From contig NC_043000.1 in assembly GCF_006345805.1 (NCBI RefSeq), forward strand, positions 115,692,001 to 115,756,000: DNA of 64,000 nt, given 5' to 3'. Below are positions 1 to 64,000 of this stretch, piece by piece. Origin of the DNA: Octopus sinensis (taxonomy: Eukaryota). The notes under the pieces are model-generated. The model was not told the origin of the DNA. It saw nothing but the letters and a program-made list of their open reading frames with translations, and did no database searches. Both the position numbers and the translations under genes were made by a program. How positions within the stretch are numbered: the stretch's first letter is position 1; every line of letters starts with the position of its first letter.

Positions 1-89
1 CAATCCATCTTTATCATTTATTTAGTCTCGTGTGACGGCATATTTTCGGTAAACAACCAAACATTTCGCTTTTTAATTTTTTTCTCCTA

Positions 90-391
90 TTGGGCAACGT
101 TATCGCCGCCGTCCCTACCACCACCATCACTACAATAACGCCTAACCCTACTCAGCGACTCGGAAATACATCATCCTCATCATCATCATCTGCATCATTA
201 TCATTAACCACCAGCACCAGCACCAGCACCACCATCACCAACACCACCACCATAACCACCACCACCACCACCACCACCACCACCACCACCACCACCACCA
301 CCATCACCACCACCACCACCACCACCACCACCACCACAATCACCACCACCACAACCACCACCACCACCACCACCACCACCACCACCATCAT
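90..391. repeat. (CAT)n/(ACC)n trinucleotide microsatellite
   Basis: Runs of cat and acc directly visible; explains the poly-Thr/poly-Val ORFs. Confidence 0.95.
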
Positions 392-483
392 TGTGTAAAT
401 GCTTACGTTCCTATATATACATACACATGTCTCTGCCTGCCTTCTATGTGTCTGTCTGTCTCTTCCTCCTCTATCTATATGTA

Positions 484-555
<72 letters not shown>

Positions 556-1072
556 GTATACAGGCGTGTCTAATAAACTAATAGATTACTAGGCATTAAC
601 TAATCGGCCATGTTTTGTGGATCTGATTTTAGAATCCATTCCCATTAAATTCGCAATTCTCTGGCTCATCCCTCCCTAATACAAACCGAAACAATCAAGC
701 CGGCATCATCAACATCACCATCGTCATTATCGCCATGACCATCATCATCATCATCGCCATCGTCGTTGTCCTCCTCCCCCCTCCTCTTTCTCCTCTTCCT
801 CCTCATCATCACCACTTTCTCACTGAATCCACCGACTGCCACCTAGACTATCACAACCACAACCACCACAACCACCACATCCAACATAATCACTATCAAT
901 GCCAAAAACTGCCAAAACAAAAAAAAACACAACCATCATGACTACGACCACGACGACCCACCACGACGATTCTTCACATCTTCTTCATCTCTCTCTCTCT
1001 CCCCTCTCTCTCTCCTCCTCACCTATTCTCTCTCTCCTCACCTATTCTTATTCACTTCCCTTATCTCCCCTG

Positions 1073-1127
1073 ACTGTCTGTCCGTCTGTCTGTCTATCTG
1101 TCTGCCTGTCTGTCCGTCTGTCCGTCT

Positions 1128-1174
<47 letters not shown>

Positions 1175-1263
1175 GTCTGTCTGTCTGTCTGTCTGTCTCT
1201 GTCTGTCTGTCTGTCTGCCTGCCTGCCTGTCCGTCTGTCCGTCCATCAATCTGTCTGACTCCA

Positions 1264-1335
<72 letters not shown>

Positions 1336-1403
1336 GTGTATGTGTGTGTGTGTGTGTGTGTGTCTGTCTGTCTGTCTGTCTATCTGTCTGTCTGTCTGTC
1401 TGC

Positions 1404-1473
<70 letters not shown>

Positions 1474-1640
1474 GTGTGTGTGTGTCTGTCCGTCTGTCCG
1501 TCTGTTTGTCTGTTTGTCCTTATCTCTGTCTCTGTCTGTCTGTCTCTCTCTATCTATCTCTCTATCTAGCTAGCTATCAGTCTGTCCGTAAGTCTGTTTG
1601 TCCGTCTATCTGTCTCTGTCTGTCTGTCTGTCTCCGTTCC
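1073..1640. repeat. Compound (TCTG)n/(TCTA)n/(TG)n microsatellite
   Basis: Tandem tetranucleotide runs. Confidence 0.95.
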
Positions 1641-2116
1641 TCCTTTCAAATCCATTACAAATGTTCTCACTAAACCACTGAACTATGTGCAAACACCATG
1701 CGTTTATTTACCAATTCCACCAATTGCCTCTTAATTGTTTAATGGGAAAGAAGAGAGAATAGAAGAGCGTGTGTATATATGCACCTGAGTGAGTGCATAT
1801 GTATATGCGTGTATGTATGAGTGTGTGTATGTATAATCACATTTGCGTCTGTGTGTGTATGTATAAACGTATGTACGTATGTGTGTGGTGTGTGTGTGTG
1901 TATGCATTTACCTACGAATGTTCGTGCACATTTGTTTACCTGCACATATGCATACCACTTTCAAAGAATTATTTTTGGCTTTTTCCCCTCGTTTCTCATG
2001 GTGTAACACCATTGACAAATATACTTCTGCAAGTCTATACACACACACACACATAAATGCATGTATTCTCATGATGGCCACATCCACAACTACTGCCATA
2101 ATTCACATATACACAC

Positions 2117-2393
2117 GCATGTATGTATGTATGTATGTATGTATGTATGTATGTGTGTATGTATGTATGTATTTATACGTGTATGTATGTATGTATGTAT
2201 TTGTGTGTATGTATCTATGTATGTATGTATTTATGTGTGTATGTATGTATGTATGTATGTATGTATGTATGTATGTATGTATGTATGTATGTATGCATGC
2301 ATGTATATATATGTATGTATGTATACATGTATGTATGTATGCCTGCATGCATGCATATATGTATGTAAGTATGTATGTATGCATGCATGCATA

Positions 2394-2424
<31 letters not shown>

Positions 2425-2443
2425 GTGCATGCATGCATGCATG

Positions 2444-2475
<32 letters not shown>

Positions 2476-2601
2476 TGCATGCATGCATGTATATATATTT
2501 ATGTATGCATGCATGCATGCATGTATATATATTTATGTATGTATGTATGTATGTATTTATGTATGTATGTATGTATGTATGTATGTGTGCATGCATGCAT
2601 G

Positions 2602-2633
<32 letters not shown>

Positions 2634-2767
2634 TGTATGTATGCATGCATGCATGCATGTATATATATTTATGTATGCATGCATGCATGCATGTATATAT
2701 ATTTATGTATGTATTTATGTATGTATGTATGTATGTATGTATGTATGTATGTATGTATGTATGTATG
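2117..2767. repeat. (TATG)n/(CATG)n microsatellite
   Basis: Tandem tetranucleotide runs; source of the MYVC ORFs. Confidence 0.95.
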
Positions 2768-2945
2768 AAAAAATACAAAGCAGAGGAAATTGAAAACGCA
2801 AATCCTAGGCGGTCAACCAGATTCCTGGACGCATAAATGAAGTCTATCAATGTAATTCGATCATATATAATTATACACATCAATATAAATCATGCAAGTA
2901 CAGGCATAAGGATTCTCCAATGGTATAAAGAATAAAACTAGGCCT

Positions 2946-3080
2946 AGGTGTGGCTGTGTGGTAAGTAACTTGCTTACCAACCACATGGTTCCGGGTTCAG
3001 TCCCACTGCGTGACAACTTGGGCACGTGTCTTCTACTATAGCCTTATAAAATGTCTTGGTCGTCTTGGGCCGACCAAAGG
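2946..3080 (+). mobile_element. tRNA-derived SINE family B, 5' fragment
   Basis: gtggctgtgtggtaag...ggttcagtcccactgcg head shared with many copies in the window; A/B-box-like motifs. Confidence 0.8.
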
Positions 3081-3279
3081 CTTGAACTCTGAGTATAAAG
3101 TGCCAGAAGAAATGCTGCTAAGCTTTTTTTTCGACGCACTATCGATTCCACCAGCTCGCCGGCCTTAATACGACTGATCATAATACGATAATATGTATTG
3201 CCGAAAACAAAACTAGACGTTCATAACACCGAAATGTTTATTAGCTATTATATTTTACTTTTGTACTAGTTTTTCAATT

Positions 3280-3372
3280 CTCGCGATAGCTCAGTTGGTA
3301 GAGCGGAGGACTGTAGAAGTGTAATGTGCAATTGACATCCTTAGGTCGGTGGTTCGAATCCGTCTCGCGAGG
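3280..3372 (+). tRNA. trnY: tRNA-Tyr(GTA), 20-nt intron (3317-3336), discriminator G73
   Basis: Full cloverleaf: acceptor CTCGCGA/TCGCGAG, D-arm GCTCAGTTGGTAGAGC, anticodon GTA at 3313-3315, intron after nt 37 with G at -3 for the anticodon-intron pair, T-loop TTCGAAT, TTTT terminator at 3381. Confidence 0.9.
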
Positions 3373-3969
3373 ACGTGGCATTTTGTTTTGTTTCATATTA
3401 TTTCATATTATTTTAAGAACACACAAAAATCGTTAGTTTCACTTCAACATTTAAATTCAATTTGTGTCAAAATATTTTCGTCGCTTTGAAACCGCGACCT
3501 CTTCACTGACAAAACTTCATACTGTCTTAAATGGTTTACAAACATCCTCCACACTGCAATTGTTTTTGTTTCAGTACACCATCTCAGATCAAGTCACTTG
3601 CAATGCAGGTACATCGTAATTATATCATTTGCCTTTTGAAAATATTTGGTTATTTCTGAGGTACTGAATTAGTAGACTTCTCGACAAAATGTCATATCTT
3701 TTATTTATAAATCTTTGTTTTTGCTTTTTATTTATCTTGTTTTCAATATTATAAATACCAGAATCTTTAATCCACTGAGCCGATTAACCTTTAATGTTTA
3801 ATGATATTTCTTCAATTTTCTAAGTTTAAAATACTCATAGGACTAGCTTTGCCTTTTATACTCTCGTTTCCAAAGATCAACAAGATCATTATAACAATCT
3901 TTTGTATTTGGCTTGATTCTATTGGCTGCGCGAACATCCTCGTAGTAAGAACTCAGAAAACCAACATTG

Positions 3970-4430
3970 AGGACCCATGTAACTTTAGAAACACAGAAAC
4001 ATACCCACTAAATACATAATGCAACGCAGAAGCAGTGTTATACAAAGCTGATGTTGCCACTACCTGTCCTACTTGCAAGAACGAACAAGAAAGGTACATT
4101 GGTATGTCAAAAGGGAAAATTCAAGGAACGATTTAACAAATCACATTACTTCGTCCAGCTATACCAAAAAAGGATAACACTAATAAGTATGAAGTTACAT
4201 CCTGCGCTTAAAAGACAGTAGTAATAAATTTAGCATCGAGTGGAAGGTACTAAAAAGGCACTAGAAGGATCTGAACCATACATAAACAGAACCAAACAAT
4301 GTGACATATGTACCGCTGAAAAGAACCTCATACTCTGGACTACAGAAACCCCTGATATATACTCAAATACTGGATCGGGGATCTTTACAAAATTTGAACA
4401 CTTCAACAAACATCTGCTCCGATACTGGAA
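3970..4430 (+). pseudogene. Penelope-like element GIY-YIG endonuclease relic (Neptune-like C-terminus)
   Basis: Across stops and frameshifts: PCN..YPL..CNAEAVLYKADV..RYIGMS..FKERF..SIEWKVLK..PY..KQCDICTAEK..HFNKHLL. Confidence 0.7.
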
Positions 4431-4599
4431 TCCACCACCTCCAGTAGAACAGAGACTAGTTTAAAAACAACGTAAACCAATTAAAAAATCAAGGATAGAT
4501 ACAACCCGTACATTGAAGTGCGTGTGCATTTATGCACGACTTATGCACGACTTATACATTTACTATAACTCACTACTTTTTGCCATTTATGCGGGAATA

Positions 4600-4816
4600 C
4601 AGAAAACCCTCGACTATCGCGGGTGTTACGTTCCAAAACCCCCCGCGATAGGTGAAAATCTGCGAAGTAGAAACAGTACTATATATTTTTATATTATTTT
4701 TGCTAATTTGTATATATTTATTTTATTATAAATGCAAAACAACACCACGGAGGAATCAACATAAGCTTAAATAACAAACCGCGATAGGTAAACCGCGATA
4801 TAGCATGGGATTACTG
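4600..4816. mobile_element. pogo/Tigger-like MITE
   Basis: TA-flanked imperfect TIRs CAGAAAACCCTCGACTATCGCGG ... CCGCGATATAGCATGGGATTACTG. Confidence 0.7.
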
Positions 4817-4906
4817 TATAACTAAATTCGCTCGCTGTATTCAAATGTTTGTATATTTATTCCTCATATAAGTAGGCTGCCATAATTCGAAACAAATGTA
4901 ATATAT

Positions 4907-5138
4907 ATTTCTTTATTGCCCACAAGGGGCTAAACATAGAGGGGACAAACAAGGACAGACAAACGGATTAAGTCAATTACATCGACCCCAGTGCGAAACT
5001 GGTACTTTATTTATCGACCCCGAAAGGATGACAGGCAAAGTTGACCTCGGCGGAATTTGAACTCAGAACGTAGCGACAGACGCAATACCGCTAAGCATTT
5101 CGCCCGGCGCGCTAAAGTGTCTGCCAGTTCGCCGCCTT
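4907..5138 (-). mobile_element. SINE family A, full length
   Basis: Reverse complement of ggcggcgagctggcaga...ggcaataaagaaat, matching other copies in the window. Confidence 0.85.
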
Positions 5139-5882
5139 CGAGCTGGCAGACACGTTATATATAGGATCTGTCAATCCTATATCACAAATGTAATATAGGA
5201 TTGACAGATAAATTCCTTTGCTTTTTACCTTTTCATTTTAATCCTTTCCAGTGTTATTTGAATCAGCACAAAAATATATTTTCATCGTAGCGTTTCACAT
5301 TTTGTTGTTCTATTCAGCCTCTACATCTTTGGTTTATCATTTTTGAACTTTGAATATATTTTTATCCCTTTTTCATACATATGATAATTAAGTGCCAACC
5401 AGGCAACAGGCAGATAATCTATCGCCTCCCATATTAAAATTATGCACCTTCAATTACATCAACTACGATTTTGACCGTAAATATGGCGGTGAAAACAAGA
5501 TGGAACCTTCAGTATTAAAGCAGACAAAAAAGGCTGATATAAAAGAGTTATTTGCTTCGAAATGGGTTAACAAGTGTTCAGGATGATTGTGAAGCAATGG
5601 CAAACACAATTATTGAAAAACTACACCGCTTCTACAGTAATTCGATTTAACGACCACTTTCTCGCATAAGGTCTCCCGGGGAAAGGAAAATAAAATCCCA
5701 TAACATTCATATAACGCCTAATGATGTAAGCGAAAACCACCTTCGTTCGATGTTTGTACAATCATACATGACATGAATACCTTATCATCTATTTTCACGT
5801 TTTATAGCTCCCTGCACCCTTTCCGTTTTACAAATGATTAGACTAATGATAGGGTAATACGGCGTTCAGCTAGCTTTCTAAA

Positions 5883-6125
5883 CGTGTGGCCTAGTGGTTA
5901 GGGGGTGTTAATCTCGCGATCGCAAGATTGTGATTTCGATTCCATGACTAATCGCTGCCTTGTATTCTTGAGTAAAACATTTTATTTCACGTTTTTCTAG
6001 TCCAATCCACTCAGCTGTTGTTGAGTTAACCTGCGATGGGTTCGCGTCCTATCCAGGAAGATTGTTGTGATCTTTTTCAATTATGCGCTTTGGAAACCAG
6101 ACAACTAGTCTATGAGTCCTAGGAT
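5883..6125 (+). mobile_element. Degenerate tRNA-derived SINE (third/fourth family)
   Basis: tRNA-like head gtgtggcctagtggttag...tttcgattcc followed by a SINE-like body. Confidence 0.55.
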
Positions 6126-6238
6126 TTGGGGCAGTAATGTCCAGGGGTTGATGATGGGGATATTTTGTTCTGCGCTTTCTTTTTCATTTCACATATATTG
6201 AAAGAGTGAACATACTGGCATAATACAGGAAAAGAAAA

Positions 6239-6457
6239 GGGCGGCGAGCTGGCAGAAACGTTAGCGCGACGGTTGAACTGCTTAGCGATATTTCGTCTGC
6301 AGTTACGTTCTGAGTTCGAATTCCGCCGAGGTCGACTTTACCTTTCATCCTTTCGGGGTACCAGTCACGCACTGGGGTCGATGTAATCGACTTAATTCCT
6401 TTCTCTGTCCTTGTTTGTCCCCTCTATGTTTAGCCCTTTGTGGGCAACAAAGAAATA
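6239..6457 (+). mobile_element. SINE family A with 19-bp TSD
   Basis: TSD ataatacaggaaaagaaaa at 6220-6238 and 6458-6476. Confidence 0.88.
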
Positions 6458-7059
6458 ATAATACAGGAAAAGAAAAAGATCTCTCTCCCCACCACTTCTC
6501 CCTCTACAGTTCTGAAAGATTGTTCCTGATACAGGATCCTCACGCATGAGACTGTGATGAGGCCGTATCAGGTTCAATCCTTCAGAAAGGCTCCTACGCA
6601 GTTTGGCTCCACCAACTTTCACTTACAAAGCTTTGATCGACCTTGGCCTATGGTAGGAAGTATTTGCTCCAAATGCCACATTGTGAGATCGAGTCCGGAA
6701 CTATTTAGCTTGGCACCAATGTCTTCTAACTTTAGGAAAGATTTGAAATCGATAGAATCAACTCCGATACGAACAATTGTCATAATAATTTTATTGATCT
6801 TTGAAACCGAAGAGATAAAAGATATAGTCCCATGGATATTTTAAATTCAAACCGTTAAGGAGTAACATTACATATTAGAGTTTTTTAGATTTGGTTGCCA
6901 CGAGTCTTGATATAAACTCATGTGTTGAAACAGATTTTGTTGTATCTCGGGAGAGTCATTATGCCAATTAAATACGCACGCACTGGTTCTGTTTCACTTT
7001 TTTTTTATTATTCGTCCAATTGGTTAATTATTTAACCAATAATGAGAATTTACAAAAAA

Positions 7060-7235
7060 AAACAACAAAAAAAAAACAAAACAAAAACAAAAGACGAATG
7101 CGGGTGTGTAAACAACAAACAGATGTATTAGTTTAACGCTTGGGAAGTGAGAAAGTCTTTTACGTTTCGAGCCTATGCTCTTCGACAGAAAGGAGCACAG
7201 AAATAAACAGGGAGAGAAAATAGAAAAGGTAACCA
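7060..7235 (-). mobile_element. Short dispersed repeat (family HH-A) with hammerhead-like motif at 7157-7192
   Basis: Homologous to 35370-35530 and 46880-47035; motif CTTT CTGTCGA A GAGC-atag-GCTC GAAACGTA AAAG. Confidence 0.7.
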
Positions 7236-7266
7236 ATGGATTGCTTGATTAATCACAGGAGTTGCA

Positions 7267-7590
7267 GGAGTGGCTGTGTGGTAAGTAGCTTGATTACCAA
7301 CCACATGGCTCCGGGTTCAGTCCCACTGCGTGGCACCTTTGGCAAGCGTCTTCTACTATAGCCCCGGGCCGACCAAAGCCTTGTGAGTGGATTTGTTAGA
7401 CGGAAACTGAAAGAAGCCCGTCGTATATATGTATATATATATATATATGTGTGTGTGTATGTTTGTGTGTCTGTGTTTGTCCCCCCAACATCGCTTGGCA
7501 ACCTGGGGTCGATTTGCTCGACTAAAAGGCAGTGCTCCAGCATAGCCGCAGGTAAATGACTGAAACAAGCAAAAGAGCAAAAGAGTAAAA
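7267..7590 (+). mobile_element. SINE family B with internal deletion
   Basis: Same head, central microsatellite and tail as 10045-10440. Confidence 0.85.
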
Positions 7591-8126
7591 AGACCTGAAG
7601 CTGACCTGGCGTACAGAGAGTGTATCGTTGAAGAGGTCACGAATGGCAACGAAGGGACTTCGACAATCATAACTGATTGGTTGGATAAATCGAATGATTA
7701 ACTAAATGATTGAATAGTTAATTGTTTAAAGTAGTTAACCAATTGACGAATAATACAGAAGTAAAATAGAATCAGAGCGTGTGCTTTATTGGCATAATGA
7801 CACCACCGAGACAAAAAATAAAATAAAATAAAAAGAAATAAGTATCAAAATAAATATTCGGTTCAGTGGTTTACCAGTTCGTAGATAGATGAGAAGTAAA
7901 GATCAGTGGGATTTGAACTCAGAAGATTAACCCATAACTAAAAGCAGTAAGGTACTTTGTTAGGAGGTCCACAATTTTAATGGCGTAGAAATAACTAAAT
8001 ATTTTCAAAAGGAAAATGTATTTTTTGTATCTCGAGAGGGTCATTATGCCAATGATAATAAATACACGCACTGGCTCTGTTTAACTTCTTTATTATTTAT
8101 TAGTCAATTGGTTAATTTTTTAACTA

Positions 8127-8925
8127 TTAGGTTGTTTTACATGAAATTTCGTATTTGAAAGGTAACAATAAAATATTTCAGAAATGCTAGAGAACTGGTT
8201 TATTTAATCAAAGTATGATCCATGTTCATTTATGACATTTACCCAATGTTTCTTTGTCATATATTCCCTCTCTAAATAAATATTCATCTTTTGCTGTGAT
8301 AAACTGTCCGAATGCTTCAATTACCTCTTCTCTATTTGAGAATGTTTTATTGCTTATGAAAAGCTCAAAATGCTTTAAATAAGTAATGATCAGTAGGAGA
8401 GATAGCAGGGGAATAGGGAGGATGTTACAAAATCTCATGATTCGGGCTTTGCAACTTTAGGACCGTAGCTTGAGGAGTGTGAGGATGCGCATTGTCATGG
8501 AGAAAAATTGGGCCATCTCTATTCACTAGTCTGGGTTGCCTCTTTTTCAATTTTTCATGCGTACAATCAATTTCCTGGCAATACGATGTTGCTTTTACTG
8601 TTTTTCCTTGTTACAAAAATGAATAATGAATAACTCCCTTCACAGACCACCATACAGTGACCACTAAGTTTTTAGGGTGCAATGGTGGGTTTGTGTAGTG
8701 TTTAGGTGACTCTCCGGCATCTAATCACTGTCATGTTCTCCTGTTGTCAAAGAGTATTCATTTCTCAACACAAATAACGATTTGATGCAAAAATGGTCTT
8801 TTTCCAATCGAGAAAGCAATAAGGAGAACACTTCAAGGCGTCTGTTTTTTTTTAATCTCGTTCAGTCGATGTGGAACAAACCTATCTGTTTTCTTGACTT
8901 TTCCAAGTTTTTACAGGTTGGGAAC
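8127..8925 (-). mobile_element. Mariner transposon remnant (3' TIR plus decayed DD34D transposase)
   Basis: Motifs GKVKK..VPH, ILFDN, VTVWWSVKGVIHY, FLHDNAHPH, HPPYSPAISPTD, GSYFD*; TA followed by TTAGGTTG terminus at 8125-8134. Confidence 0.88.
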
Positions 8926-8956
8926 AAAGCATCTTACCACACAACCACGCCTGCGC

Positions 8957-9866
<910 letters not shown>

Positions 9867-10044
9867 AGGAGAGAAGGCAAATTCAAAGGCCGATGTATAT
9901 ATTCATTCAATCCATATTAACGAAATTCTCCAGGGTATACAATGTACAACATACATGCATTCATCAATATGATATTTAAAAATAAATTTCTAAGAATTTA
10001 TAAATACATACATATACACGAAAATTTATAAATATATAAAAATT

Positions 10045-10440
10045 CGTGGTAAGTAGCTTGCTTACCAACCACATAGTTCCGGGTTTAGTCCCACTGCGTG
10101 GCACCTTGGGCATGTGTCTTCTACTGTAGCCTCGGGCTGACCAAAGCCTTGTGAGTGGATTTGGTAGACGGAAACTGAAAGAAGCCCGTCGTATATATAT
10201 ATATATATGTATATATATGTGTGTGTGTGTGTGTCTGTGTTTGTCCCCCCAACATCGCTTGACAACCGATGCTGGTGTGTTTACGTCTCCGTTACTTAGC
10301 AGTTCGGCAAAAAGGACCGATAGGATAAGTACTAGGCTTACAAAGAATAAGTCCTGGGGTCGATTTGCTCGACTAAAAGGCGGTGCTCCAGCATGGCCGC
10401 AGTCAAATGACTGAAACAAGTAAAAGAGAAAGTAAAAGAG
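10045..10440 (+). mobile_element. SINE family B, near full length
   Basis: Head ...cgggtttagtcccactgcg, body, tail gactgaaacaagtaaaagag. Confidence 0.88.
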
Positions 10441-10486
10441 AAAGACATATAAAAATTTATAAACGCATAAATACACACACATATAC

Positions 10487-10525
<39 letters not shown>

Positions 10526-10785
10526 GAAATACTGGTTTCACATTTTGGCAGAAGGACATTTCAGGAAAAGCGAGTAAGTCGATTATATCGACAAACATTG
10601 CTCACTTAACACTTATTTTATATTGAACCAGAAAGGGAGAAAGGCAAAATAAACTACTGATGAATATGAAGTCAGAAAAGACGGAAAAAAATATCGCATG
10701 CTAACGATTCTGGCAGCTCAGGACACATTATTCACATTGAGAATATTGTATGCCGAAAAAAAGATTGTATAAAAATAAATAACGA

Positions 10786-10884
10786 TCTCGCGAGACGGAT
10801 TCGAACCACCGACCTAAAGATGACAGTTACATACTATTAATATACCTCTACAGTCCTCCGCTCTACCAACTGAGCTATCGCGAG
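10786..10884 (-). tRNA. trnY: tRNA-Tyr(GTA) copy 1, 26-nt intron, C41T
   Basis: Complete cloverleaf; G29:U41 wobble. Confidence 0.85.
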
Positions 10885-10976
10885 AACTGAAGTGTTGGTT
10901 GCAAAATAAATGATAATAGGTGATAAGCGCTTGAATGCTGTATGCCAAAAAAAGATTGTACAAAAGTAATTAACGA

Positions 10977-11072
10977 TCTCGCGAGACGGATTCGAACCAC
11001 CGACCTAAGGATGACAGTCACATATTATTATACCTCTACAGTCCTCCGCTCTACCAACTGAGCTATCGCGAG
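10977..11072 (-). tRNA. trnY: tRNA-Tyr(GTA) copy 2, consensus, 23-nt intron
   Basis: Exons match the array consensus; C1:G72, A73. Confidence 0.93.
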
Positions 11073-11164
11073 AACTGAAGTCTTAGTTGCAAACTAAATG
11101 ATAATAGGTAATAAGCGCTTGAATGCTGTATGCCAAAAAAAGATTGTACAAAAATAATTAACGA

Positions 11165-11260
11165 TCTCGCGAGACGGATTCGAACCACCGACCTAAGGAT
11201 GACAGTCACATATTATTATACCTCTACAGTCCTCCGCTCTACCAACTGAGCTATCGCGAA
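11165..11260 (-). tRNA. trnY: tRNA-Tyr(GTA) copy 3, C1 lost (T1)
   Basis: + strand ctatcgcgaaactg versus consensus ctatcgcgagaactg. Confidence 0.7.
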
Positions 11261-11351
11261 ACTGAATTGTTGGTTGCAAACTAAATGATAATAAGTAATA
11301 AGCGCTTGAATGCTGTATGCCAAAAAAAGATTGTACAAAAATAATTAACGA

Positions 11352-11609
11352 TCTTTCGAGACGGATTGGAACCACCGACCTAAGGATGACAGTCACATAT
11401 TATTATACCTATTTCTTTATTACCCAGAAGGGGCTAAACATAGAGGGGACAAACAAGGACAGACATAGGTATTAAGTCGATTACATCGACCTCAGTGCGT
11501 AACTGGTACTTAATTTATCGACCCCGGAAGGATGAAAGGAAAAGTCGACCTCGGTCACATATTATTATACCTCTACAGTCCTCCGCTCTACCAACTGAGC
11601 TATCGCGAG
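11352..11609 (-). pseudogene. trnY: tRNA-Tyr copy 4, SINE in intron, G57C and acceptor-stem mismatches
   Basis: tctttcgag and attggaacc variants; 185-nt intron. Confidence 0.85.
11411..11553 (-). mobile_element. 5'-truncated SINE-A (143 bp) in tRNA intron
   Basis: TSD gtcacatattattatacct at 11392-11410 and 11554-11572. Confidence 0.93.
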
Positions 11610-11701
11610 AACTGAAGTGTTGGTTGCAAAATAAATGATAATAGGTAATAAGCGCTTGAATGCTGTATGCCAAAAAAAGATTGTACAAAAATTATTAACG
11701 A

Positions 11702-11797
11702 TCTCGCGAGACGGATTCGAACTACCTACCTAAGGATGACAGTTACGTATTATTATACCTCTACAGTTCTCCGCTCTACCAACTGAGCTATCGCGAG
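11702..11797 (-). pseudogene. trnY: tRNA-Tyr copy 5, degenerate (G30A, C48A, G52A)
   Basis: Substitutions in anticodon and T stems. Confidence 0.75.
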
Positions 11798-11889
11798 AAC
11801 TGAAGTGCCGGTTGCAAACTAAATGATAATAGGTAATAAGCGCTTGAATGCTGTATGCCAAAAAAAGATTGTACAAAAATAATTAACGA

Positions 11890-11985
11890 TCTCGCGAGAC
11901 GGATTCGAACCACCGACCTAAGGATGACAGTTACATATTATCATACCTCTACAGTCCTCCGCTCTACCAACTGCGCTATCGCGGG
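11890..11985 (-). pseudogene. trnY: tRNA-Tyr copy 6, variant (T2C, T12G)
   Basis: Acceptor and D-stem mismatches. Confidence 0.7.
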
Positions 11986-12076
11986 AACTGAAGTGTTGGT
12001 TGCAAACTAAATGATAATAGGTAATAAGCGCTTGAATGCTGTATGCCAAAAAAGATTGTACAAAAATAATTAACGA

Positions 12077-12172
12077 TCTCGCGAGACGGATTCGAACCAC
12101 CGACCTAAGGATGACAGTTACATATTATTATACCTCTACAGTCCTCCGCTCTACCAACTGAGCTATCGCGAG
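12077..12172 (-). tRNA. trnY: tRNA-Tyr(GTA) copy 7, consensus
   Basis: Intact cloverleaf. Confidence 0.93.
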
Positions 12173-12263
12173 AACTGAAGTGTTGGTTGCAAACTAAATG
12201 ATAATAGGTAATAAGCGCTTGAATGCTGTATGCCAAAAAAGATTGTACAAAAATAATTAACGA

Positions 12264-12359
12264 TCTCGCGAGACGGATTCGAACCACCGACCTAAGGATG
12301 ACAGTTACATATTATTATACCTCTACAGTCCTCCGCTCTACCAACTGAGCTATCGCGAG
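12264..12359 (-). tRNA. trnY: tRNA-Tyr(GTA) copy 8, consensus
   Basis: Intact cloverleaf. Confidence 0.93.
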
Positions 12360-12451
12360 AACTGAAGTGTTGGTTGCAAAATAAATGATAATAGGTAATA
12401 AGCGCTTGAATGCTGTATGCCAAAAAAAGATTGTACAAAAATAATTAACGA

Positions 12452-12547
12452 TCTCGCGAGACGGATTCGAACCACCGACCTAAGGATGACAGTTACATAT
12501 TATTATACCTCTACAGTCCTCCGCTCTACCAACTGAGCTATCGCGAG
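12452..12547 (-). tRNA. trnY: tRNA-Tyr(GTA) copy 9, consensus
   Basis: Intact cloverleaf. Confidence 0.93.
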
Positions 12548-12639
12548 AACTGAAGTGTTGGTTGCAAACTAAATGATAATAGGTAATAAGCGCTTGAATG
12601 CTGTATGCCAAAAAAAGATTGTATAAAAATAATTCACGA

Positions 12640-12727
12640 ACTCGAGAGACGGATTCGAACCACCGACCTAAGGATGACAGTCACATACCGCTACAGTGCT
12701 CCGCTCTACCAACTGAGCTATCGCGAG
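12640..12727 (-). pseudogene. trnY: tRNA-Tyr copy 10, 15-nt intron, A73T, G68T, G30C
   Basis: actcgagag end; 8-nt intron deletion; cagtgctcc. Confidence 0.75.
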
Positions 12728-12819
12728 AACTGAAGTGTTGGTTGCAAACTAAAGGATAATAGGTAATAAGCACTTGAATGCTGTATGCCAAAAAAAGATT
12801 GTACAAAAATAATTAACGA

Positions 12820-12915
12820 TCTCGCGAGACGGATTCGAACCACCGACCTAAGGATGACAGTCACATATTATTATACCTCTACAGTCCTCCGCTCTACCAA
12901 CTGAGCTATCGCGAG
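12820..12915 (-). tRNA. trnY: tRNA-Tyr(GTA) copy 11, consensus
   Basis: Intact cloverleaf. Confidence 0.93.
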
Positions 12916-13007
12916 AACTTAACTCTTGGTTGCAAACTAAATGATAATAGGTAATAAGCAATTGAATGCTGTATGCCAAAAAAAGATTGTACAAAAATAA
13001 TTAACGA

Positions 13008-13103
13008 TCTCGCGAGACGGATTCGAACCACCGACCTAAAGATGACAGTCACATATTATTATACCTCTACAGTCCTCCGCTCTACCAACTGAGCTATCGC
13101 GAG
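13008..13103 (-). tRNA. trnY: tRNA-Tyr(GTA) copy 12, C41T
   Basis: Same variant as copy 1. Confidence 0.85.
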
Positions 13104-13195
13104 AACTGAATTGTTGGTTGCAAACTAAATGATAATAAGTAATAAGCGCTTGAATGCTGTATGCCAAAAAAAGATTGTACAAAAATAATTAACGA

Positions 13196-13453
13196 TCTCG
13201 CGAGACGGATTCGAACCACCGACCTAAGGATGACAGTCACATATTATTATACCTATTTCTTTATTACCCACAAGGGGCTAAACATAGAGGGGACAAACAA
13301 GGACAGACATAGGTATTAAGTCGATTACATCGACCCCAGTGCGTAACTGGTACTAAATTTATCGACCCCGAAAGGATGAAAGGAAAAGTCGACCTCAGTC
13401 ACATATTATTATACCTCTACAGTCCTCCGCTCTACCAACTGAGCTATCGCGAG
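13196..13453 (-). tRNA. trnY: tRNA-Tyr(GTA) copy 13, perfect exons with 185-nt SINE-bearing intron
   Basis: Exons match the consensus; SINE at 13255-13397. Confidence 0.75.
13255..13397 (-). mobile_element. SINE-A (143 bp) in tRNA intron
   Basis: Same insertion point and TSD as 11411-11553. Confidence 0.93.
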
Positions 13454-13545
13454 AACTGAAGTGTTGGTTGCAAAATAAATGATAATAGGTAATAAGCGCT
13501 TGAATGCTGTATGCCAAAAAAAGATTGTACAAAAATAATTAACGA

Positions 13546-13641
13546 TCTCGCGAGACGGATTCGAACCACCGACCTAAGGATGACAGTTACATATTATTAT
13601 ACCTCTACAGTCCTCCGCTCTACCAACTGAGCTATCGCGAG
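13546..13641 (-). tRNA. trnY: tRNA-Tyr(GTA) copy 14, consensus
   Basis: Intact cloverleaf. Confidence 0.93.
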
Positions 13642-13733
13642 AACTGAAATGTTGGTTGCAAAATAAATGATAATAGTTAATAAGCGCTTGAATGCTGTAT
13701 GCCAAAAAAAGATTGTACAAAAATAATTAACGA

Positions 13734-13829
13734 TCTCGCGAGACGGATTCGAACCACCGACCTAAGGATGACAGTCACATATTATTATACCTCTACAGTC
13801 CTCCGCTCTACCAACTGAGCTATCGCGAA
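13734..13829 (-). tRNA. trnY: tRNA-Tyr(GTA) copy 15, C1 lost (T1)
   Basis: Same variant as copy 3. Confidence 0.7.
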
Positions 13830-13920
13830 ACTGAATTGTTGGTTGCAAACTAAATGATAATAAGTAATAAGCGCCTGAATGCTGTATGCCAAAAAAAGAT
13901 TGTACAAAAATAATTAACGA

Positions 13921-14178
13921 TCTTTCGAGACGGATTGGAACCACCGACCTAAGGATGAGAGTTACATATTATTATACCTATTTCTTTATAACCCACAATG
14001 GGCTAAACATAGAGGGGACAAACAAGGACAGACATAGGTATTAAGTCGATTACATCGACCCCAGTGCGTAACTGGTACTTAATTTATCGACCCCGGAAGG
14101 ATGAAAGGAAAAGTCGACCTCGGTCACATATTATTATACCTCTACAGTCTTCCGCTCTACCAACTGAGCTATCGCGAG
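13921..14178 (-). pseudogene. trnY: tRNA-Tyr copy 16, SINE in intron, G57C, acceptor mismatches, G29A
   Basis: Same haplotype as copy 4 with extra changes. Confidence 0.85.
13980..14122 (-). mobile_element. SINE-A (143 bp) in tRNA intron
   Basis: Same insertion point and TSD. Confidence 0.93.
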
Positions 14179-14270
14179 AACTGAAGTGTTGGTTGCAAAA
14201 TAAATGATAATAGGTAATAAGCGCTTGAATGCTGTATGCCAAAAAAAGATTGTACAAAAATTATTAACGA

Positions 14271-14366
14271 TCTCGCGAGACGGATTCGAACCACCGACCT
14301 AAGGATGACAGTTACATATTATTATACCTCTACAGTCCTCCGCTCTACCAACTGAGCTATCGCGAG
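14271..14366 (-). tRNA. trnY: tRNA-Tyr(GTA) copy 17, consensus
   Basis: Intact cloverleaf. Confidence 0.93.
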
Positions 14367-14458
14367 AACTGAAGTGTTGGTTGCAAACTAAATGATAATA
14401 GGTAATAAGCGCTTGAATGCTGTATGCCAAAAAAAGATTGTATAAAAATAATTAACGA

Positions 14459-14554
14459 ACTCGAGAGACGGATTCGAACCACCGACCTAAGGATGACAGT
14501 CACATATTATTATACCTCTACAGTCCTCCGCTCTACCAACTGAGCTATCGCGAG
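14459..14554 (-). pseudogene. trnY: tRNA-Tyr copy 18, A73T, G68T
   Basis: actcgagag 3' end. Confidence 0.7.
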
Positions 14555-14646
14555 AACTGAAGTGTTGGTTGCAAACTAAAGGATAATAGGTAATAAGCAC
14601 TTGAATGCTGTATGCCAAAAAAAGATCGTACAAAAATAATTAACGA

Positions 14647-14742
14647 TCTCGCGAGACGGATTCGAACCACCGACCTAAGGATGACAGTTACATATTATTA
14701 TACCTCTACAGTCCTCCGCTCTACCAACTGAGCTATCGCGAG
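14647..14742 (-). tRNA. trnY: tRNA-Tyr(GTA) copy 19, consensus
   Basis: Intact cloverleaf. Confidence 0.93.
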
Positions 14743-14833
14743 AACTGAATGTTGGTTGCAAACTAAATGATAATAAGTAATAAGCGCTTGAATGCTGTAT
14801 GCCAAAAAAAGATTGTACAAAAATAATTAACGA

Positions 14834-15091
14834 TCTCGCGAGACGGATTCGAACCACCGACCTAAGGATGACAGTCACATAATATTATACCTATTTCTTT
14901 ATTACCCACAAGGGGCTAAACATAGAGGGGACAAACAAGGACAGACATAGGTATTAAGTCGATTACATCGACCCCAGTGCGTAACTGGTACTAAATTTAT
15001 CGACCCCGAAAGGATGAAAGGAAAAGTCGACCTCAGTCACATATTATTATACCTCTACAGTCCTCCGCTCTACCAACTGAGCTATCGCGAG
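14834..15091 (-). tRNA. trnY: tRNA-Tyr(GTA) copy 20, perfect exons with 185-nt SINE-bearing intron
   Basis: Exons match the consensus; SINE at 14893-15035. Confidence 0.75.
14893..15035 (-). mobile_element. SINE-A (143 bp) in tRNA intron
   Basis: Same SINE haplotype as copy 13. Confidence 0.93.
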
Positions 15092-15183
15092 AACTGAAGT
15101 GTTGGTTGCAAAATAAATGATAATAGGTAATAAGCGCTTGAATGCTGTATGCCAAAAAAAGATTGTACAAAAATTATTAACGA

Positions 15184-15279
15184 TCTCGCGAGACGGATTG
15201 GAACCACCGACCTAAGGATGACAGTTACATATTATTATACATCTACTGTCCTCCGCTCTACCAACTGAGCTATCGCGAG
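15184..15279 (-). pseudogene. trnY: tRNA-Tyr copy 21, G57C and T33A
   Basis: attggaacc and ctactgtc variants. Confidence 0.8.
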
Positions 15280-15371
15280 AACTGAAGTGCTGGTTGCAAA
15301 CTAAATGATAATAGGTAATAAGCGCTTGAATGCTGTATGCCAAAAAAAGATTGTACAAAAATAATTAACGA

Positions 15372-15468
15372 TCTCGCGAGACGGATTCGAACCACCGACC
15401 TAAGGATGACAGTTACATATTATTATACCTCTACAGTCCCCCCGCTCTACCAACTGAGCTATCGCGAG
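15372..15468 (-). pseudogene. trnY: tRNA-Tyr copy 22, altered anticodon stem (+1 nt)
   Basis: cagtccccccg versus consensus cagtcctccg. Confidence 0.65.
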
Positions 15469-15560
15469 AACTGAAATGTTGGTTGCAAAATAAATGATAA
15501 TAGTTAATAAGCGCTTGAATGCTGTATGCCAAAAAAAGATTGTACAAAAATAATTAACGA

Positions 15561-15656
15561 TCTCGCGAGACGGATTCGAACCACCGACCTAAGGATGACA
15601 GTCACATATTATTATACCTCTACAGTCCTCCGCTCTACCAACTGAGCTATCGCGAA
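15561..15656 (-). tRNA. trnY: tRNA-Tyr(GTA) copy 23, C1 lost (T1)
   Basis: Same variant as copies 3 and 15. Confidence 0.7.
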
Positions 15657-15747
15657 ACTGAATTGTTGGTTGCAAACTAAATGATAATAAGTAATAAGCG
15701 CCTGAATGCTGTATGCCAAAAAAAGATTGTACAAAAATAATTAACGA

Positions 15748-16005
15748 TCTTTCGAGACGGATTGGAACCACCGACCTAAGGATGACAGTTACATATTATT
15801 ATACCTATTTCTTTATAACCCACAATGGGCTAAACATAGAGGGGACAAACAAGGACAGACATAGGTATTAAGTCGATTACATCGACCCCAGTGCGTAACT
15901 GGTACTTAATTTATCGACCCCGGAAGGATGAAAGGAAAAGTCGACCTCGGTCACATATTATTATACCTCTACAGTCCTCCGCTCTACCAACTGAGCTATC
16001 GCGAG
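15748..16005 (-). pseudogene. trnY: tRNA-Tyr copy 24, SINE in intron, G57C, acceptor mismatches
   Basis: Same haplotype as copies 4 and 16. Confidence 0.85.
15807..15949 (-). mobile_element. SINE-A (143 bp) in tRNA intron
   Basis: Same insertion point and TSD. Confidence 0.93.
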
Positions 16006-16097
16006 AACTGAAGTGTTGGTTGCAAAATAAATGATAATAGGTAATAAGCGCTTGAATGCTGTATGCCAAAAAAAGATTGTACAAAAATTATTAACGA

Positions 16098-16193
16098 TCT
16101 CGCGAGACGGATTCGAACCACCGACCTAAGGATGACAGTTACATATTATTATACCTCTACAGTCCTCCGCTCTACCAACTGAGCTATCGCGAG
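16098..16193 (-). tRNA. trnY: tRNA-Tyr(GTA) copy 25, consensus
   Basis: Intact cloverleaf. Confidence 0.93.
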
Positions 16194-16285
16194 AACTGAA
16201 GTGTTGGTTGCAAACTAAATGATAATAGGTAATAAGCGCTTGAATGCTGTATGCCAAAAAAAGATTTTATAAAAATAATTAACGA

Positions 16286-16373
16286 ACTCGAGAGACGGAT
16301 TCGAACCACCGACCTAAGGATGACAGTCACATACCTCTACAGTGCTCCGCTCTACCAACTGAGCTATCGCGAG
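16286..16373 (-). pseudogene. trnY: tRNA-Tyr copy 26, 15-nt intron, A73T, G68T, G30C
   Basis: Same haplotype as copy 10. Confidence 0.75.
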
Positions 16374-16464
16374 AACTGAAGTTTTGGTTGCAAACTAAAT
16401 GATAATAGGTAATAAGCGCTTGAATGCTGTATGCCAAAAAAGATTGTACAAAAATAATTAACGA

Positions 16465-16560
16465 TCTCGCGAGACGGATTCGAACCACCGACCTAAGGAT
16501 GACAGTTACATATTATTATACCTCTACAGTCCTCCGCTCTACCAACTGAGCTATCGCGAG
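16465..16560 (-). tRNA. trnY: tRNA-Tyr(GTA) copy 27, consensus
   Basis: Intact cloverleaf. Confidence 0.93.
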
Positions 16561-16652
16561 AACTGAAGTGTTGGTTGCAAACTAAATGATAATAGGTAAT
16601 AAGCGCTTGAATGCTGTATGCCAAAAAAAGATTGTACAAAAATAATTAACGA

Positions 16653-16748
16653 TCTCGCGAGACGGATTCGAACCACCGACCTAAGGATGACAGTTACATA
16701 TTATTATACCTCTACAGTCCTCCGCTCTACCAACTGAGCTATCGCGAG
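16653..16748 (-). tRNA. trnY: tRNA-Tyr(GTA) copy 28, consensus
   Basis: Intact cloverleaf. Confidence 0.93.
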
Positions 16749-16840
16749 AACTGAAGTGTTGGTTGCAAACTAAATGATAATAGGTAATAAGCGCTTGAAT
16801 GCTGTATGCCAAAAAAAGATTTTATAAAAATAATTAACGA

Positions 16841-16936
16841 TCTCGCGAGACGGATTCGAACCACCGACCTAAGGATGACAGTCACATATTATTATACCTC
16901 TACAGTCCTCCGCTCTACCAACTGAGCTTTTGCGAG
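16841..16936 (-). pseudogene. trnY: tRNA-Tyr copy 29 (terminal), G6A and T8A
   Basis: gagcttttgcgag versus consensus gagctatcgcgag. Confidence 0.75.
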
Positions 16937-17232
16937 AACTGAACTCTTGGTTGCAAAATAAATGATAATAGGTAATAAGCACTTGAATGCCAGACGGCTA
17001 GTTCTGTTTTAGTGTATAAGTATTGTTATATTATTGTCTGTCGCGTGACATAGTTAACACAACAGGTTACTCGCTTTAGGCAGCAACTTCGTATGTATAT
17101 ATATATATATACTGACTACTGTGTTTGTGTGTGTGTGTGTGTGAGCCGAAGATGTACATACACAAACACAACTACGCATATAGACACACACGCACACTGA
17201 AGCACATCGTTCTGTTTCCCTGATGTAATCTG

Positions 17233-17310
<78 letters not shown>

Positions 17311-18012
17311 CGTTTGTGAGTGTGTGAGTGTGTATGTGTATGTGAATGTATGTGTATATGTGTTCGTGTGTGTCTACATATGCACATGTATATCTATGAT
17401 ACATGTGTGAATCCATGTATTATATATATTTTATCTTTTGATTGAGGCAATGTCTGGTAATTATTCTATTAGCATATTTTGCAGAACTGCTAAGTTACGG
17501 GGACGTTATCAAACAAACACCGGTTGTCAAGCGCTGATAGTGGTCAAACCTAAACACAAAGATACACACACACTTACATGCATATATTAGACGGGCTTCC
17601 ACACAGTTACTGCTGTAAAAATTAACACTTCCCTCTCCAAGCCTAGATTCGAAACCGAATCTAAGAATTCTCGTTCGTCCAAACCACCACGATCAACAGG
17701 CACGAAAAAAGATTTTCTTTGTCCTATCAAAAAGTGATTGATTATCTCCCTTTGACCTACAACCTCAGCCATGTCAGGCGAAGTTCAAATGGACAGGAGC
17801 TGACCTATTTTGGTACAAATTCTTCTGCAGTATGCCTGTCCTTCTAGCTGCCATGATTATTATAAATACGGTGGTCAACAGAGGGACAGACAAGAAAAAA
17901 GGCCAAGCAGGCAAACGAGAAAGGTCTACGACACGACAGAAGGTTCTGGCAGACCGCAGAGACCGAGAGTAATGTTCGAAGTTCCACGGTAGACTACTGT
18001 CTCCGACGAACT

Positions 18013-18055
<43 letters not shown>

Positions 18056-18107
18056 AACATTCATTTCTGACATATCACTTCCACAGATGTACCCTGTTTC
18101 GTATTTC

Positions 18108-18523
18108 TTATTTTTTTATTGCCCACAAGGGGCTAAACATAGAGGGGACAAACAAGGACAGACAAAGGGATTAAGTCGATGACATCGACCCCAGTGCGTA
18201 ACTGGTACTTAATTCATCAACCCCGAAAGGATGAAAGGCAAAGTCAACCTCGGCGGAAATTGAACTCAGAACGTAACGGCAGACGAAATATCTATTTCTT
18301 TACTACCCACAAGGGGCTAAACACAGAGAAGACAAACAAGGACAGACAAACGGATTAAATCGATTATATCGACTCCAGTGCCTAAATGGTACTTAATTTA
18401 TCGACCCCGAAAGGATGAAAGGCAAAGTCGACCTCGGTGGAATTTGAACTCAGAACGTAGCGGCAGACGAAATACCGCTACACATTTCGCCCGGCGTGCT
18501 AACGATTCTGCCAGCTCGCCGCC
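18108..18523 (-). mobile_element. SINE-A with tandemly duplicated 3' part
   Basis: Head at 18523; second body restarts after the first tail near 18290. Confidence 0.85.
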
Positions 18524-18872
18524 CTGTTTCTATTTCTAGCAACTCGTTGCGGTTGTCAACATTTTGCATGTAGTGAAGAATTATGTATACCAATGACAAA
18601 TTAAGTCCAGTGAATAAATTATTTTTAACTATGAATCGATTCACTCATTTGTTTACTTCCAAGACATACACATTCCTTATGCACCCGTTCACCTGATACA
18701 CACATTTCACCACAACACCGTCTACCAAATTAACTTACAAGGCATTGCTCGGCTCAGACTTTTATCCAAGATGTCATAAAGTGGGACTGAACCTGGATCC
18801 ATGTGGTTCGGAAGAAAATGTCTTATTACACAGCCCAACATCTATGTATATACATGAAATGTTTATAAATGC

Positions 18873-18933
<61 letters not shown>

Positions 18934-19992
18934 TATATATATATATATATGTTCTATTTTATTAACATATTATACGACTAAACGCACGCACCCTATTAAG
19001 TAAGATTGTTCTGTTTATCAAGTTAGCCTTGATATTAACTCTCACGCGACTCTGCATCTTTCTTTCTTTCTCTCCCATTCCCTTTTTCGTTTTTTTTCCC
19101 TCACTTAACTTGTCTCTTCCTCTCTCTCTCATTCTTCATTCTCTCTCTCCCTTTCACCATTCTTCATGGTCTCCTCGCACCATTCCCCTTCTTCTTCTCT
19201 CTCTTCCTCTTGCTCCTCCTCCCCCATTCCCGTCGTCCATCTGCGACGATACTTCCGTCGTAACTGCTATCCTGTCTTTTCTCGCCCGCCTTCTAAGGCT
19301 ACTGGTCGACATTTTTTCTCTCTCGTCGTCCACTTTAATCCAGCGTTTGCAATACTTTTTTCGTCTGGCGTTAACAGCCCTTCTTATCTTGTTCTCCTTG
19401 TCCTGTCTCTCACTGTTATATATTTATTTTTCCACTGTTTATATATATATTTTTTACTGTTTATATGTTTGTACTGTCGTTACCGTCTTGCTTTTTTTTA
19501 CCCCTCTGCGAAAAGATCTCAGAATTTTAATTGATTTGCTTTTCGCAGGAAGGAAGTTTTCTTCGAAGTATACGTCTCGCTTTTATCCTTCGAAACGTTT
19601 AGTAGATGAAACCTTAGCGACTGAAGAAGGGGATTTTTCGTTGTGCTTATTGTCCTGTATCTCTTTTTTTGCTTGTCTTGTTCCTTGGTTTGTGTCTATG
19701 TTTTCCGTCTCTCTATGTGTTCGACGTCTTTTTGGTGTCCTGTACACATATATGCGTGTATATGTACATGTAGAGGTAGGTACGTACATATATGTTTATA
19801 TATATGCATATGTTCTATTTTATTAACATATATATATATATATATACACGTTTTTACACACACTCACACATAGGCGCAGTCAAACGACAAACAAATAAAA
19901 GAATAAAAAAATATACATATACATATGCGTTACACAACACCTCTTTCCTCTTGTTACACACACACACACTCACACACATATACGCATACATA

Positions 19993-20070
19993 TAACACAT
20001 ACATGTACTTATATAAACACACAAACGCCCTCTCATATATACTTATATATATATAAAAGTATATATGTAA

Positions 20071-20151
<81 letters not shown>

Positions 20152-20288
20152 GTATGTATATATGTATAACATCTATGTATGTATACACACACATACGCAT
20201 ACACTTAACACATACATGTACTTATATAAACACACAACGCGATCTCATATATACTTATATATATATATAAAAGTATATATGTAAATAT

Positions 20289-20347
<59 letters not shown>

Positions 20348-20450
20348 GTATGTATATATGTATAACATCTATGTATGTATACATACGCATACACTTAACA
20401 CATACATGTAGTTATATAAACACACACAAACGCCCTCTTATATATACTTA
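19993..20450. repeat. Local tandem duplication, about 190-210 bp units containing (AT)n
   Basis: taacacatacatgta..ttatataaacacac recurs near 19995, 20207 and 20397. Confidence 0.75.
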
Positions 20451-20707
20451 TACACACATACACAAACATACACACACATATATATATTTATATGTATATG
20501 TATGTATATATATATATATTATATATATATATATATATGTATGTATATCTATCTATGTATATGTATATGTATGTATGTATGTATATCTATCTATGTATAT
20601 GTATGTATGTATGTATGTATATCTATCTATGTATATGTATATGTATGTATGTATGCATATCTATCTATGTATATGTATATGTATGTATGTATGTATATCT
20701 ATCTATG

Positions 20708-20751
<44 letters not shown>

Positions 20752-20841
20752 TATATCACTTGCTGTATTTTAATGAATACACTTCATCAGTGAACTCTCA
20801 CCAGCTGCGTTTTTAGTAAATGTTATTAACAGCTTGCCATT

Positions 20842-21585
20842 AAGGTGGCGAGCTGGCAGAAACGTTAGCACGCCGGGCGAAATGCTTCAGCGGTATTTCG
20901 TCTGCCTTTACGTTCTGAGTTCAAATTCCGCCGAGGTCGACTTTGCCTTTCATCCTTTCGGGGCCGATTAAATAAGTACCAGTTACGCACTTGGGTAGAT
21001 ATAATCGATTTAATCCGTTTTCTGCCCTTGTTTGTGTCCTCTATGTTTATCCCCTTGTGGGAAGTAAAGAAATAGGAATTTCGTCTGTGTCACGTTCTGA
21101 GTACCAGTTGCGTACTGGGATCGATTTAGTCGATTTAGTCGACTGGGTCCCAAAATTTCGGGGCTTGTACCTAGAGTAGAACAGATTATTTCAGCTTATG
21201 TAACGTAGCGAGCTGGCAGAAACCACTCCGGGCGAAATGCTTAACAGTATTTCGTCTGCTTTTATGTTCTGAGTTCAGTTCTCGCCGAGGTCAACTTTGC
21301 CTATCATCCTTTCGGGGTCGATTGTGTCCTGGAGTCGAACTAATCGGCTGGTCCCCTCCCCGAAAATTTCGGGCCTTGTCCCTAGAGTAGAAAAGATTAA
21401 GGCGGCGAGCTGGCAAAGTCCAGTTCATCAAATATCATTGGGGTCGACCTTGCCTTTCATCCTTTCGGGGTCGATTAAATAAGTACCAGTTACGCACTGG
21501 GGTCAATGTAATCGACTTAATCCGTTTGTCTGTCCTTGTTTGTCCCCTCTGTGTTTAGCCCCTTGTGGGTAGTAAAGAAATAGGC
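20842..21585 (+). mobile_element. Cluster of full and partial SINE-A copies
   Basis: Heads at about 20842, 21205 and 21400; tails at about 21075 and 21583. Confidence 0.85.
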
Positions 21586-22099
21586 TGTAATAGGACACAC
21601 TGGCACAAAAGCTGAACGCTCGTGGTTGCAAAGCGAGCTCCTTAACTACACAGCCGCTTTCGTATTAGCTTTTTAAAACCCGTGATTCAAATTTTTAAAA
21701 CTTTTCTAACACCAAAGCGGAAATACGTGACTTTTTCTCTTCTTTCTATTGTTCGCGTTTATAAATGTGGTCCATTGTCAAATAGTTAGAGTGACAGGGG
21801 AATGACTTTTCCTGAAACGAAAAGTCAACGTTTTATTTGCAATGCCGTACTTTCTTCCGCTATTCACACATATTTTAATGAATGCATCTGATTATCTGAT
21901 TGGTGACAAAAATGTACACCCACACATACAGGCACACACATATACATTAATGTATTCATATGAGCATATATATAGTTATGACTGTATACATACATACATA
22001 CATACATACATACATACATACATACACACACGCACATATATATATCTTTGGATTTGGTTTGCAAAATTCTTTACTTGAGTTCGTGTGTTGAAGTATATA

Positions 22100-22355
22100 C
22101 TGTTGTGTCTGCGGTGAGTCATTCTCTTTTAGCTCCTTATAATTAAAGACACTCACCGGTAAAGTTCCCTTTCATTTCCTTATTCATTTCTCTAAAATTC
22201 TTGATGCTTTTGCAACCTTTTCAATAGTCACTAAGGAAAAGATTACAAGACGCAGCGAAAATTTTAGAGAGAAAAAATAAATGAGTAAAAATTTTCCGGT
22301 GAGTATGTTAAATTATAAGGCTCTTAAAGAGAATGACTCTCCCCACACACTACAG
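22100..22355. mobile_element. MITE with about 70-bp imperfect TIRs and TA flanks
   Basis: 22100-22172 is an imperfect reverse complement of about 22285-22355; ORFs on opposite strands share NYK.LKENDSP. Confidence 0.7.
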
Positions 22356-22380
22356 TATATATATATATGTATATACATAC

Positions 22381-22425
<45 letters not shown>

Positions 22426-22845
22426 CATATTACACAAATATAAATATACATGTATATATATATATATATCACAGTAATATATATCTATTATATAAAATCC
22501 GCTCTGTGTGTGTGTGTGTGTGTGTCTTCTTGAATCTCGGGCATCCTCCATCCGATTGCGCTCAAATTTGATTTGTAGATACCGACGGTATCAGGGCGTG
22601 TATAAGTCTTGAAGAAATTACAAAAATCGATTCCAGATGAGAATGCGATCGATAAAGCTGTGGGAACGTGCATTTGTACGCGTAAGTACATCAGCTTTTG
22701 CGATCGATACTACGCGTGCGCGAGAAAAATGCACGTGCAGTTTGCGCAAAAAAAGCCGTCTGGCTTGAAATAATGCAGTTTGGTTTAAATGTTTGACAAC
22801 TCAGCACCGTCCATTGGGGGGGGTCGTTTTGCTCGTGTATATATA

Positions 22846-22876
<31 letters not shown>

Positions 22877-22921
22877 ATATAATATATATATTATATATAT
22901 ATATATATATATACATACATG

Positions 22922-23130
22922 CAGGGTGCATAAGGTATTTGAGGACATACCTTCTTTGGGTCATTACTGCATTTTTTGCTAACTCTGTATAATCTTTATT
23001 TCAGAAAATAATAATGGCAGACATTCAGCTTAATCAAGAAATGAAGAGGCATGCTGTTATTGTGGTTATAAAGGCTGAGCATAGCGATTTAGAAATATCT
23101 CGATTTTTAAAAGTTGTCAGATCTTTCGTT
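22922..23130 (+). mobile_element. Tc1/mariner-superfamily 5' remnant
   Basis: CAGGGTG terminus and ORF start at 23014 MADIQLNQEMKRHAVIVVIKAEHSDLEISRFLKVVRSFV (HTH-like), cut off by (AT)n. Confidence 0.5.
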
Positions 23131-23133
23131 AAC

Positions 23134-23253
<120 letters not shown>

Positions 23254-23294
23254 ATTAAAGATATATATATATATGTTGTGTGCATATATGAATG

Positions 23295-23620
23295 ACTGAT
23301 GCATCTGGACACATCTTCAGTGATGTGCCTGGTATCATTTGGTGTTTCGAATCTTTCAACATCATACACCCTCCTCCAGTTGACCCAGCTGGGGCTGATT
23401 AGACCGCAGCTTGTGTCCAGATGGCCAGCTAGCTACGCCATAGCTCTCCTCTTTTGATCCACAGCCATCTTGAGGCCTTCTCTGCCGCATTGGTGGTACT
23501 GCGGATGGCCGTCTTCCATCTCACTTCCTCGATGCCCAAACTGCTGTAGGCTCTGGTCAGGGAACGGGCTGCAAAACCCCTGCATCTAACCACCACTGGG
23601 AGACACCTCGCTTTCCAACC
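23295..23620 (-). mobile_element. 3' end of RLE-type non-LTR retrotransposon (R2 group, HERO/NeSL-like)
   Basis: [36 protein letters not shown] followed by a 3' UTR. Confidence 0.75.
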
Positions 23621-24992
<1,372 letters not shown>

Positions 24993-25076
24993 AAGTTAAT
25001 CCAAACAAGAAAGCACAAAAAATATTCATACATTCATATATGTGTGTATATATGTATATGTGTATGTATAGTTAGT

Positions 25077-25290
25077 TAAAGTTAATCCAAACAAGAAAGC
25101 ACAAAAAAAACCCACAACAACGCGAGGACGTGGAACAAATATAGTATTATTGGACGCTCAGGAAAGAAGGAAAGAAGGAGGGTTTAACGTTTCGAGCGGA
25201 GCTCTTCGTCGGAAACATAGGAGAATGAAAGACCCAGAGAAGGGAAGACAGAGGAAAAAAATCGCTAACGGTACACACGAGGTCACAACA
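25077..25290 (-). mobile_element. Short dispersed repeat (family HH-B) with hammerhead-like motif at 25182-25216
   Basis: Near-identical to 50157-50362; partial copies at 9298-9390 and 9478-9570. Confidence 0.75.
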
Positions 25291-26960
25291 TATATAAAGA
25301 TTATATATATACAGGTGTGTGTGTATATATACTTACATGCTTACATACCTATACATTCAATACATACATAAGTTTTTATTTTATAAGCTTCATGCTTTTA
25401 TCAAAGTATAAATAGCATAAATGAAAAATAATGTCTGTCTTCAAGTTGGAATTGAAACCGGTGTGTATGCTCCTTCGGAGAACTCTGCACGGCGATTCAG
25501 TATTATAGTTATGGGGACCTTGCGATTAAATAATTTGTTTTTTATTATCCAAAATGAATTATCGTTGGTTTGGTGGCAACGCAGTCAATTTGAAACTACA
25601 TCACTGACTTGACTCAGTAGGAGTTTACCTTTTACTTAATAATCTCCATCGCCATCAAGCATTAATTGATAATATGAACCGAAGCCTAAAGTTTAAACAA
25701 ATCTCTTATCGATTATTCCAGAGCTACTCAAACACCGTATAAAGTAAACACATCCAGCTTCGTACAGAAAATGAGTTAAAGATAAATATAAAAGAAACGT
25801 GCCAAATAATAAACCGAGGAAAATTAATCAATCATTTATAATAATTATTATTTTATTGCTTTTAATTTTCTCTCTTTTTTACATTTCATTAACCAACGGC
25901 TTCATATTTTAATGTTATCCTAATGGGAGGTTGAGAATTATTGCCGTTTATAAAAGAATTAGCAACGCATGTGACAAAGGTAACCTGCAAAGGAAGAAAT
26001 AATAATCTTTCAAAAGTTTCCTTGAATAGAGCGTAGGCGTGGCTGAATGGTAAGAAGCTGGCCTTTCAACCACATGGCTTCCCACCTTGGGCAAGTGTCT
26101 TCTATGATGATGTTAATAATAATAATAATGATGATGATGATGGTAATAATAATAATCATAGAAAGAGGGGTGAGAGAGAGAAAGAGAAAGGGAAAGAGAG
26201 ATAAGCCAATACATAGTTGGTAATAATCAAGTAGACAGGAATAATGTGAAATGAATCGCCTTGCTCAAGAACTCAGCGCGCTGCCCCGACCAAGAATCGA
26301 TCCAACTTTCTTATGATGATGAGCTGAACAAATGAACTATTAGGTCACGTGACTTTACTAGGGTTGTGATGTAACACAGTGTAAGTCGGAGTCTGCTCTA
26401 ATATTACATTAAGGGTTCTACTGTTTAGTAAACATACAGCTACTCACTACGATTACGGCATAAAAAAAACACACGCACGTATTAGACGCATCCCCATTTC
26501 AGCAGCGCATATTCAGGAAAGGTTTGTAGTGCATTAAAGCATCTAATATCGGTTCAATTTTGCATATAGGACCTGGGGCGAATTTTTACTGAGCCCATTT
26601 TATTTTTGTCTTTAATTATAGTAATATTGGTTTCAAACTGGGACAAGACCAGTATGTTTGGAAAGGGTCCAAATCAATTATATCGATCTCAGTGTTCGAT
26701 TGGTATATATTTTATCGATTCCGGAAGAATGAAAGGCAAAGTCGATCATAGCGGAATTTGAACTCGGAACGTAAAGACGGACGAAATGCCGGTTAGTATA
26801 TTTTAAACGCATTTGACTACATGGTCGTCCTTCCACGTATCATGTTCACTGTAATCCTCAAGGACAGAAGATCAGTGTTATGCGAGAGCAGATCTCCGGA
26901 GGAATTGATTGAAATAATTTCAAAATGTGAAGGCAATTATAGCGCGCGTGCGTATGCGTG

Positions 26961-27037
<77 letters not shown>

Positions 27038-27468
27038 ATACACGCATATGTGTGTGTTTTGATGAATGGAACTAAAGACAGTGGAACTGGTGTTTATTTA
27101 CGACTGTCTCCTGCACTAATAAAACCAACCAAAAATGATATATGTATAATGCGAACAGGTTTATAATACTCTTGGCTCTATAAATGATATCATAATTTTC
27201 TACAGACAGTTAATGTTGATGGATACGATCATAATTTAGCGTAATCTTTATACTCGTGCTGGCGACATAATAGCATCATAAGCGATAACGACAGCAGATA
27301 ATTATAATGCATATTCATGAAGTGGTGTTTGGGATAATTCATGGCAGTCAAATTATACGAGTCACACAGGCAATATCTATTGTTATGTTCTGGGCAATAT
27401 ATATTTATTACAAATGAGGCAGCTACAAATTAAATATTCAAATGCTGCGTTTCATTATTTCATAAATG

Positions 27469-27900
27469 GCGGGCGGTGAGCCGGCAGAATCAGTAGCACG
27501 CTGGGAAAAACGCTTAGCAGTATATCTTTCCGTCTTTACATTCTGAGTTCAAATCCTGCCGGGGTCGACTTTGCTTTTTATTCTTTCGTGTACGATAAAA
27601 TGAGTACCAGTTGAGCACTGGGATCGTTGTAATCGATTTAACCACTTCCGAAATTGCAGGCCTCGTGCCAACATTCGAAACCAATATCATTCATGGTGGA
27701 AAGCTGGCAGAATCTTTACCGCGCCGGACAAAATGCCGCTAAGCATTTCGTTTGTTTTCACGTTCTGATTTCAAATTCCATTGAGATCGGCTTAATCTTT
27801 CACCTTTTCGGGGTCGATAAAATAAATACCAGTTGAGCACAGGGGTCGGTGTAATTGACTTAACACCTCTCCCGAAATTGCAGACCTTGTGCCAAAATGT
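27469..27900 (+). mobile_element. Two tandem diverged SINE-A-related copies
   Basis: Shared head and body with an alternative tail gaaattgcaggcct(c/t)gtgccaa. Confidence 0.75.
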
Positions 27901-27959
27901 GAAACCATTATTATTATTAAGGCAGTGAGATGACAATATATATTGCTTCGAATTTGTGT

Positions 27960-28260
27960 GAATGTGTATAGCGTTCCGATAATGCACTCCCTGTCTCACC
28001 TATATATATAGTTCCTCGCAATTCGAGCATTTTTTTGCAGGAGATCAAATTTCTGTCTTTGCAATTCATATCTGCATTTGCGAAAATCTGTCCATTTTTT
28101 GTTCTAATGGATCTAACAGTATGCGTGTTTTGACACGTTCCACATCTGTTATCATTACACTTGGATACTGTGAATGTTTTATCATGTTTGTTCATATTGA
28201 ATTTACCTTTGTTAATAGTTTCCTTAGGTTATGTGGTTACCTTCTGCCTAAGTTAAGAGT
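27960..28260 (-). pseudogene. Penelope-like element GIY-YIG endonuclease relic
   Basis: PHNLRKLLTK..KCNDNRCGTC..MNCKDRNLI..YIGETGSALSER. Confidence 0.8.
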
Positions 28261-28637
28261 CTGATTAGTTATGTCTTTAAATTTTTCACTTCATTTCATG
28301 ATTGGCAATTTTGTTTTGATGATGGTACTAAAAAGGTACCAAAGTTATCAAGAACTCAACTATCAGTTCAACACATTTGAAATCTGATGATTACTCTACG
28401 TATGAAAGCACTAATTTAACTTTATGAGCATTACAAAATATTTTTTTAATGTTAAAATACCATAATAAAAAACGTAAAAACCAGACCATGTTTTAACTTT
28501 ATTCAACTGATATATATATATATATATTTATATATTGGTAAAAACGGTAAGATAACAAAAGAAAGAAAGAGACCTCAATATTATGTAAATAGAGGAAATT
28601 TATCTATAAAATAATATGTACAATTACTCAATAGTCA

Positions 28638-28700
28638 AGATAAAACTCTGAGTTTCAGATGCCGAAGTGGAAATCCACAACATCATCTCTTCGGTTATCT
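28638..28700 (-). ncRNA. Candidate type-I hammerhead-like motif (family HH-C)
   Basis: AGATAA CCGAAGA GATG...CATC T GAAACT-CAG-AGT T TTATCT; 6-bp stem I. Confidence 0.45.
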
Positions 28701-30003
28701 GGCCATCTGAAAAAACGCTATGAAAAAATACCGTTATATAAAGGGAAATTATTGTTTTATAATTCTGCTACTTATATAAAATACGATTAAAATTTCATAG
28801 TAAAACACGTAAAACATGGCTAGTCATACGCTCACATGTGCACTCGCGGACCCACGTGCGTACTTATACGTCACTATGAAAACGTACACATCTTCACTCG
28901 CATTTTTCGCCAAATATATACGCATATATATAAACTCAGAGTTTTATCTTGACTATTGAGTAATTGTACGTATTATTTTATAGATATATATTTATATATA
29001 TATATATACACACACACAATGGGTTTCCACTCAATTTACGACTACCAAATTCACTAAAGTATTAGTTGTTTTGGAGTCATAGCTGAAGACACCTGCTCAA
29101 GGTACTGCGCAGTGGAACTTGAAACCGAAACCGCTCGGTTAGAAAGCAAACTTCCTGACCGCACATCCTATTAATTTGCACAAACAGTGGCTTATATTCA
29201 TGTACAACTTACATGAATATAAATCATATTTATTATTTTGTAGTTTCGTATTTACATCACATATAATGCAAGAATATCCCACAGTTATTGTAGCTAAAAA
29301 TCAGCAAAATATGATATGAATTCTTTTTGATACAAAATAATCCCTTTAAAATAATTTCATACAAAGCGTGATAAAAAATAATATAGATTTAATGGTAATT
29401 ACTCATCAGTTTTTGAATATTGTATTCTAATCTAATTTATGAATTTTTTTATTTAATTTAATTTTAAATCAACCGGGTTTATTCTCTCCTATCACGAAAA
29501 AATACAATATTGAGTTTATATAATTCTATCGTCTTTTAATATCACGTTTTACTAAATTTTGCACAGCAGAATTCACGTCATGTCTTATAAATTTTTGTCT
29601 AAGGAAATCCCTCGAAGCGGCTCTGCGTTAAACTTATCTACAATTTCATCAGAGTCGATAATGCAGAAATGCAAAAACTTTAAATCAAATTAAATTAGAA
29701 ACTAAACTGACTTGCGTAAAGATCGAGTTAGTTGAAGGTAAATATTGTTGTAAAAAAATGACGCTTTTCTGTTGTCTGGAAATCATTCAGAGGGAGCTAG
29801 CTGTTCCACTATCACATGGAATAACAATTAGAATAGAATATGTCGTTGTTTTTATACGACCGAATTTTCTGCTAGGTTATTAACAGCACTGTGCTTACTA
29901 AGCCCCCATTTTGTGCCAGCGGTCTGATTTTGTGATAAATTATAGTCGAATTGTTTTTAGCCATATATATAATATAATATACTATAATATAATATAATAT
30001 ATA

Positions 30004-30063
<60 letters not shown>

Positions 30064-30295
30064 GATGAGTGTATTTTCCTTGTTAACAATTAACACGGAA
30101 AAATAGAAGAGAATATTGCATTGATTTATACCATTTAATCTTTTGAATAATATCAGTGAAATCTTCGAAACATGTGTCGGAAGTAAAAGTATTTGATTTA
30201 TACCTGCGTTAAACTCTATTTATATATATATATATATATATGGAATATATATATCTCATGTAACTTCCAATCACTTTGCTTTTGATTATAAATAT

Positions 30296-31075
30296 ATATA
30301 CTCCTCTCACTTACAAACAAACGATACCTCCCCCACTCTTTCTCTTTATAGTAGAATCAATGTATATCTAGTCTCTCTCTCTCTCTCCCTCTCTCTCACT
30401 TTTTCCAAATATATTTACTGACTTACTCTCTCACTCAAACACTAACGATACATACTCCACCCCCTCTCTCTCTGCGCTAGAATCAATGCGTATCTTGTAT
30501 CTCTCTTCCCCTCACTTTCACTTTCTCCAAATATATATCATTTTTTTCTATTTTTGTCTTCTGTCCATCACTTCGCCTTGTTTGAAAGACTTTTACATCT
30601 CACTCAGACCCTAGCGACACCTCCTCCTCCTCCTCTGTACTAAAGTAAATGTGTATCTAGTCTCTCTCTCTCTCGCCTTCTCACTCTCTCCAAATATATA
30701 TACTTTTTTCCTCTCACTCTTTTTCTTTCCACAACTGTGCTCTTATTTACAAATATTCTAGTCTCTTCCTCTCTCTCTCTCTCTCACTCTCACTCACTCC
30801 CCATCTCCACCCACTTTACACACTTTCTCACTCAAACACTAGCGATACATACTCCTCTCTCTCTCTGTACTAGATTCAATATGTATCTAGTCTCTCTCTA
30901 CCCTCTCTCACTTTCTCCAAATATATATCCTTTCTTCCTCTCACTCTTTTCTCTCCACAACTTCGCTCTTATTAACAAATATTCTAGACTATCTGTTCCC
31001 CTCTCTCTCACTCCTACTTACTCCCCCTCCCCTGTCTCCATCCACCAACACGTACAAACCATTTCCCCACCGTTA
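30296..31075. repeat. Degenerate CT-rich minisatellite, 4 irregular units
   Basis: tagaatcaatg..tatctagtctctct / ctccaaatatat motifs recur near 30351, 30477, 30638 and 30869. Confidence 0.7.
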
Positions 31076-31563
31076 TCTGCCCATTTTCTCCCCTGGATAC
31101 TTCATACATAACCTCTGGAATAGATGAAGTCAGTTTAAAAATAATACTTCATATCATCTTTGTTTATTTTTCTTCTAGGATATCGATATTTCATTTTATG
31201 AAATACAAAATAAATATGAAATACATAATACAAAATAAGAAAATGGAGGAATAGATTTCTTTCAATCATCAACTACCAGATAATACCAATTCATATAATT
31301 TATTAACTAATTATTTAGATTAAATAGGAACATCTAAATCCAACAGAATAAAACAGAATAAAACAATATACATCAATAAGTAAAATAATACCATAAGAAT
31401 AATACATATAAATGGCCTTTCTGGGTACTTTACTGGCAGTATATTGGATAAATGATATCCCATAGTGGGTTACACTCATAACCCCTATCTCACTTTATAC
31501 ATATACATATATATATATACATATACATATATATATGTATGTATATATATACATATATGTATG

Positions 31564-31652
<89 letters not shown>

Positions 31653-31968
31653 TGTGTGTGTGTGTGTGCGTGTGTGTATGTGCTTGTCCTCCATCACTGC
31701 TTGACTACAAGTGTTAATTTGTTAATGATGCCATAAACAAACCAACACTGGTTCGGCAAAAGAGATCGGTAGAATAAGTACCAAGAACTTCAAAAGAATA
31801 ATAAGTCCTAGGGTAGATTCGTTCGACTGGAAATTCTTCAATGCGGTGCCCCAGCATGGCCGCAGTCTAATGACCGAAACAAGTGAAAAGATAACAGATG
31901 GAAGAATCGTGTTGTAATGATTATAGGAGGAAGTGTTGTTATGATGTGGCACCTTCCACAGTATATAT

Positions 31969-32241
31969 GTGGCGCCCTCTGCGACTGTGTAGCAATAACC
32001 ATTTTAGCCATTTTGAAATGTGGCGCGAATTGGCAATATGACGTAATGTCTTTGCCGAAGAATGATCATTTTCGTTTTTTTCCCACTGGTTAATATAACT
32101 GCTCATATAAAGATTCTAGAAGTTTCGAAAAGAATGTTTATCCTGAATTTCGATTCTTTTTGGTCAGGTTGAGCAGTTATAAAAACCCTGGATTTGGGGA
32201 GAGACTTTAGTGTTCGTTGGTGTCACGTAACTCCACGTCAC
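31969..32241. promoter_or_regulatory. Candidate regulatory island (CTCF-like, CRE/UPRE-like motifs)
   Basis: tggcgccctctgcga at 31970-31984, TGACGTAA at 32039, TCCACGTCA (reverse complement TGACGTGGA) at 32232-32240 in CpG-richer unique DNA. Confidence 0.3.
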
Positions 32242-32944
32242 TCACTCTTTTGGAGGCATCGGTAAATTTTTATGCCATGTCCAAGTTAATCACAAATCTA
32301 TTTTGATTTGTTGGTTAACGTATTAGGTAGAAAGAAGAAATTAGCTAAGGAATTTATAGTCGTTTTCCTTCACGACTATGTTATCTTTCTTATTGTAAAT
32401 AAATATAAAATGTTATATTTGTATAATAAAAATAATTAAAAGGAAATGTTTCTCTTCACGTTTGTTTTTCAACTGAGCATAGATAAATATGCATTTCTGT
32501 AATCCTTAGCTTATGTTTTTCTTATAGCGGTTTAAAGGATACGATTAAAATATTCAAGATACATGGTCGTTGATGTAGCGTTCCATGCGTATATGTCTCT
32601 ATGACGTTATAACTGTAGTTAGGGTTTTAGATATAATGATAACACTTGAGTATAAGTGACGTTGAATCATTATATTCTCCCTTACTCAGAGAAAAGCCTA
32701 AATAAATAATATAACCTAAGATAAAACTAGGAAACCCGCCGTAGGAAAAACTGCATGAGTTGCCGGTCCTGGGTTTAGGTTGTTGTTTTGGTGATGGAAA
32801 AAGTGTTTCACGGAACATTGTTCTGGGCTGGTTGTTTTGTACAGCGAAGTGTTCCATGTGCGAGTCTTTACGAAATATAAAAATTTATAACGGAATGTAA
32901 AGAGACGGGTGAAGTGAATGGGGGAATTTTGTTTGGTTCGAAGG

Positions 32945-33481
32945 GAAGAGAGGGGGAGATAGGGAGAGAAACAGAGGGAAGGGGAGGGGAGAGAGACGGT
33001 GAGAGAGAGACGGCAAGAGAGAGACGGTGAGAGAGAGGGAGAAAGAGGCGATGAGAGAGACGGTGAGAGAGAGAAGGAGAGAAAGACAGTGAGAGAGATT
33101 GAGAGGGGGAGAGAATGTGAGAGAGACGGTAGGAGAGACAGAGAGACGGTGAGAGAGAGGAGGAGAGAGACGTGAGAGAGAGACGGTGAGAGAGAAAGGG
33201 AAACAGTGAGAGTGAGAAAGTGAGAGGTAAAAGGGGAGAAAGAAAGAGAGAAAAGAATAAAGGGAAACAGAGAGAGAGAGAGAGAGAGAGGGAGAGAAAG
33301 AAAGGCAGAGATAGAAAGTGAGAGAGAAAGAAAGAGGTTTGAAAATGAAAAGAGAGAGAGAGGGAGGGAGAAAAGGAGAAAGAGAAAGAAGAACGGAAGA
33401 GCGAAAGAGCTGAAGAAAAAAAGGAAAGAGAAAGTAAGAGACAGAAAGGGTGAGATATACAGAGATAGATACATATGTAGA

Positions 33482-33533
<52 letters not shown>

Positions 33534-34376
33534 ACGAAAGTGAGACAGAACGCGAGACATATATATGTATAGAGAAAGAGAAATAAAGGGAGTAAGAGAG
33601 AGAGATTGAGAAGGAGGGAAATAGATAGATCGAAAGAGAGCTGTAGTAATTGTCCAGCCTAAAGCAAGACTATAAACAGTGCATCGTCTGCTCGCTGATG
33701 GTTGGACTGTGTTGGCAAATGGAATATGGCCAATCAGTCGGAATGGCATGTTTTGAATGTGGTCCAGAAAGGTTTCCATACACACACACACATACACACA
33801 CGCACACACACACACACAAATAAACACACAAGCGCACAAAAACACACAAATACACATGCACACACGGACACACACACATAAACATACCCACACGCACAAA
33901 TACAGTCACACACATACATGTCCACACAAACATACTCACACACACACACACACATAAACACACGCACATACAAAAACATACATACACACATGCACACACA
34001 CAGACGCACACAGACAGAGACACTCACAAACATGCACACACACACATACGCAAACATACATACGCACTAACACATACGCACCCACACAGACGCACACATA
34101 CACACACATACACACACACAAACACATACACTCGCAGCCACACACAATCATATATACTCTTACACACACACAAAAGTATACATACTCACACACACACACA
34201 CACAAACACATACACTCGCCGACACACACAAATATACATACTCTCTCTCTTTCACACAAATACACACACACACACACACTCACACACGCAACATACACAC
34301 ACTCGCCGACACACACAAACATACATACTCTCTCTCTCTCTCACACACACAAGTGTACATACTCTCTCTCTCTCAT

Positions 34377-34416
<40 letters not shown>

Positions 34417-34440
34417 CACACACATGTCTATGCACAAATA
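32945..34440. repeat. GA-rich then CA-rich low-complexity tracts
   Basis: Degenerate (GA)n at 32945-33620 and (CA)n at 33780-34440. Confidence 0.9.
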
Positions 34441-34865
34441 CATTTATCTGCTGCATTGCATCAGGATTGAGAGAAATATCAAATGTGACACGTGATCGTG
34501 TGAGCAATTATTAGGCGCTCGAGCGTCGTTTAGCTTCTATCTGTTACGTGTTTCAGCCATTGGACTGTGGCCATGCTGGGGGACCGCTTTCATGAACTTT
34601 TACTTAAACGAATCGACTTCCTCGCCACCACCCAGCACTTATCATTTTTTTTTGAGTCTGGTACTTATTCTATCGGTGACTTTTGCCAAACTGCTCAGTT
34701 ATTAAGACATAAACACACCAACATCGGTTGTCGGTGATAATGGAGCACAAACACAGGCACAAAGACACACACACACACTTTTTCGGTGCTACTTTGGCAT
34801 TGGATTTACAATTCCAAAGTTTTTAATTTGGAATTGTAAATTTGTCGGAATGGTATGTTTTGAAT

Positions 34866-35101
34866 ATTAAGGCGGCGAGCTGGCAGAAACGTTAGCACGC
34901 CGGATGAAATGCTTAGCGGTATTTCGTCTGTCGTTACGTTCTGAGTTCAAATTCCGCCGAGGTCAACTTTGCCTTTCATCCTTTCGGGGTCGATAAATTA
35001 AGTACCAGTTCCGCACTGGGGTCGATATAATCGACTTAATACCTATGTCTGTCCTTGTTTGTCCCCTCTGTGTTTAGCCCCTTGTGGGTAATAAAGAAAT
35101 A
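34866..35101 (+). mobile_element. SINE-A, full length, 14-bp TSD
   Basis: TSD ggtatgttttgaat at 34852-34865 and 35102-35115; carries the aatacctatgtctg diagnostic shared with the tRNA-intron SINE. Confidence 0.92.
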
Positions 35102-35150
35102 GGTATGTTTTGAATGTGGTTCAAGAGAGGTTTCTATACACACACACACA

Positions 35151-35201
<51 letters not shown>

Positions 35202-35549
35202 ACGTACAAACATAACCACACGCACAAATATACATCCACACTCACACAAACATACACGTTCACACAAACATACATACGCACACAAATACATATGCACACA
35301 CAGATACACACACAAATAAATAAAGATTCTCGTCATTAATCATATATATATATATATAGTTATATATGATTTTTTTCTCTCCTTGTTTCTCTTTGTGTTC
35401 CTTTCTGTGGAAGAGCGTAGGCTCGAAGCGTAAAAGACCTTTTTCAATTCCTGAGCGTTATACTAATACATCTGTTTGTTTTCTACACCACCTGTCTTCG
35501 TCTTTTGTTTTTTTTTCGTGAATTTTTCCTATATATATATATATATATA

Positions 35550-36062
35550 CTAGCAGTATCGCCCGGCGTTGCTCGGGTTTGTAAGGGAAATAACTATATA
35601 AGCATTTTTAGAGAGTTACTTCCCTTATAGATGCCAATTCGGGCTTTCTTAGCCATTTCTGTTTTGGTGTCTTCAAGCCATGAAGTCGTTGTTCTAAAAG
35701 AACGCTGGTCTCCTTGACAACGCTTTACGACGTTGATTTCCTTACACTCCCTTCCCCACAGCTTCACGAGGGAGGGAAGAAGGGGGAGAAGAAAACAGGT
35801 GCAGGTGTGACCATGGACGCCAACTCCGCCGCCATCGACACACGAAAAATTATGCATTAAAATGGAATAAAAAATGATGTTAAATTATTTTTAAAATCGT
35901 AGACTCATCGTAGACGCGCGCTAATACTCAGACGGGCTCGATATGAATCACGACTATAAGATACCCGAATTTGGTTAAACTGCACCGCAAAATGTGGGAG
36001 GAGTTAGGAATCTAAATCGAAGGTGACATACACTCACACAACTACAGTTTTATATATATAGA
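35550..36062 (-). mobile_element. Non-autonomous Helitron
   Basis: 5' TC, 3' hairpin cccgagcaacgccggg then CTAG, inserted at A|T. Confidence 0.8.
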
Positions 36063-36161
36063 TGTATATATATATACATACAGGTATAAGTTAGAGGTGT
36101 TTTCCTCACCATGTTAAAACAGAAATGATCGTAAACAACTTCAATCTCACCCTCTCACCTA

Positions 36162-36690
36162 TCTATATATATAAAACTCTAGTTGTGTGAGTGTCTGTCC
36201 CCTTCGATTTAGATTCCTAACTCCTCCCACATTTTGCGGTGCAGTTTAACCAAATTCGAATATCTTATAGTCGTGATTCATATCGAGCCCGTCTGGCTAT
36301 TAGCGCGCGTCAACGATGAGTCTACGATTTTAAAAATAATTTAACATAATTTTTTATTCCATTTTAATGCATAATTTTTCGTGTGTCGATTGCGGCGGAG
36401 TTGGCGTCCACGCTCACAGCTGCACCTGTTTGCTTCTCCCCCTTCCCTCCCTCGTGAAGCTGTGGGGAAGGGAGTGTAAAGAAATCAACGTCGTAATGCG
36501 TTGTCAAAGAGACCAGCGTTCTTTTAGAACAACGACTTCATGGCTTGAAGACACTGAGTCAACGATTTAAAAAAAAAATTATCATCATTTTTTATTCCAT
36601 TTTTAATGCATTTTTTTGCTATAACTCTCTAAAAATGCTTATATAGTTATTTCCCTTACAAATCCGAGCAACGCCGGGTGATACTGCTAG
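36162..36690 (+). mobile_element. Non-autonomous Helitron, same family in opposite orientation
   Basis: A|TC start, ccgagcaacgccggg..CTAG|T end. Confidence 0.8.
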
Positions 36691-37505
36691 TATTTACTAA
36701 TTAAATAATGGCTTACTAGCGCAACAGACACACATCTGTTTGTTATTTGTCCTCCATTTTCTTCTCGCCTATATACGCCAAAAGGGCCAATAACAGGGAC
36801 AAAGGCACATACAGGAGTGGTGATATGAAAAGCCCCAGACTGAAGTAAAATATATATATGTGTATATATATGTATACATACATATATATATATGTGTATA
36901 TATATATACAGGCAAATACGTATGCATGTATATATGTATATACATCTACACACAGGCGCGAATAAATTTCTATTTGCGTATCTGTGTCCGTGTGTTGTTA
37001 TATTACTTGCACAACAACCGTTCTTCACAGACGGGCCTGATGGGAGCTTGTTCAGCTGCTCATCACATGTTAAGCACGTAGCTAGTTGTGACCTTTCATG
37101 TTAGAGATTATGGCGAGCAACAGATAAACGGTGATATTATTAGTTCGCTAATGTCTAAATACTGTCTCCAGACAAATTTATTTATTTCATTATATGGTCA
37201 TGTGCTGCAAATACAATTTTACAACAATTCACCTCTCCCCCCCTCTCTCTATCTCTCTCTCTCTCTCGCTCCATATATCCACATATACCATATGATATAT
37301 ATATATATATATATATATAGATATATATATATATATATAATATATATATATATATAATATATTTATATATATATATACCTTATATATATAATATATATAT
37401 ATATATATAGGGATATCTGTATGAAAATATATGTATATAGTATTATATGTAATATGTGCATATATGTATAATGTGCATAAACATATGCTGAAATATTAAC
37501 ATTAC

Positions 37506-37560
<55 letters not shown>

Positions 37561-37692
37561 CCACACAGGCACTGCCGTACATACATATATACATACATAT
37601 GCATATAGCAGTATATGAATATAATATGATATATGTATGTATATGTGCATGTATACATACGATGGTGTGTATATGAAACATATATTGTATAA

Positions 37693-37733
<41 letters not shown>

Positions 37734-39264
37734 CATACATACATACATACATACATACATACATACATACATACATACATACATACATACGTACATATAT
37801 ACATACATACATATGTGTGTATATATATATATATAGGGAGAGAAATACACTCGCACACACGCACATGTATATAAAGTGGTCGTTAGAGAGCGTCTCATAT
37901 AATGTGTTGCGACATTTGTTACGTATTCACATTTGAAGCCCTGCTGGAGTGAAATTTACCTTTCACACTTTCTAGGGCCTATGAACAAGATACCTATCCC
38001 CATATTGGAATCGGAACTCCTTTCTCTCCTTCTCTTTGGATTGCGTCCGTAATTCGAAAACGAAACCTACTGACTTTGTGTCACCCTCATTGATACTTTG
38101 ATTTGCATTATGTGTACACGAGCGTGAGACGTTTTGGCACAGCCATATTGACCTCGCTTATTTGTCGTCACTGATTCGACGTTGACCCATTTGACATCTG
38201 ACGTTTTACTGTTCCTCTCGTTTTAATGCTTCTCTTATTCTCTGTCTGTTTGTCCGTCTGTCTGCCTCTGTTTATGTGTATAATCCTATTTCTCTTTATG
38301 AGTATGAGGAGAGAGGAAGTGTTTATGTCAACTGTGTTCAATTAATTAATTAATTAATTAATTGCAATGTCTCCCTCTCTCACTTCTCTACCTCTCCTGC
38401 CCCGTTTATGTGCGTGGTTATCTAGTTATGTTTGTGTGTATAATGGTTCTCTCTCTTCCTCACCGTCTCTGTGTGTATATTTCTAATCACGCGTGTGTGC
38501 TGCTCGTTTGTCGGTGTGTATTTGCCTTCATTGCGTAAAAATTGCTGTTGCCAAAACAAGTTCAGTGTCCCGTCAGCCGTGCCAAATCATTAGCGCCCAA
38601 ACAACTGCGCCCAATCATCTCATCCCGAGTGAAAAACAGATGAAATGCCTTTAACCGCTAAGCATTTCGCTCCGCATGCTCACAATTCTGTCAGCTCGTT
38701 GACTTCTTAATACAAATATTACGAAAGCATTTATATTGTAGAAGACCCATTTTAACCATTTGAAAACACACAGGACTTAAATTCTGTTTGTTGTTACCTC
38801 ACAAGATATCAGCATTTCGATTACACAGCAACGACGTGGCCTCTGACACACTTCCACTGTATCTGTTTGAAAGTTTGTTACTTTATAGTTCTCACAGGCC
38901 TAAGTTTTCTTCTTCCGAGTTGAATTCACTGACATTATGGGTCTTTTGTATTCACCTTGACTGACGTTGACTAACGTCGACTTCATGTCACCAGTCATCA
39001 GCCAAGCATCATTAGTCACTTTCAAGTTCCATTGTTTTGCGTATTTACAGAATTGTCCTCATTCCACCTATTTTCCTTTTTTTTTTTCTCTTAATTTTAA
39101 ATTTAATTTCAGAATTCGATTTCAGATTACTAGACAAGTAAACAAACTCAACTCTGTAAAATTTTACTTTTATTAAATAAAACTATGTACAGACCAAATT
39201 CAAAGATTCAATTCTGCTTAAACATCATCTACAAAGACGATATTGTTATGATAATCATATTACT

Positions 39265-39268
39265 ACTA

Positions 39269-39300
<32 letters not shown>

Positions 39301-39306
39301 GATACG

Positions 39307-39359
<53 letters not shown>

Positions 39360-39439
39360 CACCACCACCACTATTACTACCACCACCACCACCACTATTA
39401 CTACCACCACCATCACCACCACTACTACTACTACTACCT

Positions 39440-39481
<42 letters not shown>

Positions 39482-39532
39482 ACACCACTACCACAACCAC
39501 CACCACCACTATTACTACTACTGCTACTACTA

Positions 39533-39564
<32 letters not shown>

Positions 39565-39573
39565 CTACTACTA

Positions 39574-39606
<33 letters not shown>

Positions 39607-39618
39607 GTGTTGGCGGTG
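39265..39618. repeat. (CTA)n/(CCA)n compound microsatellite
   Basis: Trinucleotide runs. Confidence 0.95.
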
Positions 39619-40227
39619 GTAATGTTAAAGCCTTGGTTAACATCGAAAAGATGTCACGCACGCAATCACACAACGTATATAATGTCTGGACTGATATTCT
39701 GCACGCAAACACACACAAAACAAAGAACGAAGAAACGGTACAAAATGGTTCTTTAGATATTTCTTGTCACAGCATTTTCGAGTGTTTCACTTTCTGTTTA
39801 CAAGTTGCCATTACTTGTCTCATAGAATTCAAATTGTCGCTTGCGATTAACAATTACGATTTTACAAATGGACGGTACCGTAGCGTTGGTGGTAAGACAG
39901 TTTTTTTTTGTTTTTTATGACAACCGAGTTTGCGATTCAGGTTCGATTCCCGGTTATAGCTTTTTCACTTACGCTGCAAATGCCCTTCACAAAGGCATTG
40001 ACATAAACGCTTCCAAATTTCAAAGTAACAAAAGTTTAAGATATCGACCTTATCACATATGTATCTGTGGCCGAATGGTTAAAAAGCTTGTTTTGTCACT
40101 ACGCGGTCCTGAGTTTGATTGCGTTGTATGGCATTTTGAGCAAAGATCATTTTATATATAACTCAGGGGCCACCCATAAAAACTCAGTGAAAGTGGGTAG
40201 AAAAAATAAAACATTTACCATATATTT

Positions 40228-40297
40228 CCTGGACCATGGTTTTTGACTTTAAATTAGCAAATAAAATATTTTGCTAGGCGAAGTCTTCATCAACAGG
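40228..40297 (-). ncRNA. Candidate degenerate type-I hammerhead-like motif (family HH-D)
   Basis: CCTG TTGATGA AGAC..hairpin..GTC AAAAAC CATG GTC CAGG. Confidence 0.4.
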
Positions 40298-40692
40298 TAC
40301 GCCTAGATTAAACATATAAATACGAGGCAATCCAGCAGGTGCAATAATTAATAATATCAGGGTAAGAAAAAAATTTAGAAATTTTAACTACCAGTGACCT
40401 AGCGTGTAGAAAAATTAGTCAATAGACTATATATTATTCCTATAAATACATATTTCTAAAATTTTTTCTTACGCTGATATTATATATATATTCGATAAAT
40501 TTCCTAATCTTCTGTACTCAATGTATTTTGCCGTCGAATAGTTGTAAATCGAATATCATATATATATATGATACACACACGCCTTGAAAACGTTGTGCTA
40601 ACATGTATTTTCGAAAATATGAATTTCAGTGATATTTTCTACATCTAAATATGTTGAAACAAACATGTCGGTTTATATATATATATATATAG

Positions 40693-40731
<39 letters not shown>

Positions 40732-40812
40732 ATATAATATTGGATGAAATTACAGAAAAGCAAAAGACGAAGACAGTTGCTAAAACAACAAACAGGTGTA
40801 TTAGTTTAACGC

Positions 40813-40912
40813 NNNNNNNNNNNNNNNNNNNNNNNNNNNNNNNNNNNNNNNNNNNNNNNNNNNNNNNNNNNNNNNNNNNNNNNNNNNNNNNNNNNNNNNN
40901 NNNNNNNNNNNN
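40813..40912. other. Assembly gap (100 N)
   Basis: Run of N; interrupts a family HH-A repeat. Confidence 0.99.
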
Positions 40913-41371
40913 CTCTTTTGCAAACCCTGTGAACATACGTATATTTCCTATTTCAAAGAAATTTGATCAACAGATATAAAACCCAAGTTAAAAAGATTCC
41001 CAACAAATCAACTTCTCTGTTTGACTTTAAGACACCCCCCAATAGGGACCTTAACTCCCACATTTTAGAGCTCTATGAGCTCCAATTTTCAGGAGCAAAA
41101 ACCTTTGAATAGATTCCATACGATTTTAATTTTGGAATCTGGGCATAAAGACGAATAGTATGGGATAAATATGTCATGATTAGAATTTTTTTCCGGCGTT
41201 TAAAGAGGGAAAGAATCGGCATTAAAATTCTTCATCTGCAATTTTGTTGAATTTAAAATCATAGGTATTCCAGTTCATTACAGAAAATATAAAAGAAAAG
41301 TCTAATTCTTGATTTCCCTGTCCCACTGGCAACACCGGGTATCTCTGCTAGTATTATATAATATTATACGT

Positions 41372-41745
41372 GGAGGCATAGTGGCCCAGCGGTTAGAGCA
41401 GCGGACTCGCGGTCATAGGATCGCGGTTTCGATTTCCAGGCCGGTCGGTTTGAGTGTTTATTGAGCGAAAACATCTAAAGATCCGGCAGCGGCTGGAGGC
41501 GAACCCTGCTGTATTCTCTCACCACAACTTTCTCTCACTCTTTCTTCCTGTTTCTGTTGTACCTGTATTTCAAAGAGGCCAGTCTTGTCACACACTGTGT
41601 CACGCTGAATCTCCCCGAGAACTACTTTAAGGGTACACGTTTCTGTAGAGTGCTCAGCCACTTGCACGTTAATTTCACGAGCAGGCTGTTCCGTTGATCG
41701 GATCAACTGAAACCCTCATCGTCGTAACCGTCCGAGTGCCACCTG
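41372..41745 (+). mobile_element. tRNA(Arg)-like-headed SINE family C
   Basis: Head gtggcccagcggttagagcagcggactcgcggtc; homologous to 49190-49560. Confidence 0.8.
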
Positions 41746-41783
41746 TCTTCGTCATTTGTTTTTTATTTGTGGTGAATTATCCC

Positions 41784-41815
<32 letters not shown>

Positions 41816-41971
41816 ATATATATACATATACATACATATATATATATGTAATATACGATCGTGGGTTTGTGGCATAATCCTGTTGTTCCCTTTGTGGATT
41901 GACAGGACAGCAATTGGTTTCATGCGAGAGAAATCACAATTTTCAAGTCTCCCACTTAAAAAGTATTGGAT

Positions 41972-42238
41972 ATCCTCCTCCTCCTCCTCCTCCTGTCTCT
42001 TCTTCATCTTTTTTCTCCTCTTCCTCTTCTTCATCTTCTCCTTCTCCCTTCCTCCTTCTCCTCCTCTTCTTCTTTTTCTTCTCATCCTCCTCCATCTCCT
42101 TCTTCTTCTTCTTCTTCTTCTTTCTCCAGTTCTTCTTCTTCCTCTCCTCTTTCTCCTCTTTCTCCTCCTCCTTCTTTCTCCACTTCTTCTTCTTCTTCTT
42201 CTTCTTCTTCCTCTCCTCCTCCTCATCCTTCTTTCTCC

Positions 42239-42269
<31 letters not shown>

Positions 42270-42350
42270 CTTCGTCTTCTTCTCCTCCTCCTCCTCCTCC
42301 TCCCCTTCCTTCTTCTCCTCTTCTCCTCCTTCTTCTCTTCCGCCTCCTTC
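41972..42350. repeat. (CTT)n/(CCT)n polypyrimidine tract
   Basis: Trinucleotide runs. Confidence 0.95.
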
Positions 42351-42597
42351 GTTGCCGTCCCCGCCATTGTCCATCGATATATTACTCATACAACCATAAT
42401 ATACAACGATATTGCACAACAGTGACAGTTGTATCCTCGTAAAGAAACAATAACAATTTATCAAGATGTCATCTCGGACAAATACGCTGAGAGACGCACA
42501 TACACACAAATTCATGTAACATATACATATACATACATGCAAAATTATAGCGAAAGAGGGAGAGAGAGACAAGACAGGTATGTATGTGTATATATAC

Positions 42598-42646
<49 letters not shown>

Positions 42647-42736
42647 ATATATATATATGGATATTATATATATATATATCTATATATATTATGTATATAT
42701 ATATATGTATATATATATATAGATATATATATATGG

Positions 42737-42767
<31 letters not shown>

Positions 42768-43073
42768 GTATATATATATGTATATATATATGTATATATA
42801 TATATGTATATATATATGTTTATATATATGTATATAGATAGTATCAGGGTAATAAAATTATAGAAACTTTTACTACCAGCGGTCTAGCGCAAAAAAATTA
42901 GTCAATAGACTATATATTATTCATATAAAATACCGTGTACATTAAAACGCATTAAGAGGCTTCCATCATAGGAATGTCTTGCGCTAGAAAGAACAGTTAA
43001 AGTTCAAGCCACTAATTAGGGATAAATTCTCGAAGAGAATGAAAAATAAAAACATTTACCATCTTATTCAATA

Positions 43074-43140
43074 CCCGGACCAGGGCTTCTGACTTATTTC
43101 AGTAAAATAAAAATATACTGAGGCCGTCTTCTTCAGCGGG
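43074..43140 (-). ncRNA. Candidate type-I hammerhead-like motif (family HH-D)
   Basis: CCCG CTGAAGA AGAC..hairpin..GTC AGAAGC CCTG GTC CGGG. Confidence 0.45.
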
Positions 43141-43151
43141 TAGCCTTAGAT

Positions 43152-43208
<57 letters not shown>

Positions 43209-43659
43209 TAAATATAACATATGAATAATCATACACACACACACACACACACACCACCAACACATACACACAAACACACACAAACACACACACACACAAC
43301 ACACATAATATATATATTATATATATATATAATATATATATATTATATATATACATATATATACATCATATATATGCAAAAATATACATATACATATATT
43401 AAGCAAAATATGAGTTAGCGGTTATTCAGCCATCTAAGGGATAAATGTATCCGTAGACACTACTGATGTACTACCTCACTATGTATAGTCCTAGCTGTAA
43501 GGTATACCTTAGTTGGTAATTTAAAGGTAAAACTGTGGTTTAATATATATAGAAAAGAAAAGAAATGGAGCTGTAATTAATACCAATGATCAACTGCTTT
43601 TTGTTAATTACTGCTCAATTTCTTTTCTATATACATACACACGGACACACACACATACG

Positions 43660-43700
<41 letters not shown>

Positions 43701-44060
43701 ACATAAATATACATGCATAGTGAAAGTAATAGAAATGAAACTAATGTGTGTATGTATATATATATATATACTTATATCCATACAAAGTGGAAAGTATTAA
43801 TAGTGAAATGTATTAAAACTGAAATTATTATCTCACATTACAATAGAGATTTTATTGTTTCACTTTTGATACGTAATACTGAGATAGTGTAACAGATAAG
43901 AGATCGCTCCAGTTCGCATTAGGTAAGAAGTTGAAAATGTTTTTGGCCCCTTACACTGCATGGACCCTAAGTAAGCCATGTGTAAAATCTGAATAAAATC
44001 GTGTTGGGCAGTTCTCGAGATTAGTGATGCAGACAGACCAACAGACACACACATTCTCAG

Positions 44061-44104
<44 letters not shown>

Positions 44105-45246
44105 TATATATATAGAATATATATATATATATATAACCCGTATTTAATCCCCTATTATCGATCTAAAAGTAAATACAACCGCAAAAGTAATTACGCTATG
44201 ATACTAGTAAAATATTTGTTAATAATTCCTTACGGGAGACAAATTAAATCTAATCTCCCACTGCTGTTCGTCAGCTATTGCTAGGAATTTCCAAACAATT
44301 CTAGATACTACTCTATTATCAATTCACATAGGTTAGGATAGGTTTCAAACAAGACAAAAATCTCTTGCAAATTATCTCTTCACATAATAACAAACTGTTA
44401 CATATTAATACATTTACTAATACTACATTAATTTAGCTAATACCATCAAACCCTCTAGAAATATTAATAACAAGGTTATTGTATCTGAAGTCAATTCCAA
44501 TAGAATTAAGTTTATGTCAAGTAACTCTAAGATTAAAAATTCTATACCAGTGTATAATCAGTACTCGTAATAAAGTACGATTTTACATGGAAGCTCATCG
44601 TTAGAGTTATCTAAAAGAATTTCTATCCATTACTCAACATTTAGGGATAGAAAATAAACGTAATAGTACCGGTCTCAGCAAAGATTTGGGATTTAAAAAG
44701 ACACAATGAACAATTTCATTAGAATGGTTGATTCTCTCAATCTCGATACCCATATGACACAAGGCACGGAAATTCTTTCGTCTTCTGCAATTCTGAGCTA
44801 TTTTTCATTATTTTTCTAAAAATACTCTAGTACACACGGTTATCGAACGAGCATACAGATGTAAGCATTGGCAAAAACATACATTTAGTGCATATAAGTA
44901 GTCTCTATCATTATATATAATTTAAACTTTAATTTCCTTTATATTTAACATTCACTATTGGTATCCCTACTCTTTCTGTTAGCTACTTATGATGTTATAT
45001 CATATAACGTTTTTTTAAACAATATTAATAGCGTTCTATCTATCGCTATACAAATCCATCATTTTTTGCTAAAATGTCTTATTGACGAGTTTCGCTTTTT
45101 TCACTTTCCTGAGGAGAAGATTGCATTGTTTATACCATTTATTTTGAATATTATCAGTGGAATTTTCGAAACATGTGTCGAAAGTAAAAATATTTGATTA
45201 CACCTGCGTTAAACTCCATTTTTATTCATATATACATATACATACA

Positions 45247-45350
<104 letters not shown>

Positions 45351-45509
45351 TAGATATAAGGGGGAACCACTATGTGGAAACCCTTACGCTAGAAAAAGAT
45401 TCGCTATGGTCTCAACACTAAGAATTGTTCTTCAGAATTTAGCACACACACACCACATAATTTATAGATATGGAAATACAACAATGTATATGCATATGTA
45501 TATATAATA

Positions 45510-45540
<31 letters not shown>

Positions 45541-45707
45541 ATATGATATATATATATATATATATAATATATATATATATACATACATACACACATATAT
45601 ATATATATATATATATAAATTAATAATAAATATTAGGGAATCAATCCAAACTTATAGGGAAAAATCAGATTTAGGATTGAATCCAATTTTATAGTAAAAT
45701 ATTATAT

Positions 45708-45947
45708 TATATTAAATTAGAGACAAAACCACTATTAGGCAAATCATAGAATGAAAAACTTAAGCAATACATAGATTATTTAATTTATATTATTTAATAT
45801 ATAACAAAATATTAAAAAAATATAATTAATTATATTTTTTAATAATTTTGTTATATATTTAAATAATATAAATTAAATAATCTTATGTATTGGCTAAGTT
45901 TTTCATCGTATGATTTGCCTAATAGTGGTTTTGTCTCTAATTTAATA
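45708..45947. repeat. Spacerless palindrome, arms about 120 bp, centre 45827/45828
   Basis: agagacaaaaccactattaggcaaatc mirrored by gatttgcctaatagtggttttgtctct. Confidence 0.9.
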
Positions 45948-45955
45948 TATATATG

Positions 45956-46002
<47 letters not shown>

Positions 46003-47039
46003 GCTTAGATGCAGACACAGATAATTAAAACACACGACACAAATGTAAACATGAAATATAAGGAACCAAACTAACGACAAGCCACCAGCTGCTCCCATAA
46101 AAACCAATCACAAATACGTTGAAAAACATTACAGTAACCATTTCTGGGAAATTCTGTTACATTTTCTACAGAATTGGAGACAAAGAAAAAACCATAAATC
46201 AAAGCTTCCTCCTCCTCCATCTTGCCCCTTCTTCCTCTTCTGTCTCTTCGCTTTTCGACCACTCTTCCTTAACTTCTTTAATGTTCTCCTCAATACTGGG
46301 TACGACAATATATATATATATATATATAATTAAATATGGGTAGAAATTGATATTAATCAATTAAAACCAGTGGTTTAGCATATTTTAAAAAATCCAAAGA
46401 TTAAAAATTGTTTTACATACAAAATTTAGAGGACTGACCACTAAAAGTAGACCGCCTATATGCTAAACATAGACGTCAAATCGCCATTTACCACGAAGAA
46501 TGTGTTCTCAAGAAAAATCTCAGCAAAAACCAAAGTGTAAAAATAAGCAAGACAAATGAAAATATACGAAATAAAAAACGATTACCTATGTACCTAAATT
46601 TTATTTATATATATATATATATATATGACAAATGTATAAGCAAATGACGTAACGAACACTGAATGTAAAAACGAACGGGCGACAAACAGAAGGTCCGTAA
46701 TTCTTCATCAGTTATGGACCAATAGGTTTCCGTTTCGCACCTTTATCTATAAGACTGAATGTTTCCCTATTTGCAGTACCCGCTAAAAAAAAGAAAGGTT
46801 TAATTGCGGAGAATTAGAGACAAGAACAAAAAAAGCAAAATATATATGTGTATGTATGATAGATCGTTAGCCGCTAAACCTCTTTTATTTTCTCTCCTTG
46901 TTTATTTCTGTGTTCCTTTCTGTCAAAGAGCGTAGGCTCGAAACGTAAAAAACTTTCTCACTTCCCAAGCGTTAAATTTATACATCTGTTTGTTGTTTAC
47001 ACACCCGTCTTCGTCTTTTGTTTTTTTTGTAAATTCGGG

Positions 47040-47440
47040 CGCAGGATTGGTTGTGTGGTAAGTAGCTTGCTTACCAACCACATGGTTCCGGGTTCAGTCC
47101 CACTGTGTGGCACTTTGGGCAAGCGTCTTCTACTATAGCCTCGGACCAACCAAAGCCTTGTGAGTGGATTTGATAGACGGACACTGAAAGAAGCCCGTCG
47201 TATATATGTATATGTATATATACGTGTGTGTGTGTGTTTGTGTGTCTTTGTTTGTCCCCCCCAACATCGCTTGACAACCGATGCTGGTGTGTTTACGTCC
47301 CCCGTAACTTAGTGGTTCGGCAAAAAGAGAACGATGGAATAAGTACTAGGCTTACAAAGAATAAGTCCTAGGGTCGATATGCTTGACTAAAGGCGGTGCT
47401 CCAGCACGGCCACAGTCAAATGACTGAAACAAGTAAAACA
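47040..47440 (+). mobile_element. SINE family B, full length
   Basis: Head, body and tail match the family. Confidence 0.88.
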
Positions 47441-47845
47441 GTATGTATATATACAACAGTTTTTCGGTTTTTGCCTACCAAATTCACTAAGTCTTTGCGG
47501 GATTGGCCGGCCTGAGGTGATAATAAAATATACCCCAATTGCCAACCGTGCAGTGGAACTGAACCCGAAACCGTGTGATGGTTGCAAAACGAGCTTCTTA
47601 ACCACACAGTCGCCTCTACTCTTACTATTGAAAAACTTCTCATATAATCGACCCCATCATTTTTCAAGAAAAAGTTGTTTTATTATTTTCTTTATGAAAC
47701 AATAAGATATTTCTTAGACAATTACGGAGATATTTCTGCTTCATATTTCCCATGATACTCTGTCAACTTTTGACAAGACGTGGTATTTTCCATTGATTTA
47801 TATCTTCCATACACAATATATTGTATATAATATGATATATTATAT

Positions 47846-48420
47846 AGGAGTGGCTGTGTGGTAAGAAAGGCGGTGAGCTGGCAGAAACGTTAGCACGCCG
47901 GGCGAAATGCTTAGCAGTATTTTGTCTGCCGTTACGTTCTGAGTTCAAATTCCGCCGAGGTCAACTTTGCCTTTCATCCTTTCGGGGTCAATTGAATAAG
48001 TACCAGTTACGCACTGGGGTCGATATAATCGACTTAATCCGTGTGTCTGTCCTTGTTTGTCCACTCTGTGTTTAGCCCCTTGAGGGTAGTAAAGAAATAG
48101 GTATTTCGTCTGCCGTTACGTTCTGAGTTCAAATTCCGCCGAGGTCGACTTTGCCTTTCATCCTTTCGAGGTCGATAAATTAAGTACCAGTTACGTACTG
48201 GGGTCGATGTAATCGATTTAATCCGTTTGTCCTTGTTTCCCCCCTCTATGTTTAGCCCCTTGTGGGCAATAAAAAAGTAAGAAGCTTGCTTCCCAACAAC
48301 ATGGTTCCGGGATCAGTCCCACTGCGTGGCACCTTGGGCTAGTGTCTTCTACTATAGTCTCGGGCCGACCAAAACCTTGTGAGTGGATTTGGTTGACTGA
48401 AAATGAAAGAAGCCCGTCGT
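47846..48420 (+). mobile_element. SINE-B interrupted by a dimeric SINE-A (47868-48276)
   Basis: TSD gtaagaa at 47861-47867 and 48277-48283. Confidence 0.85.
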
Positions 48421-48699
48421 GTATAGATATATAGGAATGAGAACCCAGGTTCGAAATTTCCCCAAGACACCCGATGAAGGCTGGAACGTATATCAGCCGA
48501 AATATGTTAACAAACAAGATGAGGACAAATATCCGTCGAATATAAATAATGTGAATAATGTACATAATTGCTCATCTCTTAAATATAGAACCCCAGTGTT
48601 TATGCTCCTTTTTAAAGGCTTCTACTTATTCTCAGGGACGCTAGTTATATATTCATAAGCACACTCGGTTCTTGTGAATGCATAACTAACGCCTCCAAA

Positions 48700-49000
48700 G
48701 TCCTTATAAAACGCTATGCTTCTTAACACTTGAATACCTTTCATAGCGATCTCACATACATAACATTGCTGAAACTGCATCCAAAAGGCTAGATTTCCTC
48801 TTCAAGACTAGAAAATGATTTAGTTCTTATCCATTGCTGGCAATCTGAAAAGTTCAAGTACAACCCACGCTATAACAACGTTAATATCAAAACACACAAA
48901 CATCTTAGAATTTATTTGAAAGGAAGCTATTCAGCTGATCAAACACAAACATTCCGCTGATCATTCGTAAGTTTACGAAGCAATGAAGAAGTATATTATC
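48700..49000 (+). pseudogene. LINE (CR1/L2/Jockey-type) RT C-terminal relic
   Basis: HIHNIAETASKRLDFLFKTRK*FSS..LL..*K..VQPTL resembles the HI..I...A.K.LG.L.R...YK..RP.LEY motif. Confidence 0.55.
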
Positions 49001-49189
49001 ACTTGACCTGTTCTCCCCACCACCAAAAAAGAAGCTAAATCTCCCTTGAATTAAACTCTACAACCTTAAATAAAGGTCTTGGTAGAGGGCACCACACCAG
49101 AACGTTCGCTAGAGCTATAACTATAGAAATACTTAAAGAAAAGATCTCAAAATATATCTGAATTGTTTCTTTATTGTTATATGTATTGC

Positions 49190-49560
49190 CATAGTAATCG
49201 TGGTTAGGGCAGCGGACTCGCGGTTGTAGGGTCGCAGTTTCCATTCCCAGACCGGGCGTTGTGAGTGTTTATTGAGCGAAAACACCTAAAGCTCTACGAG
49301 GTTCCGGCAGAGGGTGGTGGAAAATCCTGCTGTACTCTTTCACCACAAATTGCTCTCAGTCTTCCTGTTTCTGTTGTACTTGTATTTCAAAGGGACCCGC
49401 CTGGTCACACTCCGTGTCACGTTGAATCTCCCCCGAGAACTACGTTAAGGGCACACGTGTCTGTGGAGTGCTCAGCCACTTACACGTTAATTTCACGAGC
49501 TGGCTGTTCCGTTGATCGGATCAACTGGAACCCTCGTCGCCGCAACCAGCGGAGTGCCAT
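49190..49560 (+). mobile_element. SINE family C
   Basis: Homologous to 41372-41745. Confidence 0.8.
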
Positions 49561-50111
49561 AGTACCCTCTGTGAACACATTTAAACGTGTCACCACGGCC
49601 GTATCGTTTTTCTCTGTTGAGCTTCTGTTAGTCATAAATCCTTTTGTTCTAACAGTTACTTTTCTTGAACAGCTGCTCTTTGGAACTCACTATCATCGCC
49701 TTGATTTTCTCTGTCTATCTTATTCAGTTCTGTACAGTAAAACGGACAAACCATTGTCTTTTGGCCAGGTACTCTGTGTAATACCTTAAAATTTAGTTTC
49801 TTTCAAAGTCATCAGAGCGCCTGTAGAATATATGATTACTTTATATAATCTAGCTGATCTCCCCACTCACAAAAACAAAGCCAAAAGCAAAACAAGTATT
49901 TTTTAAGTATAGTTTTCCCAGTTATTCTTGTGTATCTATTTTTTGTTTTCTTCCCAAAGTAGTGTTTGCGATTAAAAATAAGAGCTTTGCTACGTTTATC
50001 AGCAAACAACTGCGGTAAATATATTTTGTATCCGAAGTTCAATAAAATCAGGTTTGCTCTTAGAAAACACACGAAAACTAAAAAACTCCAGTATGTGTGT
50101 GTGTGCGTATG

Positions 50112-50149
<38 letters not shown>

Positions 50150-50156
50150 TATATAT

Positions 50157-50362
50157 AAAGTTAATCCAAACAAGAAAGCACAAAAAAACACAACAACGCG
50201 AGGACGTGGAACAAATATAATATTATTGGACGCCCAGGAAAGAAGGAAAGAAGGAGGGTTTAACGTTTCGAGCGGAGCACTTCGTCGGAAACATAGGAGA
50301 AGGAAAGATCCAGAGAAGGGAAGACAGAGGAAAAAAAATCGCCAACGGTACACACGAGGTCA
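50157..50362 (-). mobile_element. Family HH-B repeat with hammerhead-like motif at 50258-50292
   Basis: Near-identical to 25077-25290. Confidence 0.75.
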
Positions 50363-50381
50363 TTACAGCTCTTCACTGTCT

Positions 50382-50686
50382 TTATTATTGCTGTTGTTGT
50401 TGTTGTTATTATTATCATTATTATTATTCAGTAGCTCTGTGTACTTTGGGTATGTCCTGTGATTTGCTGTGATGCTCTTATTTTTATTGTATTGAAAGTG
50501 TTTTACGTAAGATGTTTGCGGTGCCCAGTAGCGCAATTTTCTGTATGCTATGTATACATGTAAATCCTGGTGTTTTTGTTATGTATTTGTCCGAATGTTT
50601 TCTTTTACCATACCTAATGCACCTACTATGATAGGAATTGTTTCTGTTTTTAGGCTCCACATTCGAGTTACCTCTATTTTCAGATC
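50382..50686 (-). mobile_element. R4/Dong-like RLE LINE 3' end with (TAA)n tail
   Basis: LKIEVTRMWSLKTETIPIIVGALG..IQKIALLGTANILRKTLSIQ* then a short UTR and (taa)n. Confidence 0.8.
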
Positions 50687-51296
50687 ATCATCATCATCAT
50701 CATCATCTTCTTCTTCTTCTTCTTCTTCTTCTTCTTCTTCTTCTTCTTCTTCTTCTTCTCTTCTCATCATCGTCGTCGTCGTCGTCGTCATCATCATCAT
50801 CATCATCATCATCAAGGTGGTGAACTGACAGAATCGTTAGCATGTCGGAAAAGATACTTCCTATCGTTTTTTCCAGTTCTTTACGTTCTTAGGTCGATAA
50901 AATAAGTCACAATTGAATACCGGGATCGTTGTGATCGACAAACTCTCTTCCCCTAAAATTGCCGTTTACTTCAATAACTACAATGAGACCCGTGCTTCAC
51001 TAGCAAGGGCAGAATAAGGCCGAAACGTGCGTAGAATTATTTCCCATCCCCCCCCCAAAAAAAAATAGAATTAAACTTTTGAATTATATCGTATTTAACG
51101 CGGTTAGTTATCTGGATAATTCCAAACAGCGTCAGTTATCAAAGCAAGTTAGACCATTTAGAAAAATGTGTCCGCATGAAGTTTATGCCATGTTTAATGT
51201 TTGTGTGTGTATTTAATCTGATATTATGTGCTGAAACAAGATAATGTGTTGAAATTAAGTTTGCGTGCGTTGATTTATAGATACTGAAAAAAAAAG

Positions 51297-51660
51297 AGTG
51301 ACTGTGTGGTGAGAAACTTGCTTACGAACCACATGGTTCCGGGTTCAGTCTCACTGTGTGGTACCTTGGGCAAGTGTCTTCTACTATAGCTTCGCGCTAA
51401 CCAAAGCCGTGTGAGTGGATTTGGTAGACAGAAACTGAAAGAAACCCGTTGTAGATATATATATATATGCGTGTGTGTGTTTGTCTCCCCACCTTCGATT
51501 GACAACCGATGCTGTCGTATTTACGCCCCCGTAACTTAGTGGCTCGGGAAAAAGAAACCGATAGAATAAGTACGAGGCTTACAAAGAATAAGTCTTGTGG
51601 TTGATTTATTCGACTAAAGGCGGTGCTCCAGCATGGCCGCAGTCAAATAACTGAAACAAA
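51297..51660 (+). mobile_element. SINE family B
   Basis: Head, body and tail match the family. Confidence 0.85.
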
Positions 51661-51721
51661 TCAGTGATAGGGTATATCAAAGTGGATCAAACATTTTGTA
51701 TAAAATTATTCTTTGTATTAT

Positions 51722-52368
51722 AGGCACAAGGCCTGCCTGAAATTTGGGGGAGGGAAATAGTCGATCATATCGACCCCAGTACTCAGCTGGTACTTAATTT
51801 ACCGACCCCGAAAGGATAAAACGTAAAGTTGACCCCAGCGCAATTCGAACTCGGAACGTAGTGACAAGTCGCATTTCGCCCAACGTGTTAACGATTCTGC
51901 CAGCTCGCCGCCTACAGTTTTTGCGTAAAATAATGTTTTTTACTCTAGGAACAAAGCCAGAAATTTTTTGGGATGGGGTCAGTTGATTAGATGCCAGTAC
52001 GCGAATGATAATTAATTTGTCGACCCCTTGGTAAAGTCGATCACGGTAGAATTCGAACTCAGAACAGCGACAAGCGAAATGCCGCTAGTCATTTCGTCCA
52101 GCACACTACCGATTCTGCCAGCTCGCCGCCAATCGGTTTTGTGTAAAATAATGTTTTATACTGTAGGCTCAAGGCTCGAAATTTTGGGGGAGTGGGCCAG
52201 TCTATTAGATCGACCTCAGTACGCAACAGGTACTTAATTTGTCGATCCCGAAAGAATAAAAAGTAAAGTCGATCTCGGCAGAATTTGAGCTCAGAACATA
52301 GCAACAAGCGAAATGCCGCTAATTGTTTCGTCCAGTGCGCTAACGATTCTGCCATCTCGTCGCCATTC
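51722..52368 (-). mobile_element. Three tandem diverged SINE-A-related copies
   Basis: gattctgcca(g/t)ctcg(c/t)cgcc heads near 51893-51911, 52111-52129 and 52346-52364. Confidence 0.8.
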
Positions 52369-52870
52369 GATTTTATATAAAATAATACAATATGAAAGTA
52401 GACAAAGTTCCCCAGCAAACCAGAAAATTGTTGATTTATCGTTTTTAATTAATAAAGCCATCAATACTATGAGAAAGAATTCCTATAACAGGATGCGGGT
52501 CACATATGTTTCTAGAGCGCTGAGTAAACTTAGCTGCCGCGGAATGATGTGTAAATACGATAAATCATAAAACATGGCATGTATGTGCCTCTGTGTGTGT
52601 CTGTGTATGTGTCTTGTGTGTGTGTGTGTATGTTTTTGAATGTATGGAAATATGGTTGCATCCATGTGACTGTATATATGTGTGTGTGTGTGTGTGTGTA
52701 TTTATATATATATGTATATACACACACATATATGTGTGTGCGTGTATGGGTGTGTAAGTGCATACACACACACACACACACACATATATAATAACATGGA
52801 TGCAAACATATTTCCACACACACATACACACACACACGTTAATGCATACATACATACACACACACACACA

Positions 52871-52926
<56 letters not shown>

Positions 52927-53084
52927 TACATATATATATAATACTCCTGAACCAGTTGGTGAGTGTCTCACCCATGAGGGATCGATACTAGATGTGTCAA
53001 AACAATTGTCGTGATTAATAATAAATTCTCGTATATTCCATCTTCTGTCTTTCATTGCTTTATATATGTATTATTATGTAATAT

Positions 53085-53131
<47 letters not shown>

Positions 53132-53419
53132 TAATATATATATATATATATTATATATATACATACACGTGTATGTGTGTGTGTATTGGGAAAATGGAAT
53201 AAAAACGAAGTATTTCATCTCTTCCTTGGCTTTCCGTCAAATATTTACTTGGTGTGATAAAAGCGGTAAGAGCACCGAACTAAATATGGTAATGCAATTA
53301 TGTACTTTTATATTGAGTTCACGTTCCTCCGCTGTTAACTTTAACGGGCCATCATTTCTGAGTCGATAAAACGATCCACCTATCAAGCACTTATTGAGGT
53401 AATGTAGGATTATGCGTAA

Positions 53420-53818
53420 TCTCTCTCTATATAAAGCTGAAGTTGTCTGTGTATGGCAGGTTTGGTAGCCTTCAACTAACACTATCTCCTCCGAGACCCT
53501 GCGGCGCAAGTTGACCAAAATTGAGAGTATGATAGAAGAAGGCTTGCTCTTCCTTCCGTAGAAGAAACAATTCAAATCGGACCATGTTAACACCAAAAAT
53601 TATTTACATCAAAAAGGTGCTTTTTTTTCTATGAAAATCCCTATTTTTTACGATTTTTTGACTGCTGTGTCGTCATTTTTCGGTGTATTTCAACCAGAAA
53701 AATGTTCACTTAAAGAGAATAACAAGCTACATAATGCATAATTTTTACTTTTCAAAAATTCCAATTCTAAAGGGTCGAAAAGAAAACAAGCCCGAGCAAC
53801 GCTGGGCTATACTGCTAG
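53420..53818 (+). mobile_element. Non-autonomous Helitron (second family)
   Basis: A|TC start; gcccgagcaacgctgggc hairpin then CTAG|T. Confidence 0.75.
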
Positions 53819-54491
53819 TATTAAAATATAACAATGCACAACTCAGCATAGCTCTGTATGATAATGTATAACAATTTATAAGGATAATGCGTAACTCCGA
53901 GGTCGACTTTGTCTTTCATCCTTTCAGAATCGATTAAAAAAGTACCAGTTACGCACTGGGGTAGATGTGATCGACTCACCCCTCCCCACAAATTTCAGGC
54001 CGTGTGTCTATAATACAAAGGATAATGCGTAGCTCTGTGAGACAACGTACTACTATATAATGTATAAATTAGTGCGTGGTTGAGTGGTAAAAAGCTTGCT
54101 TCTCAACCACATGGTTCCGGGTTCAGTCCCACTGCATGGTAACTTGGGTGTCTTCTACTATAGTTTTGGATCGACCAAAACCTTGTGAGTGGATTTGATA
54201 GACGGGAACTGAAAGAAGCCCGTCGTGTATATGTATATATCTATGTGTGTAAAAGATTACTATTTATAACGATAATGTACAGGGCGTTCAGACTAAATTT
54301 GACAGTTTGCATAAATGGAAAAGAAAACACTGTATGCTATCCAAAACTAACTGTGGGGTATGACAAAAATGACGAAAAAAACTTTTTAATAATAATTTAC
54401 TGTATTTGATGGCATAAAAGACGTACGAACGTATTAGACGCACCCCAACAGCGCATGTTAAAAAATTATTTAAAAAAAATATCAACTAGAT

Positions 54492-54570
54492 CAGTGGTTC
54501 CCAAAGTGGGCGGTATTGCTCCCTCCGGGGGGCGATGGAATGATAATGGGGTGGTCAAAATGGGGTGATA
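54492..54570 (+). mobile_element. hAT-like terminal remnant
   Basis: CAGTGGTTCCCAAAGTGGGCGG terminus typical of hAT/Charlie elements. Confidence 0.4.
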
Positions 54571-54574
54571 GATG

Positions 54575-54608
<34 letters not shown>

Positions 54609-54706
54609 CTTTACTACCCACAAGGGACTAAACACAGAGGGGACAAACAAGGACAGTCAAAGGGATTAAGTCGATTAGATCGACACCAGTGCGTAACTGG
54701 CACTTA

Positions 54707-54747
<41 letters not shown>

Positions 54748-54755
54748 ATATAGGT

Positions 54756-55016
54756 GAGATAGTGCCAATGATTATTCGATCCTTGGGAACAGTATCAGAA
54801 GGCATCAAGAGGAATATAGAGGAAATTGGAATAGAGTGCACAGTAGACCTATTACAAAAGGTTTGCCTCCTTGGCACGGCCAGAATGATCAGGAAAGTAT
54901 GAGATAACCGAAAAGAATGAATAGCATGGTGCCATAGGCTGCAGGTAGCAAGCCCACTACGCGTGCAAGACTCAAGGAATTCCTACAAAACATGTGATAA
55001 AGAGAAAATAATAATA
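54756..55016 (+). mobile_element. R4/Dong-like RLE LINE 3' end
   Basis: EIVPMIIRSLGTVS..LLQKVCLLGTARMIRKV* (54756-54902), UTR, aataataat tail. Confidence 0.75.
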
Positions 55017-55029
55017 CAGAAGCTAGAAC

Positions 55030-55186
55030 ATCTAAAAAAAAAAAAAAACACGCATTTCTTGGAACTGCAAGAATTCTTCACAGGGATCTTGAAGCATGAC
55101 CAGTAAACAAGTATCACCTTAGTCTACCGGCTGTGGACAGCTGACACTTCCAGCAAAATAAGCTGAGAGATTTCATCAAATAATAA
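55030..55186 (+). mobile_element. Second, different R4/Dong-like 3' end
   Basis: KHAFLGTARILHRDLEA* (55046-55099), UTR, aaataataa tail. Confidence 0.6.
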
Positions 55187-55737
55187 AACAAACTATTACA
55201 TCTAAATGGCTTGCTTCCTGTCAGTTTGAAATAAACAACACCTAACGTTGATGATAAAAAGAAAATAACAAAATATGTTTAATCTTTAGAATACCCAAAG
55301 AAACTTGAAAGAAGTAGCAAAGAAGCTGCTTAGGTTTTATAGAATCAGCTTACAAACATTGTGATCTGTTTAATAACTGCTCTTAACATCAATTTCAGGA
55401 TATATATGTTCAATCAGAGCTCTTAAGTTGCTGCTTCAATTGTTGACACACAAAAGAAAATCTGTTTATGAAACAATAATGTTCTTTTGTTAAGTAGATG
55501 TCATAAGTTTGAAGATTTCGATGGACATAAAACACAGCCCGAAAAGGTTTACCTTGTTCTGCTGTCAAAAACAATTGAGATTAATATTTTCCTGCATAAT
55601 CCTTCATCGAAAATGAAAATACATTGGCCTCTAAATGTGTGGTTTTAAACCTGTTGTAGCACGGCATCCCTTTTCACCAAAAGGCGTCTTACAAACATCT
55701 CTTGGGTTGTTTTAAAGAAAACCTCGAAGGGTTTAGC

Positions 55738-55964
55738 GGCGAGCTGGCAGAAACGTTAGCACGCCGGGCGAAATGCTTAGCAGTATTTCGTCTGTCGCTA
55801 CGTTCTGAGTTCAAATTCCGCCGAGGTCGACTTTGCCTTTCATCCCTTCGGGGTCGATTAAATAAGTACCAGATACGCACTGGGGTCGATATAATCGACT
55901 TAATCCGTTTGTCTGTCCTTGTTCGTCCTCTCTGTGTTTAGCCCGTTGTGGGTACTAAAGAAAT
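55738..55964 (+). mobile_element. SINE-A, full length, 10-bp TSD
   Basis: TSD agggtttagc at 55728-55737 and 55965-55974. Confidence 0.9.
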
Positions 55965-56464
55965 AGGGTTTAGCTGAACAGATCGACCCCAAAGTGATAA
56001 CATGTCAACTTAATGTGACAGTCCCATAAGAGGGAAGAATGCTACTGTTATCTAGCCCTAGGAAACACTGTTTGCTGTTGGACTTGACACATTTCCTGTA
56101 TCCTTATGTTTTCAAAGTGGAGACAAGCACCTCCGCCCAGCAAAGCCAACATCCAGAGACTAGTTTCAGAGTCGTTGCTCATCATCAGTCCGGAGTAGCA
56201 TAGCTTGCTAGCTGCCGATGCCTATCTGCCTTTGAAAACGGATATATTTCAAGTGAAATACATTCACTGATTTTTGAAAATAGAAATAATATCTTATATT
56301 TTATCGTACTTGTTTTGCCAAACCACTAAGTTACGGGGACGCAAACAAAGCAACACCGGCTTTCAAGTATTAGGTGATGGTGGTGGTGGGAAATACAAGC
56401 ACAAATACACATATGTTTGTATACATACACACGCATATATAGCCATGTATATATGTGTGTATAC

Positions 56465-56495
<31 letters not shown>

Positions 56496-56513
56496 TTTAT
56501 TCGTTCATTTTTT

Positions 56514-56718
56514 TTTGTTTCAGTCATTTGACTGCGGCCATGATACAGCACCGCCTTTAGTCGAACGAATCGACCCAAGGCCTTATTCTTTTGTAAGCCT
56601 AGTACTTATTCGATCGGTCTCTCTTGCCGAACTGTTAACTTACGGGAACGTAAACACACCAACATCGGTTGTCAAGCGATGGTGGTGGGGAACACAGACA
56701 CACAAACATATACATACA

Positions 56719-56763
<45 letters not shown>

Positions 56764-56920
56764 GATGGGCTTCGTTCAGTTTTCGTCTACCAAATCCACT
56801 CTCAAGGCTTTGGTCGGCCCAAGGCTATAGTAGAAGACACTTGCCCAAGGTGCCACGCAGTGGGACTGAATCCGGAACCCTGTGGTTGGAAAGGAATCTT
56901 CTTACCACACAACCACTCCT
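56514..56920 (-). mobile_element. SINE family B, full length
   Basis: Reverse complement of the family consensus. Confidence 0.88.
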
Positions 56921-57621
56921 ACGCCTATTAAATATTTGTTTCAAATTGTGTCATAAGCCAAGCATGTTCAGGGTTAAGTGGATTACATCGACCCCCCTGT
57001 AGTCACGACTGGTACTTATTTTATCGCCCCTTGAAAGATGGATGGCTTGCCTGCAGTCGCAAGCCGGGGTCCCATAAGAGATAATTGTATTCATCGTTGG
57101 TAAGAAATCTATCACCCTGTAGAAATAATTGGGGAAAGTGACTTAGTCTGGGAGGTAGAGTAAGAGGTCTTAGTGCCTCGATTCGTACTTGGTGATTTTG
57201 GTAAGAGGCTCAGCGCCTCAATTTGTAATTTTTGTAAGAGGTTCAACACCTCATTTGTGTTTTAAAAAAGAACAATGTTATCGGGAAGTAACAATCGGTG
57301 GGCAGTGTCTGCTTCCGCCACCAACCATCTCTTTTTTCATTTCATCATCATCATTGTGTCTGAATCCAGCCCGCAAGCTTCCATCTGCATTATGCCTTTA
57401 TGGCAAATGTAATGAAATAAAGAAGCTTGCTTCCCATTCTCATGGTTCTGGGTTCAGTCCCACTGCGTGGCACCTTGGGCAATTGTCTTCTACTATAGCC
57501 TCGACCTGACCAAAGCCTTGTGAGTGGATATCGTGCACGGAAGCTGATAGAGGCCCGTCGTGTGTGTGTATGTCATTGTGTGTGTGTCTGTACTTGTGTT
57601 CGTGCTCCACCACGGGTTTGG

Positions 57622-58500
57622 CTGCAGTCGCAAGCCGGGGTCCCATAAGAGATGATTGTATTCATCCTTGCTAAAGGAATCCATCACCTTGTAGAAATAA
57701 TTTTCCTCCATGACCTCTGCATCCACCTGCGGAAGCCAATCCGGGCTTTCAATGCAGGTCAGAACATCCTCTTCCCGACCTTCCAGATTCCTCACAAAGT
57801 TCTCTACGGCCCCTCCCTTAAGAAAGAAGATCAGAAATTCCTCATTTACTATATTGGGAGGAAGCCACAGTTTCCTCCGTCGGTGGCACAATTCCCACCG
57901 ACGAGGTTTCAGGACATGTTGGCAGTGTACCGCTAACCGCTGCCACTGTCCTATTCTTTTTCTTCTTTTTTTTCTATTCTTTGATACGGGAGGGGGTGGT
58001 TACTTTGCTTTAGGCGGAGGATCATACCTCCCACCCGCAGCTTTAGGGTCCTCGGTCAGCACAGGTGACACTTGGGGTGGGGGTCCCTCAAGTATTACCG
58101 GCTACCTGCAACCGGCCATTTTCAAAAAGTCTGGAAAAACTAGATTCTTGGCTGATTGGGTTCACAGAATCAAAAGAGCTTTTGACCCAAGCCAATCAGC
58201 TGCCGGCAAAATTTTAACATTAAGCAGCTTAGATCCGCTGCCACCCAGACCCCGGCGGATAGTGTCTTCTATCCACTCGGGTTCTATCCCAGGTGGCAAT
58301 CCGCAGACCTGAGCTCTTGTCAACTTCTTCCAACAATACGTGGGAAGAAACAAAATCTCTTTGCCCTCTAAAGGCTGGCTCACAAATTTGCAAGCCTCCT
58401 CAGGTGTGTCAAATAGCAACCACACCGTTGCATACTTGACCCCACTGGAGATGAATCTTATAGTTGGCAAATACTCTGCCAACTCTTTTTCGATTTGTAT
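57622..58500 (-). pseudogene. Decayed gag/ORF1-like retroelement segment
   Basis: Open stretch 58162-58500 (RRM-like LPTY..QVCGLPP); then across a stop and frameshift PVILEG.PP-KCHLC (CCHC-knuckle-like); second open stretch near 57891-57625. Confidence 0.5.
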
Positions 58501-58641
58501 CTTTTAAATAAACACAAGCAACAAACCCCTACTGAATCGCAACGAAACAAATGTCTTACCTTGTAGTTGTGCTTCATTTGTTCAATAATTCACAACGTTG
58601 GTGTCATGACTACTAGCAGTGCAAAAAAACAAAAACAATGA

Positions 58642-58657
58642 CCAGCGCATGCGCTGG
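58642..58657. promoter_or_regulatory. NRF1/Ewg-like site in a perfect 16-bp palindrome
   Basis: CCAGCGCATGCGCTGG contains GCGCATGCGC. Confidence 0.4.
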
Positions 58658-58732
58658 AAGCAAGCTTCTTCCCACACAACAGTTTGTGTATATTTCTCCG
58701 CTCGCGTGTTTATGGTCGTATATATGCATGTA

Positions 58733-58780
<48 letters not shown>

Positions 58781-60209
58781 TGTGTGTGTATGTGTTTGTG
58801 TGTGTGTTTGGCGTTTGCGCTAAAAAGTGAGATCGCCAAATGAGGTTGACTGTTCAGTCACACCTGCGCCTATAAAACCTACAAAGCCAGCACTTTTAGC
58901 AGTAAAGGATTAACGGATTACACCGAATACAGGATTGAACTCGCACTCTATTTTATCTATTCCAAAAATATGAAAGGCAAAGACCTGTACAGAATCTGAA
59001 CTTAGAACGCAAGGAATCGGAATAAATGCCGTCTTGAATTTCGTCTGAAGTGTTGAAGCTTCTGTCAGTTCATTGCACATTTAATGAGAATATATTTGAA
59101 GTTGTCCAGTGTATGAAACGTGACGGGATAAAAGCTATCTTCTAGTTTAGTAAATCTACCAAACAATTCATTATGCTACTCCATTTCTTCAAAAGCCATA
59201 TACAAACTACACTGAATATTTAATTAGTTAACAGACGTTCCAGTAATTTGTTTAATCAAACTCAAATAAAAGACTGATGTGCTCCAACCGCCCTCACACC
59301 CACATCCAAACCGGCTTACGTAATTTCTTTGCAGCTGTTAGTCCCATGCAAATATTTGAAGCATTCAATTCAGAAGAAAACTAACTAGATATGCCAACCA
59401 TATCCCCAAAGTATTCTACGTACGTTGTGTTAAGATTTAAATTTATTCACACTTGTCACTGTCTTCAGATTGTTCCAGATTCCGGAAAACTTATTTCGAA
59501 TTGTCGCGTCTGTCAGTGTAAATGCTATGTACAGGCAGGTCGGGCTCTATTGATTAAACGGCGACCCCATCGTTTTAGAAAGCAGGCGTTGACCTTTAGT
59601 TTAAGTTGAATATCAAACACGTCGATCTCAACAGTTTGGGAGTGACAGCATCACTTCACCACTCCGACTAATTATTATCAAAAACACAAAAAGGTAAAAA
59701 AGATACAAAGCTACAGTGATGACAAGATACGCCATTGGGAAAACAACGCTGCGAAGTCTATAAAACGCTAGTCATCTTCGCTAGACGGACACCTTTTCGT
59801 CTCGGCAAGAAATTATCAATAAATGTTTTGAAACAACTTAAAATAATTCATTATTTCATAATTTAATTAAGAAATGTACAGAGATATCGGCTTCAGAATA
59901 TTTTCTATTTTACACGGAATAATTAAGCAGTGTTTGATAAACATAATATATCAGGTTGAGAAGCATCTAATATGTAAACACATTCCTTGTTTGGAGATAT
60001 TTTTTTTTAGTCTACAGCAAGTTCGATAACACTTTCGAATTAAACTATGTGAAAGAAAAATTTGGAAGTGGTTTCTTCAATTTATAGATTAAATTCCAAA
60101 GAATTTTATTTAATGTTTACAAGCTAAAGTGTGAAAGTACATAGGAAAAAAATAATTTTGACAAAACTATTCCGTTTTTTAAATATAGTATCATAGCACA
60201 ACACAAACA

Positions 60210-60216
60210 CACATGT

Positions 60217-60306
<90 letters not shown>

Positions 60307-60332
60307 GTATATATATATATATAGATATATAT

Positions 60333-60387
<55 letters not shown>

Positions 60388-60388
60388 G

Positions 60389-60419
<31 letters not shown>

Positions 60420-60510
60420 GTATATATATGTATATTATGTATGTATATATATGTATATATATATGTATATATATGTATATATATGTATATATATATATGT
60501 AATATATATG

Positions 60511-60542
<32 letters not shown>

Positions 60543-60549
60543 TATATAC
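60210..60549. repeat. (TA)n/(TATATG)n tract
   Basis: Low-complexity AT tract. Confidence 0.95.
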
Positions 60550-61234
60550 TGAAGAGGTTGAACAAGAATAAATTCATATTAGAAAGCAAAAAGAAACTGC
60601 TTTAAGAAGTTTATCATGGATAAAAGAAAGAAAGCAACTCCATTTCTTTTTTATCAAAGTTTTCTACCGGTTTCTATCGCTTTAAAAAATGATTTAGAGA
60701 TTCTGAAATAAAAAGGAAACTAAATTGAATAAAATTAATCTTTCACGATATCAGCTCAGGAAGTTCACGTTTTCCATACAAACGTCATATGCTGTTGTGT
60801 TTCTTCCTAATGGCTACTGGGTCATAGTAGTAGTAATAGTAGTAGTAGTAGTTGAAGCGTTGGTAGTTGTTATTTTTCAATAAGGAAGCGCCATTAGTAA
60901 CAGGAATCGTTGCGAGCATGCGCGTTACCATCACTGATACAATGAAAGATTAATTTAATTTTATTCATTTTCCTTTCAATTTCATCACAACTGAATCATC
61001 TTTTATTGCAATTGAAACCAGTAGCATATTTTGATAATGTAAACATTTTCTTTCTCTAGTCTGTGACAAATTTCTCAAAGCAGATTTAGTGGTAAGACGG
61101 TTTGACCTCTATTTTTAGCATACAAGGAATCCACATAGTGATCTCTCATATTGTTTATATTTAAATAGAATTCACGGTCCTCGGACATTTTTAAGTATGC
61201 TGACCACTGGTTGAATTTGTTATTTAATAATATT

Positions 61235-61534
61235 GTTTGTTCCTTCTCAAGCCATGCCTGGCTCATAAATGCCAGTTTCCCGGTTTCCTTTGTGTATAGG
61301 TTCCCCACCTAAACGGGACGCCGGTCCGTTGCAGGTGAACTGCAAGATGCAAGAGGAAAGAGCGAGAAAATGGTGTGGTGAAAGAGTCAGCAGAAGTTCG
61401 CTACTACCTTCTGCTGGAACCGCGTGGAGCTTAGGTGTTTCGCTCAAAAACACACACAACATCCGGTCTGAGATTCCAACCCACGATCCCTCGACCGCGA
61501 GTCCGCTGCTCTAACCACTAGGCCATGAGCCTCC
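61235..61534 (-). mobile_element. SINE with family-C head and a different 3' region
   Basis: Head ggaggctcatggcctagtggttagagcagcggactcgcgg matches 41372; body diverges after about 130 nt. Confidence 0.7.
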
Positions 61535-62454
61535 ACAATAATATTAATTTCTACTTATATTATTTAATTTCAAATATCTGTGTTCTCTAGCCAGTTGATT
61601 CACTGCTGAATATTATTCACGGCAGTTATTTTCTGGCTTAGAGTGCTAGTACGAGGGCGTTTGAATCGAAGTTAAAATACATGATATTGGAACTCTATAC
61701 ATTCGGATCCTCTCGTGGAGACGGGTGGTGTCCAGTTCCATTGTTGTGACAGCACCGATTTTTTTGTGCTAATGAGAAATGTTTTTGTTCTAGTGTGTTT
61801 GTAAGAAATTTGATCCCGCGTTTGTTGTTAGGTGATTCATATTCCGTTTCAATTAAACCAATTCATTATACATATACGGACATAAATCGACATACTGATA
61901 CATGTATACATATATGCACACGCACGGTGGCAAATACACATGCATATATGATTCCCTTTTACCTCGTTGGTCGACGGTATTGCAGAGACATTAAGTTAAC
62001 CACCTCTGCTGTAACTGGGCTATTTCCAGAAGCAAGTACCTTGACCTTAATACACATATTACCTCTCCACTCGAGAAGGACAGTCTTTTGGATTTCTCTG
62101 AGACATGGTTCTCCTGGGATATTATCTAGATGTTTTTGACATCCCCTTCTTCTTCTTCTTCTTCTTCTTCTTCTTCTTCTTCTTCTTCTTCTTCTCTTCT
62201 TCTTCTTCTCTTCTTCTCATAGTGGGGAAAATTTGTGCAGAGCTTGTCGCGTCCTTCAAACTTGTACTAGTCCGGTGTAACAAGTGTCATGAGCCAATAA
62301 CAGGATTTGTATGGAGTTATTTTCTCTTATACAAGTAGCTAAAGAGCTGAAGTGTCTCATCTGACCTGGATCCGTCGGGGCGCCTGAGAATAAGCTTCCA
62401 GAAACAATTCTGTGACATACTAATTGTCCCATAGCTGGACCCTGACAGTGAAGG

Positions 62455-63010
62455 CGCATTGCTCAGCGGTTACAGCGTCAGCTTCACAATCATGAGGTAG
62501 TGAGTTAAATCCCTGGACCGGGCTCTGTATTGTGCTCTTGAGCAAGGAACATTATTTCACGTTGTTCCAGTTCAGTCAGCTGTAGAAATGAGTTGTGACG
62601 TCACTCGTGCCAAGCTGTACAGGCCTTTGCCTTTCCCTTGGATAACATCGGTGGCGTAGAGAGGGGAGGCTGGTATGCATGGGTGACTCCTGGTCTTTCA
62701 TAAACAAATTTGCCCGGACTCGTACCTCAGAGGGAAACTTTGCCTTTCCCTTGGATAACATCGGTGGCGTAGAGAGGGGAGGCTGGTATGCATGGGTGAC
62801 TCCTGGTCTTTCATAAACAAATTTGCCCGGACTCGTACCTCAGAGGGAAACTTTGCCTTTCCCTTGGATAACATCGGTGGCGTAGAGAGGAAAGGCTGGT
62901 AGACATGGGTGACTCCTGGTCTTTCGTAAACAAATTTGCCCGGACTTGTGCCTCAGAGGGAAACTTTCTAGGTTCAATCCCATAGACATTCATGACCAAA
63001 AGGGTCCTCT
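62455..63010 (+). mobile_element. SINE-like element with internal 3 x 113-bp tandem repeat (62625-62967)
   Basis: tRNA-like head gctcagcggttacagcg..gagttaaatccc; units start at 62625, 62738 and 62851. Confidence 0.7.
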
Positions 63011-63586
63011 CTGGAGCCTGACAGGTGCTATTACTCTGAATCCGAGAAAACCTGGAAACAATAGTGGCTAAGATGTGATCCCACACCCCTCAAAACCCTA
63101 GAATTCCCGAGCAAAGGGATTTCAAATTATACTTAGGACATAGAAACGCGTGTACAGTATCGATAAAGTCACCACATTTGGGTTTTATTTTGTGTGATAT
63201 ACGTTTATGAGATGAACGATACATTTGTGGTCTAGAATTGATATTTATTGTATTAGTGGTAGCGAAGGTGTGAAATAATGATATTAGATGCAATAGTGGC
63301 AGAGATGGCGTTAGGTTTATAAAATAGAAATTTATTTCTGATAGTAATGAGATTAAATACGAATACATGTAAAGTGGCACAGTCACAGTCATTCGCAATA
63401 ACATATACATGGGAACATGTATAGGAATGGAGGAAGGAAATGGAAAAACCGCACATATATACACATGGGAACATAGTAAACGCATATATACACATTCTCA
63501 GTAGTGTGTATACGATTGTAACAAATGAGTACATAAATAAAAACACACACACATATAATTATATGTGTATATATATATATATATAT

Positions 63587-63638
<52 letters not shown>

Positions 63639-64000
63639 ACAAGAATATAGACATACATATGTACATATATATATGTATATATATATATTATATATATATA
63701 TATACATATGCGTACATATATATATATATTTATATTACACTCACACATACTCAGGGACAAAATGTACAGGATTATATGAGTATATACACATGATCATTCA
63801 GAAAAAACACGTATACACACACAGAACTGCACACTCGTATATACAACAGGACTAAATTGCAATTAAAAATAACGTACAATTAAAACAGCAGCACAAAAAA
63901 AGAGAGAAAGAAAACAAAACCAACAAAACGCGGAAAAGTACGAAAAATGGACAATTAACTTTCTATTAAATTAAACAACCGAGAAAATATTTTTTAAAAA

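What the first reader, a model, noticed from the sequence alone, without database searches (positions are those of the whole stretch)
11352..16005. A SINE retrotransposed into a tRNA intron and was amplified with the array: candidate SINE-carrying tRNA intronic circular RNA
Seen: copies 4, 13, 16, 20 and 24 hold the same 143-bp 5'-truncated SINE-A in sense orientation. A 19-bp TSD duplicates the intron interior, giving a 185-nt intron with both splice junctions preserved. Copies 13 and 20 keep perfect exons and the -3 G, whereas 4, 16 and 24 have G57C and acceptor mismatches. Known: metazoan TSEN cuts by measuring from the mature domain and tolerates long introns. RtcB can circularise excised introns, as with the long-intron Drosophila tRNA-Tyr tricRNA. 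Inference: copies 13 and 20 could yield mature tRNA plus a stable circular RNA containing the SINE 3' end (its presumed LINE-recognition tail). This would be a promoterless SINE expressed from a tRNA promoter.
Basis: partly seen in the sequence, partly recalled or inferred. Interest (0 to 1): 0.9.

Follow-up and report, generated by a model that had tools for sequence, protein, structure and literature searches.

The report
SINE fragment inside tRNA-Tyr introns
One SINE retroposon landed inside the small intron of a tyrosine tRNA gene in a 29-copy tandem array and was copied to five genes as the array grew, giving 185-base introns with intact splice signals; whether these genes still make tRNA or a circular intron RNA is untested, and an internal stop signal for the polymerase makes it doubtful.

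Summary
Window 10786-16936 (minus strand) holds 29 tandem tRNA-Tyr(GTA) genes in a 188-bp unit, each with a 23-nt intron at position 37/38. Copies 4, 13, 16, 20 and 24 carry the same 143-bp promoterless 3' part of an abundant 231-bp SINE. The fragment lies in sense orientation and is flanked by an 18-19-bp target-site duplication of intron positions 1-19, giving a 185-nt intron.

A private spacer variant and seven shared substitutions show one insertion that spread by duplication of whole monomers. Copies 13 and 20 keep consensus exons and the C32:G(-3) pair. Copies 4, 16 and 24 have G57C and acceptor mismatches, and copy 16 has also lost the -3 G.

The circular-RNA inference has no supporting evidence here and one clear obstacle. 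All five inserts carry a private G>T change that creates TTTTCCTTT 30 nt into the intron. In human assays a T4 run stops about 75% of Pol III transcripts. The A-to-B box gap also grows from 56 to 218 bp, and exons across the array vary almost as much as spacers.

The likeliest reading is a neutral insertion in crippled or weakly expressed gene copies. A low-level 185-nt tricRNA from read-through is possible. It is a neat natural case of one-step tRNA-intron lengthening. No organism was identified and no RNA data were available.

The parts
10786..16936 (-). Tandem array of 29 tRNA-Tyr(GTA) genes, 188-bp unit, 23-nt canonical intron
   Evidence: TRF period 188. 29 genes were extracted. Rfam tRNA matches 23 of them at 40-57 bits. 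ARAGORN in intron mode makes 27 calls in the array, 26 of them tRNA-Tyr(gta).
11352..11609 (-). Copy 4: tRNA-Tyr gene with 185-nt intron (type A), probable pseudogene
   Evidence: 258 nt. Has G57C and the acceptor 3' strand TCGAAAG, and keeps the -3 G. Exon 1 is 11573-11609, the intron 11388-11572 and exon 2 11352-11387.
11411..11553 (-). Copy 4: 143-bp SINE 3' fragment
   Evidence: Aligns to SINE consensus positions 88-230 with 10 differences. The target-site duplication lies at 11554-11572 and 11392-11410.
11540..11543 (-). Copy 4: internal T4 run in the sense strand
   Evidence: Pre-tRNA positions 67-70, which are intron positions 30-33.
13196..13453 (-). Copy 13: tRNA-Tyr gene with 185-nt intron (type B), consensus exons
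   Evidence: No exon differences from the array consensus. ARAGORN calls it tRNA-Tyr i(39,185). The intron is 13232-13416.
13255..13397 (-). Copy 13: 143-bp SINE 3' fragment
   Evidence: Identical to the insert of copy 20. The target-site duplication at 13398-13416 and 13236-13254 is perfect.
13384..13387 (-). Copy 13: internal T4 run
13921..14178 (-). Copy 16: tRNA-Tyr gene with 185-nt intron (type A), pseudogene
   Evidence: Has G57C, acceptor mismatches, G29A and a -3 G>C change. ARAGORN does not call it. The intron is 13957-14141.
13980..14122 (-). Copy 16: 143-bp SINE 3' fragment
   Evidence: Identical to the insert of copy 24. The target-site duplication lies at 14123-14141 and 13961-13979.
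14109..14112 (-). Copy 16: internal T4 run
14834..15091 (-). Copy 20: tRNA-Tyr gene with 185-nt intron (type B), consensus exons
   Evidence: No exon differences. ARAGORN calls it tRNA-Tyr i(39,185). The intron is 14870-15054.
14893..15035 (-). Copy 20: 143-bp SINE 3' fragment
   Evidence: Identical to the insert of copy 13. The target-site duplication lies at 15036-15054 and 14874-14892, with one A>T change in the 3' copy.
15022..15025 (-). Copy 20: internal T4 run
15748..16005 (-). Copy 24: tRNA-Tyr gene with 185-nt intron (type A), probable pseudogene
   Evidence: Has G57C and acceptor mismatches and keeps the -3 G. The intron is 15784-15968.
15807..15949 (-). Copy 24: 143-bp SINE 3' fragment
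   Evidence: Identical to the insert of copy 16. The target-site duplication lies at 15950-15968 and 15788-15806.
15936..15939 (-). Copy 24: internal T4 run
34871..35101 (+). Closest full-length SINE copy in the window, used as reference for the family
   Evidence: 96% identical to the 231-bp consensus and 95.8% to the insert. Shares the ATACCTATG subfamily signature, has TTTG where the intron copies have TTTT, and carries its own 14-bp duplication GGTATGTTTTGAAT.
3280..3372 (+). Solo tRNA-Tyr(GTA) gene outside the array, used for comparison
   Evidence: Rfam tRNA at 56 bits. ARAGORN calls it tRNA-Tyr i(39,20). Its first downstream T-runs are T4-G-T4.

Best explanation
One monomer of a tandem tRNA-Tyr(GTA) array received a head-less copy of the locally abundant 231-bp SINE by target-primed reverse transcription. 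The first nick fell at the exon 1/intron boundary and the second fell 19 nt downstream. The duplication therefore rebuilt a complete copy of the original 23-nt intron next to exon 2 and left intron positions 1-19 next to exon 1.

That monomer was then duplicated as a whole by unequal crossing-over or segmental duplication. It split into type A (copies 4, 16, 24) and type B (copies 13, 20). The latest step copied the block of monomers 15-18 to 23-26.

Functionally the insertion is most likely neutral to disabling. Three copies are pseudogenes through exon mutations. The two with intact exons probably give mostly a roughly 70-nt transcript ending at the internal TTTT (exon 1, 29 intron nucleotides and a U tail), made from a promoter weakened by a 218-bp A-B gap. 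At most a minority of read-through transcripts could be spliced to tRNA-Tyr plus a 185-nt intron.

The steps shown are the insertion, the duplication, the single origin, the order of duplications and the preserved splice motifs. The inferred steps are the termination at T4, the weak transcription and the lack of function.
For: - **Identical insertion in five copies.** The insertion point, the 143-bp length and the 19-bp duplication are the same in all five.
- **Shared substitutions.** Seven differences from the SINE consensus are shared by all five inserts. The inserts of copies 13 and 20 are identical, as are those of 16 and 24; copy 4 differs from 16/24 at 4 sites, and type A differs from type B at 5 sites.
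- **Whole-monomer duplication.** A spacer variant (ACTTATT) is found only in the five SINE monomers. Monomers 15 and 23 are identical, 17 and 25 are identical, 16 and 24 differ at 2 sites, and 18 and 26 differ by the 8-nt deletion plus 2 sites.
- **The element is a SINE.** It gives about 30 hits in 64 kb. Other copies carry their own 9-19-bp duplications and end at AAAGAAATA.
- **No promoter in the insert.** It starts at consensus position 88, just after the B-box-like GAGTTCAAATTCC.
- **Private T4.** The TTTT is present in all five intron copies and in none of the ten other aligned copies in the window.
- **T4 terminates Pol III.** T4 gives 75% termination in human cells (PMC5725217), and T3CCT2-type runs also terminate (PMC3141230).
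- **Promoter spacing.** The A-B gap is 218 bp against 56 bp in ordinary copies.
- **Weak constraint on the array.** Exon variation per site is 0.016, against 0.024 in the spacer, and only 13 of 29 copies have consensus exons.
Against: - T4 is leaky, with about 25% read-through in the human U6 assay. The T-run requirement of Pol III in this unidentified invertebrate is unknown.
- The array's own terminators are T5 followed by T7, which would fit a species in which T4 is weak.
- Copies 13 and 20 have no exon change at all and keep every known splice determinant. This is what one would expect if they were still used, although they are so young that it is equally expected under neutrality.
- A Drosophila tRNA-Tyr gene with a 113-nt intron is well expressed (PMC4536317), so a long A-B gap is not disabling by itself.
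Confidence: 0.72

Rival explanations
1. One reading: copies 13 and 20 are transcribed from the tRNA promoter through the whole 185-nt intron. TSEN cuts them at the canonical sites and RtcB joins the exons into tRNA-Tyr and the intron into a stable 185-nt circle carrying the SINE core and tail.
For: Copies 13 and 20 have consensus exons, the C32:G(-3) pair, the 3-nt bulge and the 6-nt rule (rules from PMC6614914). ARAGORN accepts them as tRNA-Tyr with a 185-nt intron. Drosophila tric31905 comes from a 113-nt tRNA-Tyr intron, metazoan tRNA introns reach about 250 nt, and aptamer-bearing introns are circularised (PMC4536317). T4 lets about 25% of transcripts through in human cells.
Against: There is a T4CCT3 run 30 nt into the intron that is private to these copies, and further T2GT3-type runs lie downstream. 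The A-B gap is 218 bp. The array shows no sign of selection. Folding predicts competing partners for the anticodon loop inside the SINE (CUAUG at pre-tRNA positions 167-171, probability 0.45-0.79 in copies 13 and 24), although the same method fails to recover the canonical pair even in the native gene. No RNA data were available.
Confidence: 0.2
2. The whole array is transcriptionally silent repeat DNA, a heterochromatic tRNA gene cluster, so none of the copies matters for tRNA supply and the SINE is just one more passenger.
For: Exon variation is nearly as high as spacer variation, and 16 of 29 copies have exon changes, including anticodon-loop, T-loop and acceptor mutations. The surroundings are extremely rich in repeats and SINEs. 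Tandem Ser-Tyr-Tyr tRNA clusters in Arabidopsis are a described example of clustered tRNA genes (PMC13578239); that such plant clusters are largely silenced rests on my own knowledge.
Against: 13 copies are perfect, with A and B boxes, C1-G72, A73 and T5+T7 terminators. Young arrays homogenised by unequal exchange show little per-copy constraint even when they are used.
Confidence: 0.3
3. The five-fold presence is an assembly artefact: the repeat copy number or order was mis-assembled and there is really one SINE-bearing monomer, or fewer than five.
For: The window contains a 100-N scaffold gap at 40813-40912. Some monomer blocks are identical, which is where assemblers err.
Against: The SINE monomers fall into two diverged types plus a third variant (copy 4), and each has its own exon and spacer differences. 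At least three distinct SINE-bearing monomers must therefore exist. The duplicated blocks 15-18 and 23-26 differ by an 8-nt deletion and point changes.
Confidence: 0.07
4. The insert spread between monomers by gene conversion of the intron alone, or by independent insertions at a hotspot, rather than by duplication of whole monomers.
For: The 3' duplication copy in monomers 16 and 24 reads GTAAC like most neighbours, which could be a short conversion tract. Other SINE copies in the window also have duplications that start with GG or GGTAT, so the site may be a preferred one.
Against: The five monomers share a private spacer variant about 100 bp outside the gene and cluster together in the distance matrix. 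The truncation point, the duplication and seven substitutions are identical in all five.
Confidence: 0.03

Closest known systems
Drosophila tRNA:Tyr:GUA CR31905 and its circular intron tric31905 (Lu et al. 2015, PMC4536317; Schmidt et al. 2019, PMC6614914)
   Same: It is a tRNA-Tyr(GUA) gene with an unusually long intron (113 nt there, 185 nt here) at the canonical 37/38 position. It has a C32:G proximal pair, a 3-nt bulge at the 3' cut and 6 nt from C32 to the 5' cut.
   Different: The fly intron is old, structurally conserved with covarying pairs, and shown to be expressed and circular. The intron here is a recent SINE insertion with no conserved fold, contains a T4 run, sits in a decaying tandem array, and has no expression evidence.
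Engineered tricRNA expression cassettes (aptamer placed in a tRNA-Tyr intron; PMC4536317, PMC6614914)
   Same: Foreign sequence sits inside a tRNA-Tyr intron while the native intron ends and the anticodon-intron helix are kept. This is exactly what the target-site duplication achieved here.
   Different: This case is natural rather than designed. The payload is a retroposon fragment that includes a Pol III stop signal. In the cassettes the highest pre-tRNA and tricRNA levels came from an added external U6 promoter.
Ordinary 5'-truncated SINE/LINE insertions with target-site duplications
   Same: It has an 18-19-bp duplication, lacks the 5' head, ends at the family's normal 3' end, and belongs to a family with many copies nearby.
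   Different: The target is the 23-nt intron of a Pol III gene, and the duplication spans almost the whole intron. Three full-text searches found no reported transposable element inside a metazoan tRNA intron.
Tandem tRNA gene clusters, e.g. Arabidopsis Ser-Tyr-Tyr repeats (reviewed in PMC13578239)
   Same: Intron-containing tRNA-Tyr genes are repeated head to tail many times and carry variant and degenerate copies.
   Different: Here there is a single isotype and a 188-bp unit. A higher-order structure is created by a SINE-bearing monomer, and the host is an animal.
Archaeal mobile tRNA introns (Fujishima et al. 2010, cited in PMC10714607)
   Same: Mobile sequence is associated with tRNA introns.
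   Different: In archaea the intron itself moves between tRNA genes. Here a retroposon entered an existing intron, so the mechanisms are unrelated.

Membership tests
Eukaryotic intron-containing tRNA-Tyr(GUA) gene | Cloverleaf with GTA anticodon that scores as a tRNA | tested here: met
   Ordinary copies score 40-57 bits against Rfam RF00005. ARAGORN in intron mode calls copies 4, 13, 20 and 24 as tRNA-Tyr(gta). Rfam itself does not span the 185-nt insert, and copy 16 is not called.
Eukaryotic intron-containing tRNA-Tyr(GUA) gene | Single intron between positions 37 and 38 | tested here: met
   ARAGORN places the 185-nt and 23-nt introns right after the anticodon, i(39,185) and i(39,23). Reading the sequence by eye puts the cut between G37 and A38.
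Eukaryotic intron-containing tRNA-Tyr(GUA) gene | Intact internal promoter (A and B boxes) at workable spacing, with a downstream T-run | tested here: inconclusive
   Both boxes are intact in copies 13 and 20, and the T5 and T7 runs are present. The gap between the boxes is 218 bp instead of 56. Tolerance of such gaps is known only from yeast and fly (my own knowledge, plus PMC4536317).
SINE insertion by target-primed reverse transcription | Homology to a short, highly repeated interspersed family | tested here: met
   The consensus is 231 bp with 32 BLAST hits in 64 kb. The insert is 93-94% identical to positions 87-231.
SINE insertion by target-primed reverse transcription | Target-site duplication flanking the insert | tested here: met
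   The 19-bp repeat AGGTATAATAATATGTGAC lies on both sides. The empty site is visible in the 24 other monomers.
SINE insertion by target-primed reverse transcription | Family members carry a Pol III-type (tRNA-like) head | tested here: inconclusive
   A B-box-like GAGTTCAAATTCC and a GGCGG/CCGCC acceptor-like pairing are seen by eye. No Rfam family matches a full-length copy at E<=1.
SINE insertion by target-primed reverse transcription | 3' tail shared with a partner LINE | not tested
   No LINE with this tail was found in the window, because every hit to the tail is attached to SINE body. No repeat library was available.
tRNA intronic circular RNA (tricRNA) precursor | Proximal C32:G(-3) pair, 3-nt bulge at the 3' cut and 6 nt from C32 to the 5' cut | tested here: met
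   These are read directly from the sequence in copies 4, 13, 20 and 24. Copy 16 has C at -3. The criteria are from PMC6614914.
tRNA intronic circular RNA (tricRNA) precursor | Intron can be transcribed by Pol III without meeting a terminator (no run of four or more T) | tested here: not met
   TTTT sits at intron positions 30-33 in all five copies and is followed by CCTTTC. T4 gives 75% termination in human cells.
tRNA intronic circular RNA (tricRNA) precursor | Circle-junction reads or an RNase R-resistant species | not testable with these tools
   No transcriptome of the source organism was available. Exact-protein look-ups and a homology search with ORFs spanning the junctions found nothing.

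The most novel reading that the evidence does not exclude
Pol III reads through the T4 often enough that copies 13 and 20 yield functional tRNA-Tyr and a stable 185-nt circular RNA made mostly of SINE sequence, namely the conserved central domain plus the tail that the partner LINE is presumed to recognise. That would be the first natural tricRNA derived from a transposable element. It would be a promoterless SINE fragment expressed from a host tRNA promoter, and it might bind or titrate the LINE machinery. It would also be a caught-in-the-act example of how the long tRNA introns seen in several animals arise.
Probability: 0.15. Interest if true: 0.75.

Novelty: new variant of a known kind. 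Interest (0 to 1): 0.45.

Why it matters
Most animal tRNA introns are short, and how the rare long ones arose is not known. The 113-nt fly tRNA-Tyr intron that gives an abundant circular RNA is one of them, and others reach about 250 nt.

This locus shows one concrete route, whatever its expression status. A retroposon inserts with a staggered cut that spans almost the whole intron. The resulting duplication leaves a full native intron end on each side, so every known splice determinant survives. The intron grew eight-fold in one step, and array amplification then multiplied it.

If the copies are expressed, it would be a natural counterpart of the engineered tricRNA vectors and a new way for a promoterless SINE fragment to be transcribed. 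If they are not, it is a clean example of how a single G>T change that creates T4 can silence a Pol III gene from inside its intron.

Tried and rejected
- **Metagenome scan for the gene.** An exact scan of the JGI metagenome collection for exon 1 end plus intron start (GGACTGTAGAGGTATAATAATATGT) found nothing.
- **Metagenome scan for the SINE core.** This found more than 120 contigs, but only about 45 bp is shared. The contigs belong to a different SINE family and hold no tRNA-Tyr monomer, so they give no orthologous array and no host identity.
- **ORFs as search handles.** I used ORFs spanning the two junctions to look for other assemblies or transcript contigs. The exact look-ups and the homology search all returned nothing.
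- **Secondary-structure prediction.** I folded the pre-tRNAs with and without an enforced cloverleaf. The method does not recover the canonical anticodon-intron pair even for the native 96-nt precursor, so I do not rely on it for or against splicing.
- **Rfam on a full-length SINE.** This was meant to confirm a tRNA-derived head and gave no match.
- **T4 avoidance in the SINE consensus.** I considered arguing that the consensus avoids T4 (seven T3 runs, no T4). It equally lacks A4 (six A3 runs), so the signal is not specific and I dropped it.
- **Organism identification.** The window has no convincing protein-coding ORF, so no organism was identified. The repeat landscape suggested a cephalopod mollusc to me, but that was not tested.
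- **Literature searches.** Three searches for a transposable element inside a eukaryotic tRNA intron found none. That is absence from the held library, not proof that it is new.

Full report
**What is there**

The window carries a head-to-tail array with a 188-bp unit on the minus strand (TRF 10747-16990). Reading the reverse strand and extracting units gives 29 genes between 10786 and 16936.

Each gene is a tRNA-Tyr with these features:
- acceptor CTCGCGA/TCGCGAG and discriminator A;
- anticodon loop CTGTAGA;
- a 23-nt intron AGGTATAATAATATGT(G/A)ACTGTC between positions 37 and 38;
- downstream T5 and T7 runs.

Rfam's tRNA model matches 23 of them at 40-57 bits, and also a solo tRNA-Tyr at 3280-3372 on the plus strand. 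ARAGORN with introns allowed makes 27 calls in the array, 26 of them tRNA-Tyr(gta).

**The observation**

Copies 4, 13, 16, 20 and 24 are 258 nt long instead of 96. Their coordinates are 11352-11609, 13196-13453, 13921-14178, 14834-15091 and 15748-16005.

In each copy the intron reads AGGTATAATAATATGTGAC, then 143 bp of insert, then AGGTATAATAATATGT(G/A)ACTGTC. That makes 185 nt with a 19-bp direct repeat on either side of the insert. ARAGORN accepts four of the five as tRNA-Tyr with a 185-nt intron at the canonical site.

The 143 bp matches about twenty other places in the window. Aligning the full-length copies gives a 231-bp element:
- it has a GC-rich head carrying a B-box-like GAGTTCAAATTCC;
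- it ends at AAAGAAATA;
- individual copies have their own 9-19-bp target duplications.

The insert corresponds to positions 88-230, so everything up to and including the promoter-like head is missing. It lies in the same orientation as the tRNA. The first A of the repeat could belong to the SINE tail, so the duplication is 18 or 19 bp.

G57C and acceptor mismatches occur in copies 4, 16 and 24, and copies 13 and 20 have consensus exons. I add that copy 16 has also lost the -3 G and has G29A.

**One insertion, then duplication of monomers**

- All five inserts share seven differences from the window's SINE consensus.
- The inserts of copies 13 and 20 are identical, as are those of 16 and 24. 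Copy 4 differs from 16/24 at four sites, and the two types differ at five.
- With the insert removed, the five monomers still group together. They alone carry a spacer variant (ACTTATT) roughly 100 bp outside the gene.
- Monomers 15 and 23 are identical and so are 17 and 25. Monomers 16 and 24 differ at two sites, and 18 and 26 differ by an 8-nt intron deletion plus two sites. The most recent event therefore copied the block 15-18 to 23-26.
- Each type A copy is followed by a monomer with the same C1T change (copies 3, 15, 23). This points to an older duplication of a unit of at least two or three monomers.
- The type-specific changes include a CpG>TpG at the 5' junction of type B.

**Geometry of the insertion**

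The duplication begins at intron position 1 (or 2) and ends at position 19. The SINE tail is therefore followed by a complete copy of the old intron. The segment that pairs with the anticodon loop stays in its native place next to exon 2: G(-3) with C32, then C and A with G34 and U35. The 5' cut site keeps its native downstream sequence.

These are the determinants defined experimentally in Drosophila: a strong proximal pair, an invariant 3-nt bulge and 6 nt from C32 to the end of exon 1 (PMC6614914). On sequence grounds, copies 4, 13, 20 and 24 are spliceable.

**What argues against productive expression**

1. **An internal Pol III stop signal.**
   - All five inserts read GAC TTTT CC TTT C at intron positions 30-33 and beyond. 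The SINE consensus and all ten other aligned copies read TTTG or TTTA.
   - The run lies in the sense strand. T4 is the minimal Pol III terminator and gave 75% termination in human cells (PMC5725217). In human extracts T3CCT2-like runs also terminate (PMC3141230).
   - The solo tRNA-Tyr gene in this window has T4-G-T4 as its first downstream T-runs. The array uses T5 and T7. The stringency in this organism is unknown.
2. **A wider promoter gap.** The distance from A box to B box rises from 56 to 218 bp. Yeast TFIIIC tolerates such gaps with reduced efficiency (my own knowledge), and the fly gene with a 113-nt intron is expressed (PMC4536317).
3. **No evidence of selection on array copies.** Variation per site is 0.016 in exons against 0.024 in spacers, and only 13 of 29 copies have consensus exons. 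The SINE-bearing copies (2 of 5 intact) are no different from the rest (11 of 24).

Thermodynamic folding was not informative.

**Most likely mechanism**

This is a neutral retroposon insertion carried along by array expansion. Three copies are dead through exon mutations. Two copies mostly yield a short RNA terminated at the T4, and perhaps a minority of full-length precursor. That precursor, if made, should be cut by TSEN and could be circularised by RtcB into a 185-nt RNA. I put detectable circle formation at roughly 15-20% and a biological role for it far lower.

**Comparison with what is known**

The nearest known system is the fly tRNA-Tyr gene CR31905 with its 113-nt intron and circular product. 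Next are the engineered cassettes that place foreign RNA in a tRNA-Tyr intron (PMC4536317, PMC6614914). The same paper notes metazoan tRNA introns of about 40-250 nt without explaining where they came from.

Three full-text searches found no report of a transposable element inside a eukaryotic tRNA intron. Reviews state that tricRNA function remains elusive (PMC13247085). I therefore file this as a new variant of known kinds, namely a long-intron tRNA gene and a SINE insertion. The structural novelty is real. The functional novelty is unproven.

**Limits**

- The organism was not identified.
- There is no coding sequence in the window.
- No orthologous locus or transcript could be retrieved.
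- Copy number rests on one assembly that has a scaffold gap elsewhere in the window. At least three distinct SINE-bearing monomer types must nevertheless exist.

Noticed in passing
window 3280-3372 (+): A solo tRNA-Tyr(GTA) gene has the same exons as the array but an unrelated 20-nt intron (AAGTGTAATGTGCAATTGAC, -3 G kept). It has G rather than A at the discriminator position and T4-G-T4 as its first downstream T-runs.
   Followed up: partly
window 12640-12727 and 16286-16373 (-): Array copies 10 and 26 share an 8-nt intron deletion (15-nt intron), a G>C change in the anticodon stem and the 3' acceptor strand TCTCGAGT. Copy 18 has the same acceptor change without the deletion. Default ARAGORN miscalls copy 26 as tRNA-Leu(tag).
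   Followed up: partly
window 15184-15279 (-): Array copy 21 has T33A in the anticodon loop, G57C and an intron change. ARAGORN in intron mode calls it tRNA-Asp with an odd intron, and Rfam does not match it.
   Followed up: no
window 18109-18523 (-) and 47869-48279 (+): SINE copies occur as tandem units of about 184 bp in which the tail AAAGAAATAGGTAT is joined to SINE positions 48-50 (GCGGTATTTCG). The same GGTAT starts the target duplication in the tRNA intron and that of the copy at 34871-35101. This suggests microhomology between the end of the SINE transcript and its target sites.
   Followed up: partly
window SINE positions 92-136, e.g. 34962-35006; loci L001-L120: A block of about 45 bp (AGCCTTTCATCCTTTCGGGGTCGATAAAT...) is shared almost exactly with a different tRNA-headed SINE family found in more than 120 JGI metagenome contigs, presumably host DNA. 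It behaves as a conserved SINE central domain. From memory it resembles the Nin-DC/Inv type, but I did not verify this. The tRNA-intron insert begins just before this domain.
   Followed up: partly
window 26671-26799, 27472-27863, 51759-52364: A second, more diverged SINE family shares only positions 1-169 with the first and has a different 3' part. It includes a 218-bp tandem duplication at 51889-52386.
   Followed up: no
window 10572-10677 (-): A diverged SINE fragment (72% identity to consensus positions 69-171) lies about 110 bp beyond the last array monomer. It may mark the original edge of the array.
   Followed up: no
window 40813-40912: There is a run of 100 N, which is a scaffold gap in the assembly.
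   Followed up: no
window 62625-62967: There is a 113-bp tandem repeat with three copies at 96% identity. It has no relation to the tRNA array.
   Followed up: no
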